A DNA stretch of 64,000 bases from Candidatus Latescibacterota bacterium (lineage in GTDB: Bacteria; Latescibacterota; UBA2968; UBA8231). Below the pieces are notes generated by a model. That model did not search any database. It had not been told where the DNA came from and was given only the letters and a program-made list of their open reading frames with translations. The translations under genes were made by a program, and so were the position numbers. Shown here piece by piece: positions 1 through 64,000 of the stretch (the stretch's first letter is position 1; the number at the start of each line of letters is the position of its first letter). The DNA lies in NCBI GenBank assembly GCA_965248265.1, contig CBDFJF010000001.1, positions 2,336,001 through 2,400,000 of the forward strand. Reading direction: 5' to 3'.

Positions 1-699
1 ACGGCAGACGTGGCAGCGGTCGTGCTCGAACCCGTACCCGGTAACATGGGGCTGGTCCTGCCCGAGAGCGGATTTCTACAGGCTGTTCGCGAGCTGTGCT
101 CGCGCCACGACATCCTGCTGGTATTCGACGAAGTCATGACCGGTTTCCGCGTGAGCCTCGGCGGCGCCCAGGAACTCTTCGGCATTACCCCAGATTTGTC
201 GATTTTCTCCAAAGTAATCGGTGGTGGCCTCCCGGTTGGAGCGTTTGGAGGCCGCCGTGACATCATGGCCGAGCTCGCCCCCAGTGGTCCGGTCTACCAG
301 GCCGGGACGCTGTCGGGCAACCCCCTGGCCATGACCGCCGGTCTCGCCACCCTGCAGTACCTGCGGGACGAAAACCCCTACCCGCGCCTGCAGCAGCTGG
401 GTTCCCGCTGGGTAGAAGGCATGCGGGGAACGGCCGCGGACGCGGGCATCCCGGTTACGGTCGATCACTGTGGCTCAATGCTGGGCATGTTCTTCAGGCA
501 GGGCCCCGTGCGCAACTACACCGAGGTGCAGGAATCGAATGTGGAGATGTTCCAGCAGTACTTCGCCGGCATGCTCGAGGCTGGTATCTATCTGGCCCCA
601 TCCGCTTTCGAGGCCGGATTCATTTCCGAGACACACACGGAAGAGTTGATCGACGACACCATCGCCGCCGCCGCCACCGTTTTGGCGCGGATTGTGTGA
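1..699 (+). CDS. hemL: glutamate-1-semialdehyde 2,1-aminomutase, 5' truncated by window edge
   Basis: Motifs EPVPGNMG, FDEVMTGFR, KVIGGGLPVGAFGG, YQAGTLSGNPLA and YLAPSAFEA. Confidence 0.95.
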   Translation, partial: TADVAAVVLEPVPGNMGLVLPESGFLQAVRELCSRHDILLVFDEVMTGFRVSLGGAQELFGITPDLSIFSKVIGGGLPVGAFGGRRDIMAELAPSGPVYQAGTLSGNPLAMTAGLATLQYLRDENPYPRLQQLGSRWVEGMRGTAADAGIPVTVDHCGSMLGMFFRQGPVRNYTEVQESNVEMFQQYFAGMLEAGIYLAPSAFEAGFISETHTEELIDDTIAAAATVLARIV

Positions 700-750
700 A
701 ACGCGGATCAGCCCTAGACGCGGATCGCGGAGGACGAGTATTACCTGAGA

Positions 751-800
751 CGAGAATCGCGCAAAGCGCGATTCTCGAAGAGACCGCCTTCGGCGGTCTC
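751..800. terminator. two adjacent GC-rich hairpins after hemL
   Basis: CGAGAATCGCGC-AAA-GCGCGATTCTCG (751-777) and GAGACCGCC-TTC-GGCGGTCTC (780-800); no clear U-tract. Confidence 0.5.
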
Positions 801-806
801 CCTCCA

Positions 807-821
807 TTTACAAAACTTTAC
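807..821 (-). promoter_or_regulatory. CpxR-type box GTAAA-N5-GTAAA
   Basis: Plus strand TTTAC-AAAAC-TTTAC about 90 nt upstream of the Spy/CpxP-like gene; exact match to the established CpxR consensus. Confidence 0.7.
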
Positions 822-909
822 ATTCGCGCAAAACAACTGCAATAGCGGACTCCTACGGTTTCTTGCGGGAAGGGCAATACGGCCGCTCCCGAAAGCCAAG
901 GAGTTCACC

Positions 910-1449
910 ATGTCACGCATCGATGAAGCTGGAACCACCACCTCGAAACGCCGCCGCCCGGCCAAGCTGTGGATAGGGCTCGCGCTGGTGGGCATGGCCT
1001 CCACCGCCATGGCCGTCGTCGGCACCCGTCATGGCGAGCGCTGCCATGGCGGACATTGGGGCCATCATTGGGGTAGTCACGGGGGTGCTCACAGCATGGA
1101 GAGCCTGGAGGACGCCAGAGAGCATGGTGCCAGAGCTGCTCAGCGACTGCTCGACGAGGTAGACGCCGACGACGAGCAACGCCGCAAGGTGATCGACATC
1201 GTAGAGGCCACCGTGGAGGAAGTGCACGGTCTTGCCGGTGACCACCATGCTCACAGGGAGGCTTTCCTCAAGGCCCTCGAGGGCGAACACGTCGACCGGG
1301 CGGAGATCGAGCGTATTCGCGGTGCCGAGATCGAGTTGGCTGACGCGGCATCGCGACAACTGACCAATGCGATCGCCGACATCAGCGAGGTGTTGTCGCC
1401 GGCGCAGCGAGAGACGTTGCTCGAGTGGATAGCTGAGCACCATCGCTGA
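910..1449 (+). CDS. Spy/CpxP-family periplasmic protein with His-rich N-terminal segment
   Basis: Signal peptide, helical body, C-terminal LSPAQR (LTxxQ) motif, upstream of an OmpR/HK pair; AAGGAG RBS. Confidence 0.8.
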   Translation: MSRIDEAGTTTSKRRRPAKLWIGLALVGMASTAMAVVGTRHGERCHGGHWGHHWGSHGGAHSMESLEDAREHGARAAQRLLDEVDADDEQRRKVIDIVEATVEEVHGLAGDHHAHREAFLKALEGEHVDRAEIERIRGAEIELADAASRQLTNAIADISEVLSPAQRETLLEWIAEHHR

Positions 1450-1481
1450 GATCGAAGGCTTCATGCCGCAGGAGCGCATCG

Positions 1482-2177
1482 ATGGCTGAACGATTGCTGA
1501 TGATCGAGGACGACCAGTCGCTTGCCGAGATGGTGGCCGAGTACCTCAGTACGGCCAACATGGAGGTCCAGATCCAGGCTGACGGCAACGCCGGGTTGGA
1601 GCTGCTGCGGCGGGAGGCATTCGATGCCATCGTCCTCGACATCATGCTCCCAGACATGGACGGCTTTGAGGTATGTCGTCGCATCAGGGCGGATTCGGAC
1701 GTTCCCATCCTGATGCTGACAGCCCGCGGCGATGAGACCGACCGCATCGTGGGGCTGGAGCTGGGCGCCGATGATTATCTGCCTAAACCGTTCAACCCGC
1801 GTGAGCTGCTGGCTCGGCTGCGGGCCATCCTCAGGCGCAGGGGGGGCGACCATCAGCGTCCCCCCGTACTGCGCTTCGGCCGGTTGGAAATCGATCGCTC
1901 AGCCCGAGTCGTCCGCCTCGCTGGGGAGGAACGTGATCTCACCGGACACCAGTTCGACCTGCTGGTGGCTCTGGCCGAGAACGCCGGACGTGTGCTTTCA
2001 CGAGAGTACCTGATGAACCGCCTCAAGGACGAGCCGCTGCAGGCCTTCGACCGCAGCATCGACGTGCATGTCTCTCGTATTCGCACGGCGATCGAAGACA
2101 ACCCCAAGAAGGCCAGACGGATCATTACGGTACGCGGCGCCGGCTACGTTTTTGCCCGCGACCAGGACGACGATTGA
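1482..2177 (+). CDS. OmpR/CpxR-family response regulator
   Basis: Receiver (IEDD, LDIMLP, GADDYLPKPF) plus winged helix (RSIDVHVSRIR, TVRGAGY). Confidence 0.95.
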   Translation: MAERLLMIEDDQSLAEMVAEYLSTANMEVQIQADGNAGLELLRREAFDAIVLDIMLPDMDGFEVCRRIRADSDVPILMLTARGDETDRIVGLELGADDYLPKPFNPRELLARLRAILRRRGGDHQRPPVLRFGRLEIDRSARVVRLAGEERDLTGHQFDLLVALAENAGRVLSREYLMNRLKDEPLQAFDRSIDVHVSRIRTAIEDNPKKARRIITVRGAGYVFARDQDDD

Positions 2178-3493
2178 TGCGACGCCTGTACCTGCAATTC
2201 TATCTGACGGCGCTCGGCATCATCGTCCTCTTCGCGCTGCTCAGCGGCGCGGCCTGGTTTCTGCACGCTCCCGAAACGGAGGGCGACGTCAAGCTGACGG
2301 AAGGGGTTGGAATCGTCCTCGGCGACCTGCTGCCGTCGCCGGATCAGTCCTTGACCCGGTTGCAGACAGCAGTCGAGCGCTACGGCAGTCTGTTCCCGGT
2401 CGAAGTCGCCGTCTACGACGCTGGCCGCACACTCCTGGCCTCCCATGGCCACGCGCCAGATGGCCGTGGGCCACCCGAATGTCCCGTCACGGGGTTGAAG
2501 GGAGGCATCGTGCATGCGAGAGGATCCGGGTTCACGGTCGCCATCCCCCTTCCGGATCGTCGCTGGGTCGTCGCCCGTCGCGCTCCCTCCTCCCTGCATA
2601 GAGCCCTGGGAGGCCTGCTGACCCTGGGCTTGCTGGCCTTGGCCATCGGTGTGGGTGCCCTGCCTGTGGCGCGCCGCCTGACCCGCCGGCTCGAACGGCT
2701 GCAGTCCCGTGTCGAGGCGCTGGGCGCCGGCGAGTTGAGCTCCAGAGTAGACGTGGAGGGGCAGGACGAGGTCGCCCAGCTCGCCCGCAGCTTCAATCGT
2801 ACCGCCGACCGCATCGAACATCTGGTGAATGCCCAGCGTACCATGCTTGCCGGGGCTTCTCACGAACTGCGCTCACCGCTGGCCCGTATTCGCGTCGCGC
2901 TGGAGCTGCTCCACGACGGCGAAGCCCGACCGGAACTGCACTCGCAGGTGTCGGCCGATATCGCCGAGCTGGACCAGTTGATCGGTGAGATCTTATTGGC
3001 GAGCCGCCTGGAGGCCCTCGATGAGATGACAGCAGGTGGGGTTGGCGGAGAGTCCCTTATTGAAGAAGTCGACTTGCTGGCGCTGATGGCACAGGAGAGT
3101 GCCCGCGTCGACGCCCGGATTAGCGGCGACGACGCGGTGCTGTTGCGGGGCGACCGTCGTTTGCTCACGCGATTGGGGCGGAACCTGCTGGAGAACGCTC
3201 GCCGTTACGGAGGTGACTCTGCAATCGATGTTACCGTGCAGGTCGAGGAAGGGACGGCGATTTGCCGCATCCGCGTGGAGGACCGGGGGCCTGGCGTGCC
3301 AGAGGAGGACCGCGAAAAGATATTCCTGCCATTCTATCGACGCCCCGGAACAAGGGAGGAAGGGGATGGGGTGGGTCTGGGTCTGTTTCTGGTCAGCCGC
3401 ATAGCTCAACATCATGGGGGCGATGTGCGCTGCTCTCCCCGCGACGGCGGCGGTACCCGTTTCGAGGTATTCCTGCCCATGCATCGGGAGTAA
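2177..3493 (+). CDS. membrane sensor histidine kinase (HAMP-HisKA-HATPase)
   Basis: Two TM segments, HAMP, SHELRSPL, N box LLENARRY, DRGPG, GVGLGL. Confidence 0.95.
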   Translation: MRRLYLQFYLTALGIIVLFALLSGAAWFLHAPETEGDVKLTEGVGIVLGDLLPSPDQSLTRLQTAVERYGSLFPVEVAVYDAGRTLLASHGHAPDGRGPPECPVTGLKGGIVHARGSGFTVAIPLPDRRWVVARRAPSSLHRALGGLLTLGLLALAIGVGALPVARRLTRRLERLQSRVEALGAGELSSRVDVEGQDEVAQLARSFNRTADRIEHLVNAQRTMLAGASHELRSPLARIRVALELLHDGEARPELHSQVSADIAELDQLIGEILLASRLEALDEMTAGGVGGESLIEEVDLLALMAQESARVDARISGDDAVLLRGDRRLLTRLGRNLLENARRYGGDSAIDVTVQVEEGTAICRIRVEDRGPGVPEEDREKIFLPFYRRPGTREEGDGVGLGLFLVSRIAQHHGGDVRCSPRDGGGTRFEVFLPMHRE

Positions 3494-3592
3494 CACACGC
3501 GCAGCGGCAGCTTGATTGTGGCCGACTTCGTCTCTAACCTTCGCCGCGAATGCTCAGCCCTGACCTCCGCCAACTGCAAACCCAACGCTGCC

Positions 3593-5038
3593 ATGTCCGA
3601 TGATCGTCCCAACATCCTCCTCGTGCTCACGGACCAGCAGCGCGGAGACTGCATCGGCCTCGACCCGCATGCGCCCACGGTTCTGCAGACACCCAACTGC
3701 GATGCCCTGGCCCGCCGGGGCACCCACTTTCATCACGGGTATGCCGAGTGCCCGAGCTGCATCCCCGCCCGTCGCACCATCTTCTCCGGGATGGCGCCGG
3801 CTGCCAACGGCTGTGTCGGTTTCCGTAATGGGATCGAATGGAATCCACAGAATACCCTGGCCGGAGAGCTGGGGCAGGCCGGTTACCAGACGGAGATGGT
3901 CGGCAAGCTGCACCTCTACCCGCGCCTGAAGCGCTATGGCTTTGACCACATGCAACAAGCCGACGCGACCCGGGGAGAGCCGAATGAATACACCGACTGG
4001 CTGGTGAAGCAACACGGCCATACAGCCGTCCATCCGGGCATGGCTCACGGGGTTTCCTCCAACGGCTGGATCGGACGCCCGCACCATCTGCCCGAAGAGC
4101 AGATGCATTCGTTCTGGGTCGTCGACCGGGCCATGGAATTTTTGCGCAAGCGCGATCCGAGCGCCCCGTATTTTCTCAATATCTCGTTCATCGACCCGCA
4201 CCCACCGCTGACACCGCCGGCCTTCTATTACAACCGCTACATAAGCAGGGATCTGCCGCAACCCGTCGTCGGCGACTGGGCCACGGGCTTCGACGGCCCC
4301 GAGCGCGGTTTCGATCGCAACGCGTCGCACCTCTGCCTGCCCGAACAGGACATGCAGTGCGCCCGCGCCGCTTACTATGGCATGGTCAACTTCATCGATG
4401 ACCAGATTGGCCGGCTGCTACAATTCGCCGACATGTCGAACACCTTCATCCTGTTCGCCTCCGATCACGGCGAGATGCTCGGCGACCATCATCTGTTCCG
4501 CAAGACCTTCCCATATGAAGCCTCGGCCCGCGTGCCGTTCTTCGCCTGTGCGCCGGCGCGGTGGTCCTTGCCTTCGGAAATCACATCGGCATCCCCTGTC
4601 GGCTTGCAGGACATCATGCCGACCCTCCTCGACGCGGCCGGCGCCCGAATCCCGGACACCTGTACGGGCAAGAGCCTGCTGCCGGTCATACGCGGAGAAA
4701 CCGGTGCCGTCCGCGACATCCTGCACGGCGAGCACGATGGCTGCTACGATTATGACGATGGCAACCACTTCTTGACCGACGGTCACGAGAAATACGTCTG
4801 GTGCACCCAGACCGGCCAGGAGCAACTGTTCGACCTGGATACGGACCCGAACGAGTGCTGCGACCTTGCTCATTCTGCAACCGCATCCAACCGCGTGACC
4901 GCCTGGCGCGATCGTCTGATAGAGTTGCTGCGCAATCGGCCAGAAGGGTTCACCGACGGTGAGCGCCTGATCGTCGGGCGTCCACACGAGCCGGTGCTGC
5001 CCGGATATGATCCCAACACAGCATACCCATTCCTGTAG
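3593..5038 (+). CDS. formylglycine-dependent sulfatase (arylsulfatase family)
   Basis: RPNILLVLTDQQR, CIPAR (CxPxR), GKLH, SDHGEMLGDH; start taken at ATG 3593. Confidence 0.92.
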   Translation: MSDDRPNILLVLTDQQRGDCIGLDPHAPTVLQTPNCDALARRGTHFHHGYAECPSCIPARRTIFSGMAPAANGCVGFRNGIEWNPQNTLAGELGQAGYQTEMVGKLHLYPRLKRYGFDHMQQADATRGEPNEYTDWLVKQHGHTAVHPGMAHGVSSNGWIGRPHHLPEEQMHSFWVVDRAMEFLRKRDPSAPYFLNISFIDPHPPLTPPAFYYNRYISRDLPQPVVGDWATGFDGPERGFDRNASHLCLPEQDMQCARAAYYGMVNFIDDQIGRLLQFADMSNTFILFASDHGEMLGDHHLFRKTFPYEASARVPFFACAPARWSLPSEITSASPVGLQDIMPTLLDAAGARIPDTCTGKSLLPVIRGETGAVRDILHGEHDGCYDYDDGNHFLTDGHEKYVWCTQTGQEQLFDLDTDPNECCDLAHSATASNRVTAWRDRLIELLRNRPEGFTDGERLIVGRPHEPVLPGYDPNTAYPFL

Positions 5039-5052
5039 GTGGACACGCACAA

Positions 5053-5943
5053 ATGAGTTTTCAATTCGAACAAGTAGCCGGGCCGTTTTCGTTCACTGAA
5101 GGCCCTGCATGGGATGGCATCGGGGGGCTCCTGCACTCGGACATCCCCAACAGCCGCATCATGCGCTTCGACGTGACGACCGGAGCGTGCGAGGAGTTTC
5201 GCCACGGCACCAACGAGTCCAACGGCCTGATGTTCGACCGGGACGGTCGGCTGTATGGTTGTGAAGGCGGCCCCGACGGCAGGCGCATCGTGCGCTACGA
5301 AGCGGATGGTTCCACGACCTGCATCGCCGACCGCTTCGAGGGACAGCGGCTCAACAGCCCGAACGATCTCGCCTTCGACCACCAGGGACGCCTGTGGTTC
5401 ACGGACCCCCGGTACGGCGACATTGAGGACGACCTCGAACTCGACCATCAATCCGTCTTCCGCCTCGAGAACCAGTCCGCCACGGGCGATGACTGGACCA
5501 TCACCCGCGTGACCTTTGATACCACCAAGCCGAACGGACTGCTGATCTCACAAGACCAGCATCGCTTGTACGTGGCGCAGTCGGACCACGGCGATGGCGA
5601 GGCCCGCGAGCTGCGCGAGTACCCGATCAACAGCGACGGATCTCTCGGACCGTACAGGGTACTGCACAACTTCTATCCCCACCGGGGCATCGATGGCATG
5701 TGCCTGGATACCGATGGCGACATCATCGCCACCGCGGGATCGCTACAGAGCGGCCCCGGACCGATGATTTACGTGTTTGCTCCGAATGGCCGGGTGCTCG
5801 AGACGCATCCGGTCCCCGTCGACATGCCGACGAACTGTACCTTTGGCGACGACAATCTGCAAACGCTGTACGTCACCGCCTCAGGCTGCCTGTTCCGCGT
5901 CCGCACGGAGCGCACCGGTTACCTGATCTTCCCGTCGGCCTGA
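5053..5943 (+). CDS. SMP-30/gluconolactonase family protein
   Basis: EGPAW, SNGL, LNSPND, PNGL, DGMCLD and PTNCTFG motifs. Confidence 0.92.
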   Translation: MSFQFEQVAGPFSFTEGPAWDGIGGLLHSDIPNSRIMRFDVTTGACEEFRHGTNESNGLMFDRDGRLYGCEGGPDGRRIVRYEADGSTTCIADRFEGQRLNSPNDLAFDHQGRLWFTDPRYGDIEDDLELDHQSVFRLENQSATGDDWTITRVTFDTTKPNGLLISQDQHRLYVAQSDHGDGEARELREYPINSDGSLGPYRVLHNFYPHRGIDGMCLDTDGDIIATAGSLQSGPGPMIYVFAPNGRVLETHPVPVDMPTNCTFGDDNLQTLYVTASGCLFRVRTERTGYLIFPSA

Positions 5944-5953
5944 GCCCGTCCCG

Positions 5954-6133
5954 TTGTCCTCCCTCGACCACATCCTCGACTCGGACTTTCTCGAGTACAT
6001 CGTTGCCGCCCTCTTCCTGACGGCTTGGTGGGCTATCAGCAAGACGCGCCACACTCTCCGGCGTCTCAATGGCGTGGATGACGAAGGTATCGACTCCGTT
6101 GAGCGCCCCCGCCGGCGCCTGCCCCTGTACTGA
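5954..6133 (+). CDS. small single-TM protein, 59 aa (not in ORF track)
   Basis: TTG 5954 to TGA 6133 gives MSSLDHILDSDFLEYIVAALFLTAWWAISKTRHTLRRLNGVDDEGIDSVERPRRRLPLY; fills the intergenic gap with GC3-rich codons. Confidence 0.55.
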   Translation: MSSLDHILDSDFLEYIVAALFLTAWWAISKTRHTLRRLNGVDDEGIDSVERPRRRLPLY

Positions 6134-6144
6134 GCGGCACTCGT

Positions 6145-7347
6145 TTGAACCAGGATCGCATCAAACAACGCTGCCAGTCGATGGAGGTCGCTGAGATCGT
6201 CCGGGCCCTCACCGTCGAGCTGGATGACAGCAGCATCCAGTTTCGTGACGCCGCCCGGCGCGAGCTGGAGGCCCGTGGCGTCGACTTGTCCGGTTTCATC
6301 GACGCGGTCGCGGTAGCGCTCAATGACGAACCCGCTGAAGACCTTTCCATCGATGCGGCCGTTTTCCGCCTGGACACAGAGCTACAGCCCTGGGATGCGT
6401 TGCTGTTCACCAACTGTCTCGGTGATACCTTGATAGCACAGAAGGAGCTGCGTTCCTGGATCGTGCACGCCTACGAGAACGAGCGCTACGATCGTTCCTA
6501 CTTGATCACGGATACCGCTGACCTGAAACAGGTCCTGACGCCATTCATGCGGTTGACCCATTGGCAGGATCTTGCGGGCGAGTCTCACCATCTCGACGAC
6601 TGGAAGCTCCTACTCGCATCGGATGCGCGCGAGACCATCGAGATGGTGGCCGTTGATCTAGATAGCGTGGCGATTCCGTACACGGTTCAGACGCCTCTGT
6701 TTTCCGGTGACGCCGACGGCTACCTGCAGATCCTGGTTCCGAAAGAACACCTGGAGGCCGCATCGGACGTCGTCGACGAAGCGGACGACTCGCTCTATGA
6801 GCTCTACGATCGTGCCGAGGCATCGCACGCCTCCGGCGACCTCAGGCAGGAACTGGAAGTCTATGATTTGCTGATTGAGGAAGATCCTGAGAATCCTGCC
6901 GTATTCTACAACCGGGCTAACGTTCTGCTGGAGCAGGCTCGTTTTGACGACGCTGTCGAGATGCTGGCTGAAGCCGTCTCGATCGGTCTCAAATCGGTCG
7001 AGCACTCCACCGATCCCATAGGGAGACAAAGCGGCGGACTCGGTGGCATCTTCGGCGTGGTGGCCTTGCTGTTTCGCAAGATCACTCAATCGCCACGCGA
7101 CCGGGCAGAGGAGGGTGCCCTGCGCTATCCCGATTACATCGATGACGCCGAAATGCTGCTTCAGCAACTCGAGCAGAGGCTGCCCGACCACATCAAACTG
7201 CTGCATTGCCTGGCTGCCATCGCTCGCATGAAGAACAACACCGAAGGCGCCCAGGTACGCTACCGGCGTATCCTGGAACTGAACCCCGATGACCAGGTGG
7301 CCTACTTCAACCTGGGGTACCTGCACTCCGAGCGCGGAGGTGAGTGA
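6145..7347 (+). CDS. TPR-repeat protein with uncharacterised N-terminal domains
   Basis: TPR-like segments PENPAVFYNRANVL and NPDDQVAYFNLGYL. Confidence 0.8.
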   Translation: MNQDRIKQRCQSMEVAEIVRALTVELDDSSIQFRDAARRELEARGVDLSGFIDAVAVALNDEPAEDLSIDAAVFRLDTELQPWDALLFTNCLGDTLIAQKELRSWIVHAYENERYDRSYLITDTADLKQVLTPFMRLTHWQDLAGESHHLDDWKLLLASDARETIEMVAVDLDSVAIPYTVQTPLFSGDADGYLQILVPKEHLEAASDVVDEADDSLYELYDRAEASHASGDLRQELEVYDLLIEEDPENPAVFYNRANVLLEQARFDDAVEMLAEAVSIGLKSVEHSTDPIGRQSGGLGGIFGVVALLFRKITQSPRDRAEEGALRYPDYIDDAEMLLQQLEQRLPDHIKLLHCLAAIARMKNNTEGAQVRYRRILELNPDDQVAYFNLGYLHSERGGE

Positions 7348-7355
7348 AGGGGATC

Positions 7356-7419
7356 GCGAACCTGCGAACCGCGAACCTGCGAACCGCGAACTCGCGAGCC
7401 GCGGCTTGCGAGCCGAACC
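7356..7419. repeat. degenerate GCGAACC(T) short tandem repeat
   Basis: gcgaacct gcgaacc gcgaacct gcgaacc gcgaactc gcgagcc gcggctt gcgagcc. Confidence 0.8.
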
Positions 7420-7482
7420 GGACCGGCTTTATTCTTAATCGCTCTCTTACAACCTGCTTCCAACTTTCCGATCGCGCCGCTA

Positions 7483-8502
7483 ATGAACCCCTTTCTGGAT
7501 TCAACCGATGTGCAGGACGATGGCCCCGAGCTCCTCAAACGGATGGAGCGGGACGGCTACCTGTTCGTACGTGAGCTGTTACCCGGTGACGTGCTGGAGG
7601 ACTTGCGCCTGCAACTGCTCCAAATCGCCGCCCAGGGCGGCTGGGTGGATACCAACGCTCCAATCAGCGAGGCCATCGCCGATCCCGACGGATTCTGCGT
7701 CGAGCCGACGCCGGAGTACATGGAGGTATATCACCGCATGTACTCCTTGCCCCAGTTGCACGCGATCCAGCACCGGCCTGAGCTGCAGGAACTGATAGAG
7801 CGCATGTGTGGGGAAACCGTATTCCCGCACGCACGCATCATCGGTCGTACGATTTTCCCACAGCGAGAGGAATTCACGACGCCCCCGCATCAAGATTTTG
7901 TACCGATTCAGGGGTGTGCGGACACCTACAGCGCCTGGTTCCCCCTGCACGATTTGCCGGCCGAACTGGGTGGACTGGCCGTGTCGGCAGGCTCGCATAA
8001 GAAGGGCGTGCTCGAGTTTCGGCCTTCCCTCGGCGCCGGCGCCATGGAGATCACGGATCCGCTGGAGGGAACCTGGACCAACAGTCCCTTCGCGCGGGGT
8101 GATGTCTTGTTTTTCCACAGCATGTGCGTTCACAAGGGTGCGCCGAATATCGCCCAGTCGTTGCGCATGTCCGTCGATGCGCGCTACCAGCGCATGAGCG
8201 ATCCTGTGCACGACGGCAGCCTGCAGCCCCATATCCGGCCCGTCACCTGGGACACCGTCTACGACGACTGGCCCCCGGAGTACGACCACCTGCAGTACTA
8301 CTGGAAGGACTGGCAGCTGAATTTCTCGGAGTACGACTTCAGCTACCACGAGGAGCGCGATCGACTGGCATTTGAAATGGCGGCGGCCGGTGATGAACGC
8401 GCGCGCTCGACCTTGCAACGCATCGTCGCGCGCGATGAAGACCCCGCCAAGCGGTCCCGGGCTTCCGAGATGCTCGAGCGACTGGACGAGGCCGTGGCTT
8501 GA
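7483..8502 (+). CDS. phytanoyl-CoA dioxygenase (PhyH) family Fe(II)/2OG dioxygenase
   Basis: ERDGYL, HQD, WFPL, GDVLFFHSMCVH...R facial triad pattern. Confidence 0.88.
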   Translation: MNPFLDSTDVQDDGPELLKRMERDGYLFVRELLPGDVLEDLRLQLLQIAAQGGWVDTNAPISEAIADPDGFCVEPTPEYMEVYHRMYSLPQLHAIQHRPELQELIERMCGETVFPHARIIGRTIFPQREEFTTPPHQDFVPIQGCADTYSAWFPLHDLPAELGGLAVSAGSHKKGVLEFRPSLGAGAMEITDPLEGTWTNSPFARGDVLFFHSMCVHKGAPNIAQSLRMSVDARYQRMSDPVHDGSLQPHIRPVTWDTVYDDWPPEYDHLQYYWKDWQLNFSEYDFSYHEERDRLAFEMAAAGDERARSTLQRIVARDEDPAKRSRASEMLERLDEAVA

Positions 8503-8512
8503 GGACGCCCTT

Positions 8513-9250
8513 ATGAAATTGAAGGACAAGGTGGTTCTGATCACGGGTGGCGGCTCCGGCGCCGGTGCCGGCATTGCTGAGGTCTGTGCCCGCGAAGGCG
8601 CGCACATCATCATCGTCGGCCGCAACCAAGAGAAACTCCAGGCCGTGGCGTCGTCGATCGGCGACCGCGTAGCCTGCTTTGCCGCCGATGTCACCGACCG
8701 GCGACGGGTCAAAGAGTTGGTGGACCAGGTCATCTCCAACCATGGCAGAATCGATGTCCTCGTCAACAATGCCGGCGTCAACGTCGTCGAGCGCACGCTG
8801 GAAGTGCTGTCGCCGGCCGACTGGGACTACATGATGCAGGTGAATGTCACGGGCTCGTTCAACGTCGTTCACGAAGTCTTGCCGCACATGCGCGCCTGTA
8901 CACAAGGGCTGGTGGTCAGCATATCGTCACTGGCTGGCAATCACCCCAGCACCTTGGCCGGCACCGCCTACACGGCGTCCAAGCACGCCCTTTCTGCGCT
9001 TACCAGAATGATCGACATGGAGGAATCCGGCAACGGCATCCGCGCCACCGTGATCTCGCCGGGCGAGATCAACACTCCGATTCTCGACCAGCGTCCGGTC
9101 AAGGTCAGCGATGAGCACAAGAAGAAGATTCTGCAGACAACGGACATCGGTGAAGCTGTCCTCTACGTCGCTGCGCAACCACCGAACGTGTGCATCTCCG
9201 ACATGACAATCAAACCGCTCGGCATGGGCTTGACCGCCTGGACCGACTGA
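8513..9250 (+). CDS. SDR family oxidoreductase
   Basis: TGGGSGAG, VNNAG, YTASK; start at ATG 8513 after GAGG. Confidence 0.92.
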   Translation: MKLKDKVVLITGGGSGAGAGIAEVCAREGAHIIIVGRNQEKLQAVASSIGDRVACFAADVTDRRRVKELVDQVISNHGRIDVLVNNAGVNVVERTLEVLSPADWDYMMQVNVTGSFNVVHEVLPHMRACTQGLVVSISSLAGNHPSTLAGTAYTASKHALSALTRMIDMEESGNGIRATVISPGEINTPILDQRPVKVSDEHKKKILQTTDIGEAVLYVAAQPPNVCISDMTIKPLGMGLTAWTD

Positions 9251-9272
9251 CGGACGGGCACGGCGGAGGAGC

Positions 9273-9803
9273 GTGATGCGACAACTTCGCGGCAGGCCCC
9301 TCACTCAATTCTTAAGAAAGAGCGCGCGTCCTGAGACTGAGCTTATTTTTTTGCTCCAGGACGTACAGGACCCCATCAACGTGGGCTCTTGCTTCCGCAT
9401 CGCCGATGCCTGTGGCGTCAGCGAAATCCTGTTGACGGGGATCAGCGCGCGCCCGCCGCACCCGCTGATCAAGAAAGTCGGCCGCGGTCGCGACCGGCGT
9501 GTGAAATGGCGCTACGTGGAGGAGACGACGTTGGCCATCGCGGAGTGCTCTGAGGCCGGTTTCACCATCTGCGCGGTCGAGATCACGGTCGAATCGGTGC
9601 CCTATTATGAACCAGAGTACCCCGACAAGCTTTGTCTCGTCGTCGGGCATGAAGACCACGGAGTCACAAATCGCACCCTGTCGGCCTGCGACATGGCCGT
9701 GTTCATCCCGATGTACGGCAAAGGCGCTTCCCTGAACGTGCATGTATCCCTCGGCATCGCCGCCTATCACATCCTGCACCAGCATCCTGGAGAGTTGACG
9801 TGA
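9273..9803 (+). CDS. TrmH/SpoU family RNA methyltransferase
   Basis: DPINVGSCFRIADA, VGHEDHGV and IPMYGKGASLNV SPOUT motifs. Confidence 0.9.
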   Translation: MMRQLRGRPLTQFLRKSARPETELIFLLQDVQDPINVGSCFRIADACGVSEILLTGISARPPHPLIKKVGRGRDRRVKWRYVEETTLAIAECSEAGFTICAVEITVESVPYYEPEYPDKLCLVVGHEDHGVTNRTLSACDMAVFIPMYGKGASLNVHVSLGIAAYHILHQHPGELT

Positions 9804-10588
9804 GTGCAAATGACCAGCGTGTCCCCATCCTCGTCTATCATCATGTCTACTCCGACGGCAGCCCTGAATTGGAAGTGTCGGGCGAGCTGGGAGCCGGCAT
9901 CTTGAGTGAGTCATCATTGCGCCAGCAGATCGAGTGTCTGCTGGCGGCCAACTGGCACAATGTGTCGACGACGCAGATCGTCGACTGGCTCGAGGGTAAG
10001 GGTGAATTGCCTGACAGATCGTTCGCACTCCACTTCGATAACGGCTGGCTGGACACCTATGAGACGGCGCTGCCTGTGACCGAGGCATGCGGTGTCCACG
10101 CTACCTGCTTTCCGATTACGGACGGGGTCGAAGCAGCCACAGCCGGACACAGCGCGGCCGTGCGCACCTTGACGGAGGGAGTAGTCGAAAAGCCGTTCAT
10201 GACCTGGGAACAGGCCGGCCAACTGATCGAGAGCGGTTGGGAAATCGGCGCTCACACGGCCTCTCATTGTAAGGTTGCTGAAGTGCAGGAGAGTGACGGT
10301 AACGATGCCGTCATCGCCGAAGCAGAAACCTCGAATCATCTGTTCGAGCAGCGGCTGGGAATGGTCCCCGATCACTTCGCCTACCCCAGCGGCTCGCGCA
10401 ACCAGCGTTCGGATGAGCTGCTGTCCCGGTTTTACCGATCGCTGCGACTGTGGCATTTCAAACAGCCGATCCAATGGACGTTCACGCAACGCGACACCTC
10501 CACCCTCGCCGTGGATTGTCAGAACATCGATGTCCGCGTGCCCTTCGAGGAGTTCGAGAACCTGCTGGTGGCAGCCACAGCTGACTGA
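9800..10588 (+). CDS. polysaccharide deacetylase family protein
   Basis: PILVYHHV, HFDNG, EIGAHTASH, FAYPSG. Confidence 0.85.
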   Translation: MSANDQRVPILVYHHVYSDGSPELEVSGELGAGILSESSLRQQIECLLAANWHNVSTTQIVDWLEGKGELPDRSFALHFDNGWLDTYETALPVTEACGVHATCFPITDGVEAATAGHSAAVRTLTEGVVEKPFMTWEQAGQLIESGWEIGAHTASHCKVAEVQESDGNDAVIAEAETSNHLFEQRLGMVPDHFAYPSGSRNQRSDELLSRFYRSLRLWHFKQPIQWTFTQRDTSTLAVDCQNIDVRVPFEEFENLLVAATAD

Positions 10589-10660
10589 TCTTCACGTTTC
10601 CTTTGCTCGGGTTCATGCCGCCCTGTAAGTTGAGCGCGACACCCGCAGAGGAACCTGATC

Positions 10661-13600
10661 TTGACTCACCGCGAAGACCCCAACTCCGCCGTCCTCGACG
10701 CCAATGATGGCCAGAGCGCTCTGGCGCTCTTCCATCCACTGGTAGCCTCCTGGTTCACCGACCAGGTCGGCATGCCGACAGCGGCTCAGCAACAGGCCTG
10801 GCCCCGCATCGCTGACGGCGAGCATGTCCTGATCACGGCCCCGACCGGTAGCGGCAAGACCCTCACGGCCTTCTTGTGGGCCATCGATCGCCTTGTCACC
10901 GGCGCGTGGCCCTGTGGACACACCAGCGTCCTCTACGTCTCTCCGCTGCGCGCCCTCAACAACGATATCCGGCGCAACCTGCTGACTCCGCTGGATCAAC
11001 TGCGCTCGGTTTTCGAGCGCTCGAACCAGGATTTTCCAACTATCCGCGTGCTCACCCGCAGTGGTGACACGCCGCAGTCGGACCGCCGCCGAATGCTCAG
11101 ACACCCGCCGGAAATCCTGATCACGACACCGGAAAGTCTCAACCTGCTGCTGAGCTCGCACGGGGGACGGTCCATCCTGACCGGGCTGTCGACGGTGATC
11201 CTGGATGAGATCCACGCCGTCGTCGGCAACAAGCGCGGCGTCCACCTGATCACCGGGGTCGATCGGTTGGTACCACTATGTGGCGAATTCCAGCGCATCG
11301 CCCTGTCGGCTACCGTGAGACCGTTGGAGGGTGTCGCAGCCTTCGTCGGCGGCTTGCGCATGTCCGGCCATGGAGCCGCACAGCCGACCTATCAGCCCCG
11401 GCCGGTGGCGATTCTCGAATCAGCCGCCGATAAGCACTATGACATTCAGGTGCGCTTTCCGGCGGCGGCAGCCGATCCCGATGACCGCGAGTCCGTCTGG
11501 GAACCGCTCGTCGACGAATTCAAGAGCGTCATCCGGCGCAACACCTCGACCCTCCTGTTCGCCAACAGCCGGCGCCTGTGTGAAAAGCTGACCCTGTTCA
11601 TCAACAGCGACCGGGAACAACCCATCGCCTACGCGCATCACGGATCGCTGTCGCGGGAAATCCGCGAGACGGTAGAACGCAAGCTCAAGGAGGGCGATCT
11701 AAGTGCGATAGTAGCCACCAGCTCACTGGAGCTGGGTATCGACGTCGGGGCGCTCGACGAGGTCGTCCTGGTGCAGTCGCCGACTTCTGTGTCGTCAGCC
11801 ATCCAGCGGGTCGGACGGGCCGGCCACCAGGTGGGTGAGACCAGCCGCGGCACCCTGTTTCCGACGCACTCACACGACTTTCTGGAAGCGGCCGTCCTGG
11901 CCAGCGCCATCCTGTCCCGCGACATCGAAAAGGTGCGTCCGGTCGATTCTCCCCTGGATGTCCTGGCTCAGGTGATCATATCCATGGTCGGCATCGAAAG
12001 CTGGGATATCGATGAGCTTTTCAGTGCTATTAAGTGCTCGCATCCGTATCGCGAGCTTGGACGGAAGCATTTCGATCTGGTACTCAACATGCTGGCGGGG
12101 CGCTATGCTCACAGCCGGGTGCGTGAACTCAAGCCACGGGTCTCCATCGACCGCGTCGACAACAACGTCGTCGCCCGCAAAGGGGCCTTGCAGGAGCTCT
12201 ACATGTCAGGCGGCACCATCCCGGACCGGGGCTATTTTCACCTGCGTCGTCAGGATTCCAACGCCCGCATCGGTGAGTTGGACGAGGAATTTGTCTGGGA
12301 GAGCTCGGAAGGCCAGTCCTTCACCCTGGGGACGCAGAACTGGACCATACAGCGAATCACCCACAACGATGTCTTCGTGACCCCGGCGCCACCCAAGCCG
12401 GTAGATCTGCCGTTCTGGAAGGCGGACGGCGGCAATCGTGATTTCCATTTTTCGCAACGCATCGCCGAATTCCTTGAGCAGGCCAACACACACCTGGGTG
12501 ATCCCGAACTGCTGTCTCACCTCAAACGGGATCACGCCATGGATCAGACCTCGGCGCAGCAACTCGTGGCCTTCCTCGAGCGCCAACGTCAGGTCAGCGG
12601 CTGTGACCTTCCCCACCGGCATCACCTGGTGTTGGAGCAGGTCAATTCCGGACCGGATGGCTACCCGGGAACGCAGCTCATCCTGCACACCTTTTGGGGG
12701 GGCCGCGTCAACCGACCCTTTGCCATGGCCATGGAGGCTGCCTGGGATATCCGCTTCGGACAGCGCCTGGAAGTCTATCCGTCCAATAACTGCATCGTGG
12801 TCTTGCTACCTGACGATTTCGAGTGTGATGAAATCCTTTCGCTGGTCACGGCTGCCGAGTTCGAATCACTGTTGCGCAAGACCTTGGAAAGCTCCGCGTT
12901 CTTCGGGGCCCGTTTCCGGGAGTGCGCCGGTCGTGCCTTGCTGGTGACCAAGAACCGGATGAATCAGCGCATGCCGCTGTGGGTGAGCAGGCTGCGCTCC
13001 CAGAAGTTGCTCGATACGGTAATGCGCTTCGATGACTTCCCCATCCTGCTGGAGAGCTGGCGCACCTGCCTGCAGGATGAGTTCGACCTGGCTGCGGCGA
13101 AGACCCTGTTGGCAGAACTGGAGTCGGGCGCCATCACCTGGACCGAGATTCGGACGGAGCGGCCGAGCCCCTTCGCCCAGGGCCTGGCCTGGGAGCAGGT
13201 GGACGACTTCATGTACAGATCGGATGAGCTCGCCGGTGGACGCACCTCCAGACTCAGCGATGACCTCATCCGTGAGATCGTGCAGTCACCGGACCTGAGA
13301 CCGTCTATTGCTGTTGACACCGTGCGCGCTTTTGAGCTGAAGCGACAGCGTTTGAGTCCCGGGTACGCGCCAACGACGGCTCGAGACCTGCTCGACTGGA
13401 TCGGTGAGCGCCTGATCCTGCCGCAGTCAGAGTTCGATAGTCTGAAAACGGCGATGCAGCGTGATGGTGAAACGGACGCCGGTGTCCTCATCGCTGAATG
13501 CGGCCGGAAACTTGTCTGTTTGAGCGCACCTGAATTACGCGAACCGCTCGTCGCGACACTCGACAATGTTCCCCGCCTGGTTGACGGCCTCTACCCGGAC

Positions 13601-15217
13601 TCCTCCGCCGTGGCCGTCACTGTGGTCAGCGACGGGAGTGTGGTTGGACCAGGTGAATGGCGGTTGGAGCGTGAAGGTGGGGATGAAGAAGATCCTCCTC
13701 CCGCGGCCGACGAGCTGCTGGAATGGCTTATATCTGGCTGTTTGCCGTATTACGGACCCAGGACCAGCAGCGAGATTGCCGGCATGATCGGGGTCGGTGC
13801 TGCGCGCTTGCAGCACTGTCTCGACGACCTGGCAGAGGCCGATATCGTCATACTGGGATCAGGCCTGGTTGACGGCAGTGGGGATGGCGAATGCGTCTGT
13901 GACCGCGACAACCTCGAGGCCTTGCTGCGGCTGTCACGGGCGCTGGCTGTGCCTGTTTTCGAGCCGCTGGAGCTGGAATCGTTGCCACTGTTCTTGGCTG
14001 CCTGGCAGGGCCTTACCGACGACGACGATGCTACCAGTACTGCACGCCGGATCGAACAGCTGCTGTGTTACGACTCACCGGCCGCACTGTGGGAGTCGGA
14101 GATTTTTCCGGCCCGCCTGAGCAGTTTTTCGACTGCCTCCATGGACTCACTGATGCAGGAGAGCCCACTGCGTTGGGTCGGCCATGGCGAGGGGCACGTC
14201 TCGTTCTGCTTTGAACCGGATCTCGACTTACTCCTCGACGAATCTGCGGGCGACAGCCTAACAGCGCCTGGCGAAATCACCGCGTTGTTCAGCGACCCGG
14301 ACGCCCGCTACGATTTCCGCGTCCTGCAACGATTGTCGGGTCTCAGCGGTGAGGCCTTGTCGCAGGCGCTGTGGTCGGCAGTGTGGCAGGGGCAGCTGAC
14401 TAACGATACGCTGAGTGCCCTGCACAAAGGCGTGGCGACCGGTTTCGAGGTACCCCGAGTGGTCGAGGCGAAGGTTTCGCAGGTCGAGGAACGCGTCCAT
14501 GACACGCGAGGCCGGCGCGGGCGCGGCTCCTTTGCTCGCTGGAAGGGCTCGTTGCCGTTCGCGGGCAATTGGCACTTGCTTGAACGCTCTGAAGCTGCCG
14601 ACGATCCGCTGGAGATCGAAGAACGCCACAAGGACCGCGTGCGTCTGCTGCTGGACCGCTACGGTCTGCTCTTTCGCGAGCTGCTGCAGCGGGAGCTTCC
14701 ACCCTTTCGCTGGGCCAGCCTGTTCCGCTCGTTGCGCCTCATGGAGTTATCTGGCGAGATCGTCGCCGGCTGCTTCTTCACCGATATTCCAGGGCCGCAG
14801 TTCATGTCTCACCGGGCATTTCGCCTGCTGCAGAGATCCCTGCCAGATGAGGCCGTGTTCTGGTTCAATGCCTGCGATCCGATTTCACCGTGCGGCATGC
14901 CCCTGGAGGCGTTGCGGGGCGCCTTGCCCAGAAGGGTACCCAGCAATCATCTGGTTTTCCATGGCCACCGCCCGGTCCTCATCAGCGAGCGCAATGGCAA
15001 ATCGCTGACGATTGCGGTTGCACCCGGAGACCCGAGCCTGACGCGTTACTTTTGCATCCTCCACCACCTTCTCTCACGGCCGTTTCAGTCAGTACGGCAA
15101 TTGTCGATCGAGGCCATAAACGGGGAGGCAGCCGGCCGCAGCCCCTACGTCGATGTTATCAAGACCTGCTTTGAGGCTCGCCTCGACTACACCGATCTGG
15201 TCATCTATCGGCAGTAG
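10661..15217 (+). CDS. lhr: Lhr-family large DEAD/DEAH-box helicase with C-terminal winged-helix/glycosylase-like region
   Basis: APTGSGKT, SPLRALNND, DEIH, SAT, HHGSLS, LELGIDVG, QRVGRAGH, GGTIPDRG; 1518 aa. Confidence 0.93.
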   Translation: MTHREDPNSAVLDANDGQSALALFHPLVASWFTDQVGMPTAAQQQAWPRIADGEHVLITAPTGSGKTLTAFLWAIDRLVTGAWPCGHTSVLYVSPLRALNNDIRRNLLTPLDQLRSVFERSNQDFPTIRVLTRSGDTPQSDRRRMLRHPPEILITTPESLNLLLSSHGGRSILTGLSTVILDEIHAVVGNKRGVHLITGVDRLVPLCGEFQRIALSATVRPLEGVAAFVGGLRMSGHGAAQPTYQPRPVAILESAADKHYDIQVRFPAAAADPDDRESVWEPLVDEFKSVIRRNTSTLLFANSRRLCEKLTLFINSDREQPIAYAHHGSLSREIRETVERKLKEGDLSAIVATSSLELGIDVGALDEVVLVQSPTSVSSAIQRVGRAGHQVGETSRGTLFPTHSHDFLEAAVLASAILSRDIEKVRPVDSPLDVLAQVIISMVGIESWDIDELFSAIKCSHPYRELGRKHFDLVLNMLAGRYAHSRVRELKPRVSIDRVDNNVVARKGALQELYMSGGTIPDRGYFHLRRQDSNARIGELDEEFVWESSEGQSFTLGTQNWTIQRITHNDVFVTPAPPKPVDLPFWKADGGNRDFHFSQRIAEFLEQANTHLGDPELLSHLKRDHAMDQTSAQQLVAFLERQRQVSGCDLPHRHHLVLEQVNSGPDGYPGTQLILHTFWGGRVNRPFAMAMEAAWDIRFGQRLEVYPSNNCIVVLLPDDFECDEILSLVTAAEFESLLRKTLESSAFFGARFRECAGRALLVTKNRMNQRMPLWVSRLRSQKLLDTVMRFDDFPILLESWRTCLQDEFDLAAAKTLLAELESGAITWTEIRTERPSPFAQGLAWEQVDDFMYRSDELAGGRTSRLSDDLIREIVQSPDLRPSIAVDTVRAFELKRQRLSPGYAPTTARDLLDWIGERLILPQSEFDSLKTAMQRDGETDAGVLIAECGRKLVCLSAPELREPLVATLDNVPRLVDGLYPDSSAVAVTVVSDGSVVGPGEWRLEREGGDEEDPPPAADELLEWLISGCLPYYGPRTSSEIAGMIGVGAARLQHCLDDLAEADIVILGSGLVDGSGDGECVCDRDNLEALLRLSRALAVPVFEPLELESLPLFLAAWQGLTDDDDATSTARRIEQLLCYDSPAALWESEIFPARLSSFSTASMDSLMQESPLRWVGHGEGHVSFCFEPDLDLLLDESAGDSLTAPGEITALFSDPDARYDFRVLQRLSGLSGEALSQALWSAVWQGQLTNDTLSALHKGVATGFEVPRVVEAKVSQVEERVHDTRGRRGRGSFARWKGSLPFAGNWHLLERSEAADDPLEIEERHKDRVRLLLDRYGLLFRELLQRELPPFRWASLFRSLRLMELSGEIVAGCFFTDIPGPQFMSHRAFRLLQRSLPDEAVFWFNACDPISPCGMPLEALRGALPRRVPSNHLVFHGHRPVLISERNGKSLTIAVAPGDPSLTRYFCILHHLLSRPFQSVRQLSIEAINGEAAGRSPYVDVIKTCFEARLDYTDLVIYRQ

Positions 15218-15359
15218 AGCCGGCCCCAACGAGTTCGTTTCGTCTGTTGGAAGTGCCTGCGATTCTTCGTATAGTTACCGGCAATTGGATACGGCATGCC
15301 CGACGGGCACCCGGCACCGGGTAGGGGGCCCTTCTTTCACGATCGCTAAGGAGTTCGTC

Positions 15360-15830
15360 ATGGCCGCAGACTTGATGACAGCTGGAGATATTCTGGAGGT
15401 CAAGGGAGGAGACGTACTCAGCGTAGGACTGGATGCGACCGTTCACGACGCCTTACAGATGATGGTGGTGAACAAGGTCGGTTCGGCGCTTGTCAAGGAG
15501 GGCACCCGTATCATCGGCATCTACACGGAGCGCGATCTCATGCGCAACTCCATCGAGGCTGACTTCGATCCCCGCACGGCCCGTATCGGCGACCACATGT
15601 CGCGGGGGTTGAAATTCGCCCCACACACCGATACCGCCTACGACCTGATGGACAAATTCCTGGGCCTGCGATTACGGCACCTGCTGATCGACAAGGACGA
15701 CGAGTTCATCGGCCTGTTGTCGATCGGCGACGTCATCAAGGCGGCTCTGCAGGACAAGACGCGAGAGTTCGAAATTCTCGAACGCATCGCTACCTGGCAA
15801 TACCACGAGGAGTGGAAGCCGCGCCAGTAG
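15360..15830 (+). CDS. CBS-pair protein
   Basis: GIYTERD, RLRHL, GLLSIGDVIK; AAGGAG RBS before ATG 15360. Confidence 0.9.
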   Translation: MAADLMTAGDILEVKGGDVLSVGLDATVHDALQMMVVNKVGSALVKEGTRIIGIYTERDLMRNSIEADFDPRTARIGDHMSRGLKFAPHTDTAYDLMDKFLGLRLRHLLIDKDDEFIGLLSIGDVIKAALQDKTREFEILERIATWQYHEEWKPRQ

Positions 15831-15872
15831 AGGCCGATTCCCAGCTCCATCCCAACTCCCAGGCGCCGTTAC

Positions 15873-16709
15873 ATGCCCACAGACTCGATCATCCTCATCA
15901 GCGGGATCCTCGTCTGCGTCGGCGTCGGCGCCAAACTCGTGACGACCAACCTCCTGGCACGGCAGAACCGCGAATTGAAGGACCTCGAGAACCAGGTCGA
16001 GCGACGTCATGCTGAGTTGGAAGAATTGCAGCAACAGCGGGAGGCGGCCGAGGAGAACATTGAGTTCTACGAGCGCCGCAAGGAAGAAGCAGCCGAGGAG
16101 CGGCCACCGCTGGAAAAGGAGCTTGAGAGGTTGCTCGAGAGTGAGCGCAAACACCTGGAATCGCTCGGGTACTACGCCGACGAAGAGGGCGCCGTCCCGT
16201 TCGTCCCTCATTTGCCGGATGAAACGACAGCCGCGCCAACTCAGGGCGACCCTGCAACAGCCACAGCCATCGCCGTACTTCCAGCGGATCTCGGCAATTC
16301 TGACAAGCTCTTCTTGCCCGATGCGATCGTGAGCCATCTGTTGGATCTGGGTGAGCCGGTCCTGGAGCGGTCGATGCTGACGCAACGGCTTGGCGAGCAA
16401 GGCGAGAGCCTTGGCGCCATCGTAGAGAAAGAGGAGTACTTCAAACTCGGTGGTTTGGGCGCCCTCAAAGCAATCGCCGTCGTCAACACCCTCATGCAGG
16501 GGGCCGGAGTCGCCAGCGCTACCTGTCGCGTGGTTCAGATACCTACCGGAACCATTCTCCTCAGCACGACCTACGAACAACCGGGCACTCACGAGAACAG
16601 TTCCGATTACCACAGACTCACGCACACGGCACAGGTTCTGGCCGAGAGTATCCATGACGCCCTCCGAAAAACGGCCAATCCCGCCGACGTTGCCCCTGAA
16701 ACCGGCTGA
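15873..16709 (+). CDS. membrane-anchored coiled-coil protein with possible CsgG/FlgO-like C-terminal domain
   Basis: N-terminal TM, E/R/Q-rich coil, then VLERSML..EQ and RVVQIPTGTIL pattern. Confidence 0.6.
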   Translation: MPTDSIILISGILVCVGVGAKLVTTNLLARQNRELKDLENQVERRHAELEELQQQREAAEENIEFYERRKEEAAEERPPLEKELERLLESERKHLESLGYYADEEGAVPFVPHLPDETTAAPTQGDPATATAIAVLPADLGNSDKLFLPDAIVSHLLDLGEPVLERSMLTQRLGEQGESLGAIVEKEEYFKLGGLGALKAIAVVNTLMQGAGVASATCRVVQIPTGTILLSTTYEQPGTHENSSDYHRLTHTAQVLAESIHDALRKTANPADVAPETG

Positions 16710-17802
16710 CGCCGCCCTCGAAACCAAAATCGCCCAGCTGTTGCTGGTGGGATTCAGGGGTTTCGACCGGACGGGCGCTGCCGGCATCATGGATGATATC
16801 GCCGAACGCAGTCTTGGTGGGGTCGTCCTCTTTGACATCGACGGTCCAAGCGGGCAACCGCAGCGCAACGTCGCCTCCGTTGAGCAAGTGCGGGCGTTGA
16901 CGTGCGACCTCCAGGCCGCCGGTTCCCAGGCGTCCGCCGCTTTCCAGGAGTCCACCGTCGTCTATGGACCAACGCCACCCCTTCTCATCGCCGCCGATCA
17001 GGAGGGCGGACAGGTCCGCCGCTTCAAGGAGCGCCACGGCTTCCCAATGGCATCCCCCGCCCAGAAGCTGGGCAGGCGCAACGATCTCAATGCCACCCTC
17101 GAGGAGGCAACCTCCATGGCCCGGTCACTGGCTGACTGCGGTGTCAACCTCAACCTGGCCCCCGTCGTCGATCTCGACACCAATCCCGCTAATCCCGTCA
17201 TCGGCCAGAAGCAGCGCAGCTATTCTGACAATCCCGAGGTCGTCACTGCTCACGCCTCCGCATTCATTCAGGCTCACTACAAGGAAGGAGTCTGCTGCGC
17301 CCTCAAGCACTTTCCGGGGCACGGTAGCTCCGACGCTGACACCCATACCGGATTTACCGACGTCACGCAAACATGGAGCGAAGTCGAGCTCCGCCCCTTT
17401 GAGCAGCTCATACAGGACGGCCTGGCGGCTGCAGTGATGACGGCCCATGTATTCAACGCTCGATTGGATGCTCGGTGGCCGGCAACCTTGTCCCACGCTA
17501 CCATCACGGACCTGTTGCGCAGGCGCCTCGAATTCAACGGGGTCGTCATCTCCGACGATCTGGGCATGGGTGCGATCGCCGGCCGGTACGGACGGCGGCA
17601 AGCACTGGAATTGGCACTGCTCGCTGGTGTTGATGTACTGTGCCTTTGCAACCAGACGACCTACGAGGAAGATCTCGTCGAACGTGTGATCGAAGATATC
17701 GGCTCCCTTGTCTCCTCTGGCAGCGTGGAGGAAGAGCGAATTGACGAAGCCTATGCGAGGGTGCTGCGATTGAAGAGCTCATTGAGCCCATGCCCAGAAT
17801 AG
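16690..17802 (+). CDS. glycoside hydrolase family 3 beta-N-acetylhexosaminidase (NagZ-like)
   Basis: GGVVLF, DQEGG, NLAPVVD, KHFPGHG..D.H, VMTAH, SDDLGM; start uncertain (TTG 16690). Confidence 0.9.
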   Translation: MPLKPADAALETKIAQLLLVGFRGFDRTGAAGIMDDIAERSLGGVVLFDIDGPSGQPQRNVASVEQVRALTCDLQAAGSQASAAFQESTVVYGPTPPLLIAADQEGGQVRRFKERHGFPMASPAQKLGRRNDLNATLEEATSMARSLADCGVNLNLAPVVDLDTNPANPVIGQKQRSYSDNPEVVTAHASAFIQAHYKEGVCCALKHFPGHGSSDADTHTGFTDVTQTWSEVELRPFEQLIQDGLAAAVMTAHVFNARLDARWPATLSHATITDLLRRRLEFNGVVISDDLGMGAIAGRYGRRQALELALLAGVDVLCLCNQTTYEEDLVERVIEDIGSLVSSGSVEEERIDEAYARVLRLKSSLSPCPE

Positions 17803-18389
17803 AGACCATACCGTACTCGCGAGCTTCCGGATTCTTGAAACAGCAGTACGACGCTGCAATCGAACGTGGTGGACGCATCTGGAACATCGTCAGCATCATG
17901 AGCCAGAATCCGCGGGTATTGAAGGCGTCGATGGATTTCTATCGTGCTCTCATGCACGCTTCCTCTCCATCATCATTGAGCAGGTGCCAGAGAGAGATGA
18001 TCGCCGTCGTCGTTTCCGCCACCAACCATTGCGTCTACTGAATACGCGCGCACGCCCACGACCTCCGTGCCGAGGTCGAAGACGAGTATGGGTTGAAGGA
18101 CAGCGAGGCCGATCGCTTCGTGCATGCGATAGCCAGGAACTGGCACGAGGCTCAACTGTCCCCTCAGAACCTCGGCTTGTGTGTTTTTGCCGAACAGCTG
18201 ACCCGCGATCCATCCAGCGTTGGCGATCCGGAAATTCGAGCGTTGCGGGACTGCGGCTTCGAAGATGTGGCCATCCATGACGCCACTCAAATCATCGGTT
18301 ACTTCAACTACATCAACCGGGTCGCCGATGCCCTGGACGTGGAGGACGAGGCGTTCGTGAGAGAGTGGGAGGCCGAGTCCGAATCGTGA
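17790..18389 (+). CDS. AhpD/carboxymuconolactone decarboxylase-family peroxidase, predicted selenoprotein (CxxU, Sec84), 199 aa
   Basis: ORFs 17790-18041 and 18093-18389 share a frame; TGA 18039-18041 sits in REMIAVVVSATNHCVY-U-IRAH where homologues have CxxC..H; C-terminal half has FNYINRVADAL. Confidence 0.88.
18042..18078 (+). promoter_or_regulatory. bacterial SECIS-like hairpin
   Basis: Stem CGACCTC (18059-18065)/GAGGTCG (18072-18078), loop CGTGCC, 24 nt after UGA. Confidence 0.7.
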
Positions 18390-18482
18390 GCGTGCGTGCC
18401 TTGCGATCGAGGTAACCTGACGGTACCTTCGATCGCCGTCGACTGAGCGAGAATTAGCGTTGAACTTAGGTAGGCAGGTAGA

Positions 18483-19445
18483 ATGATCGAGCTGTCGCTC
18501 TACGAAATGATGGTGCGGATTCGGCGAACGGAGGAACAGCTGGCGCGTTCGCACGAGGCCGGCCTCATCCCCGGAGCATGTCACACCTATGTCGGCGAAG
18601 AAGCGATCGCCACCGGAGTGTGCGCTCACCTGCGTGATGACGATGCCGTCTTCAGCACCCACAGAGGGCATGGCCATGCCCTCGCCAAGGGAGTGCCCAT
18701 CCGGGAGGTTGTCGCCGAGCTGTTCGGCAGAGCCACCGGTTGCTCTCAGGGGCGTGGCGGCAGCATGCATCTGTTCAAACCAGAAATAGGCATGATGGGC
18801 ACCAGCGGTATCGTCGGACCCTGCATTCTCCAGGCGGCTGGAGCCGGATACACCTACAAGCTTCTGGAGACCAACCAGGTTGGCGTTGCTTTCTTCGGCG
18901 ATGGTGCGGTCAGCAACGGTGCCTTCCATGAAGGATTGACGATGGCCGCTGCCTGGCAGCTGCCCTGTGTGTTCGTGTGCGAGAACAACCTCTTCGCCAC
19001 GGAGATGCCTTTCCACAAGGCCACCGGCAACCCTGAGGTTGCCAACCGCGGCGTGGCCTACGGCATCCCGGCCCTCGCCGTCGACGGCAACGACGTAGTC
19101 GCCGTGCACGCGGCGGCCGGCGATGCGGTGGCACGCGCCCGTGGCGAAGGTGGTCCGACCTTGCTGGAATGCAAGACCTACCGCACCAGGGCGCACTCCG
19201 AAGGCATGCGGACCACCGGCTATCGCACGCAGGAGGAGATCGACGCCTGGAAGGCGAAGGACCCCATCGACAGACTGGCGAAATGGGTAGCTACCCAGGA
19301 CCAGACGGGGTTGACGAAGATGTCGAGCATCGACGAGCGGATCCGGATGGAAGTCGAGGAGGCTCTCGAGTTCGCCGAGAACAGCCCATGGCCCGATCCT
19401 CTAACACTGATGGACCACATCTTCAGTGAGGATTCGCATGCGTGA
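18483..19445 (+). CDS. TPP-dependent 2-oxoacid/acetoin dehydrogenase E1 alpha subunit
   Basis: HRGHGH, GRGGSMH, GDGA...ENN TPP motif, TYR. Confidence 0.92.
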   Translation: MIELSLYEMMVRIRRTEEQLARSHEAGLIPGACHTYVGEEAIATGVCAHLRDDDAVFSTHRGHGHALAKGVPIREVVAELFGRATGCSQGRGGSMHLFKPEIGMMGTSGIVGPCILQAAGAGYTYKLLETNQVGVAFFGDGAVSNGAFHEGLTMAAAWQLPCVFVCENNLFATEMPFHKATGNPEVANRGVAYGIPALAVDGNDVVAVHAAAGDAVARARGEGGPTLLECKTYRTRAHSEGMRTTGYRTQEEIDAWKAKDPIDRLAKWVATQDQTGLTKMSSIDERIRMEVEEALEFAENSPWPDPLTLMDHIFSEDSHA

Positions 19446-20415
19446 ACTGACCTACTCCGAAGCCACACTCGAAGCACTGTCGGAGGAGATGGCGGCTGAC
19501 CCGACGACTTTCGTCGTTGGCCAGGGCATCGGAGCTCGAGGCGGCAACTTCAACACCACGACCGGCCTTCACGCCCTCTACGGCGACATGCGCCTGCGCG
19601 ACGTCGGAATCTACGAACGCGGATTCACCGGCATGTGCGCGAGTGCGGCCATGACGGGATCGCGCCCGATCGTCGACTACATGATGTTGGATTTCGCCCT
19701 AGACGCCATGGGGGAGATACTCAACCAGATCGCCAAGATCCAGTACATGAGCAGCGGCCGCTTGAAAATGCCGATCGTCCTGCGCGCCTGTATCGGACTC
19801 GGAGGGTCAATGGCAACTCATCACTCGGGCAACTACTACTCATTTTTTGTAAACCATCCCGGTTTTCGGGTCGCCTTGCCGACGACGCCGGCAGATGCCA
19901 AGGGACTTCTGAAGAGTGCCATCCGCAGCGACGACCCCGTGCTCTTTCTGGAGCACAGATTACTGTTGAAGACGGTGGGCGCCGTCCCTGAGGGAGGGGA
20001 CGCCATCCCCTTCGGCGAAGCGGCGGTGCGCACCCAGGGCAATGATGCGACCGTCGTCGCATTGACGGCGATGGTCCAGCAATGTGTTGAGGTGAGCACG
20101 GCCTTGGCGACGGACGGAATCTCCGTCGAAGTCATCGATCCACGCACCGTGGCTCCTCTCGACATGGACACCATACTCGCCTCCGTGCGCAAAACAGGCC
20201 GTCTGCTCATCGTCGACGAGAGCTTCGGCCCGTGTGGAGTCGGAGCCGAAATCGCCACTCGCGTGGTGGAGGAGGCCTTCGACGACCTCAAGGCCCCGAT
20301 CAAGCGTCTGAACGGTGCTCACGTGCCCATGCCGTACAGCGCCCCGCTGGAAACGGCCGCGATACCGCAACAGGAGCAGATCGCCACCGCCGTTCGCGAC
20401 CTGCTCGCAGTGTAG
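19438..20415 (+). CDS. 2-oxoacid/acetoin dehydrogenase E1 beta subunit
   Basis: DAKGLLKSAIRSDDPVLFLEH, EVIDPRT..PLD, SVRKTGRL. Confidence 0.92.
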   Translation: MRELTYSEATLEALSEEMAADPTTFVVGQGIGARGGNFNTTTGLHALYGDMRLRDVGIYERGFTGMCASAAMTGSRPIVDYMMLDFALDAMGEILNQIAKIQYMSSGRLKMPIVLRACIGLGGSMATHHSGNYYSFFVNHPGFRVALPTTPADAKGLLKSAIRSDDPVLFLEHRLLLKTVGAVPEGGDAIPFGEAAVRTQGNDATVVALTAMVQQCVEVSTALATDGISVEVIDPRTVAPLDMDTILASVRKTGRLLIVDESFGPCGVGAEIATRVVEEAFDDLKAPIKRLNGAHVPMPYSAPLETAAIPQQEQIATAVRDLLAV

Positions 20416-20432
20416 CCTGCCGGATTTTATCC

Positions 20433-21197
20433 ATGCCTGATGCTGTAAGCTTGAGACTCGACGACAAGATTGTCGCCATCACCGGCGGTGCGACCGGCAT
20501 CGGCGCCGCCTGCGTAGAGCTGTTCGCCGAGCGCGGCGCCACGGTGTTTGTCCTTGACTGCAACAGTGAAGAGGGTGCTTCCACCGTCGGCCGCGTTACA
20601 TCGGCCGGGGGAAAGGCCTCGTTCCACCAACTTGACGTGCGGTCCGATTCAGCGGTCAGATCAGCCTTCGGAGAAATTGAGAATGAGCATGGAAGGTTGG
20701 ACGCTCTGGTCTGTTGCGCCGGGGTGATCAAGGGCGCGTATCGCGGTATCAACGAACTCGCCGAGCAGGACTGGGACGCCACCCTCGATACCAACCTCAA
20801 GGGTACCTACCTGACCGCCAAATATGGTTCGCCATTGCTGATCAAGGGAGTGAACCCGGTCCTTCTGCTGATATCCTCAGGTGCCGGCGTGCACGGGGGC
20901 AGCTCGTCCTATGCCTACGCCGCCAGCAAGGCTGGCATGCACGGCATGCATTTCAATCTGGAGCACGAACTCGAGCCTCACGGTGTCCGGGTTCACGTTA
21001 TCTGCCCTGCCAGCATTGCGACCCCGCTCAAACTGGCCAACATCGGCCTAGCTGCCCAGGAGAAAGGCGAAGACGCCCAAGCCGCCATGGATGAGGCCAG
21101 GCAAAGGCTTGGGGAGCCCGTGGGGGTGGCACGGGTGTTGTGTTTTCTGGTGTCGGAAGAAGGATCCTACGTGCGGGGTACCGTCAGCACCCGTTGA
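20433..21197 (+). CDS. SDR family oxidoreductase
   Basis: TGGATGIG, CCAG, YAASK; start ATG 20433. Confidence 0.88.
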   Translation: MPDAVSLRLDDKIVAITGGATGIGAACVELFAERGATVFVLDCNSEEGASTVGRVTSAGGKASFHQLDVRSDSAVRSAFGEIENEHGRLDALVCCAGVIKGAYRGINELAEQDWDATLDTNLKGTYLTAKYGSPLLIKGVNPVLLLISSGAGVHGGSSSYAYAASKAGMHGMHFNLEHELEPHGVRVHVICPASIATPLKLANIGLAAQEKGEDAQAAMDEARQRLGEPVGVARVLCFLVSEEGSYVRGTVSTR

Positions 21198-21204
21198 GCG
21201 GGAG

Positions 21205-21316
21205 GAGTCGGACGGTGGCCCACTGTCAGCGCAGGGGCTGGTCTGACTCGGTGCGGCGCCAGACCAGGGAGCTATTCCCACCCCTTGCTGACGAGTGGGC
21301 CTTTGTCCGAACTCTG
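21205..21316 (-). ncRNA. candidate sigma-54-dependent structured small RNA (~110 nt)
   Basis: Starts at the predicted +1 of a sigma-54 promoter; five nested helices; no credible ORF. Confidence 0.65.
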
Positions 21317-21326
21317 TTGCTGACTC

Positions 21327-21342
21327 AGCAAACGTCGCGCCA
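21327..21342 (-). promoter_or_regulatory. sigma-54 (-24/-12) promoter
   Basis: Minus strand TGGCGC-GACGT-TTGCT against consensus TGGCAC-N5-TTGCW. Confidence 0.8.
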
Positions 21343-21440
21343 CTTTCGATTCAATCAACAAAATTTATCTTAACTATCATATTTACAATACGATAAACTT
21401 ATTTCATTGATTCTGATGGCAGTGGTATTTGGAGTAGAAC

Positions 21441-21549
21441 TGCTGCGTTGTTGCGGCATGCCTGCTGGTGTTTTTCGGAGTAAACTCAATTTTTACAAAT
21501 AGATATGGAGAAATGCATCGAAGCAGCTTCATGCCGCACCAACGCAGCA
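21441..21549. promoter_or_regulatory. pair of upstream activator (enhancer) sites
   Basis: TGCTGCGTTGTTGCGGCATG (21441-21460) and inverted copy CATGCCGCACCAACGCAGCA (21530-21549), 19/20 identical, each self-palindromic TGCYGC-N6-GCRGCA. Confidence 0.7.
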
Positions 21550-21571
21550 CCCACGCCTGCAGGGTTGGGCC

Positions 21572-22963
21572 CTATCGGGTTCTGTATTCTTCTGATTGAA
21601 TATCGTGTTTTCGGAGTAGCCGCTGGAAGGAAGTCCGGTGTAGCCCGGCTTGGACCGCAGCCCGCGAAACATTGCCCTGTGTTGCCGTCAGCAGACCAGA
21701 CAAGTAGTCGCGCTCGAATCGGGCCTTGGCAGCTGCCAGAGTGGTGTCTCCCTCGTCACTGCCTGCTGCGTTGGCTACAGCCTGAGTTGCGATGGCAGCA
21801 GGTAGCGAGGCCAACGTGATGGGACCTGAGTCCGTCAGGGAAAAGGCCCCCTCGATCGCGTTGTGGAGTTCGCGCACGTTACCGGGCCAGTCGTACTGCG
21901 TAAGTGCTTTCATGGCTTCGGGAGCGATGCCATCCACCTTCCGCGTAGCGGCCTCGTTCAACTCCTTGACGAAGTGATCGGCCAGAAGTGGTACGTCGCC
22001 GTCGCGATCTCGTAGTGCAGGCAGGGAGATCGTGAGCACGTTGAGACGGTAGTAGAGATCCTGTCTGAACCGTCCCTCGGCCATCGCTTTGTCCAGATCC
22101 TCGTTCGTCGCCGATAGCAACCGCATGTCGATGTCGAGTGTTTCCGTTCCGCCGACCCGGCGCAACTGTCGCTCTTGAATCACCCGCAACAGTTTAACCT
22201 GCAGGTCGACGCTCAACGTGGCGATCTCGTCCAGGAACACCGTTCCGCCCTGGGCCGCCTCGAGCAAACCTGTCTTCCTCGTGAACGCTCCGGTGAACGC
22301 ACCCCGCTCGTGTCCGAACAACTCGCTTTCCAGCAGTTGATCCGGCATGGCACCGCAATCGATGGGCAGAAACGGAGCATCCGAACGCTTGCTGTTGACG
22401 TGGATGCTGCGGGCGATCAACTCCTTGCCGGTCCCGGTTTGGCCGAGTATGAGAATGCTGCTGTCGCTGTCTGCCAACCGTTGCACCAGGTCCATGACCT
22501 TTCCCATCGCCGCGCTGCGGGCGACGATACCGTCGAAACCCCTCCGAAACTTCAGGGCCCGTCGCAGCATCTCGTTCTCAGTGCTCAGACGCTTCTGGGC
22601 AAGCGCCCGATCGACGGTGATCAACAACTGATCCGGAGAAAACGGTTTTGGCAGGTAGTCGAAGGCTCCCTGCTTGACGGCCTCCACCGCCGTAGAGATT
22701 GTCGGAAATGCCGTCACCATGATCTTCACCAGGTTCTCGTCAATGCTGCGCAGTTCCTCGAGCACCTCGAGACCATCCTTGTCCGGCATCTTCAGATCGA
22801 GCAGCATTAGATCGAATGTCTGTTCACGAACAGCGGCGATGCCGCTATCGGGGGTATCGCGTAGACTGACGTCGTAGCCATGGTAACGGAGCGTCTCCTC
22901 GCAGGCCTCCAACATGGCGGGCTCGTCATCGACGATCAGGATCCTGGCTTTCGTTCGGGTCAA
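21572..22963 (-). CDS. NtrC-family sigma-54-dependent response regulator
   Basis: Receiver, [47 protein letters not shown], Fis-type HTH. Confidence 0.95.
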
Positions 22964-24246
22964 TCCGTCCTCATACCTTCGTTGGGACTTTCCTCAGTGG
23001 AGTCGCCCATGCCGGGCAAGCGCACGGTCATCGTCGTGCCGCGATGACGGACCGTTTCGACTTCGATTCGCCCTCCCAGCTTTTCCACTATGCCGTAGCT
23101 GACCGACAGTCCAAGGCCGGTCCCCTTTCCCACCTGTTTGGTGGTGAAAAAGGGGTCGAAAATGAGGTCCTTGAAATCGTCGGGAATGCCGTTACCGGTG
23201 TCGGTGACCTTGATGGTAACCATCTCGGTTACTCCGCCGTACTCAGCAGGTCCATCAGTCGTCGCCTCTGTACTGAGACTCAATGTTCCGCCCTCCGGCA
23301 TCGCGTCCACAGCGTTGTTGATCAGGTTGATGAGCACCTGCTCCAATTCGTTGGGATCCGCTTTCACCAGCAAAGGACGGGGGCACAGCTCGGTCTTGAA
23401 ATCGAGTCCGTTCGCGGACATCGCCCTGACCGACAGCGACTGCGCGACGCCGACAACCTCGTTGACGTCGATGGTCTGGGGAATCCCGGACGAGGGACGC
23501 GAGAAGCTCAAGAGATTCTCGACAATCTGATTGATGCGCGCCGTTTGTTCGACGGCCACCTGCAGTGTTGAGACCGCGCGGCTCGAAAGCGACTCCTCTT
23601 CGGCGATCGACAGCAGAAAGTTCAGCTTCATCAGAAGCACACCTGCCGGATTGTTGACCTCGTGAGCAACACCGGCTGCGAGCTTGCCCATGGCCGCCAT
23701 CTTCTCCGATTGGATCAGTTGTGCCTGGGCCAGGGCAAGCGCTCGAGTGCGTTCCTTGACCGTGTCTTCCAGATTCTCCGTGTAAGCACGCTTGGCTTCT
23801 TCCAACTCGGCTTCTGCCCGTCGCAGCACGGTGATGTCGATGATGACGGCCATGGTACCTTCGAAACTGCCGTCCGCTGCTGTGAGAGGAGACGCCGATA
23901 TCAGTGTCGTTAGCGGCGATCCGTTCTTGTGGTAGATGAACGTCTCGTAGTAGTTGCGCAACCCCTTCTGGCGGTGTTGCGTGTACTCCGCATAACGCTG
24001 GAACTCATCGGGGTCCGTGAGCTCGGACAGGCTCTTCCCCTGCAGCTCGTCCGCCTCATAACCCAGCATTTCACACAGGCCTGGATTGACGAACGTCAAA
24101 CGCTCGTCAGAGTCGGTCATGCTGATTCCCGCAAAGGCCGTTTCCACTAGAGCCCGGTAACGTTCCTGGCTCCGGCGCAACTGCTCTGCGATGCGCCGCC
24201 GTTCGCGAAGGGCGACCCCCAGTTTGGTGTTGTGTTCTTCAACCAT
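22960..24246 (-). CDS. cytoplasmic PAS sensor histidine kinase (NtrB-like)
   Basis: PAS domain, EKMAAMGKLAAGVAHEVNNP, NLINNAVDA, DTGNGI, PFFTTK..GKGTGLGL; no TM. Confidence 0.93.
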   Translation of the reverse strand: MVEEHNTKLGVALRERRRIAEQLRRSQERYRALVETAFAGISMTDSDERLTFVNPGLCEMLGYEADELQGKSLSELTDPDEFQRYAEYTQHRQKGLRNYYETFIYHKNGSPLTTLISASPLTAADGSFEGTMAVIIDITVLRRAEAELEEAKRAYTENLEDTVKERTRALALAQAQLIQSEKMAAMGKLAAGVAHEVNNPAGVLLMKLNFLLSIAEEESLSSRAVSTLQVAVEQTARINQIVENLLSFSRPSSGIPQTIDVNEVVGVAQSLSVRAMSANGLDFKTELCPRPLLVKADPNELEQVLINLINNAVDAMPEGGTLSLSTEATTDGPAEYGGVTEMVTIKVTDTGNGIPDDFKDLIFDPFFTTKQVGKGTGLGLSVSYGIVEKLGGRIEVETVRHRGTTMTVRLPGMGDSTEESPNEGMRTD

Positions 24247-24468
24247 CTTGATTAGGAAGCGTAGTTGGCGCCCCGGTTTACTACAAGACGCTCAGGTGCG
24301 GCTGTGGTTCGCTTCATTTCGGCGCCACGAACGGCGGAGTCCAGCAACACAGCTGAATAGCCGATAAGAACAACATCTCGTCGTGAGCATTGTGCAAGAC
24401 GGACTCGAAACAGTGCGGAGTCGGTTGCTGGATCGAATACGGTTGCTTAGTTTGGTGAATCACGAACC

Positions 24469-25662
24469 TTGCTGAAAAATGGACAAAAAGCCCGAAAAAA
24501 GACCACTTTGAAGCAGCCTTCCAGAAAAATCCGCCCGTGGTACACAGGTAAAACGCCCCCCGAAGAAGATGTAATAGGGATCGTCGACCGCATCGACCCT
24601 GATGCCCCCATACTCTATGACCAGGGACAAGAAGAGAACACGGGCGAGTACGCCGACGTCGTCAAGGAGCTGTACGGCAAGATGGATCTGCTCAAGCGCA
24701 GCCCGGACGAATTCCGCACGTGGACGGACGAAGACGGTTATCTGATTTTTTATGAAACACTGCTGGACTTCGCCGAGTCCGAAGTCAAGGACCGGGTTCA
24801 AGTCCTGCAGACCCTGGGAGCCTTTAAGTTCAGAGCTGCTGCTGGACCGGACGAAAAGAAAAGCCTGATCTCGGCCATCTTCACCGATGCCGACGACAAC
24901 GAAGACCCGAACATGGTCAACAGCACCAGAGCGCGGCGGCTGTCGCAGATCTGGTCTCCAGCATCTGATTCGCTTCTCGACTACATCATCTCCCGGCCGG
25001 CCCAGGCCGGACGCGTTCTCTCGGACCGCATCAGTCCGTCGAATCGCGAGCCGTTCCGCCTGATCGGCCATCCGTTCGCTGAAGTCCGCAGCACCGACCT
25101 GATGCCGCTGAAGGAAGCCAAGATCATAGCCTACGAGCGCGACGGGGAGATCCACCTCAACACCGGCGTCCGCACCGTCCTGGAAAACTGGGATCAGGAC
25201 ACCGCCGCTATCGGCGGCGTCGAGCAGGTTAGCCTGTTGGATACCCTGCTGCTACACGAGCTCATCGAACTGGTGTTAGACGAAACCAATCCGGAATACA
25301 CGCCCCTGCACTCGCACATCGTGGCCTGCTCCTTTGAACGCTACCTCAAAGGAACCTTGTTGTCCGTGGCCGTGGAGGACTTTTTCTTGACCTGGCCGCC
25401 AATGTCAGATGCGGAGATTGAAGAGCGGAACGCCAAGCAGATGGCTCAGGAACTCGAAGAAGCCAGCGCGATGTTTGCCGAAGAAGAGATCCCGGATATG
25501 GAAGATGAGGACCTGGACGGACTGCCCGTTGACAGCGATATCCGGCGCCGCAAGAAGAAAAAGAAGAAGAAAAAAATCTCTGGAGGGAAAGTCCCTGGAG
25601 AGAAAGTCCCTGAGGGGAAAGTCGTGAAGAAGAAGGTCAAGAAAAAGAAGAGAAGAGAGTGA
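24469..25662 (+). CDS. hypothetical protein with acidic then poly-Lys C-terminal tail
   Basis: 397-aa ORF with genome-like codon usage; LLHELIEL motif; RRRKKKKKKKK tail. Confidence 0.75.
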   Translation: MLKNGQKARKKTTLKQPSRKIRPWYTGKTPPEEDVIGIVDRIDPDAPILYDQGQEENTGEYADVVKELYGKMDLLKRSPDEFRTWTDEDGYLIFYETLLDFAESEVKDRVQVLQTLGAFKFRAAAGPDEKKSLISAIFTDADDNEDPNMVNSTRARRLSQIWSPASDSLLDYIISRPAQAGRVLSDRISPSNREPFRLIGHPFAEVRSTDLMPLKEAKIIAYERDGEIHLNTGVRTVLENWDQDTAAIGGVEQVSLLDTLLLHELIELVLDETNPEYTPLHSHIVACSFERYLKGTLLSVAVEDFFLTWPPMSDAEIEERNAKQMAQELEEASAMFAEEEIPDMEDEDLDGLPVDSDIRRRKKKKKKKKISGGKVPGEKVPEGKVVKKKVKKKKRRE

Positions 25663-25677
25663 CCGATTGTGCCCTGG

Positions 25678-25701
25678 GGAGCCCGTAGTTCCACGGGCTC
25701 C
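25678..25701. terminator. hairpin between convergent genes
   Basis: GGAGCCCGT-AGTTCC-ACGGGCTCC. Confidence 0.6.
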
Positions 25702-25710
25702 TAGTGGTAA

Positions 25711-26043
25711 TTACTCCTCGCTATCGACCTCAGCCTCAAGTTTTAATCTGCGCAAGGCCAATGTCTGGGCCGCAAGATCCGCCTCAGCGGTCCGAATCTG
25801 CTCACACAACGATCGGGCCTCTGGACTTTCGTCCAGGGCGTTCGCTTCACCATCCAATTGCTTGTAGGCGATAACTCCGAGCGCTGCCAGCAGTCGTGAC
25901 AGACGAGCTTTGGTAGCGGCAATGTCGAGGCGGGCTTTGCTCTGCTGGGTGAGTTCCTCAGCCTTGGCCACGGCCACGGCAGCACCGTCCTGAAGGCCCT
26001 TCAACAGGGCTTCCCACATCCCCTCTGCTCGCTCCGTCGCCAT
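25711..26043 (-). CDS. hypothetical coiled-coil protein (110 aa)
   Basis: MATERAEGMWEALLKGL...; start moved to ATG 26043 because the upstream extension overlaps rpsR. Confidence 0.7.
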   Translation of the reverse strand: MATERAEGMWEALLKGLQDGAAVAVAKAEELTQQSKARLDIAATKARLSRLLAALGVIAYKQLDGEANALDESPEARSLCEQIRTAEADLAAQTLALRRLKLEAEVDSEE

Positions 26044-26080
26044 CGTGGTCTCGCAGTTTGCCGGCGTGATCTGCCCGGAC

Positions 26081-26302
26081 CTAGCGAGTGTCGTTGAGGG
26101 AGTACGGCAGCAACCCCAGAAACCGCGCTCGTTTGATCGCTTGTACGATGCGCGTCTGCTGCTTGCGACTGGCTCCAGTGCGGCGCGCCGCGTCGATTTT
26201 GCCAATCGGATTCAGGTAGCGGACAATGATGTCCAGTCGCTTGTAATCGATCTCCTCTGGCTTGAGCTTTGCCGTGAACTCTTTTCGATTGAACCGTGCG
26301 AT
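26081..26302 (-). CDS. rpsR: 30S ribosomal protein bS18, Cys-free type, apparent ATC start (not in ORF track)
   Basis: (I/M)ARFNRKEFTAKLKPEEIDYKRLDIIVRYLNPIGKIDAARRTGASRKQQTRIVQAIKRARFLGLLPYSLNDTR: IDYK, GKI..RRTG and AIKRAR.L.LLPY signatures; AGGAG 8 nt upstream. Confidence 0.93.
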   Translation of the reverse strand: MARFNRKEFTAKLKPEEIDYKRLDIIVRYLNPIGKIDAARRTGASRKQQTRIVQAIKRARFLGLLPYSLNDTR

Positions 26303-26354
26303 GATATTCTCTCCTGTGTAATCGACCGAGGCACTGGCATTCCAGCAGATCAGT

Positions 26355-26383
26355 AAATTACTCCTTCACCCCTCGAGTGTCAA
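26355..26383 (-). promoter_or_regulatory. sigma-70 promoter for rpsR
   Basis: TTGACA-17 nt-TAATTT on the minus strand. Confidence 0.7.
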
Positions 26384-26390
26384 CGAGGAC

Positions 26391-27713
26391 TTGGCTCCAG
26401 GGCAACTCGCCGTGTCAAAAAACTCACGCATCGCGATCACCTGGGCTCTAGCCGGCAGTTTGCTCACTCTCCTTGCCGCTCATCCCTTTCTGTTCGAGAG
26501 AAATGATGCCCTCGCTTGGGTGCTTGGCGGCCTGATCACCGTTTCGATAATCGTAGCTGGTGCTGAGTGCATTGCCAGAATCGTTCGCCGGCAATGGTAC
26601 GCTACCCCACCAAACGCACCTCGCGTCTGGCACCGACATCTGCTGGCGGTTTCCATGGCCGCGTTTGCCGGTGGAATGGTTCTGTCGTTCAGCGCCAACG
26701 AGCATACCTCTTTGTCCGGCCTGCTGCCGACGACATTCGGCCTGTTGTCCCTGGGATTGGGACGACTGCTTGGGACCGACGAGCGCGCAATCAGCCTGTT
26801 GGCCTGCGCCGCTGTCGGCTCGGGCTCCGTCGTTGCGTGCTACGCCGTGTGCCAGTACCTCGACCTCGACCCGCTGCCTGCGACGACCGCGTTCACCGAC
26901 CGCACTGTTGCCGTTTTTGAGAACCCGAATCATCTGGGCAGTTTCATGGCAGCCCTCCTGCCCATCGCGCTCGGAGGCTTCCTGCTTTCGTCTCGCCTGC
27001 GTTTCCACGTAATCTGGTATCCGGTGACTGCTCTGTTGCACGCCGCGCTACTGCTGGCTGGCAGCCGTGGCGCCTGGGTGGGTTGTCTTGCGGGATTGGC
27101 CGTCCTGGTGTGGACAGCGGCGACCCAGATGCGAAGATCAGGAGGCCGCTGGCATCGAGGACGGATTCTGGCCATGGTCGCGACACTGGCCGCCGTTACC
27201 TTGTGGCTTGGCCCCACCAGAGTCATGGAGAGTGAGCGCGGTGTTGTCACTGTCGGCCAGCGAATATTGAGTACGGCCTACGCCGCCGCCCCAGGGACTG
27301 CGGGCGACCCCACACTCAGCCACCGCTACTTCCTGTGGCATGTCGCGTGGCAGCTGATCCTGGACCGGCCAATTGTAGGTATCGGGCTCGACCGGTTCGC
27401 TGAGGATGCGGAGGACACCACCGAAATGTGGGAACGCTATGGCACCTGGCACGCCCATAACGAATACCTCAACTACTGGGCGGAGGGCGGCCTGTTGACC
27501 CTTGTCGGATTCCTGGGAATGGTGGTCTCTGCATTCCTTCGATCCAGGAAGCATGGTCTGGGTCCGGCGGCTGCCTCCGGAGCTGTAGCTTCGATATTGG
27601 TACATGCCCTGGTAAGCTACCCTCTCCATATGCCAGTGACGGCGATTCTTTTCTGGGTATTACTTGGTATCATTAGCACGGAAGAGGATGCTACATCAAG
27701 GAACTCCTATTAG
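26391..27713 (+). CDS. O-antigen ligase (Wzy_C) family membrane protein
   Basis: Multi-TM; FENPNHLG, GSRGAW, R...W......P..GIG, HAHNEYL...AEGG. Confidence 0.85.
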   Translation: MAPGQLAVSKNSRIAITWALAGSLLTLLAAHPFLFERNDALAWVLGGLITVSIIVAGAECIARIVRRQWYATPPNAPRVWHRHLLAVSMAAFAGGMVLSFSANEHTSLSGLLPTTFGLLSLGLGRLLGTDERAISLLACAAVGSGSVVACYAVCQYLDLDPLPATTAFTDRTVAVFENPNHLGSFMAALLPIALGGFLLSSRLRFHVIWYPVTALLHAALLLAGSRGAWVGCLAGLAVLVWTAATQMRRSGGRWHRGRILAMVATLAAVTLWLGPTRVMESERGVVTVGQRILSTAYAAAPGTAGDPTLSHRYFLWHVAWQLILDRPIVGIGLDRFAEDAEDTTEMWERYGTWHAHNEYLNYWAEGGLLTLVGFLGMVVSAFLRSRKHGLGPAAASGAVASILVHALVSYPLHMPVTAILFWVLLGIISTEEDATSRNSY

Positions 27714-27960
27714 ATCGTGTCTTTGTTGCAGTTATGTGCTGCGCGATTTTTTGCTAAAGAATAACACGTCCCCTCCGATAGTATAACCAGAGACTATTTG
27801 ATACTACTTACTATCGAACCTCCAATTCGTATTCCGGTCGATCAGATAGTCCTCCTTTTCAGGGCCCATCCAACCCTGATCTCCCCGGCTGACGAGGCCT
27901 ACCCAGCCTCGGAACCGGCCCCCTGCCGAACGCCTTTTCGGCCGGCAGTATTCATAATTG

Positions 27961-28005
27961 AGCGCTCCGCCGACCCTACCTAGTCGGCGGAGCGCTTCTT
28001 TTTTT
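27961..28005 (+). terminator. strong intrinsic terminator
   Basis: 14-bp stem AGCGCTCCGCCGAC/GTCGGCGGAGCGCT followed by TCTTTTTTT. Confidence 0.85.
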
Positions 28006-28051
28006 GCTCACGCGGAGCCAATAGCTGGGTGCATTTCTTAGCTTTCATACG

Positions 28052-28486
28052 ATGACTGCCGATACCGTACAGATTAGGTCCCGCCTCTCGATCCCGCTTT
28101 CGGAGTTGCATTTCTCCTTTGACCGGAGCCCGGGGCCGGGCGGCCAGAACGTCAACAAGGTCAACACCAGGGCGGAACTGCGCTTCTGCGTGAGCACCAG
28201 CCCCTCCCTGACGCCATCCATGCGGAACCGCATCTCCACGGAGCTCTCCACTCGACTCAACCGTGATGGAGAGCTCATCTTGCGCTCGTCGCGGTTCCGG
28301 TCGCAGACCCGCAATCGAACAGATTGTATAGAGAAATTCGCCGCTTTGCTGGCGAGGGCCCTGCGCCCACCACCGCCCAAGCGTCGTCCCTCTCGACCCA
28401 CGCGGACTTCCATCGCCAAGCGACTCGACCGCAAGAAGGCCCATTCCCAGAAAAAGACGCTCCGCAGTCGCCCCCAGCCAGACTGA
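28052..28486 (+). CDS. arfB: alternative ribosome rescue peptidyl-tRNA hydrolase ArfB
   Basis: RSPGPGGQNVNKVNT, RSQ..NR, basic tail RRPSRPT...RL..KK. Confidence 0.93.
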   Translation: MTADTVQIRSRLSIPLSELHFSFDRSPGPGGQNVNKVNTRAELRFCVSTSPSLTPSMRNRISTELSTRLNRDGELILRSSRFRSQTRNRTDCIEKFAALLARALRPPPPKRRPSRPTRTSIAKRLDRKKAHSQKKTLRSRPQPD

Positions 28487-28511
28487 TCGCCCCATTTTTT
28501 TTAGAAAGGTC

Positions 28512-28558
28512 TTGCGATTGTTTTCTCTCGCCGGTACGTTAGTTAACGTTAACGTTAA
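28512..28558 (+). promoter_or_regulatory. sigma-70 promoter with perfect 16-bp palindrome over +1
   Basis: TTGCGA-17-TACGTT (28512-28540); TTAACGTTAACGTTAA (28543-28558). Confidence 0.6.
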
Positions 28559-28670
28559 AGTTTATTCTGGAAACGGGAACTGAAAGCACTGGCAGGGCGT
28601 TTGGTAGAGGAATGGAGAAATCGCCTCGTCGTACACGCTTCTGCCGGCACCTATTGGGGGCCATCGCTTT

Positions 28671-29558
28671 ATGAGAGCACAAAAATCAGACACCGCGGCC
28701 GCGAAGGCGGAGCGGAGCACGGATCTGGATTTACACAACCGGAACATGACGGATCTGTATTGGAGGGACATCAGGCACTCCAAACCGCTCAGCCGCAAGG
28801 AAGAGGTCCGCCTGTTCAAGCTGGCGAAGGCCGGAGATGAGGAGTCCAGACAGACCATCATCACCGCCAACTTACGCTTCGTCGTCAGCGTGGCGAGGGA
28901 GTACAAGGACTACGGTATGTCGTTGTCCGAGTTGATCTCCGAAGGCAACGTCGGCCTGCTGGAGGCCACCAAGCGCTTCGACGAAGACCGAGGCTTCAAG
29001 TTCATCACCTATGCAGTGTGGTGGATCCGACAGGCCATCCTGAAAGCGTTGGCCGAGCACGGGAAGATCGCCCGGCCGCCCATGAGCCAGATCAACGATC
29101 TCCAGCGGTTGGAGAAGGAATCCAATGCCCTGGCCCAGAGGCTGGGTCGGGATCCTACCTTTGGAGAAATCGCCACCAGTATCGACATCAGTGCTCTGCG
29201 CACGCGCAATGCCATGGAAGTGGGCCAAACCGATGTCTCTTTCGATGCCCCGACTTACCAGGATGAGGAAACCACACTTCATTCGGTTTACGCCGCCGAC
29301 GAGGATGGTATTGACGAGGCCTTCGAGGATGGTGAGATGCGTGGCACCGTGAACGACTGCCTCGGCGTGCTCGACGACCGCGAGTACCAGATCGTCCGCT
29401 GTTATTACGGCCTGGAGAGCATGCAACCGATGACGCTGGAGGAAATTGGCAACGCTCTGGGCGTGACCCGCGAGCGAGTGCGGCAGTTGCGCAATCGGGC
29501 GATTGACAAGTTGCGTTCTAACTGTGGAGAACTGCTGGCGGAGTTTTCGAAAAACTAA
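28671..29558 (+). CDS. RpoD/SigA-like sigma-70 factor lacking region 1.1
   Basis: ANLRFVVSVA, EGNVGL, GFKFITYAVWWIRQAI, TLEEIG..LGVTRERVRQ. Confidence 0.93.
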   Translation: MRAQKSDTAAAKAERSTDLDLHNRNMTDLYWRDIRHSKPLSRKEEVRLFKLAKAGDEESRQTIITANLRFVVSVAREYKDYGMSLSELISEGNVGLLEATKRFDEDRGFKFITYAVWWIRQAILKALAEHGKIARPPMSQINDLQRLEKESNALAQRLGRDPTFGEIATSIDISALRTRNAMEVGQTDVSFDAPTYQDEETTLHSVYAADEDGIDEAFEDGEMRGTVNDCLGVLDDREYQIVRCYYGLESMQPMTLEEIGNALGVTRERVRQLRNRAIDKLRSNCGELLAEFSKN

Positions 29559-29633
29559 CTCACACCGTGCCCCAGCATTAATTCACCGATCGAACGTTAG
29601 CGTTAATCACAGATCGAACGCCAGCAATGAGGG

Positions 29634-29676
29634 AGGGCCGGATGCTCGGGAGGACAGGCATCCGGCCCTGTTTTTT
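29634..29676 (+). terminator. intrinsic terminator after sigma factor
   Basis: AGGGCCGGATGC/GCATCCGGCCCT stem plus GTTTTTT. Confidence 0.8.
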
Positions 29677-29769
29677 GTTGGAAGCCTTTGGGCTGATATC
29701 TTCCCGGCATGGACCTGACCGCGGGTATCGTCATGCTGCCCTTTACCCACGACGGACAAGTGCCAGGCA

Positions 29770-30972
29770 CTACTCGCCGATAAGCTGGGGGAGTACCTGT
29801 ACAACTGCCCGCTCGATCAGGAGTTGTTCGAATTCTTGGGAATGGACCCGGAGCGCTTTACCCAGGCCGAAGAGGGCAGGTTCTGACCGCTTCCTCAGGC
29901 GACCAGGTTCAATAAACTGGCCCGCATCGCCAGCGATCTCTGCCGCTCCCGCGCCGTCGAAAGAGGACGTCTGACCGGCGCTGTGGGACCCGCTGAACTG
30001 TTCGGAGCTTGCCTTCGGGATGACATCCCCGTCCTCGCCGGTCTCAGCAACCTGGGAGCTTTCGTCCACGGGTGAGTTCCCCGATGACTGCCCGTTCTCT
30101 TCAGTTGCCTCGCTCCTTCGGCTCTCCGCCAGTTCTCGCCTGGCCTCTGATTCCATCTGCTTGGCTTCGGAGGCCACACTGCGGTCCTGTGATGACGGTT
30201 CAGCCGGAGCCATCGCCGCCCGGTAGATGATCTGAGCCTTGCGAATGGTAGCTGCCGGATCGTCAGCTACCTTGGAAGTGTCGATGCTGACCTCACCCCC
30301 GGTGGCGTAGCGACGGTTATCCGGACCTGTCGTGTACTCGTAGCTGGGCCCGCCGCGGGCATAACCGCCGGCCGCTGCCATATGAGCCTGTTCATGTTGG
30401 CGCACCTCGCGATCCCGGGATTTCAACTCCTGAACTTTCTGTTGCTCCTCCTCGGTCAGCTCCTCGGTTCCGGGGCCCCCGGTCCCGCGATCACCAGTCT
30501 CAGCAGCCGGCGATGCCGCCCCCGTGCCCCCGGCATTCGTTTCGCCTACAGGTGTCGGTGTCGCCGCAGCTGCTACAGGATGGGCATCGGCTACAGGTTT
30601 ACCCACCCCAACAGCAGGTTGCGGCAACGGTGCCACCGCGTTCTGGCCATCTGAATGTGTCGGGGAAGCGGATTGTCGGGCATGGGAGCGCTGAGCGCTC
30701 AGGACGCTTGCTGTCAGGGCAGCATCAAGCTCCGGTGCCCCGGGGAGCGAGATGGAAGGCGTCGCCGCAGCTGTCTTATTGGCTGCGATGATGCCGGACG
30801 CCAGCACTGGTAGATGATGGGCAGCGTTGGTGGAGTCCAGACGATCCTGCGCGGTCTCTTCCTCCCCGTGCGCTCCCAGGAGAACAGGGGTCTCCCTTGT
30901 CTCCGATTCAGGAGACTGGGAAAGCGGATTGAATGCGGGAAGTGTTACCGGGGGAAGACTGCCTATCTCCAT
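29770..30972 (-). CDS. SprA-related family protein (putative metalloprotease core in low-complexity flanks)
   Basis: ELKSRDREVRQHEQAH...GGPSYEY..GPD..RYA.GGEVSID...AA.APAEPSSQD. Confidence 0.85.
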   Translation of the reverse strand: MEIGSLPPVTLPAFNPLSQSPESETRETPVLLGAHGEEETAQDRLDSTNAAHHLPVLASGIIAANKTAAATPSISLPGAPELDAALTASVLSAQRSHARQSASPTHSDGQNAVAPLPQPAVGVGKPVADAHPVAAAATPTPVGETNAGGTGAASPAAETGDRGTGGPGTEELTEEEQQKVQELKSRDREVRQHEQAHMAAAGGYARGGPSYEYTTGPDNRRYATGGEVSIDTSKVADDPAATIRKAQIIYRAAMAPAEPSSQDRSVASEAKQMESEARRELAESRRSEATEENGQSSGNSPVDESSQVAETGEDGDVIPKASSEQFSGSHSAGQTSSFDGAGAAEIAGDAGQFIEPGRLRKRSEPALFGLGKALRVHSQEFEQLLIERAVVQVLPQLIGE

Positions 30973-31076
30973 TTACCTTGCTTGAGTGGAGGTGCCGTCC
31001 GTGGCTGTGATTGAAAACGGAAGGTCGCCGTTGTCTATATCGGCAGCGCACGGAGCCAACTTTAAATCTCGCAGAT

Positions 31077-32894
31077 TTAGGTCATCTCAGTGGCTTGTTC
31101 AAGTTGCTCCACCGGCTCGCGCAGGGTTTCGATGGCGTCTCTCCAGAACTCCGGCGACTCGAGGTCACAGTCGAGGGTCTGGCGAGCGACCTCCTCGGCG
31201 GTGGCGCTGCCGGTCGAACGCAGGAACTCCTCATAGCGAGGAAAGAACTCCTCTCCCCCCTGTTGCTTGTAAAGTGAGAAAAGTCCCCGGCTCAGTAGAA
31301 AGCCAAAGGTGTAGGGAAAATTATAGAACGTCACGGAGGTGATGTAGAAGTGCAGCTTGGATGCCCAGAAGTATGGATCCTCTCCCCCCTCTTCCAACAG
31401 CTCACCGAAGACCCGCTGTTGCGTCTGCGCCATCAGCTGTTTGAGGCGACTCACGGCCACCTCTCCAGACTGTCTCTCTTCGTGGAAAGCCTTCTCGAAC
31501 TCGAAACGGACCGGGATATCCATTAGATAGACGGCAGCGTGCGCCGTCTCCATGTCGAGAAGGCGCAGTCTGTCGACGTTGCTCAGCTTCGAATCGCCAT
31601 TCAACATGCCATCCGTCAGGATCATCTCGCCGAAGGTCGACGCCGATTCAGCCAGCGTCATCGGGTAGCGGCGGGCGTAGGGACGTGCCCCTCTCAGTAT
31701 GAAAGAGTGGAAGGCATGGCCAGCTTCGTGGGCCAGGGTTCGCACGTCGCCGATCGTCTCGTTGTAGGTCATGAAGATCCGCGACTCGTTGGACAATTGG
31801 GAGCCGGTGCAAAACCCACCGGACTGTTTGCCGGGGCGCGGCTCCCAGTCGACCCACTGACGCTCGAAAACGGTTTCGGTGAATTCGGCCAATTTCGGGT
31901 AAGCCTGACCGAACCCGGTGCACACCATCCGTTTGGCGCTTTCCCATGTGACCGGGGTCTCCTCAGGCAACGGCAACGGTGCTTCGAGATCGTACCAGGC
32001 GACGCCGTTTTGATTCAGGGCTCGAGCCTTTAGTGCAAGAATTCGCCGGGGCAGCTCAACCGAGTCGAATATTGCCGTGAACATGGCCTCCAGCGATGTA
32101 CGGCTGATGGCGGCCTGGAACAGGGCAACGTCCAGAAAATCGTCGATGCCGCGATGGCCGTTGAGGGTGAGCCTGGTGCCGGCGATCGCGTTCAAAGCTG
32201 CTGCCGCCGTATCCTCGACGGCGGCCCAGGCGCTGTTGCCCCCCTCGAAGGCGGCTTTCCGTACCCGCCGGTCCGGATTGCCCATCAGGGAGCGCCGTTG
32301 CGACATCGGCAGACGTTTGGGCTCGGCATCCGGGAATTGCATGTCGAACTCCAGCTTGCCGGCCACTGCATGATACAGACGGCCCCAGGCGTGGATCCCG
32401 TCGACGCTCAAGTCGGCATTGAGCCGCTCATTCGCCGGTTCCATGGTCTGCTGTGCTTCTTGTCGGAGTCGTCGCAGAAAGTGTTGGCAGCCATCCAGTG
32501 CCGGCCGTGCCAGCAGGGCATCCCAACTCTGTTCCGACGCATCCCGCAGTCCGCGCTTGAGTTCCACCCTGATCTTGTCAGCAGCTGCCGCCGTCAGCGC
32601 GAAGGCGGCCTCTTCACGCTTGTACTCCTCGTTGACCGTATCAGCAGCCGTCAGGCAGGACAGGTAGGAGGCCAGATGTGATAACCGGCGAGATACTTCC
32701 TCGCACCTCAGCAGAACGTCCTCCCATTCCGACAGGGTGTCCTTGCCGGCGTCAGCATCGGCATCCTGACTAAGGATTGTCAGCGTGGATGCCCGTTCAC
32801 CCAGATCGTCGATGTCGGCTCGCAACTGATCCCTGAACGTGCGCATGTCCGGACCGTCGAAAACAGGGAAATAGCTGGTCAAATCCCAGTTCAT
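31077..32894 (-). CDS. pepF: M3B oligoendopeptidase F
   Basis: NWDL, GKQSGGFC, TLAHEAGHAFH, AESAS, FYNFPYTFG. Confidence 0.9.
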   Translation of the reverse strand: MNWDLTSYFPVFDGPDMRTFRDQLRADIDDLGERASTLTILSQDADADAGKDTLSEWEDVLLRCEEVSRRLSHLASYLSCLTAADTVNEEYKREEAAFALTAAAADKIRVELKRGLRDASEQSWDALLARPALDGCQHFLRRLRQEAQQTMEPANERLNADLSVDGIHAWGRLYHAVAGKLEFDMQFPDAEPKRLPMSQRRSLMGNPDRRVRKAAFEGGNSAWAAVEDTAAAALNAIAGTRLTLNGHRGIDDFLDVALFQAAISRTSLEAMFTAIFDSVELPRRILALKARALNQNGVAWYDLEAPLPLPEETPVTWESAKRMVCTGFGQAYPKLAEFTETVFERQWVDWEPRPGKQSGGFCTGSQLSNESRIFMTYNETIGDVRTLAHEAGHAFHSFILRGARPYARRYPMTLAESASTFGEMILTDGMLNGDSKLSNVDRLRLLDMETAHAAVYLMDIPVRFEFEKAFHEERQSGEVAVSRLKQLMAQTQQRVFGELLEEGGEDPYFWASKLHFYITSVTFYNFPYTFGFLLSRGLFSLYKQQGGEEFFPRYEEFLRSTGSATAEEVARQTLDCDLESPEFWRDAIETLREPVEQLEQATEMT

Positions 32895-32936
32895 GGGTGG
32901 TGTCCTGTCGATTGAGGGCCTGCGAAAATCAGAGGG

Positions 32937-34823
32937 CTATTTGACTTTACAGCTTTGCAGCTCGCGCGTGGCCAATCGGATACCGCTTGCCTTGAGTCCT
33001 CGCACGGGATAGTCGGCAATGTCAAACTCTTCGTGCAGTACACGCACGCGGGGCTTGGGTTTGTAGTCCACGCTGATGGTGGCGACCGGATCCGTGGACA
33101 GCTTCAGCAACGTACAGCCGTCGGGAACCAGCGAGTACATCCGGTTCAGGATGAACTTGTCGATGCGGCAGCGTTTGATGTAGCCGAAGCCCTTGGAATC
33201 CTTGTAGAGCGCGCCGAATACCAGGTCCTTGTCGACGAATCCACAATGGAGCATGCCCTTGCCCACGAACAGTTTGTCGGGCACATCGACGACCGAGTAG
33301 GAGCCGTCCTTGCGGATCACGAGCACCCGGTCGTAGGGCGAAACCAGGGCCTGCGTGACGCCGTCAACGGCATGACCGAGGTACCCCGAACTCTTGTCGT
33401 AGGCCAGCTTCAGATCCCTCTTAGCGGCATCCCTGACGTCGACCTTCTCGAAGCGGACAATTTCCGTGCGCCGCGGAAACTGTGAGCCGTATTGGTCGAT
33501 GAGCTTTTCCAGAAAGGCGATGCTGTACGGAATTATCGCCTTGAGGTCTTTGGCGATCTGCGCGAGCCGCTGGCGGATCTCCTTCAATTCCTGCTTGGCT
33601 TTGTTGATGTCGTATAGAGAAATGCGGCGGATGGGAATCTTCAGCAAGGTGTCGACGTCGTCGCGGGTGATCTCGCTTTTCAGTTTGATGGCATGTGGAG
33701 CCAACCCGGTCAGGACAGCATCGACGACGGCCTCAGCCGACTTCTTGTCCTCTATCTCCTTGTAGATCCTGTTCTCGATAAAAATCTGTTCCAGCGTCTT
33801 GGCGTGTTGGCGAGCCTTGAGCTTGTCGGCTTCGACCCGCAGCTCGGCCGTGAGCACGTCCACCAGTCGATCGACACCGTGCTCGACCACCTCGGGAACC
33901 GTCATCACACGCGGCGCATCGCCCGCGATTACCAGCAGGTTCAACGACAGCGAGACTTCACAATCGGTGAAGGCGTAGAGGGCATCGACGACTTCCTCGG
34001 CGTACACCCCGCGCGCGAGCTTGAGATCAATCTCGACTTGCTCGGCCGTGAAATCCTCGATCGTCGATACCTTGACCTTGCCCTTACGCGCCGCGTCTTC
34101 GATCGAAGCGATCAGTGACTCTGACGTGGTCGCGAACGGTATCTCGCGGATGACGATCCGCTTCGGGTCGGAGATGTCCAGCCGCGCTCGCACGTGGACC
34201 TTGCCGTTGCCTTCGCGGTACTCGGATACATCCACCAGGCCCGCCGTCGGAAAATCCGGGAACACCTCGAAGGGCTGATCCTTCATGTAGGCGATCTGAG
34301 CTTGCAGCAACTCGGTGAGATTGTGAGGCAGGATGCGCGTCGACATGCCGACGGCGATGCCTTCGGCCCCCTGGGTCAGCAGTACGGGTATCTTTGCCGG
34401 GAACAGGACCGGCTCATCGTTGCGGCCGTCGTAAGATGGCAGGTACTCGGTGATTTCCGGGTCGAAGAGGACTTCACGCGCCAGCGGCGTCAGGCGGCAC
34501 TCGATGTAGCGGGCCGCTGAAGCCTCGTCGCCGGTAAAAATGTTGCCGAAGTTGCCCTGTTTCTCAATCAGCAAATCCTTGTTCGCCAGCACGACCAGAG
34601 CTGAGTAAATCGATTGATCCCCATGCGGATGGTACTTCATCGTCTGACCGACGACATTGGCCACCTTGTGAAACTTGCCATCGTCGATCTCAGAGAGGGC
34701 ATGTAGAATTCGACGCTGGACCGGCTTGAGGCCGTCATTCACGTGCGGGATGGCCCGGTCTTTGATTACGTAAGAGGCATATTCGACGAAGTTAGTCTTG
34801 TATAGACTGTCCAGGTAAGCCAT
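32937..34823 (-). CDS. parC: DNA topoisomerase IV subunit A
   Basis: YASYVIKDRAIP..DGLKPVQRR, YHPHGD, AARYIECRL; short C-terminal domain. Confidence 0.9.
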   Translation of the reverse strand: MAYLDSLYKTNFVEYASYVIKDRAIPHVNDGLKPVQRRILHALSEIDDGKFHKVANVVGQTMKYHPHGDQSIYSALVVLANKDLLIEKQGNFGNIFTGDEASAARYIECRLTPLAREVLFDPEITEYLPSYDGRNDEPVLFPAKIPVLLTQGAEGIAVGMSTRILPHNLTELLQAQIAYMKDQPFEVFPDFPTAGLVDVSEYREGNGKVHVRARLDISDPKRIVIREIPFATTSESLIASIEDAARKGKVKVSTIEDFTAEQVEIDLKLARGVYAEEVVDALYAFTDCEVSLSLNLLVIAGDAPRVMTVPEVVEHGVDRLVDVLTAELRVEADKLKARQHAKTLEQIFIENRIYKEIEDKKSAEAVVDAVLTGLAPHAIKLKSEITRDDVDTLLKIPIRRISLYDINKAKQELKEIRQRLAQIAKDLKAIIPYSIAFLEKLIDQYGSQFPRRTEIVRFEKVDVRDAAKRDLKLAYDKSSGYLGHAVDGVTQALVSPYDRVLVIRKDGSYSVVDVPDKLFVGKGMLHCGFVDKDLVFGALYKDSKGFGYIKRCRIDKFILNRMYSLVPDGCTLLKLSTDPVATISVDYKPKPRVRVLHEEFDIADYPVRGLKASGIRLATRELQSCKVK

Positions 34824-34831
34824 GATCGATC

Positions 34832-36718
34832 CTACAACAGGTTTTCCATGATGTACTCGCGGCGCTCCGGCGTGTTCTTGCCCATGAAGAACTGCAGGGT
34901 ACCCGGCACCGTCGACATCGACTTGACGCTCACCTTGACCAGGCGCATGTCCGGACCGATAAACTGGCCAAACTCCGATGGCGAAATTTCCCCCAGCCCT
35001 TTGAATCGCGTCACTTCCGGTTGCGAGATCTGTTTGAGCACGCGATCCCGCTCCTTATCACTGTAACAGTAGACGGTCTCCTTCTTGTTGCGCACTCGGA
35101 ACAGTGGGGTCTCGAGGATGTAGACGTGTCCGGCGGCCACTACCTCTTCGAAATAGGAGAGGAAGAACGTCAGCAGCAGATTGCGGATGTGGAAGCCGTC
35201 CACGTCGGCGTCCGTGGCGATGACGACATTGTTGTAGCGCAGGCCCTCGACCCCATCCTCGATGCCCAGCGCCATCATCAGGTTATAGAGTTCCTCGTTC
35301 TTGTACATGTCGCCCTTGTTGCGGCCAAACATGTTTTGCGGCTTGCCCTTGAGCGTGAAGATGGCCTGCGTGTTCACATCTCTCGAAGAAACGATCGAAC
35401 CGCCCGCCGACTGTCCCTCGGCGATAAACACGGTTGACTCATCCCCTCGTTTCTTGTCACCGAGGTGATACTTGCAGTCTTTCAGATTCGGATTCTTGAT
35501 CTGAATCTTCCTGGCTGCCTCCTTCGCCTCTTTTTTTACCGCGTTCAGCTCCTTGCGCAGCTTCTCGTTGTGGGCGATGCGAGATTCCAGCTTCGCGGCT
35601 GCATCCGAATGCTTGTGCAGAAAGTCGACGACGGCGGTCTTGACGTCGGTAACCACCCACCCGCGCAGGTCCGTGTTACCGAGTTTGTTCTTGGTTTGCG
35701 ACTCGAAGACCGGCTCCTGTACCTTGATCGACACCGCGCCGACGATTCCCTCTCTTACGTCGATGCCGTTGTAATTCTTGCGGTAGTACTCGTTGACCCC
35801 CTTGAGCAACCCTTCCCGGAAAGCGCTCTGGTGGGTACCGCCGTCGCTGGTGTACTGACCGTTGACGAAGGACCGATAGGTCTCGCCGTAGCCCTCGATG
35901 TGGGTGAAGGAAAACTCGATGTGGTCACCCGTGAAGTGGGCCGGTTCGTAGGCGACGTCCTCGCCAACCTCGCGCCGCAACAGATCCAGCAGCCCGTTCT
36001 TCGATTCGAACTTGGTGCCGTTGAGGTATAGTTGCAGTCCACTGTTCAGACACGCATAGTTCCACAGTCTCTGCTCGACGAACTCGAGGTTGTAACCGTA
36101 GTCGTCGAAGATCTGGAGGTCAGGGATGAACTCCACCAGCGTGCCATCTGCCTCGGTGGTGCGGCCCTTGGCCTGATGCGTCAACGTGCCCCGCTCAAAT
36201 TGTGCCTCGAAGCGCTTGCCCTCACGGAATGAAGTCACCTGGAAGGTGCCGGAAAGCGCGTTGACCGCTTTCGTCCCCACCCCGTTGAGACCGACGCTAA
36301 ACTGGAAGACCTCATCATTGTACTTGGCGCCGGTGTTGATGACCGATACGCACTCGATCACCTTGCCCAGCGGAATGCCGCGCCCGTAGTCGCGAACCGC
36401 GACTTTGCGATCGGCGACGCTGTTGTCGGCGACGAGGACCTCGACCTTCTTGCCGAATCCCATTATGAACTCATCGACGGCGTTGTCGATGACCTCTTTG
36501 AGGAGCACGTAGATGCCATCATCGGGATCCGACCCGTCACCGAGCCGGCCGATATACATCCCCGTGCGCAGGCGGATGTGCTCGAGCGAGCTGAGTGTCT
36601 TGATCTTGCTTTCGTCGTAGACGGCACCGGTACTGGCGCGCGCTTTCCGGCCGTTGCCGTTCGTGCGTTGTCGCTTCTTCGATTGGAACAGATCGCTCTG
36701 TGAAACCGTCGCTGTCAT
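34832..36718 (-). CDS. parE: DNA topoisomerase IV subunit B
   Basis: EHIRLRTGMYIG, EVIDNAVDE, GLNGVG, EGQSAGGS, ATDADVDG, RFKGLGE; start ATG 36718. Confidence 0.9.
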   Translation of the reverse strand: MTATVSQSDLFQSKKRQRTNGNGRKARASTGAVYDESKIKTLSSLEHIRLRTGMYIGRLGDGSDPDDGIYVLLKEVIDNAVDEFIMGFGKKVEVLVADNSVADRKVAVRDYGRGIPLGKVIECVSVINTGAKYNDEVFQFSVGLNGVGTKAVNALSGTFQVTSFREGKRFEAQFERGTLTHQAKGRTTEADGTLVEFIPDLQIFDDYGYNLEFVEQRLWNYACLNSGLQLYLNGTKFESKNGLLDLLRREVGEDVAYEPAHFTGDHIEFSFTHIEGYGETYRSFVNGQYTSDGGTHQSAFREGLLKGVNEYYRKNYNGIDVREGIVGAVSIKVQEPVFESQTKNKLGNTDLRGWVVTDVKTAVVDFLHKHSDAAAKLESRIAHNEKLRKELNAVKKEAKEAARKIQIKNPNLKDCKYHLGDKKRGDESTVFIAEGQSAGGSIVSSRDVNTQAIFTLKGKPQNMFGRNKGDMYKNEELYNLMMALGIEDGVEGLRYNNVVIATDADVDGFHIRNLLLTFFLSYFEEVVAAGHVYILETPLFRVRNKKETVYCYSDKERDRVLKQISQPEVTRFKGLGEISPSEFGQFIGPDMRLVKVSVKSMSTVPGTLQFFMGKNTPERREYIMENLL

Positions 36719-36925
36719 ATTTCCGTCTATTCGGTCTGTGGTTTGCCGATGCCGGATACCCGGCATCGGTACAAGTCGAGACAGATATAGCAACCGCGGC
36801 AATGCGCCGCAGGGTTCAAAAAAGGGGAGGAGAGTGCTGGCTGGAAAAGTAATCCCCAGTTCGCGTGGTCAGAAAACACGTAGGGGGAAGGAGAATTACT
36901 GATGTCAGCGGCAAAGCTTCGAGAA

Positions 36926-37004
36926 CACTCTGTTCGCGAACGAACGCACTCTGTTCGCGAACGAACGCACTCTGTTCGCAGACGAACGCACTCTGTTCGC
37001 GAAC
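36926..37004. repeat. 21-bp tandem repeat, about 3.8 copies
   Basis: CACTCTGTTCGCGAACGAACG at 36926, 36947, 36968 (variant) and 36989 (partial). Confidence 0.9.
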
Positions 37005-37108
37005 ACCTCTGGCGGTTGTGGTGCGGGGGATCGCCGAGGTTCAGCTTCTGGTTTTGCCAAGATAATGATGGTAATGAGGTTTAGTATACTGCACATTTGT
37101 GCACGCCG

Positions 37109-38428
37109 TCAAGTCGGGCTTTCTGCCCCCCCGTTGCTTGTCGGTTTGCGCCGATTGGAACCGCGACGACGACTGGAGCCCGAGCGACCGCTGCCGCCGG
37201 CACCAGCGTTGCCACCTTGTCCCTGACCACCTCCGGATCGGCGTCTACCCCCACCTCCGCCACCCTTGTGCCTGGGTTTTGAACCTCCGCCGCCGGTGGG
37301 ACCACGCTTGGCTTTCTTCGCAGGATCAGGCGGCGCGCCGACCCACACCGGCTCGATGTCATTGCGTCGCAGAATGCTGTCCAGCGTGCGCAGATCGCGA
37401 TCCGTGACAAGGGTCAGTGCCGTACCAGTACGCCCCATCCTTCCCGCTCGTCCAGTTCTGTGGGTGTAAATCTCAGAGTTGAAGGGGAAATCGTAGTTGA
37501 CGACATGACTGACGTGACTGAAATCCAAACCACGGCCGGCAAGATCGGTGGCAATCAGGTATTTGATCTTTTTGTTGCGAAAGCGATTGAAGATGGATGT
37601 GCGACGATCCTGGTCGAGTCCGCCATGGATGAACTCTGCGGAACTCAAGGAGCGTCCGAGCTCTTTGTGGAGCGTGCTGCCACGATCGCGGGTATTGCAG
37701 AACACGATCGCCTGTCGCACCGCGTCTTCCTTGAGGTACTCGGTAAGGGCCGTGAGGCGGTTGCGCTCGTAGAGGAAATGATGTTCGAGGGATGAGGGCG
37801 CACGCTGACTGCTATTCAACTCGATGCGCACGGGGTCGGTAAGGTATTTGCTGGAAAGCCGGGTGATCTCCGTCGGCATTGTCGCGGAGAATAACAGCGT
37901 CCGGTGTTCCTGCAACAGGCAAGAAAGAATGAAATCGACATCCTCCAGAAAGCCCATATTCAGCATCTCATCCGCTTCGTCGAGGACGACGGTCCGAACC
38001 TGCGTCAAATCGAGCTTCGTGTTCCAGATGAAATCGATCAGCCGACCGGGTGTGGCCACCAGAATATTGACCTTGTGCGCGAGCTTCGCCTTCTGAATGT
38101 CCATGTCGAAGCCACCGAAGACGGCGAACGGCACGACCTCCGTCTTGCTGCCCACCCGGTCCAATTCCTGCACGTACTGTAGTGCCAATTCCCGTGTCGG
38201 TACCAGGACCAGGTGCTGAATGGCCGTGGAATCGGGATCCGTTAGCTGTATCAACGGCACGCCGCAAGCCGAAGTCTTGCCGGAACCGGTCTCCGCCAGG
38301 CCGACAAGATCACGGCCCTCCAGAATGTGAGGGATCGCCTGCTCCTGGATGGGCGTCATGTCGACGTACCCCATCTCGTCGAGGGATTCCAGCACTTCTG
38401 GCTTTAGGTCGAGTTCGCTGAATTTCAT
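37109..38428 (-). CDS. DEAD-box RNA helicase
   Basis: Q motif, AETGSGKT, PTRELA, TPGRL, DEAD, SAT, HRTGRAGR; Gly/Arg-rich tail. Confidence 0.95.
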   Translation of the reverse strand: MKFSELDLKPEVLESLDEMGYVDMTPIQEQAIPHILEGRDLVGLAETGSGKTSACGVPLIQLTDPDSTAIQHLVLVPTRELALQYVQELDRVGSKTEVVPFAVFGGFDMDIQKAKLAHKVNILVATPGRLIDFIWNTKLDLTQVRTVVLDEADEMLNMGFLEDVDFILSCLLQEHRTLLFSATMPTEITRLSSKYLTDPVRIELNSSQRAPSSLEHHFLYERNRLTALTEYLKEDAVRQAIVFCNTRDRGSTLHKELGRSLSSAEFIHGGLDQDRRTSIFNRFRNKKIKYLIATDLAGRGLDFSHVSHVVNYDFPFNSEIYTHRTGRAGRMGRTGTALTLVTDRDLRTLDSILRRNDIEPVWVGAPPDPAKKAKRGPTGGGGSKPRHKGGGGGGRRRSGGGQGQGGNAGAGGSGRSGSSRRRGSNRRKPTSNGGAESPT

Positions 38429-38720
38429 TGCAGCCGGAGGTCTTCCTGTGGCGAAGGGCTACCCCTAAGCGCGTGCACTCAGTCACCTGCACGCAGGCTG
38501 TAACAGGGGGACCGTTGCACCGGATATCTGCCGGCGCGGATTCGGAGCGGTCGCCAAGGTCTCACGTCATCTGTCGCGAGGCCCGCGACCGGGAGGTCGG
38601 GAGGAGGTTGAGTCCGGAAGGGCTTGTCTAGCGCTCTCTCGTCTCGTTCTCTTATCTTCTATCTGTTCTAAAGGTAGGACACTGCAGGCGGTTGGCAAAC
38701 CGAACCCGAAAACGCAGAGA

Positions 38721-40241
38721 ATGGAAATGACTGAAGTACGCGTCCGTGCCGCCCCATCGCCGACGGGCGCTCCCCATGTGGGCACGGCTTATATCGCATT
38801 GTTCAACCTGGCTTTCGCGCGCGCCCAGGGCGGTCGTTTCATCCTGCGCATCGAGGACACCGACCAGAGCCGCTCGCGTCCCGAGTACGAGACCCAGCTG
38901 ATGGCCAGCTTGCGGTGGTTGGGATTCGACTGGGCCGAGGGCCCGGATGTGGGTGGTCCGCATGGCCCCTACAGACAGAGCGAGCGCCTCGATATCTACC
39001 AGCGCCACGCGCATCAGCTGGTGGAGGATGGTCACGCATACCACTGTTTTTGCACCCCCGAGCGCCTGCAAGAACTGCGCGCACGGCAGGCACGGGAAGG
39101 AGGCCGCACCGGCTACGACGGTCATTGCCGGGATCTGTCTCAGTCTGAAGTAGAGCAGCAGCTGGCGTCTTCAACGGCACCCTCATCGCACGTGATCCGG
39201 ATGAAGATGCCGAATGAGGGCAGCTGTCGGTTCGAGGACCGCCTCCGGGGTGAGATCAGTTTCGAATACGCCAACCTCGACGACCAGATCCTGCTCAAAT
39301 CCGATGGTTTCCCGACCTACCACCTGGCCGTCGTCGTGGACGACCATGAGATGGGTATCACTCACGTGATCCGTGGCGAAGAGTGGATCAACTCGATGCC
39401 CAAGCACCTGCTACTCTACGATCGGCTCAAGTGGGAGGCGCCCCAACACACCCACCTGCCGCTGCTGCTGAACCCGGATCGCTCGAAGCTGTCGAAACGC
39501 CGCAACCCGACTTCCGTCGACTACTACCGCGCCGCGGGCTACTTGCCCCAGGCCATGCTCAACTATATGGCGCTGATGGCCTATCCACCGGTCGGGAAAT
39601 CCGCGGAAGAGACCGCTGAAGAAAAGTTCGATCTTAATACATTCGTCGAACGCTTCGACCTGGATCGCATCAACCTGGGTGGATCCGTCTTCGACCTGGA
39701 AAAGCTCAATTGGCTCAACGGCCGCTACATCCGCGAGGACCTGTCCGCGCCACAGCTGCTCCAGGAATTGAAGTCGTGGTCGCTGAACGACGACTACATC
39801 CAGCAGATGGTCCCCCTGATGCAGGAGCGCATGGACACCCTCGGTGACTTCATGCCCAAGTGCGGCTTTTTCTTCGCGCGCGAGGTGCCGGTATCCAGCG
39901 ACGACATGACAGCGGCCGTCAAGCGTGAGCCCGACGAGATACTTCAGATGATGCAGACGGTGGTATGGTCGTTGGATACGATTGATGGATGGGACCGTGA
40001 CGGGGTCGAATCGGCTCTGGCACTCGTGGCTGCGTTCTGGGAGTGGCCGATTCGCGACGTCACCAAACCGCTGTTTGTCGCCATCATGGGGCAGCCAGCG
40101 GGGCCTCCACTGTACGAGTCCGTCGCCCTGCTCGGCATCCACGTGACCCGGGTGCGGCTCCGCTCTGCGATCGAGACGCTCGGGGGGCTGTCGAAGAAGA
40201 AGGAGCGCTCATTGGAAAAGAAGTGGACGCCTGGTAGGTAG
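38721..40241 (+). CDS. gltX: glutamate--tRNA ligase
   Basis: APSPTG.PHVG, RIEDTD, THVIRGEEW, KLSKR. Confidence 0.96.
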   Translation: MEMTEVRVRAAPSPTGAPHVGTAYIALFNLAFARAQGGRFILRIEDTDQSRSRPEYETQLMASLRWLGFDWAEGPDVGGPHGPYRQSERLDIYQRHAHQLVEDGHAYHCFCTPERLQELRARQAREGGRTGYDGHCRDLSQSEVEQQLASSTAPSSHVIRMKMPNEGSCRFEDRLRGEISFEYANLDDQILLKSDGFPTYHLAVVVDDHEMGITHVIRGEEWINSMPKHLLLYDRLKWEAPQHTHLPLLLNPDRSKLSKRRNPTSVDYYRAAGYLPQAMLNYMALMAYPPVGKSAEETAEEKFDLNTFVERFDLDRINLGGSVFDLEKLNWLNGRYIREDLSAPQLLQELKSWSLNDDYIQQMVPLMQERMDTLGDFMPKCGFFFAREVPVSSDDMTAAVKREPDEILQMMQTVVWSLDTIDGWDRDGVESALALVAAFWEWPIRDVTKPLFVAIMGQPAGPPLYESVALLGIHVTRVRLRSAIETLGGLSKKKERSLEKKWTPGR

Positions 40242-40256
40242 GGTAGTGACGGACCC

Positions 40257-41969
40257 TCAGGCTTTTCCCTTACCCGTGATCTTCGCCCACTGATCCCGCA
40301 GCGTCACGGTGCGATTGAACACAAGTCCATCCGTAGAACTGTCGGAATCCACGCAGAAATACCCCAGGCGCTCGAACTGACACGAGTACCCCGGTTTCAC
40401 CCCGGCGAGACTCGGCTCTATATAGGCGCGCGGCAGCACGGTCAAAGACTCCGGATTCAGATGAGCCTCCACTCCTGATTCAGCATCCCCTGATTCCCCT
40501 GAGCCGGCAGGGTTTTCGACCGCGAACAGGCGATCGTAGAGCCGGACTTCAGCCTCGAGGGCGTGCTCGGCACTGACCCAGTGCAGAGTGGCTTTCACCT
40601 TGCGACCATCCGGTGAATCGCCCCCGCGAGTTGGCGGATCGTAGGTGCATCGCAGTTCCGTGATCTCTCCGGAATCATCCTTGATCACGTCAGTGCAGGT
40701 AATGAAATACGCATAGCGCAACCGCACCTCACGGCCCGGCGCCATGCGGAAGAACTTTTTGGGTGGATCCTCCATGAAATCGTCGCGCTCGATGTAGAGA
40801 ACGCGCGAAAACGGGACCCTGCGGGTGCCGGCGTCCGGGTCTTCCGGATTATTGACCGCCTCCAGCTCTTCAGACTCACCCTCAGGGTAGTTGTCGATGA
40901 CAACTTTGAGCGGGTTCAGTACCGCCATGACCCGGGGTGCGACCTTGTTGAGATGGTCGCGAATGCAGTGCTCGAGCAGCGCGATATCGACGTTGTTTTC
41001 CCGCTTGGAAATGCCGACTTCGCTCCAGAAACGCCGGATCGCCTCGGGCGGACAACCCCGTCGACGCAAGCCGCTCAGTGTCGGCATCCGGGGATCATCC
41101 CAGCCGTTGAGCAGGCCGTCGTCGACCAACGTCCGCAGGTGGCGCTTGTGCGTCACCATGTAGGTGATGTTGCCGCGGGCGAATTCGATTTGCCGCGACG
41201 GGAATATCCCCAGTTTGTCGATGAACCAGTCATAAAGCGGACGATGATCCTCGAACTCGAGAGAGCACAGCGAATGAGTGACCTCTTCCAGGGAATCACT
41301 CTGACCGTGGGCCCAGTCGTACATCGGGTAAATGCACCACTCGTCGCCGGTACGCTGGTGCGATTCATGCATGATCCGGTACATCACCGGATCGCGCATG
41401 TTGATATTCGGCGAGGCCATGTCAACCTTGGCGCGCAGTACCTTGGCGCCGTCGGCGAACTCACCCGCTTTCATCCTGTTGAAGAGGTCCAGATTCTCCT
41501 CGGGCGAACGCTCGCGATACGGGCTGTCGGTGCCCGGCTCAGTCAGCGTCCCGCGAGTCTGCCGCATCTCCTCGGCTGATTGGTCGTCGACGTAAGCCAG
41601 ACCTTTTTCGATCAATAGCACTGCCCATTCATACAGTTGGTTGAAATAATCCGATGCGTGGTATTCGTGGTCGCCCCAGTCGAACCCCAACCAGCGGATA
41701 TCCGCCTTCATGCCGTCGACGTATTCCTGCTCCTCGCGCGAGGGATTGGTGTCGTCCATGCGCAGATGACAGGGGCCGCCGAAATCGGCGGCGATGCCGA
41801 AGTTGAGACAGATGGCTTTGGCATGGCCGATGTGCAGATAGCCATTGGGCTCGGGCGGAAATCTAGTCACCACGCGGCCATCGAAGCGTCCGGAGGCATT
41901 GTCTTCGGCCACTGCCGTACGGATGAAATCAGTTGGCAGCTCTGCGGTGTTTTCCGTCGTGGCGTTCAA
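40257..41969 (-). CDS. glnS: glutamine--tRNA ligase
   Basis: [49 protein letters not shown]; start probably TTG 41969. Confidence 0.96.
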
Positions 41970-42230
41970 GTGTTTACCTCTCCCATGCCTCAATTTCACG
42001 CGGCGCGTCTCATTCGCAACGTGCCCTGTGTCCGGACGCGGCCGTATGGGCCGTCGCTCTCCATGGACCCTATACGCTAGTGTTGCCCTCGAACATCGTC
42101 AACAGCGCCCATCTCACTACGTTACCCCTGAATCTTGAAAGAGTGCGACCCCGGCTGTAGATTGCCCTCCCGATCTGTGATCGCATACACACCATTGAAT
42201 GCACACTCTGGTTGAGAGATTTGCATACCC

Positions 42231-43457
42231 ATGGCACACATCAACGAGCACTATCTGAAACTTCAAGCCGGCTACCTCTTTCCTGAAATCGCCCGGCGCA
42301 CGGCCAGCTTCGCGGCTGAGCAGCCCGACGCCTCCCTGATTCGTATGGGTATCGGCGATGTCGTCAAAGCCCTGCCACGGGTCATCGTCGATGCCATGCA
42401 GGCAGCCACTGAGGAGCTGGCGGCCGATGAGACCTTCCAGGGCTATCCTCCCGACCTTGGTCAGCAGCGGCTGCGGGAGCTCATCGTCGAGCACGAATTT
42501 GGCGCTCGTGGTGTCGCCGTTGACATTGATGAAGTGTTCGTCTCCGACGGCGCCAAGTGCGACTCCGCTAATATCCAGGAGATTTTCGCGACCGACAGCG
42601 TTGTGGCCCTGACCGATCCGGTTTATCCGGTGTACTGCGACAGCAATGTCATGGCCGGACGCACCGGCGTGGCCAACGCGGAGGGGCGCTACAATGGACT
42701 CGTTTACCTGCCGTGCGTGGCCGCTACCGATTTTCAACCACCGCTACCCACTGAACATGCCGACCTCATCTATCTGTGCTCTCCCAACAACCCGACCGGG
42801 GCCGTGATGTCCAAGGCCTCGCTTCAGGAGTGGGTGGCCTACGCGCGCTCCGAGAAGGCCGTCATCCTCTTCGATGCTGCCTATGAGGCCTACATCACTG
42901 ATCCTTCGATTCCGCATTCCATCTACGAAATCGACGGCGCCCGGGAAGTCGCGATCGAGATGCGCAGCTACTCCAAGTCGATCGGCTTTACCGGAGTGCG
43001 CTGTGCCTTCACCGTGGTCCCGGAAGAGTTGCGCGGCACCACCGCGTCCGGCGAAACAGCTGACCTGCGGGCACTCTGGGCGCGGCGGCACTCAACCAAG
43101 TTCAACGGCGTGTCCTACCCCGTGCAGTGTGCCGCTGCCGCCTCCTACACAGCTGATGGCAAAGCAGCCCAGCGCCGACTCATCGATTTCTACATGAGCA
43201 ACGCTGCGATCATGCGCCAGCGTCTGATCGATGGCGGCTACACCGTTTTCGGGGGCAGCAATGCACCCTACCTGTGGATCGCCACGCCGACCGGACACGA
43301 CAGCTGGAGCTTCTTCGATCTGCTGTTGCGGGAGTCCAACGTTGTAGGTACCCCGGGCGCCGGCTTTGGAGCCGCGGGGGAAGGCTACCTGCGGCTGTCC
43401 GCTTTCCAGCATCGGGATGCGGTAGAGGACGCCATGGACCGGATCGATCGACTGTGA
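42231..43457 (+). CDS. dapL: LL-diaminopimelate aminotransferase
   Basis: YLFPEI, GIGDV, SDGAKCD, PNNPTG, DAAYEAYI, TPGAGFG. Confidence 0.95.
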   Translation: MAHINEHYLKLQAGYLFPEIARRTASFAAEQPDASLIRMGIGDVVKALPRVIVDAMQAATEELAADETFQGYPPDLGQQRLRELIVEHEFGARGVAVDIDEVFVSDGAKCDSANIQEIFATDSVVALTDPVYPVYCDSNVMAGRTGVANAEGRYNGLVYLPCVAATDFQPPLPTEHADLIYLCSPNNPTGAVMSKASLQEWVAYARSEKAVILFDAAYEAYITDPSIPHSIYEIDGAREVAIEMRSYSKSIGFTGVRCAFTVVPEELRGTTASGETADLRALWARRHSTKFNGVSYPVQCAAAASYTADGKAAQRRLIDFYMSNAAIMRQRLIDGGYTVFGGSNAPYLWIATPTGHDSWSFFDLLLRESNVVGTPGAGFGAAGEGYLRLSAFQHRDAVEDAMDRIDRL

Positions 43458-43556
43458 ACCCCTCCCCTCGATGAAACACTCCTGAAGGGGTCGTGGACGA
43501 CCCACTGTCACCATCGACCGACCGCCGCCCACCGACTGACTTCGTCGAATAAACCG

Positions 43557-43585
43557 TTGCTTACCGGGATCAATTTACGTATAGT
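43557..43585 (+). promoter_or_regulatory. sigma-70 promoter of the RHH-nadA unit
   Basis: TTGCTT-17-TATAGT followed by an AT-rich leader. Confidence 0.7.
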
Positions 43586-43659
43586 ACATAAGTGAGTTAG
43601 CATTAAAAACAGTGTATTAATTGTTTATTTCTTGTTGTTAAGGCTACCTGGAGCCATAA

Positions 43660-43875
43660 ATGACGGTCACGAGTGAGAGGAACGGTCGCGCCAAGTCACG
43701 GACTTTTTCGGCTACTGAGCGAGACTTCGCCATGCTGGAGGCGGTCGCACACTATCATGGATCCAGCAAGTCCGCGACCATCGCCGGTTTGATCCGCAAG
43801 GAGTTCTGGCGCGTTTTCCCAAACGGTACGGAGTCCATCACCCTGGACGACGGAGCTAAGGTGAGCTTGGAATGA
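43660..43875 (+). CDS. small ribbon-helix-helix (CopG-like) protein
   Basis: SRTFSA strand, helix DFAMLEAVA, turn HGSSKS, helix ATIAGLIRKE; GGAG RBS; ATGA overlap with nadA. Confidence 0.7.
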   Translation: MTVTSERNGRAKSRTFSATERDFAMLEAVAHYHGSSKSATIAGLIRKEFWRVFPNGTESITLDDGAKVSLE

Positions 43876-44873
43876 CTAACGGGCAGATTACTACCCAGCC
43901 ATCCCCAGTCCAGGTGCCGGCGGCGACCTACTCCGACATCCCGGCAGAGGAACTGATCGCGCAGATCAACCGGTTGCGGGTGGAGAAGAAGGCGATCATC
44001 CTCGCCCACAACTACCAGATTCCCGAGATCCAGGATCTGGCCGATTTCACCGGCGACTCGCTTGGCCTGTCCGTGGAAGCCGCGAAGACGGATGCCGATT
44101 GCATCGTTTTCTGCGGGGTCCATTTCATGGCTGAATCGGCGAAGATCATGAATCCGGGCAGGAAGGTCCTGCTGCCGCATATGGGTGCCGGCTGTGCGCT
44201 GGCTGATTCAATCACGCCGGAAAGCCTGGATGACTGGAAGGCGGAGTACCCCGGGTACACCGTCGTCACCTACATAAACTCATCCGCCGAAGTGAAAGCC
44301 GAATCCGACATATGCTGCACTTCAGCAAACGCCGTCTCCGTCGTTCGCAGCCTGGACAACGACAAAATCCTGTTCACACCGGATCGAAACCTGGGCCGCT
44401 GGGTGGCCGACCAGGTAACGGAGAAGAAGATCGCGATCTACGACGGCGTCTGCCCAACACACGATGTTCTGCGCACGGCCAGCGTCGACCGCACCCGCGG
44501 GGAATATCCGGATGCCGTCATCATCGCCCATCCGGAGTGCCGCGAAGACGTCGTCAACTGTGCAGATGAAGTGTGCTCGACGACAGGTATGCTGGAGGCT
44601 GTGGCCAAGTACCCCGACACCGGCACCTTCATCATCGCCACCGAGAACGGCATGTTGCATCAGTTGAGAAACCGCTTCCCGGACAGAGAGTTCGTAGCCG
44701 CTGACGGCTGCATCGGCTGCCGCCTGCATTGCCCCTATATGAAGATGACAGGGCTGCAAGATGTCTACTTTGCCCTCTCGCAAGAGCGCTATGAGATAAC
44801 GCTGGACGAGCACACCATCACCGGTGCCAGGCGAGCGCTCGAACGCATGATGGCGGTCCCGCGCGATAATTGA
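43872..44873 (+). CDS. nadA: quinolinate synthase
   Basis: ILAHNYQ, GDSL, FCGVHFMAE, YINSSA, AHPEC, CPYMK. Confidence 0.96.
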   Translation: MTNGQITTQPSPVQVPAATYSDIPAEELIAQINRLRVEKKAIILAHNYQIPEIQDLADFTGDSLGLSVEAAKTDADCIVFCGVHFMAESAKIMNPGRKVLLPHMGAGCALADSITPESLDDWKAEYPGYTVVTYINSSAEVKAESDICCTSANAVSVVRSLDNDKILFTPDRNLGRWVADQVTEKKIAIYDGVCPTHDVLRTASVDRTRGEYPDAVIIAHPECREDVVNCADEVCSTTGMLEAVAKYPDTGTFIIATENGMLHQLRNRFPDREFVAADGCIGCRLHCPYMKMTGLQDVYFALSQERYEITLDEHTITGARRALERMMAVPRDN

Positions 44874-44937
44874 GCCCAGCCATCGATTCCGGTTGACGAC
44901 CGGATTCCGCAGGACACTGGTAAGCCCATGCGAGGCC

Positions 44938-44955
44938 CTCCGTACAAGTACGGAG
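44938..44955. promoter_or_regulatory. perfect palindrome, candidate NarL/LuxR-family site
   Basis: CTCCGTAC-AA-GTACGGAG about 140 nt upstream of the regulator operon. Confidence 0.45.
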
Positions 44956-45095
44956 ACGCCAACTCCACGGTTGACTGGCGTCTTGTCCGTTTCAGATGAA
45001 TTGACCTATTTAGGGTAGGAACCGCAGCCAGGATCCTGCCGTCCAAGGGATACCCGCGCGCCAGATCCACCCCAACGAGAGATTGACCCAGTAGA

Positions 45096-46496
45096 ATGAC
45101 CGAGTCTGCAGATGTGCTTTTGGCTTCCGCCGAGCGGAGGGCACAGTACTACCGGGATCAGTATGAGTACTTGGTCCGGCACATGCCGAACGCAATATTC
45201 GTCATCGATCCGGGCCAGGACCGCATCGTAGAGGCCAACGACGCTGCCTGCCATCTGCTGGGTTACTCGCGCGAGGTATTACTTGGATCGCTCAAGATCA
45301 GCGACATCCATCCGCGCGAAATGGATCTGTTGCGTGGCTTCGGCGAAGAGGTCCTGGAACACGGGTTCGCACAGACGGAGAAGCTGACCTGTCTCTCCGC
45401 GGCCGGCCGCAATATCCCCGTCATCATGTACGGGTCGGTGCACGAAGACGACAGCGGGCGAAGGCTGATACGGGCGATCGTCATCGACAACCTCGATCAG
45501 CAGGTGATGGAACAGGCGCTTCGCGACGAAGTCACCGACAGTTACAACTACGAGGAAATCTCGGGTACCAGTTCCGGACTGCACGGCGTCCTGGAGCAGG
45601 TCGAACGCGTGGCTCCTACCGACTCCACCGCCCTCATCCTGGGCGAGACGGGCACGGGGAAGGAACTGATTTGCAGAGCCATACATCACGCCAGTGAGCG
45701 CCACAATCGCCCCCTGGTGAAGCTCAACTGTGCCGCCATCCCCTCGGGCCTGATCGAGAGCGAGCTGTTCGGTCATGAGAAGGGCGCCTTCACTGGCGCG
45801 GTGTCGCAGAAGCGCGGCCGCTTCGAGCTGGCCCACAAGGGCACGCTCTTTCTGGATGAGATCGGAGACATTCCGCTCGAAACGCAACCCAAGCTGCTCA
45901 GGCTACTACAGGAACAGGAGTTCGAGCGCGTCGGCGGCACGACGACTATCGAAGTGGATGTCAGAGTCATCGCGGCAACACACCGAGACCTGGCGAGCAT
46001 GGTCAAGGCGGGGCAGTTCCGTGAAGATCTGTTCTATCGCCTCAACGTTTTTCCGCTGACGCTGCCACCCCTGCGGGAGCGGCAGGAAGACATTCCGTTG
46101 CTGAGCCGCTACTTCGCCCAGCGCAAGTCAGCACGTCTCGGACGCACGCCCTGCACCTTCACGACGGCTGCCATGGAGCGTCTATCGGGATACTCCTGGC
46201 CTGGCAATATCCGTGAACTCGAGAACATCATCGAGCGCGCTGTCATTCTCTGTGACGGGGATACGATCGACTTCCCGCATGTCCAGGTCGGGGATGTAGC
46301 CGCGCTCCGGCACGTCGCCCCCGAAGTTGGCATCAGGCCGCTGCAGGAGGTTGAGAAGGAACACATCCTGGCTTCGTTGCAGGTCACGGGTGGCAAGGTC
46401 AGTGGCCAGGGCGGTGCGGCAGAGCTGTTAGGTCTCAAGCCCAGCACCCTGGAGTCGCGCATGAAGAAGCTCGGCATCGGTCGCAACGATGTCTGA
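45096..46496 (+). CDS. PAS-domain sigma-54-interacting activator (FhlA-like AAA+)
   Basis: PAS, GETGTGKE, FGHEKGAFTGA, FREDLFYRLNVFP, WPGNIREL, HTH. Confidence 0.93.
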   Translation: MTESADVLLASAERRAQYYRDQYEYLVRHMPNAIFVIDPGQDRIVEANDAACHLLGYSREVLLGSLKISDIHPREMDLLRGFGEEVLEHGFAQTEKLTCLSAAGRNIPVIMYGSVHEDDSGRRLIRAIVIDNLDQQVMEQALRDEVTDSYNYEEISGTSSGLHGVLEQVERVAPTDSTALILGETGTGKELICRAIHHASERHNRPLVKLNCAAIPSGLIESELFGHEKGAFTGAVSQKRGRFELAHKGTLFLDEIGDIPLETQPKLLRLLQEQEFERVGGTTTIEVDVRVIAATHRDLASMVKAGQFREDLFYRLNVFPLTLPPLRERQEDIPLLSRYFAQRKSARLGRTPCTFTTAAMERLSGYSWPGNIRELENIIERAVILCDGDTIDFPHVQVGDVAALRHVAPEVGIRPLQEVEKEHILASLQVTGGKVSGQGGAAELLGLKPSTLESRMKKLGIGRNDV

Positions 46497-47670
46497 GCCC
46501 ACCGGACCCCAGCCGCGCGCGCAGCGGCTCGAACAGCAGCTGGCCGAGTGTTACACCGCCATGGAGTCACTACGCAAGAGCGAAGAACGCTTTCGCCTGC
46601 TCGTCGAGCGCGCCCAGGACATCGTCTACCGCTTCAGTTTCGAACGTCGCGAGTTCGACTACGTCAGCCCGATGGTGTTGGCGACGACCGGTTACTCACC
46701 GAGCGAACTCTACGACGCTCCCCAACTCGTATTGGAGCTCGTTCACCCGGACGACCGGGTGGTGGTGGAAGCGTACTGGAAGGAGAGTGACCTGGGTCGT
46801 CCGTTGTCCTGTCGCCTGATCCGCAGCGACGGCCACACCGTCTGGGTTGAACACCGTAGCCTGCCCATGTACGGCGAGGATGGACGACTGATCGCGGTGG
46901 AGGGTGTCGTACGCGACGTCTCGGAGAACGTTCGCCTGCTCAACGAGGTAGAAGGGCATACCGAGCGCCTGGAAAGCGAGGTGTCCCGGCGGCGGCGAGC
47001 CGAGAAGATGCTGCGCCGATTCTCTTCGCGCCTTGTCAACTATCAGGAAGAGGAACGCCGGCAGGTGGCACACGAGCTTCACGACGGCGTCAGTCAATGG
47101 CTGTGCGGAGTTGGGTTTGGTTTGGAGGCCGTCCTTGGAGAATTGGAGTCCGGATCAGATCCCATGCAATCGTTGACTCAAGCCAAGCAGCTCGTGGACA
47201 AGTGCATCGATGAAATCCGCAGGATTTCCCAGAGCTTGAGGCCGGGAGTCCTCGACGATATCGGCCTCGTTCCCGCCATCAGAAGCTTGCTCGAGGAATT
47301 CGAGAAGAGTTCCGACATCGCCGTGTCGGCCCGGCTACCGAGCGAGCGCACAGACATCTCCGCCGAGTTGGACACCACCGTGTTCCGCCTCTTGCAGGAG
47401 ACGGTTGCCGCGGTCGGATCGAAACGCGGTGTCTCCACGATGGATCTGGTGCTCACTTGCGATGACGAGAAGCTGTCGATCTCGCTGGCGGATGACGGCG
47501 AAGCCTGCGCCAACGGCAACGGGCAGCAATGGGGGCCGCAGGTCATCCTTGAGAGCCTCCGGGAGCGCGCCGGGTTCGCCGGCGGCACGGTAACGACCTT
47601 AGACACGCCCGGAGGATTTGTGCTCGAGATGCACTTCCCGATACCGACGGGGGAGATCAGAGATGACTGA
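46489..47670 (+). CDS. PAS-HisKA_3 sensor kinase-like protein with degenerate ATPase domain
   Basis: PAS, EEERRQVAHELHDGVSQ, LRPGVLDDIGL; N/G1/G2 boxes degenerate. Confidence 0.85.
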   Translation: MSEPTGPQPRAQRLEQQLAECYTAMESLRKSEERFRLLVERAQDIVYRFSFERREFDYVSPMVLATTGYSPSELYDAPQLVLELVHPDDRVVVEAYWKESDLGRPLSCRLIRSDGHTVWVEHRSLPMYGEDGRLIAVEGVVRDVSENVRLLNEVEGHTERLESEVSRRRRAEKMLRRFSSRLVNYQEEERRQVAHELHDGVSQWLCGVGFGLEAVLGELESGSDPMQSLTQAKQLVDKCIDEIRRISQSLRPGVLDDIGLVPAIRSLLEEFEKSSDIAVSARLPSERTDISAELDTTVFRLLQETVAAVGSKRGVSTMDLVLTCDDEKLSISLADDGEACANGNGQQWGPQVILESLRERAGFAGGTVTTLDTPGGFVLEMHFPIPTGEIRDD

Positions 47671-48322
47671 CGTCATCGAGCCTCCGATTCGAGTACTGCT
47701 CGTGGACGACCATCCCATAGTGCGCAACGGGATACGGTCCTTGATGTCACGGCGCCGTGACATAGACATTGTCGGCGAGTCCGAGGACGGGGACTCGGCC
47801 GTATCCATGGCCTCGCAACTGGATCCGGATGTCGTAATCATGGACATCGGGCTGCCTCAGATGAGCGGCTTTGAGGCCGCACGAATCATGCTGGGACAGA
47901 ATCCTCACATGCGCATCATCATGCTCACGGTGTATGACAACAGGGAATATGTGATCGAGGCCCTGCGCATCGGGGCTGCTGGTTACCTGATCAAAAACTG
48001 TCCCTCTGAGGACCTGGTCAAAGCGATACGGGCCGTGCACCAGGGAGACCTGTTCTTTCCTCATGAGGGCTCCAGCCGCGAAAAGACGCAGTGGACGGAT
48101 CATGGCGTCTCGCCGGCGGACACGGAACTCACTGAACGCGAGCGCGAGGTCGTCGGATTCATCGCCGAGGGCTACACCAACAGACGAATCGCCGACGAGT
48201 TGAGATTGGGCGTGAGAACGGTAGAAAGCCACCGGGAGAACATCATGAAGAAATTGAAAATTCACTCGGTGGCTGGACTGACTCGGTACGCCATCGCCCG
48301 CGGACTGACTCGGATCGACTAG
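47663..48322 (+). CDS. NarL/LuxR-family response regulator
   Basis: VDDH, MDI, GAAGYLIK, LTEREREV...TVESHRENIMKKL. Confidence 0.94.
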   Translation: MTDVIEPPIRVLLVDDHPIVRNGIRSLMSRRRDIDIVGESEDGDSAVSMASQLDPDVVIMDIGLPQMSGFEAARIMLGQNPHMRIIMLTVYDNREYVIEALRIGAAGYLIKNCPSEDLVKAIRAVHQGDLFFPHEGSSREKTQWTDHGVSPADTELTEREREVVGFIAEGYTNRRIADELRLGVRTVESHRENIMKKLKIHSVAGLTRYAIARGLTRID

Positions 48323-48342
48323 ATCCGCATCGAGTGACGGCT

Positions 48343-49653
48343 TCAGATGTAGCTGTTTATCAGGTTCTCCAGCATTTCTTCGCGGCCACTGATCTTAGTC
48401 GGCTCACCGTTGTCAAATACATAGCGTTCGAGTTCGGCGAAATTCGTCGTTCCCTTCATGATCTTCCGGCCGATCCCACTGCGGTACCCCTTGTAGCGCA
48501 CTGAGACGAAATCCCCGAGTACACCATCCTGGATAATCTTGTACGCCGTCACCAGGCCGCGGGCGAAGCTGTCCATGCCACCGATGTGGGCGTGGAACAG
48601 GTCGACGGGATCAAACGAGCCGCGACGCACCTTGGCATCGAAGTTGACGCCGCCTGTTCCCAGACCACGAGCACGCAACACCACCATCATCGCGTAGGTC
48701 GCCGAGTACAGGTCGCTCGGAAACTGATCCGTGTCCCATCCCAACAGGTAGTCGCCGCGATTGGCGTCGATGCTCCCCAGCATGCCTGCGCTGGCACATA
48801 CCGTCAGATCGTGTTCGAAGGTGTGACCGGCTAGGGTGGCGTGATTGGCCTCGATGTTGACCTTGAACTCATCCAAGAGATCATACGTGCGCAGAAAGTT
48901 GAGTACGGTGGCGGCATCGTAGTCGTATTGGTGCTTCGTTGGCTCCTTGGGTTTGGGCTCGACCAGAAGCGTGCCACGGAAACCGATCTTCTTCTTGTGC
49001 TCCACGGCCATATGCAAGAGGCTCGCCATCTGATCCTGTTCGTGCTTGAGGTCGGTGTTGAGCAGGTTCGAATAGCCCTCACGGCCACCCCAGAACACGT
49101 AATTGGCTCCGCTTAACTCCTTGGTGCATTCCATCGCCTTTTTGATCTGCGCCGCGGCGTAAGCGAACACGTGCGGATCCGGGTTGGTGCCGGCGCCGTG
49201 GGTGAAGCGCGGGTGAGAGAAACAGTTGGAGGTACCCCACAATAGACGTACACCGGTCTCCTTCTGCAGCTTCTTCGCCAGTTTTACGATGATATCGAAA
49301 CGCTGGTTCGTCTCCTTGAGCGTGTCTGCCTCGGGGGCGATGTCCCGGTCGTGCCAGCAGTAGAACGGCGCCCCGAGTTTGGTAATGAACTCGAAGGCGG
49401 CCCTCATCGTGTCCTCGGCTCGCTGCATCGGATCGGCGGCCACTTCCCAGGGCCGGTCATAGACGGGTCCGCCGAAGGGATCCGAACCCGTGCCTCTCAT
49501 CGTGTGCCAGAAGGCGACTGAGAACCGCAGGTGTTCGGCCATCGTCTTCTTGCCCACCTTCGCGTTCGCGTCGTAGTACTTGAACGCCAGCGCCTTTTTC
49601 GATTTGACTCCCTCGTATGGAATCTTGCCGATTCCTGGAAAGAACTCTTTCAT
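48343..49653 (-). CDS. xylA: xylose isomerase
   Basis: FWHT, HDRD, WGGREGY, EPKPKEP, NIEANHA, GWDTD, NFDAK. Confidence 0.96.
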   Translation of the reverse strand: MKEFFPGIGKIPYEGVKSKKALAFKYYDANAKVGKKTMAEHLRFSVAFWHTMRGTGSDPFGGPVYDRPWEVAADPMQRAEDTMRAAFEFITKLGAPFYCWHDRDIAPEADTLKETNQRFDIIVKLAKKLQKETGVRLLWGTSNCFSHPRFTHGAGTNPDPHVFAYAAAQIKKAMECTKELSGANYVFWGGREGYSNLLNTDLKHEQDQMASLLHMAVEHKKKIGFRGTLLVEPKPKEPTKHQYDYDAATVLNFLRTYDLLDEFKVNIEANHATLAGHTFEHDLTVCASAGMLGSIDANRGDYLLGWDTDQFPSDLYSATYAMMVVLRARGLGTGGVNFDAKVRRGSFDPVDLFHAHIGGMDSFARGLVTAYKIIQDGVLGDFVSVRYKGYRSGIGRKIMKGTTNFAELERYVFDNGEPTKISGREEMLENLINSYI

Positions 49654-49682
49654 GCCCGCTTCTCCCTTCTCATTGCTCTTTC

Positions 49683-50462
49683 TCACTCAGGTGTGACGTA
49701 AGCGGCGGTGATACCCCCGTCGACGACGAATGACGCACCGGTGACGAAGGAGGACTCGTCCGAGGCCAGGAACAGGACGGCCTTGGCGATCTCATCCGCT
49801 TCGCCGAAACGACCGATCGGGATGTGCACGAGGCGGCGATTTTTCTTCTGATCGTTATCCAGATATTTCATCAGCAATTCGGTGCGCAGTGGCCCCGGAC
49901 ACAGAGCGTTGACACGAATATTTTCCCTGGCGTGAACGACGGCCAACTCACGGCTGAGGGCGAGGACTCCGCCCTTGCTGGCGGTGTAGGCGATCTGTGG
50001 CGTGGCGGCCCCCAGCAGGGCCACGAAAGAGGCGGTGTTGATGATGGATCCCCCGCCGGCTCTCTGAAGCGCGGGTATCCCGTACTTGCAACCCAGGAAA
50101 ACGCCCTTGAGGTTGACGGCCATGGTCAGGTCCCACACGTCCTCGTCGGTCTGGGTGGCGTCGCTGTCACCGATGTGGGAAATGCCGGCGTTGTTGAACA
50201 GAATATGCAGATGACCCCAGCGCTGCTCGGTAACCTCCACCATGTGCTCACAGTCGGCAGCCGCGGCGACGTTGGCCTTTACCGCGAAGGCTTCCCCTGC
50301 CGCTTCCGACTCCTGAATCGCCGCCACCGTTGCCGCCGCCGCCTCGGCATCGATATCCACCACGGCCACGTTGGCCCCCTCACTGCTGAACAACAGCGCC
50401 GTCTGCCGGCCGATACCACTGCCGGCGCCGGTGATCAGGGCTGTCTTTTCGGCCAGTCGCAT
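49683..50462 (-). CDS. SDR family oxidoreductase
   Basis: TGAGSGIG, NNAG, YTASKGG, DGGITAAYVTP. Confidence 0.92.
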   Translation of the reverse strand: MRLAEKTALITGAGSGIGRQTALLFSSEGANVAVVDIDAEAAAATVAAIQESEAAGEAFAVKANVAAAADCEHMVEVTEQRWGHLHILFNNAGISHIGDSDATQTDEDVWDLTMAVNLKGVFLGCKYGIPALQRAGGGSIINTASFVALLGAATPQIAYTASKGGVLALSRELAVVHARENIRVNALCPGPLRTELLMKYLDNDQKKNRRLVHIPIGRFGEADEIAKAVLFLASDESSFVTGASFVVDGGITAAYVTPE

Positions 50463-50595
50463 TGCCACACAAAGCCTCAACTGAATGATCTACCGTTCGC
50501 GAGCCATCGGTGAGCACCGTAGGTTATCACCCTCACCCGGCACTTGGCAATGGTACGTAAACGGCCTGCCGAAACAAGGATGGAGCCCGACAAGA

Positions 50596-51903
50596 ATGGA
50601 CAATGACCGCGCCTTTGAAATGGCCACCTCCAACATCCGGTTTGGTCCGGGAATCACGGGCGAAGTCGGCATGGATCTCAAGGACATGGACCTGAATCGG
50701 GTCATCGTTTTCGCCGATCCGGCCTTGGCCGATCCGGCTCTAGCCGATCCGGCGCAAGCCGATCCGGCGCCGATGTCCCTGCTGCTGGAATCCCTCGAAT
50801 CGAATGACATCGCGCATACAGTATTCGACCGTATCAGCGTCGAACCCACGGACGCATCCTTCGCCGATGCGATCTCCTTCGCCCGGGGAGAACGCTACGA
50901 CGCCGTCGTCGCCCTGGGAGGCGGATCCACCATGGACACGGCAAAGGCGGCCAATCTCTACACCTCGCATCCGGCGGACTTTCTCGATTATGTCAACGCC
51001 CCGATAGGCAAGGGCCGGCCGGTACCGGGTCCACTCAAGCCGATGATCGCCATCCCCACGACCGCTGGTACCGGCAGCGAGACGACCGGCGTGGCCATTT
51101 TCGATTTCAAGGAGATGAAGGCGAAGACGGGTATCGCCCATCGCCGTCTGAAGCCGACCCTGGCCATCGTCGATCCGGACAACACGAGAACACTGCCTCC
51201 GGCTGTGGCCGCGTCCACCGGGTTGGATGTCCTCAGTCACGCCCTGGAGTCGTACACGGCCATGCCGTACGATCGACGACCACATCCCGACAGGCCAATC
51301 CTGCGACCGGCTTACCAGGGGTCCAACCCGATCAGCGACCTGTGGTCTCTCGAAGCCCTGCGTATGGTCGCCGAGTACCTGCCGCGTGCTGTCGCTGACA
51401 CGGGAGACGACGAGGCTCGGGGAAAGATGCTGTTGGCCGCCGCTTACGCCGGCATGGGATTTGGCAACGCGGGCGTGCATTTACCGCACGGCATGTCCTA
51501 CCCCGTCGCGGGCATGGTCGAGAGCTACATGCCACCGGGTTACACCGTCGACCACCCCGTGGTCCCGCACGGAACCTCCGTCATCGTCAACGCGCCTGCC
51601 GTCTTCCGCTTCACGGCTCCCTCATGTCCCGAGCGCCATCTCAAGGCGGCACAGATCCTGGGCGCCGATATCGCCGGGACCGACTCAGCATCGGCTGGTG
51701 AAGCGCTTGCCGAGTGTCTGATCGACTACATGCGTCGATTGAACATGCCGAACGGATTGAACGCATTGGGGTATTCGTCATCCGATATTCCGGCGCTGGT
51801 GCAAGGTACCTTGCCGCAGCACCGGGTGACGAAACTATCGCCGCGTCCGGCGGACGAGGATGACCTTACTTCTCTGTTCAAAGATGCCCTGACCTACTGG
51901 TAG
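50596..51903 (+). CDS. hydroxyacid-oxoacid transhydrogenase (iron-containing ADH family)
   Basis: GGGSTMDTAKAANL, DFLDYVNAPIGKG, PTTAGTGSE, RPAYQGSNPISD, GVHLPHGMSYP. Confidence 0.92.
   Translation: MDNDRAFEMATSNIRFGPGITGEVGMDLKDMDLNRVIVFADPALADPALADPAQADPAPMSLLLESLESNDIAHTVFDRISVEPTDASFADAISFARGERYDAVVALGGGSTMDTAKAANLYTSHPADFLDYVNAPIGKGRPVPGPLKPMIAIPTTAGTGSETTGVAIFDFKEMKAKTGIAHRRLKPTLAIVDPDNTRTLPPAVAASTGLDVLSHALESYTAMPYDRRPHPDRPILRPAYQGSNPISDLWSLEALRMVAEYLPRAVADTGDDEARGKMLLAAAYAGMGFGNAGVHLPHGMSYPVAGMVESYMPPGYTVDHPVVPHGTSVIVNAPAVFRFTAPSCPERHLKAAQILGADIAGTDSASAGEALAECLIDYMRRLNMPNGLNALGYSSSDIPALVQGTLPQHRVTKLSPRPADEDDLTSLFKDALTYW
50713..50772 (+). repeat. in-frame 15-bp tandem repeat x4 (ADPAx)
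   Basis: GCCGATCCGGCnnnn x4 encoding ADPAL ADPAL ADPAQ ADPAP. Confidence 0.85.
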
Positions 51904-51932
51904 CAAAGCGTCCTGTCTCAGGACACTCGCTG

Positions 51933-52674
51933 TCAGGCAGCGGTGGACAGAGCAAGGCCTGCCCATCCTTCGAAAACCGCACGACCCCGTGACTGCAATT
52001 GCGCCAGATGAGTGGCCGCTGCCGCAACAATCTCAGTTCCGTCCAACCGTTCCTGCGTCAGCTCCGCGGCGCAGGTGGCAACCAGATCGCGGACGATCTT
52101 CTCGGTCACCTCCATGTGGAAAAGCGTGCCGTAGGCATTGCGTCCATGGACGAACGCCTGGCATGGGGTGATGTCGGAGGAGGCCAGTTGCACGGTGCCG
52201 GCGGGAAGTGCAAACACGTCACCGTGCCAGTGGAAAGCGGTGAAGGCACGAGTCTGGATCTCAGAACTGGCCTCCATCAACGGCGACCAGATTTCATCGG
52301 CGGCCGCCCCTTCACTCAGCGTTACCTCGTGCCAGCCGATCTCCTTGCGCTCCCCACGTCGGACATCCGAGCCCAACACCGATGCCAGCAGTTGGCTGCC
52401 CAGACAGGTTCCGAAAATCGGCGTCTCGTCCTTCAATGCCCGGTCGATGAGATGCATCTCTTCACTCAGATGCGGATGGCGAGCCTGGTCGTAAACCCCC
52501 ATCGGGCCTCCCATGACGATGAGTCCGCAGACATCACGATCCAGTCGCTTCGGCACGGGTTCGCCGTCGAAGAGACGCACGTAGCGAGAAGTTAGCCCGC
52601 AGTTGTGCAGTACCTGCTCGATCGTGCCCAGCGTTTCGCAGGCGATGTGTTGGAGAACAACAGATTTCCGACAT
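51933..52674 (-). CDS. type 1 glutamine amidotransferase (GMP synthase-like), 1-nt frameshift near the 5' end
   Basis: VVLQH..E..G, MGGPMGVYD, GTCLGSQ, WHGD, FHME; ATG 52674 (MSEI) is one base out of frame with VVLQH. Confidence 0.8.
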
Positions 52675-52691
52675 GGTTGAACCTGGCGGCC

Positions 52692-53753
52692 TTATCCGAC
52701 CACTACCGGCTCCGGCTCAAGAATGATACCGAAGCGCTTTTCCACCGCTTCCTGAATCATCTCGCCCAGACGCACGACGTCGGCAGCCCGCTCACCGTGG
52801 GCGACGATGGCCAGGGCATGGTTCTCGGAGATACCCGCCTGGCCGTAGCGAAAACCCTTGCCGAATCCGGAGTTTTCGACCAGCCAGGCTGCGGGAATTT
52901 TCACACGCCCACCTGACTCTGGAAACTTCGGTATCTCGGAGCTGCGGTCGCCGACTGCCTGCCAGCGTTCCTCAACCGCATCCATCGGCGGACCGAGGAT
53001 GATCGGATTCAGGAAGTAGGAACCGGCCGAGCGTGCGTTCGGATCCTGCGGGTCGAGGACCATCGATTTGGTACGTCGCAGGGCGAGGACGGCCTCGCGT
53101 ACCGCGGGCGGGGTGGCGTCGCCGGATGCCTCCATGCGCTCACGCAGTTCGGGGTAATTCAACTCCACCCCTTTGACACCCCGGCGCAATCGAAAGCACA
53201 CCTGAGTAATGATGAAGCGGTCTCGATCGGCCGTCTTGAAGCGGCTGCTGCGGTAGCTGAACCCACATTCCTCCGCGGAGAAGGTGACCTCCTCAAGGCT
53301 GTCGCGATCCAGAGCCCGCACCTCAGTGATTGTCTGTGCCACCTCCTGACCATAGGCTCCGACATTCTGGATCGGCGTCGCACCGACCAGTCCGGGAATA
53401 CCCGAGAGGCACTCAATTCCACTCAAATCCGCCGCAATGGAGTGAACGACGAAGCCGTCCCAATCCTCTCCCGCCGCCGCCTTCAGGGTCACCCGCCCTG
53501 CACCATCATCGGCTATCTGCTCGATTCCCATGAGATCGACCTTGATAACCAATCCAGGATAGGTGCCGTCGGCGAAGATGGTGTTGCTGCCTGCTCCCAG
53601 AATCTGCACGGGAAGTGACCGCTCCCCGGCCCATTCGATGGAGGCGCGCAGCTGATCGAGGGTGGAGGAGGAGGACCAGTACCGGGTGCTGCCCCCTACT
53701 CCCATGGAAGTGTGAGGAGCCAGAGGTACGTGCTCCTGAACGGTGATGTCCAT
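52692..53753 (-). CDS. murB: UDP-N-acetylenolpyruvoylglucosamine reductase
   Basis: GAGSN, GIPGLVGATPIQNVGAYG, FSYRSSRFK, SAGSYFLNP, LEPEP. Confidence 0.95.
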   Translation of the reverse strand: MDITVQEHVPLAPHTSMGVGGSTRYWSSSSTLDQLRASIEWAGERSLPVQILGAGSNTIFADGTYPGLVIKVDLMGIEQIADDGAGRVTLKAAAGEDWDGFVVHSIAADLSGIECLSGIPGLVGATPIQNVGAYGQEVAQTITEVRALDRDSLEEVTFSAEECGFSYRSSRFKTADRDRFIITQVCFRLRRGVKGVELNYPELRERMEASGDATPPAVREAVLALRRTKSMVLDPQDPNARSAGSYFLNPIILGPPMDAVEERWQAVGDRSSEIPKFPESGGRVKIPAAWLVENSGFGKGFRYGQAGISENHALAIVAHGERAADVVRLGEMIQEAVEKRFGIILEPEPVVVG

Positions 53754-53921
53754 CGATTCACTTCCTCGCCGTGAATGAACGGTTTCCGCACACATACGTT
53801 GTGTCTGCACTGAGTTACTTCCTGAAGGATAACGAATGCGGCAATGGATTTCACGCATCCAGATCGTTCTCGCACGACTTCCACTGGCGGTTCCAGGCAC
53901 CGCGTGCCTATCCTCTGTTTC

Positions 53922-55274
53922 ATGCGGACGACGATCTTACCTGAACTCATCGATGACCCGGATGTGCGGATCTCCGAGGAGATGCTACGCAATTGCGTCC
54001 ACTGTGGGTTCTGTAACGCCACTTGCCCGACCTACCTGATTACCGGCAACGAATTGGAAGGTCCGCGTGGGCGTATCTACCTGATCAAGAGCATGCTGGA
54101 GGGTCGCATTCAGCCGTCCCGCCAAACGGTCGCGCACATCGACCACTGTCTGGGTTGCCTCGCGTGTGAAACCACGTGCCCGAGTTCGGTCGCCTACCGG
54201 CACCTGCTCGAGGACGCACGGCCGCGACTGGATGGCATGCAGCCGCGGACCTTCGGGGATCGCCTGTTGCGTCTGCTGCTGACCCATCTGTTGCCTTATC
54301 GGGGCCGCTTCAGACTCGCCATGCGACTGACCGTGCTCGGCAAGCTTACCGCACCCCTGTTACCGGCGAGGATGCGCAACCTGCTGTCGATGGCTCCTGC
54401 CCGGCTGCCTGCACGCTCCCGTACAACGCGTCCGGGCGTGTCCCCTGCGCAGGGCGAGAAACGGATGCGAGTCGCCCTGCTCACTGGGTGTGTTCAGCAG
54501 GTTCTGGGACCGCAGATCAACGACGCCACGGTGCGTCTGCTCAATCGCCTCGGTGCTGAAGTGGTGATTCCTCGGGAAATGGGGTGCTGTGGCGCCCTGA
54601 CCTACCACATGGGTGAACGCACCCACAGCCTGGGATTGATGAGACGCAATATCGAGGTCTGGCATGAGGAGATTGCCGGGGAAGGCCTGGACGCCATTGT
54701 CCTGAATACGTCAGGGTGCGGCACGGTGGTCCGTGACTACGACCACATCTTTCGCAACGAACCGGCCATGGCGGAAAAAGCCCGCGCCGTCGCCGAGTGC
54801 GTCAGGGATATTTCAGAGGTCGTCGCCGATCTCGGCCTTCCCGCCACGACGGACACCTCCTCCGAGCGACCCGCGAAGGTCGCTGACGGGCTGCGTGGAC
54901 GGATCGCCAGATCCGTCAAGCGACCCGTAAGGGTCGCCTATCATGATGCGTGCTCCCTGCAACACGGTCAGCGGGTGAAAGAGGCACCGCGCGTGCTGCT
55001 CGCTCAGGCAGGCTTCGAAGTCGTCGAGGTTTCGGAGGGGCATATCTGCTGTGGAAGTGCTGGAACCTTCAACATGCTCGAGCCCGATCTTGCCGCCCAG
55101 CTGGGTGCGCGCAAAGCGGATGCCGTCACTCAAACCGAGGCTGATGTGGTGGCCGCCGGCAACATCGGCTGCATGGAGCAGATCGGCGGCGGCGTGGCGA
55201 TTCCGGTCGTCCACACGGTTGAGCTGCTGGACTGGGCGACGGGCGGTCCGTGCCCTGAGGCGCTCACTCAGTAG
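53922..55274 (+). CDS. glcF: glycolate oxidase iron-sulfur subunit
   Basis: CVHCGFCNATCPTY, GPRGRIYLIK, CLGCLACETTCPS, two CCG domains. Confidence 0.9.
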   Translation: MRTTILPELIDDPDVRISEEMLRNCVHCGFCNATCPTYLITGNELEGPRGRIYLIKSMLEGRIQPSRQTVAHIDHCLGCLACETTCPSSVAYRHLLEDARPRLDGMQPRTFGDRLLRLLLTHLLPYRGRFRLAMRLTVLGKLTAPLLPARMRNLLSMAPARLPARSRTTRPGVSPAQGEKRMRVALLTGCVQQVLGPQINDATVRLLNRLGAEVVIPREMGCCGALTYHMGERTHSLGLMRRNIEVWHEEIAGEGLDAIVLNTSGCGTVVRDYDHIFRNEPAMAEKARAVAECVRDISEVVADLGLPATTDTSSERPAKVADGLRGRIARSVKRPVRVAYHDACSLQHGQRVKEAPRVLLAQAGFEVVEVSEGHICCGSAGTFNMLEPDLAAQLGARKADAVTQTEADVVAAGNIGCMEQIGGGVAIPVVHTVELLDWATGGPCPEALTQ

Positions 55275-55287
55275 GCACGCCGCGGCG

Positions 55288-55926
55288 TCAGGCAGTCTCG
55301 CGCGCGGATGCGCCGGCCTGGATAACGAGCTGTTCGAGAATCTCGTAGGGTTGCGCCCCGACCACTTCCCGACTCCCCGCCATCGCAAAGGTCGGAACAC
55401 CGGTGACTCCCTGCTGCCTGCTACGCTCCCAATCCTCGTGCACGGCGGCGCGAAAACGGCGCGTTTGAAGCGCCTCGCGACAGGCTACTGATGGCAGTCC
55501 GACTCGCTCGGCGATAGCCGCCAGATTGTCCACATCGCCAATGTTGACGTTGTCGACGAAGTATGCCCTGAAGAGTGCATCGTGGATGCGATCGCCCGTT
55601 GGCCCCTGGCCCACCGCCCACATCGCCAACTCCTGGGCCAGGAGGCTGTTATATGTCATGATACGGTCGCCGTAGGGTAGCCCCTCCACCGCCATCAGCG
55701 TCTTCATGTGAGCCTGTGCCGCCGTAATGTCGATGGGCCGGCCGGCAAACGACTGGGCCAGCGTCTGCCCTTCGGCCGGCGTCTCGGGATGCAGTGGAAA
55801 ATGGACGAAACGGACTTCGATGTGGTATGCCTGCCGCAAACGCTCAATACGCACGGTACTGAGATAGCACCACGGTCACACGTAGTCGGAATACACCTCG
55901 AGTACGGCAGGATCGGACAGGCTCAT
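55288..55926 (-). CDS. DsbA/FrnE-family thiol oxidoreductase, predicted selenoprotein (UxxC, Sec17), 212 aa
   Basis: ATG 55926 gives MSLSDPAVLEVYSDYV-U(TGA 55878-55876)-PWCYLSTVRIERL, in frame with ORF 55288-55854; replaces the family motif SDxxCPWC; GVTGVPTF and VVGAQP downstream. Confidence 0.9.
55843..55875 (-). promoter_or_regulatory. bacterial SECIS-like hairpin
   Basis: Stem CTCAGTAC/GTATTGAG (one G-U), loop CGTGC, 20 nt after UGA. Confidence 0.72.
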
Positions 55927-56697
55927 TCGCCCCTCGGATCAGCCCGCAGAGATTCCAGATTGTCTTTGAGCACAGCCATCCCATAATTCAATACGCTGCC
56001 GACATTGAGCATCTGATATCCCCAGCGGATTTTCTCCTGGATCTCGGGGACCTCACCCAGTGTGGTCGCCGCCACGATGCCCGTCCCTTCCAGGCGCCGG
56101 GGTACATCCTGCATGATCTCCTGCACCTCTTTGCATCCGGTCTGCGTCGCTTTGCCGAGTGAGGCGGACAGATCCATCGGCCACCATGATGACGTCGATG
56201 CCCTCCACCTTCACGATTTCGTCCAGATTCTCGTACGCCGTGACGCTCTCCATCTGCACGATCAGCACAGTCTCTTCATTCGCCGTGACGATGACGTGCT
56301 CGAAATCCTCTCCGACGATGATCTGCCAATTCGGAGAGATTCCGCGGTTACCCAAGGGTGGATAGCGCGCGTAGTCCACCGCCCGTGCCACAGCGTCTGC
56401 GTCATCCACCTGCGGCACCATCACAGCGACGGCGCCGGCATCATAGGTCTTCTTTATCAATGCCGGATCGTTCCAGGGTACCCGCACCACTGGCGCCACG
56501 CCGCGCAGACGCATGATCGCACATGCACCCGGGAGCGCTTCGGTGCCAAAGGGCTGATGTTCGGTGTCGATCCAGATGAAATCAGGTTTCGCACTGGCGA
56601 TGGCGCCGACCAGGTGCAGTGACGGACCGACGACGACGCCCGAGCCGAGGACGATCTCTCCACTCTTGAGCTTGCCCTTCAGCGGATTCGGGTACAT
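55923..56697 (-). CDS. HpcH/HpaI aldolase family protein, frameshifted near 56180
   Basis: DFIWIDTEH, VRVP, YPPLGNRG, VQMES, GIDVIMV then MDLSASLG in another frame (expected VGPMDLS). Confidence 0.82.
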
Positions 56698-56769
56698 GGA
56701 TATCTCCGTAGTGTTGATTGAGTATGGGATTGACGGATGAGAGGGACTACTAACAACCAGCGGCGCCGC

Positions 56770-57330
56770 TCACAGGACCAGCTCGATCTGACTGAGACTC
56801 TTCTTGTCCAGGTCCCTGAGATTGGCGATCTCGAAGCGGTTGCCGTCCACATCGACGAGCAGTAAGCGAAAATCGCCCAACCACTGCGCATTTTCGGTCA
56901 CGTTCTGGACGACGAACTCCCTCCGCCCACGATCCGTGCTCACATCCCAGTAAGAAGTCCCGAACTCCATACGGACTGAGTCGACGCGTTGGACCAGAGA
57001 GGTCAAATAACGGCGGTCGAGCTCCTCCGCTATGATCGTTTGAACCTCATCGTCGAGTATGGTTGGATCGGAGATGAGGCAGACTTCCTCGTCCTTGGCA
57101 TCGAGCAGACTGATATGGGTGTCGGGATGGGTCAGCGGGGCTGCCCGCACGATTTTCACCTTGGTGTAGGAACGGTCCCCATCGATGGTGAGCCGAAGCT
57201 GCCACGCCGGCTCACGGAAGAGACGGATGTCTCCGATTTCGACGGTCTCGGGATGAGTGACCGTGATCGGTGTCACCGCCAACCCGTCGGGCTTGCCGTT
57301 CTCCTTCGTCTTGTTGAGTTCCTCAGTCAT
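56770..57330 (-). CDS. DUF1854 domain protein
   Basis: VRAAPLTHPD..ISL, EELDRRY, YWDVSTDRG, DVDGNRF....LD..S; follows the ABC pair. Confidence 0.85.
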   Translation of the reverse strand: MTEELNKTKENGKPDGLAVTPITVTHPETVEIGDIRLFREPAWQLRLTIDGDRSYTKVKIVRAAPLTHPDTHISLLDAKDEEVCLISDPTILDDEVQTIIAEELDRRYLTSLVQRVDSVRMEFGTSYWDVSTDRGRREFVVQNVTENAQWLGDFRLLLVDVDGNRFEIANLRDLDKKSLSQIELVL

Positions 57331-57354
57331 CTATATGCCATTGAGTGTATTCCT

Positions 57355-59682
57355 TCAGCCACTGACCGCCATAATCGACGACGACTCCTGCTGGGTCATT
57401 ACCAGCTTGTAGAAGAACCCCTTGCGTTCCATCAGCTCCTCATGGGTACCGACCTCCGCCACCTTACCGTCATCGAGGACGACGAGGCGATCGGCACTCC
57501 TCAATGTCGACAATCGGTGCGCGATGGCAAAAGTCGTCCTGCCCTTCACCAGGCGGGCGATCGCCTGCTGGATCTTGGCCTCCGTTGGTGTGTCAAGGGA
57601 GGAGGTCGCCTCGTCTAGAATGAGAATCTTCGGATCGTGCAGGATCGCGCGGGCGATCGCGAGGCGCTGCTTCTCCCCGCCCGAGAGTTTGTCACCGCTT
57701 TCGCCGACGACCATGTCATAGCCCTCCGGCTTGGTGATGATGAACTCGTGGGCGTTGGCCGCCTTGGAAGCACGGAGCACATCCTCGAAGGTAGCTCCCG
57801 GTTTTCCATAGCTGATATTCTCGGCAATCGTCGAATTGAACAAAAAAGACTGCTGCGCCACGAGCCCCGTTTGCCGGCGCAGATCTTCCAGACGCAGATC
57901 GCGGATGTCGACCCCGTCTATCTGGAGGCTGCCGCGAGTCACATCATAAAATCGGGTGATCAGATTGATCATCGTCGTCTTACCCACCCCCGACTTGCCC
58001 ACCAGGCCAATCATCTCTCCCGGTTTGACTGCCAGATCTACGTCCTTGAGTACGGGCTTGCCTGAGTCGTACCCGAAGGAGGCATTACGGAATGTAACGG
58101 CGCCCTGGATGTCCGGGATCGGCACGGCGTCGGGATCCTCGAAGGGCTCCGTATTGGTGTCGATGACCTCGAAAATGCGCTCGGCACCAGCGTAAGCCCG
58201 CAACATGAAGCCGTAAAAATCGCCGAACCATTTCAGGGGTTGATACAACATCCACAGCAGCATGATGAACAGCATCAGATCACCCACCTGGAACGCGTCC
58301 GGGTGGTCGAACTCGTGGATGACCTGACTGCCGCCGAAGTACCAAACCAGGAAGACACCGCAACTCATGATGAAATTGGTAACCAGGAAGAACACGAGCC
58401 AGCTGCGCTCGGATGATACGCTGATGTTTCTGAGGTCGGTGTTGCGACGCTCGAATCGCTCTCCCTCGCGTCGTTCCTGCGCGAACGCTTTGACCACCCG
58501 GATGCCGCGAATCGACTCATTGATGTGGGAGGACAGACGCGACCACTTGGCCGACCAGCGTTGCCAGTAGGAGCCCATCCGCTTCCAGATCAGGCTGCTC
58601 ACGAGGACGATCGGCGGCACCGGCAGCAACACCAGCAGGGCGAGCTGCCAGCTGTTGTAGAACATCAAACCCAGGATACCCACCACCGTCATCGCGTTGA
58701 CGATGACGTAGGGCATATCGAAGATGATGTACGTCTCGACCAGATCGGAATCATTCGACATCCTGGAGATCAGCGAACCGACCTTGCGCTTGTCGTGATA
58801 GCGCAACGGCACATGGTGCATGGCCGTGTAGAGATCGACACGCATTTGCTCCACGGCCCGCAAACCGATGATGGATTGCAGCCAGCGCCGCAAGATCCAG
58901 GCGCCCCAACCGAAGAGATTTGCTCCTAGAGCGATCAGGACGTAGGTCAACAGCAGGGAGAGAGATTCATCGCCATCGGGTGTGGCGGGGGACGGATCGA
59001 TCGCCGGGTCGGCCGCTGCTTTCCAGTACCCGTCCCAGCCCACGAGTACATCGTTGATGATGTGCTTGGTGATGTAGGGTGGCACCAGATCAGTCAGCAC
59101 TTCAGCGATCATGATCAGGATCAGCACCGCCAGCTTGGTGCGATACGTCATCATGTAGCCGATCAACCGGCGCAGCGTGTCCAGCTTGTTCACGCAGGCG
59201 GGGCAAATACCGTCTTTTTCCGGCAACGCTCGATTGCAGGTCTCGCAACGGGTGCGCTCGACTTGCGTCGGCAGGACCATCTCGTCTCCGCGAGACAGCC
59301 GCTGAATGGCTTCCGCCACCTCCGTGAATTTCTGCGCCAGCGAACTGGAGTAGTACAGATGCCGTGATTCCGACCCGTCCGAGCGATCGACCTCGAGCCG
59401 CCCACCACCGACAAGGGCCTCGACACGCGCCTCGCGCACATCGGCCAGAGGCACTGGCGTTGTCTGGTCCGTTCCGTTGGCCGCCACGAACAGCAGCTGG
59501 CGGTCGGTGACGACGAACCAGCGTTCGTCGAAACGCGACATGTCCGCCATGTCGGTGGCGACGCGGATGAGTACGGTCTCGTCGGCGGCTACGTGCCCGG
59601 AGATCGCCCGTTCTACGTCGTCAGGGGGCGCTTCGATGAACGGATGTGGTGCGTCGATGGTTTCCCCCGAGGTGTCCATCAC
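57355..59682 (-). CDS. fused ABC exporter (N-terminal extra domain + Zn ribbon + TMD + NBD)
   Basis: CETC..CPAC, TM helices, GKSGVGKT, LSGGEKQR, ILDEATSSLD, AHRLST. Confidence 0.93.
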   Translation of the reverse strand: MMDTSGETIDAPHPFIEAPPDDVERAISGHVAADETVLIRVATDMADMSRFDERWFVVTDRQLLFVAANGTDQTTPVPLADVREARVEALVGGGRLEVDRSDGSESRHLYYSSSLAQKFTEVAEAIQRLSRGDEMVLPTQVERTRCETCNRALPEKDGICPACVNKLDTLRRLIGYMMTYRTKLAVLILIMIAEVLTDLVPPYITKHIINDVLVGWDGYWKAAADPAIDPSPATPDGDESLSLLLTYVLIALGANLFGWGAWILRRWLQSIIGLRAVEQMRVDLYTAMHHVPLRYHDKRKVGSLISRMSNDSDLVETYIIFDMPYVIVNAMTVVGILGLMFYNSWQLALLVLLPVPPIVLVSSLIWKRMGSYWQRWSAKWSRLSSHINESIRGIRVVKAFAQERREGERFERRNTDLRNISVSSERSWLVFFLVTNFIMSCGVFLVWYFGGSQVIHEFDHPDAFQVGDLMLFIMLLWMLYQPLKWFGDFYGFMLRAYAGAERIFEVIDTNTEPFEDPDAVPIPDIQGAVTFRNASFGYDSGKPVLKDVDLAVKPGEMIGLVGKSGVGKTTMINLITRFYDVTRGSLQIDGVDIRDLRLEDLRRQTGLVAQQSFLFNSTIAENISYGKPGATFEDVLRASKAANAHEFIITKPEGYDMVVGESGDKLSGGEKQRLAIARAILHDPKILILDEATSSLDTPTEAKIQQAIARLVKGRTTFAIAHRLSTLRSADRLVVLDDGKVAEVGTHEELMERKGFFYKLVMTQQESSSIMAVSG

Positions 59683-61949
59683 TCCCCGACTGCGATAATT
59701 CTGGAGGCTTCACGCTGCAGGTTGACGAGTTCGTAAAACGCCCCTTTGCGCTCCATCAACTCCTCGTGCGTGCCGACCTCGATCACCCGTCCGCCGTCGA
59801 GAACCATCAGTCGATCTGCGTGCCTCAACGTCGACAAGCGGTGCGAGACCGCGAAGGTGGTTCGACCTTCGACCATGCGACCGATCGCTTCCTGGATCTG
59901 CTTTTCCGTTTCCACGTCGACGGAAGAGGTCGCTTCATCCAGAATGAGAATACGCGGATTGTGCAGCATGGCCCTGGCGATGGCCACTCTCTGGCGCTCG
60001 CCTCCAGAAAGACTATTGCCTTGCTCGCCAACCTGCGTCTCATAGCCGTCCGGTTTGGCGATGATGAAGTTGTGCGCGTTGGCCAATCGCGCCGCATCGA
60101 TGATCTCCTCAAAACGCGCATCCGGATTACCGTACCCGATGTTCTCAGCAATAGTCCCGCTGAAGAGAACCGGTTCCTGCAGCACGATGCCGATTTGACG
60201 CCGTAGATCCCTCAGTTTTATCCGGCGCAGATCCACCCCGTCAATGGAGATGCTTCCGTGATCGACATCGTAGAAACGGGCTATGAGATTGATCGTCGTC
60301 GTCTTGCCCACGCCCGAGCGGCCGACGAGACCGATCATCTCGCCGGGGCGGACATCGATGTTGACATCGTGCAGGACAGGTTTGCTCTTGTCGTAGCCGA
60401 AGGTTACATGCTCGAAGGTGACGCGGCCCTCCATCCTGGGCATGCGCACGGCATTCGGATCCTCGTACGCTTCAGGCTCGGTATCGATGACTTCAAAGAT
60501 GCGCTCGGCTCCGGCGAAGGCGCGCGTGATCCATGAGTTGACCTGGCCGAACCATTCCAGCGGACCGTATACCATCCACATGTAAGCGAGAATCTGCACC
60601 AGCATGCCGAGGGTGAGCTCACCCTCCATGACTTCCTGACCGCCAAAGAACCAGACGATCAGCACACCCATGCCGGTGAGCAGCGTGATCGTCGAAAAGA
60701 AAATCGTGCGGTTGACGTTGGTGGCGATGCCGGCGTCGTTGGCTTCCGTGTTCACCTTCATGAAGGTGCCGATCTCGCGCTTCTCTTGGGCGAAGGCCTT
60801 GACGACCCGGACCCCGGCGAGTGATTCGGCAGTGCGGTCAGTCAGCTGTGACCATTTCTCATTCCATTTCTTGAACAGGCGGTGCATCCGTTTCCAGAAG
60901 ACGCCGCCCCACAGCAGCAGCGGTGGAATCGGAATCAGCGTCAGGAGGGTCAATTCCCAACTCGTCCACAGCATGAACGCCAGAATGCCGATGATCATCA
61001 GTCCGTTGATGATCAGATAGGGCAAACCGTCGACGATGAATTCCTGCAACCCGCCCGTGTCACGCGTCACCCTCGACATCAGCGCGCCGACGCGCCGCTT
61101 GTCATAGAACTGGAGCGACAACCGCTCCATCTGCTGGTACAGCTCGCTCCGGATATCCGCAGTAGCATGCGCGCCCAGCCAGGTAACTACCCACCCGTGC
61201 ACCCACTCCGCCCCCCAGGCCAACACACGAACGCCGATCAGGCCGAGGACGAGAATCCCCAGAAGCCGCAAGCGCTCGTCAACTGGCCCTTTGTCAAGCA
61301 GAGCATCGTCGATGATGAGCCTGGTCAAGTACGGCGGCATCAATTCGGCGCCCGTCGTCGCCAGCGACGATACCGCCAGGATGACAGCACGCACTCGATA
61401 CGGCGCCATATAGCTGCAGATGCGCTTCAGCGTCGTCCAGCGCTTGATGCAAGCAGGGCAGATACCGTTTTTCTCAGGCAGCAGCCGATTGCATTTCTCG
61501 CATCGGATTCGATCCAGCTCGGGGTTGATGAAGAAATTCTCCCCCTTGCGCAACTGTTCCAGACCGCGAGCCACCTCCGAGAACTTCGGCCCCATCGTAC
61601 CGGAGTACGGCACGATCACTGTCGGCTCTCCGAACCGTTCGATCTCCAGTTGGCCACCACCGACCAGCGGTTCCGTGCGGATCACGCGCATTCGCGACAC
61701 CGGGATGTCCGTCTCATCCAGTGCGCCATTTCGCTGACCGAGCACGACTGCCCGCTTTGGCGTCACCACCACCCATTGCTCTCCCTCGAAGCGCCGATCG
61801 GCACTCAGGTCTGAGCGCACCTGGATTAGCACGTCTTCTCCAGGTTGCAGCACTCCCCGGAGGCGCTCTTCCACGGAGCCCTCGGCCCGTTCCAGAAGCG
61901 CATGCGAAGATGCCTTCGCCGGCGCCTGACGATGCGGTGATGTCGTCAA
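59679..61949 (-). CDS. fused ABC exporter, paralogue of the downstream gene
   Basis: CEKC..CPAC, TM helices, GRSGVGKT, LSGGERQR, ILDEATSSVD, SHRLST. Confidence 0.93.
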   Translation of the reverse strand: MTTSPHRQAPAKASSHALLERAEGSVEERLRGVLQPGEDVLIQVRSDLSADRRFEGEQWVVVTPKRAVVLGQRNGALDETDIPVSRMRVIRTEPLVGGGQLEIERFGEPTVIVPYSGTMGPKFSEVARGLEQLRKGENFFINPELDRIRCEKCNRLLPEKNGICPACIKRWTTLKRICSYMAPYRVRAVILAVSSLATTGAELMPPYLTRLIIDDALLDKGPVDERLRLLGILVLGLIGVRVLAWGAEWVHGWVVTWLGAHATADIRSELYQQMERLSLQFYDKRRVGALMSRVTRDTGGLQEFIVDGLPYLIINGLMIIGILAFMLWTSWELTLLTLIPIPPLLLWGGVFWKRMHRLFKKWNEKWSQLTDRTAESLAGVRVVKAFAQEKREIGTFMKVNTEANDAGIATNVNRTIFFSTITLLTGMGVLIVWFFGGQEVMEGELTLGMLVQILAYMWMVYGPLEWFGQVNSWITRAFAGAERIFEVIDTEPEAYEDPNAVRMPRMEGRVTFEHVTFGYDKSKPVLHDVNIDVRPGEMIGLVGRSGVGKTTTINLIARFYDVDHGSISIDGVDLRRIKLRDLRRQIGIVLQEPVLFSGTIAENIGYGNPDARFEEIIDAARLANAHNFIIAKPDGYETQVGEQGNSLSGGERQRVAIARAMLHNPRILILDEATSSVDVETEKQIQEAIGRMVEGRTTFAVSHRLSTLRHADRLMVLDGGRVIEVGTHEELMERKGAFYELVNLQREASRIIAVGE

Positions 61950-62027
61950 GACAGTTGCGTCCGTACCGATTTAATCATTCATCAAATGTCCGCTCCATCC
62001 GCCATACGCGCCACAGCGCGAGCTAGC

Positions 62028-62279
62028 TCAAAGTATCGACTCCAGTGTCTCCTCAAGGTCCAGCGTCTCCTCGAGGTCCAGTATCTCCTCGACCTCTGGA
62101 CTCCGCGACCTGGCCTGCTCACGCCGCCGGCGTTGTCGGGCGAATGGGGTCTCGATTCCGTAGAGGCGACAGAGGCGGCCGAAGGTGCCACCGGCAATAC
62201 CCAGGGCCCTGCTGGCCTCCTGGTTGCTGGCATAGACACGAGCAGCCCGCTCGATCCAGTCCTGCGGTATTTTCTGCAT
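62028..62279 (-). CDS. small Fis-like HTH protein (83 aa)
   Basis: IERAARVYASNQEASRALGIAGGTFGRLCRLYGI; purine-rich RBS before ATG 62279; EExLDL repeats at C-terminus. Confidence 0.75.
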   Translation of the reverse strand: MQKIPQDWIERAARVYASNQEASRALGIAGGTFGRLCRLYGIETPFARQRRRREQARSRSPEVEEILDLEETLDLEETLESIL

Positions 62280-62334
62280 GGTCCCTCTTCCTCGTTTGTG
62301 TTGCCACGTCCACTCGCGGCAACCGGTGATGCAC

Positions 62335-62423
62335 AAAAAAATGGCTGCGGTCCTCCGGATTTTTCTCTTCCTCCGCAGGCCCGCAGCCAAAAAAAAACCG
62401 TAGGGAATCGCTCCCTACGGTTT
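62335..62423 (-). terminator. two tandem intrinsic terminator-like hairpins
   Basis: AAACCGTAGGGA/TCCCTACGGTTT with U-tract (62389-62423); GGCTGCGG/CCGCAGCC with U-tract (62335-62388). Confidence 0.8.
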
Positions 62424-62746
62424 GAGTGTCTCAGTTGTGAGTTCTCTCAACCTCCGGGATCCCCCGTCGCTGCGGGCCTCATTTCGGGCTTATGGCTTAC
62501 CGAGTTAATCTTCATCGCCCGTGGCGCGTTCGCGGCGCTTTGGGCATTAAGCCCCATCCGATTTGCCGTCATCTGCTCAAAATCACACCGGCCGCACCAG
62601 CTCATACGCGGACCGGTCTGCCTGGCAGAGACATCGGATTGTTTGACGTTGTCTATCCTCATCGCTTTTACGGGTTTTCGCCGTCGGTTTAGAGGTTGCA
62701 TCAATTCATCTGGCGGAAGCGATCGATGTTCGCTATCGCTCACCAG
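62389..62746 (-). ncRNA. candidate ~355-nt structured ncRNA or leader
   Basis: TTGACA at 62777-62772, nested helices, terminator at the 3' end; overlapping 98-aa ORF has atypical codon usage. Confidence 0.5.
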
Positions 62747-62884
62747 CTAACTAACCGGCCGCACCTAACAATGTCAAGAGGTAAAATGAGCATCCATCCA
62801 TTTCTTTTCAATTTTCGCTTCTCTCCTATATTAACAGCCGGTTATGACTCCATGCAGCGCTACCAGTGATTATTGCCATGAACT

Positions 62885-63697
62885 ATGACTGAGGTCCAGC
62901 CCAAAACCGAGACGACTCGCACCCGGGTCGACATCGAGGCCGCCAACAAGCGTCTCGAAACCCTGATCCAGGAGACGGACTTCGAGGTGATGTCTCCTCA
63001 GGACCTCCTGAGCTGGGTTGGTGAAACCTTCGAGCCCTCTCATGCCGTCGTCAGCACCAGCTTTCAGTATTCCGGCATGGCAACCGTTCACATGCTGCAC
63101 GAACTGGGGTTGCATCTGCGTGTAGCCACCGTCGACACCTTCCGGCTGCATCCCGAAACCTACGCCTTCATTCGGGAAGTCGAACAGCGCTACGGAATCG
63201 AGATCGAGGTGCATCGTCCTGACGCCGCTGAAGTGGAAAGCATGATCCAGCGTTTTGGCGAATACCTGTTTTTCGATTCCAAGGCCAAACAGGAGTACTG
63301 CTGCCAGGTCCGCAAAACACGCCCCCACGACCGCTTGCTTACCACTGCCGACTGCTGGATTACCGGCCTTCGAAGGGACCAGTCTCCCGCGCGCGCGCAG
63401 ACGCCCAAGGCGATGACGGTCTCAGAGTACGGCAGCCGCCGCCAAATCATGAAGCTCAATCCGCTGGCTGATTGGACGGAGAAGCAGCTGCTCGAATACA
63501 CCGAAGCCAACAAGATTCCCGTGAATGGACTCTACGCTCAGGGGTATGAGAGTATCGGTTGCATGATTTGCTCAACCCCCACATCCGCTGGTGAGCCCCC
63601 GCGCGCGGGCCGCTGGCGCTGGTTCAACAACGATGAAGAGATGAGCCAAGAGGACCTCAAAGAGTGCGGTCTGCACGTGCCGATGTACCAGATCTGA
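62885..63697 (+). CDS. cysH: APS/PAPS reductase (thioredoxin), Fe-S type
   Basis: DTFRLHPETY, CCQVRK..P, WITGLRRDQS..R, NPLADW, GYESIGCMIC, RAGRW, KECGLH. Confidence 0.93.
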   Translation: MTEVQPKTETTRTRVDIEAANKRLETLIQETDFEVMSPQDLLSWVGETFEPSHAVVSTSFQYSGMATVHMLHELGLHLRVATVDTFRLHPETYAFIREVEQRYGIEIEVHRPDAAEVESMIQRFGEYLFFDSKAKQEYCCQVRKTRPHDRLLTTADCWITGLRRDQSPARAQTPKAMTVSEYGSRRQIMKLNPLADWTEKQLLEYTEANKIPVNGLYAQGYESIGCMICSTPTSAGEPPRAGRWRWFNNDEEMSQEDLKECGLHVPMYQI

Positions 63698-63740
63698 GCC
63701 GACTCGTCTACGACTGAGCGTCCCACAGCTGCGAGATCAC

Positions 63741-64000
63741 ATGTCCTCTCCACCTCCTCACCGACTCGACCGCGAGGCCGAGTTTCACAATCAAGCGTTC
63801 ACGGAGAACACGCGGGCGTCAGCTGGCCGATTCTACTCCATCACCGATGCCAGCCAACAGCTCTACTATACGCTGATCTCGAAGGATCCGGCGAGCAACC
63901 ATGCGCTGGAATACGGCTGCGGTCGGGGGGGTTACTGTTTTGAACTCGCCCGCCGGGGCCTGTTCGTGGATGCCATCGACATATCCCCGGCCGGAGTTGA
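63741..64000 (+). CDS. class I SAM-dependent methyltransferase, 3' truncated (not in ORF track)
   Basis: MSSPPPHRLDREAEFHNQAF...ALEYGCGRGG...VDAIDIS, open to window end. Confidence 0.8.
   Translation, partial: MSSPPPHRLDREAEFHNQAFTENTRASAGRFYSITDASQQLYYTLISKDPASNHALEYGCGRGGYCFELARRGLFVDAIDISPAGV

Follow-up and report, generated by a model that had tools for sequence, protein, structure and literature searches.

Directly behind the genes of a two-component system, in the 64,000-nucleotide stretch of a Candidatus Latescibacterota genome that we analysed (the window), lies a predicted non-coding RNA of about 115 nt (21198..21316, minus strand, its 5' end placed from the promoter) whose fold is backed by free energy and by covariation. 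We think it probable that the RNA has a genuine, autonomous gene and serves as the dedicated output of the neighbouring two-component system. Judging from its sequence, it represents a new RNA family of a known type, that of the sigma-54 sRNA adjoining its activator gene. A first, sequence-only reading of the region had already proposed a new sRNA family, a proposal that gains support from the lack of any Rfam match and from a fold that covaries across genera.

On the minus strand the order is PAS kinase, NtrC-type activator, two sites, AT-rich spacer, sigma-54 box and RNA, with a non-coding unit standing right after the activator gene and the activator's predicted sites upstream of it. The kinase (22960..24246, minus strand, 428 aa) contains Pfam PAS/PAS_9, HisKA and HATPase_c domains and an H-box reading VAHEVNNP; it is predicted to be cytoplasmic, and no hydrophobic or membrane segment was seen on inspection of its translation. 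The activator (21572..22963, minus strand, 463 aa) is an NtrC-family response regulator with Response_reg, Sigma54_activat, AAA_lid_14 and HTH_8 domains, and its translation has the receiver motif LLDLKMP and an intact GAFTGA, so that domains and translation both agree with the kinase and activator initially read from the letters. Neither protein reaches an equivalog cut-off in NCBIfam: the best for the kinase is AtoS (232 bits versus 646), and for the activator the NtrC model gives 390 bits, below its cut-off of 559. Activator orthologues occur in nine genomes of the same family with 58-71% identity, the next-best matches being at most 47% identical, and the kinase is syntenic with the activator in seven of the eight loci fetched. 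The genome also encodes rpoN (Sigma54_DBD, 211 bits), and thus holds both sigma-54 and a GAFTGA enhancer-binding protein. Two features of a single relative, G011, count against an autonomous sRNA: its activator is missing the N-terminal receiver part, and no kinase turned up in this relative. Genomes of genus g9 have the activator orthologue and no RNA; there, activator-site counts are at control level (5 and 10 versus 8 and 7), and a sigma-54 box within 450 bp was found for 0 of 15 sites.

Two predicted activator sites follow the activator gene. The distal one, TGCTGC-N6-GCGGCA (21532..21549, TGCTGCGTTGGTGCGGCA), and the proximal one, TGCCGC-N6-GCAGCA (21441..21458, TGCCGCAACAACGCAGCA), are inverted copies of each other that differ at one position when compared in opposite orientation, and the near-identical, inverted palindromes of the general form TGCYGC-N6-GCRGCA described earlier are therefore present. 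Their conservation in relatives was one of the checks then suggested, and half-sites are indeed kept while the inner spacer drifts: those of the distal site are intact in L222 and show a single departure in L219, the letters between them being variable. Equivalent sites are found 3' of the activator stop codon in G033, G095, G011, G024, G013 and G076. From 263 single sites in the genome, a pair spaced 20-150 bp apart with at most one mismatch each arises only once, and no other locus combines an exact site with a sigma-54-like box up to 400 bp away. Because paired sites and box come together nowhere else in the genome, the arrangement fits the idea that the system has a local target, as had been suggested.

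Between the sites and the promoter, the spacer (21343..21440) is AT-rich in all relatives with a sequence identity of just 48-70%, and could be a place of DNA bending or of IHF/HU binding; two HU/IHF-family genes are present in the genome. It is followed by a predicted sigma-54 promoter, TGGCGC-N5-TTGCT (21327..21342, minus strand), which has the GG of the -24 element, the GC of the -12 element and the spacing of TGGCAC-N5-TTGCW, and from which a +1 near 21316 is deduced, in keeping with the promoter call made beforehand. The 7.3-Mb genome has 55 matches, both strands counted, to the strict form TGGC[AG]C-N5-TTGC[ATG]. Conservation of the box beside orthologous regulators, another check proposed at the outset, holds throughout: a TGG-N9-TGC-type box is found in 8/8 orthologous loci, 241-262 nt into a scanned segment that begins 30 nt before the end of the activator match, and 12/12 metagenome members have a sigma-54 box 5' of the core. 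The box is identical at 15 of 16 positions in L222 and L219, and wherever an orthologous locus has an RNA, promoter and sites are kept.

The segment downstream (21320-21195, minus strand) folds with a minimum free energy of -71.0 kcal/mol, versus -44.2 +/- 3.7 for 200 shuffles (z -7.25), none of which folds as well. The helices listed in the sequence-only reading are within this fold, together with the small side hairpin, GGGA-AUAGC-UCCC. The basal stem has about 26 pairs, and its outer helix (21305-21314/21205-21213) is preserved in L222 and L219 through C-to-U changes that yield G-U pairs. The conserved, Y-shaped core (21213..21305, minus strand) consists of the long stem, a side hairpin and an apical hairpin. 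The side hairpin, GGGAAU-N3-UCCC (21267..21279, minus strand), has the same stem letters in all ten distinct members and a variable 3-nt centre; the apical motif CGCACCGA (21248..21255, minus strand), within the 10-nt loop of hairpin 21258-21266/21239-21247, is likewise identical in the ten. The tail is rich in pyrimidines (CUCCUCCC in the window, CUCCUUUUCU in L222). There is no conserved ORF within the RNA, in which substitutions are compensatory and not synonymous; two small ORFs overlapping it, 21048-21281(-) and 21140-21373(+), are not genes, since they are broken by a 16-nt indel in L219 and by the stem-wise compensatory changes.

In the mechanism that we propose, the soluble PAS kinase would phosphorylate the NtrC-type activator, which would bind the two inverted sites, about 110 and 200 bp upstream, and open the sigma-54 promoter at 21342-21327 across the AT-rich spacer. 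Transcription from around 21316 on the minus strand would then give the RNA of about 115 nt, folding as a three-way junction with its long GC-rich stem and the two hairpins, of which the invariant loop and side hairpin would be the points of contact for mRNAs or a protein, perhaps together with the pyrimidine-rich tail. A search of sequencing runs for this DNA returned six, from two studies and all stored as contigs, with none recorded as RNA.

The search for homologues and the covariation analysis, both suggested with the first reading, support the RNA. A covariance model (R1) built solely from three sequences of another genus matches the window core with 50.1 bits (E 5.6e-7), and a model R2 gives 74 bits. 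The ten distinct homologues, coming from four genera plus metagenome contigs, share the same Y-shaped fold: among these sequences compensatory change is seen in 20 of the 39 pairs, and 92.3% of the cells pair, a level attained by none of 500 shuffles and to be compared with 32-45% in slid controls. RNAalifold produces a nearly identical fold. The core is identical to that of the window at 93/93 positions in L222 and 87/91 in L219, while the C-terminal region of the activator is 90% and 72% identical, and the end of the convergent SDR gene 90% and 79%. A relative of about 96% identity from public contigs has a G-C to G-U change at 21245 (minus strand). It is hardly credible that nothing functional is made here and that box and hairpin are chance or fossil sequence, given this covariation, the detection of the core across genera by an independent model, a core that is 96-100% identical next to flanks that have diverged to 72-90%, and the promoter and sites conserved wherever an RNA is found.

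Simpler searches recovered less. Plain BLAST against 60 relatives gave a single significant, partial match (G033) and otherwise noise. A 19-mer pattern matched 13 of 76 genomes, with a similar rate for the reversed pattern used as control, and five of the matches are real by inspection (G000, G033, G094, G095 and, in part, G027). A motif scan of genome contigs returned at least 119 stretches, and among the 80 listed, two loci are true members. A weak match in L091 (25.9 bits), embedded in long ORFs and with no promoter, was set aside as chance. Submitters have filed related records under names such as Candidatus Latescibacterota and Gemmatimonadetes.

The RNA meets a convergent gene at its 3' side. 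The SDR gene (20232..21197, plus strand, Pfam adh_short) is the last of an E1-alpha/E1-beta/SDR row; adh_short covers residues 79-267 of the ORF, so that the true start is probably later. Its stop codon, which ends at 21197, is 8 nt past the outer helix, and the predicted RNA would indeed end head-on at the SDR stop, as had been claimed. In G011, L222 and L219 this SDR gene likewise converges on the RNA, and in the loci that have a longer RNA it converges on an amidase gene. One could thus imagine that the hairpin serves the convergent operon, either as a bidirectional E1/SDR terminator or as a sigma-54-driven antisense transcript that lowers SDR expression. The core hairpin also forms on the plus strand (-53.7 versus -57.3 kcal/mol on the minus strand), followed by TTTGT; no canonical or intrinsic terminator was found on the minus strand in the window, which in itself counts against an autonomous sRNA and means that transcription may enter the SDR gene; and the terminator between RNA and SDR in G011 is a shared, bidirectional-looking hairpin. 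Nevertheless, we deem a role in the convergent operon very unlikely. The core is conserved even where the SDR end is about 1 kb away, behind the amidase, and a terminator would leave the invariant loops, the promoter and the activator sites unexplained. In G011 and the long forms, moreover, a strong terminator closes the RNA ahead of the next gene; the conserved output is therefore not antisense read-through. Finally, the better fold is on the activator's strand in 10/10 members, by 3.6-17.6 kcal/mol, and the G-U pairs point the same way; the minus-strand assignment of the first reading thus stands.

In sister genera the RNA is longer (280-330 nt) and the hairpin is the 5' module, followed by a 3' domain and a strong terminator. 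In seven distinct long-form loci (G033, G094, G095, G019, G027, L231/L237 and L236) the order is activator, RNA, terminator, amidase and convergent SDR, the RNA lying directly 5' of a same-strand gene of the acetamidase/formamidase family (Pfam FmdA_AmdA), which counts against an autonomous sRNA. It is therefore conceivable that the RNA is the sigma-54-driven 5' leader of the amidase gene, acting as an attenuator, through processing or in a riboswitch-like manner, and that the window copy is a remnant left by deletion of the amidase and of the 3' half, with a secondary role or recently orphaned. In favour of this combined view, in addition to the conserved order, the amidase ATG of G095 stands some 15 nt past the terminator, with no space for a promoter of its own, and in G027 and L231/L237, which have a decayed activator gene, the amidase still has the RNA, or the 3' part of it, beside it, a persistence that fits a cis-acting leader, at least ancestrally. 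Still, we judge it unlikely as an account of the present RNA, both as regards the family and as regards the window. No gene lies downstream in the window, L222, L219 or G011, and in L220 a convergent gene stands 3' of the RNA; in L220 and G011 the amidase is absent and RNA and terminator are retained. Within its locus no segment is better conserved than the orphan core, promoter, sites, kinase and activator are intact beside it, and this combination is not what decay looks like. The basal stem is also too stable for a switching helix, and a search of seven loci for pairing between the loop or side hairpin and the 3' domain, the terminator or the ribosome-binding site of the amidase found none that is conserved, positions being inconsistent. 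In the window itself, a riboswitch or attenuating leader was rejected, the next feature being the stop of a convergent gene; such a form suits only the seven long-form loci.

The existence of the long form in sister genera implies that the form of about 115 nt is a shortened derivative, and the RNA of the window may have originated as a leader. From the sequence comparison, the window lineage appears to have dropped the 3' domain with its terminator and the amidase, and to have retained core, promoter and regulators. The genome does have its own amidase orthologue (66% identity), located 1.1 Mb off, where it follows another gene and has no leader of this kind. Since there is no gene here for the RNA to lead, it must act alone, and its most likely role is that of a trans-acting regulator. 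Somewhat doubtfully, we also entertain a more specific version, in which the core is a sequence-specific sensor or decoy, for a protein or a small ligand, and a former amidase leader became a free-standing riboregulator; that the transition followed the deletion of amidase, 3' domain and terminator, and that the RNA is not a simple antisense seed, belongs to the same tentative proposal. If this were true, we would have a natural transition from leader to sRNA, with the RNA as the sole output of a two-component system. Within one set of loci the family has a leader-like version, ahead of an amidase gene, and an orphan version on which purifying selection is strong, which makes it a tractable case for studying how leaders and free-standing sRNAs interconvert.

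Titration of a protein, as known from CsrB/RsmZ, CrcZ or GlmY, with GGGAAU-N3-UCCC and CGCACCGA as recognition sites in place of base-pairing, would explain why the side-hairpin stem is invariant without covariation, why the loop motif never changes in the ten members, and why the core is conserved in sequence beyond structural need. CsrA is encoded in the genome, Hfq was not found in it (completeness 92%), and GGA-containing motifs recur where the 5' strand of the stem begins (GGAUCGUAA, AGGAUGAAAAC, CGGACAAAG). The missing Hfq counts against an autonomous sRNA, too. Known CsrA sponges have many GGA motifs, in loops, whereas the window RNA has just two GGA triplets, one of them inside the GGGA/UCCC stem, and a sponge of the CsrB/RsmZ type was accordingly rejected; nor did we find any candidate partner protein conserved beside the RNA alone. 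Titration in general seems improbable to us. A conserved divergent neighbour has a distribution extending well past that of the RNA, and none of its scores against Protein Atlas reached 0.9. As for mRNAs, a crude search of the genome itself for complements of the invariant loop near ORF starts gave 532 site-start combinations, 19 after filters, none compelling, an outcome that carries no weight for or against a trans-acting role.

The novelty of the family and its status as a single locus were further points that the sequence-only reading had left to searches, and both came out in its favour. With Rfam 15, the 64-kb window gives no match at gathering thresholds and eight homologous loci none at E <= 0.1, a negative that covers NrsZ, CrcZ, GlmY and Qrr as far as Rfam 15 holds them. 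At permissive thresholds (E <= 10) the window shows only chance-level rows: MIR171_2, Prion_pknot and Pseudomonas sRNA P11 (RF00625, 21217-21354, minus strand), the last with 16.1 bits and E 0.36 against the 70 bits required. The hairpin is not a dispersed element of the REP or MITE kind: its one full-length match in 7.3 Mb is itself, the five others being 17-20 nt long with E >= 0.5, and covariance-model matches come one per genome.

A literature search found no described sRNA for this lineage. Several sigma-54-dependent sRNAs, such as GlmY (GlrK/GlrR) and Qrr1 (LuxO), are encoded beside their activator genes; the mode of action is protein mimicry for GlmY and Hfq-dependent pairing for Qrr, and neither family matches the window RNA in Rfam scans. 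NtrBC-nrsZ and PxrKR-pxr appear to us to be closer analogues than the systems first named for comparison. In Pseudomonas aeruginosa, the gene of NrsZ, controlled by NtrB/NtrC, lies between ntrC and a tail-to-tail neighbour, a geometry like that of the window, where activator and SDR gene both point at the RNA. The likeness does not extend to sequence or structure, as the absence of an Rfam match shows: NrsZ is nitrogen-responsive and processed into three similar stem-loop modules, whereas the window RNA is one Y-shaped junction, and the window activator falls well short of the NtrC cut-off. Pxr of Myxococcus xanthus needs a histidine kinase and a sigma-54 response regulator encoded upstream of its promoter (PMC10217877) and folds into several stem-loops, the conserved ones being important for function (PMC5684412). 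It differs from the single junction of the window in having three consecutive stem-loops and being processed to a short form, and no homology was detected between the two, the Rfam scan bearing on Pxr only if Rfam holds it. For Pseudomonadaceae, PMC8871633 describes a conserved cbrA-cbrB-crcZ order, with crcZ as a separate transcription unit downstream of cbrAB and a sigma-N-dependent promoter directly activated by CbrB, which agrees with the CbrAB-crcZ layout cited in the first reading. CrcZ belongs to another phylum and sequesters Hfq/Crc through A-rich motifs, whereas the window RNA is GC-rich in a genome where Hfq was not found; the CbrB subsites are non-palindromic (PMC8871633), unlike the inverted repeats seen here. 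The window thus adds to a recurring design, in which the main or only promoter of a sigma-54 activator drives a small RNA right behind the activator gene, and provides an uncultured lineage with a regulatory RNA that covariation supports and that comes with a signalling system of its own; promoter, sites, activator and RNA are all short enough for reconstitution in a laboratory host.

Comparison across genera gives good support to the predicted minus-strand RNA 3' of the activator gene, with its conserved Y-shaped core (21213..21305), as a genuine RNA and a new family of a regulatory kind already known. The roughly 115 nt after the promoter box fold with a minimum free energy of -71.0 kcal/mol, against -44.2 +/- 3.7 for shuffled sequences (z -7.25; 0/200 as good). 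This fold contains every helix drawn in the sequence-only reading, whose observation stands as a whole, and the convergent SDR gene ends at 21197. A search of the 7.3-Mb genome with its 151-nt stretch returned the stretch itself as the one full match, the five others being 17-20 nt long with E >= 0.5; a repeated element of the REP or MITE kind is ruled out by this single full-length copy. The earlier claim of novelty held against Rfam 15, which gave no match at gathering thresholds in the whole window or in eight homologous loci, and chance-level rows only at permissive settings (for example P11, 16 bits versus 70). A literature search returned nothing on sRNAs of Latescibacterota or on this RNA.

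BLAST across 60 relatives gave one partial match, in genome G033, where the inner hairpins are as in the window and the outer stem is different. A covariance model built solely from three sequences of genus g18 (R1) scored 50.1 bits (E 5.6e-7) on the window and matched two further genera as well (G011 and G019), for an overall 6/76 genomes of the order. With a second model (R2), built on the six sequences matched with R1, 12 of the 25 loci from a motif scan of metagenome contigs match at E <= 1e-12, and a scan of genome contigs gave at least two true members among 80 loci examined, the remainder being mostly noise. We aligned 11 loci representing 10 distinct sequences, omitting seven others whose core strings were identical to an included row. 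In this alignment, which was fitted to the model and favours the model's own pairs, 92.3% of cells pair versus 32-45% in slid controls, 20/39 pairs show compensatory change, and 0/500 shuffles reach any of these measures. The model-fitted alignment, given to RNAalifold, yielded a nearly identical fold with 19/37 pairs compensatory. At several pairs most members have G-U, and the activator's strand folds better in 10/10 sequences, by 3.6-17.6 kcal/mol, which bears out the argument for the minus strand first made from a G-U pair. Neither GGGAAU-N3-UCCC nor the loop CGCACCGA varies among the 10 distinct sequences. Given the covariation and the detection across genera, it is very improbable that promoter box and hairpin are chance sequence.

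The regulators behind this RNA are encoded on the same strand. The kinase ORF (22960-24246; Pfam PAS, HisKA and HATPase_c, no membrane segment being seen in its translation) overlaps by 4 nt the activator ORF (21572-22963; Response_reg, Sigma54_activat, AAA_lid_14 and HTH_8), in which the intact GAFTGA noted before is present. Both fall below every NCBIfam equivalog cut-off (top scores AtoC/GlrR-like, ~430 bits versus cut-offs of 714-763), and we therefore treat them as an unnamed NtrC-family system. Activator orthologues occur in 9 genomes of the family at 58-71% identity, next-best matches reaching at most 47%; the window's genome also carries rpoN and two HU/IHF-family genes. Past the activator stop codon come a distal predicted activator site, TGCTGCGTTGGTGCGGCA (21549-21532), a proximal one, TGCCGCAACAACGCAGCA (21458-21441), an AT-rich tract and the sigma-54 promoter box TGGCGC-N5-TTGCT (21342-21327, minus strand). 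Box and sites were thus recovered as first read, the proximal site being an inverted copy of the distal one with a single difference. TGCYGC-N6-GCRGCA occurs 14 times in the window's own genome, where base composition predicts ~4.6. Of 263 single sites genome-wide with at most one mismatch each, a pair 20-150 bp apart occurs at this locus only. A sigma-54-like box within 400 bp likewise accompanies none but the locus's own sites. As far as this motif shows, the activator has one recognisable target in the genome, the RNA promoter. A lone exact TGCTGC-N6-GCAGCA at 13798-13815 (C1:2349798 on the genome's contig), inside a 1518-aa ORF, lacks both a partner site and a sigma-54 box within 400 bp, and is probably due to chance.

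The core was found in 6/132 genomes of the class and 6/151 sampled in the phylum, confined among the matches to one family (genera g1 1/1, g6 1/2, g12 1/1, g18 3/10), by searches that scored 26-30 candidates per genome under strict filters and possibly missed weak members. The nine genomes with activator orthologues were searched with filters off. Core RNA follows the activator in G033 and G095 (g18), G011 (g12) and G019 (g6), and there the predicted sites, box and hairpin recur together, as the sequence-only reading anticipated for orthologous regulators; in G033 the order is activator stop, TGCCGC-N6-GCGGCA, TGGCAC-N5-TTGC, then RNA. In 8/8 loci with an RNA, counting from a point 30 nt short of the activator match's end, the box begins 241-262 nt further on. 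Genus g14 (G024, G013, G076) has sites and box as elsewhere, followed by a shorter, different RNA that has in common with the core only GGAUCGUAA and ACCCUUCCG-like motifs; in g9 (G008, G021) neither RNA was found 3' of the activator. Over ~100 nt, G024 and G013 (L063, L064) are ~93% identical, sharing GGAUCGUAAAUC and ACCCUU motifs, and in G076 (L065) a third, longer sequence lies 3' of the activator sites and sigma-54 box; these g14 sequences may be diverged homologues of the core or replacements for it.

In g18, g6 and g12 the RNA extends another 150-230 nt, through a hairpin with loop GGAC-ACCC-UUCG to a strong terminator, with the loop GCCCUCGCC conserved over compensated stems. In L051, L053, L056, L220 and L236 an apical sequence like CGGCAYGCCCUCGCCG is retained while the stem changes by compensation (CCCCCC/GGGGGG versus CCCUUC/GAAGGG), and for this reason the loop may be a functional C-rich site. 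At seven distinct loci (G033, G094, G095, G019, G027, L231/L237, L236) the RNA is followed by an FmdA_AmdA-family amidase gene on its own strand, beyond which lies the convergent SDR gene. It is plausible that long forms serve as a leader of the amidase gene, possibly as the ancestral state, but this fails to account for a conserved orphan with intact regulators: the window and the metagenome contigs L222 and L219 are without amidase, 3' domain and terminator, and their core ends 8-40 nt from the SDR stop. G011 has no amidase and retains 3' domain and terminator, and L220 has a different convergent gene in the amidase's place. The amidase orthologue of the window's genome (66% identity to that of G033) is 1.1 Mb away and has no such leader; a deletion in the window's lineage would be the most economical history of the short form. 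This orthologue (C1:1242549-1244600) stands directly behind an unrelated same-strand gene that, by eye, reads like a PLP-dependent enzyme of the ACC-deaminase/D-cysteine-desulfhydrase type.

L222 and L219 share the window's compact arrangement. Identity to the window is 295/326 and 235/326, respectively, in the activator C-terminal region, 69/98 and 47/94 in the AT-rich spacer, 15/16 in both for the -24/-12 box, 93/93 and 87/91 in the RNA core, and 102/113 and 83/105 at the SDR end. Changes in the activator sites fall at spacer or Y/R positions, except for one half-site departure in L219, and those in the outer helix are C-to-U, with G-U pairs retained on the minus strand. The whole locus is also spanned by public contigs from a relative at ~96% identity. 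Its RNA has at least two changes, taken from 40 of 143 differences: 21245 G>A, which turns G-C into G-U on the minus strand, and 21266 A>T, which falls at the helix end; per-segment counts from these rows are lower bounds. Run X1 is possibly the window's own source and not independent. On these comparisons the orphan RNA is under strong purifying selection and no fossil. Elsewhere the system has decayed: in G027 (L042/L009) a deletion fuses a broken activator, in its GNVRELQNA region, to the RNA middle at the apical loop, and L231/L237 keeps activator fragments only, with RNA core and amidase intact and a TGGTAC-N5-TTGC box. The G011 orthologue (L210/L062; 71% identity) lacks ~82 residues at the receiver's start, and a search for an adjoining kinase gene found none; it could be either a receiver-less activator that is constitutively active or a gene in decay.

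GlrKR-glmY and LuxO-qrr1 are known systems of comparable layout. The window's layout equals those of cbrAB-crcZ (PMC8871633), pxrK/pxrR-pxr (PMC10217877) and ntrC-nrsZ, where the ntrC-PA5126 tail-to-tail spacer holds an RpoN promoter for an RNA induced by NtrB/C (PMC4253122). No homology of the window's RNA to nrsZ, crcZ, pxr, glmY or qrr1 was detected. In the most likely pathway, the kinase would phosphorylate the activator, which would bind both predicted sites and open the sigma-54 promoter across the AT-rich spacer, and an RNA of ~115 nt would start near 21316. In the window's genome no gene follows it, so the RNA would have to act by itself there, and we favour a trans-acting regulator working through the invariant loop and hairpin; long forms may perhaps use their C-rich loops too, which are complementary to purine-rich ribosome-binding sites. 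Hfq was not found in the window's genome (completeness 92%), and CsrA is encoded. The side hairpin is invariant without covariation, so that it could bind a protein; a protein sponge is nevertheless unlikely, GGA motifs being few. No canonical terminator was found for the short form on the minus strand, where the tail 3' of the outer helix is pyrimidine-rich (U-rich in L222). In the window the hairpin may add a terminator or antisense role for the SDR operon, as a TTTGT 3' of it on the plus strand would suit, but elsewhere the core is conserved ~1 kb from the SDR end, and it favours the minus strand.

A 397-aa protein without Pfam or NCBIfam match is encoded divergently from the kinase (24469-25662, plus strand); its features are a conserved HELxEL motif and, after an acidic stretch, a poly-lysine tail. 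This protein adjoins the system in all five RNA-core loci examined (window, G019, G095, G011, G033). At least 131 relative clusters were counted, many of them from records labelled Latescibacterota, Gemmatimonadetes or Handelsmanbacteria, and its spread far exceeds that of the RNA; the Protein Atlas gave no lead on it. On the other side, E1-alpha (E1_dh), E1-beta (Transket_pyr and Transketolase_C) and the SDR gene form a plus-strand row (18483-21197) converging on the RNA. Since the listed SDR ORF overlaps that of E1-beta by 184 nt and its Pfam domain begins at residue 79, the SDR gene probably begins near 20450. Synteny with G019 extends over the wider block, which includes the 1518-aa ORF (10661-15217).
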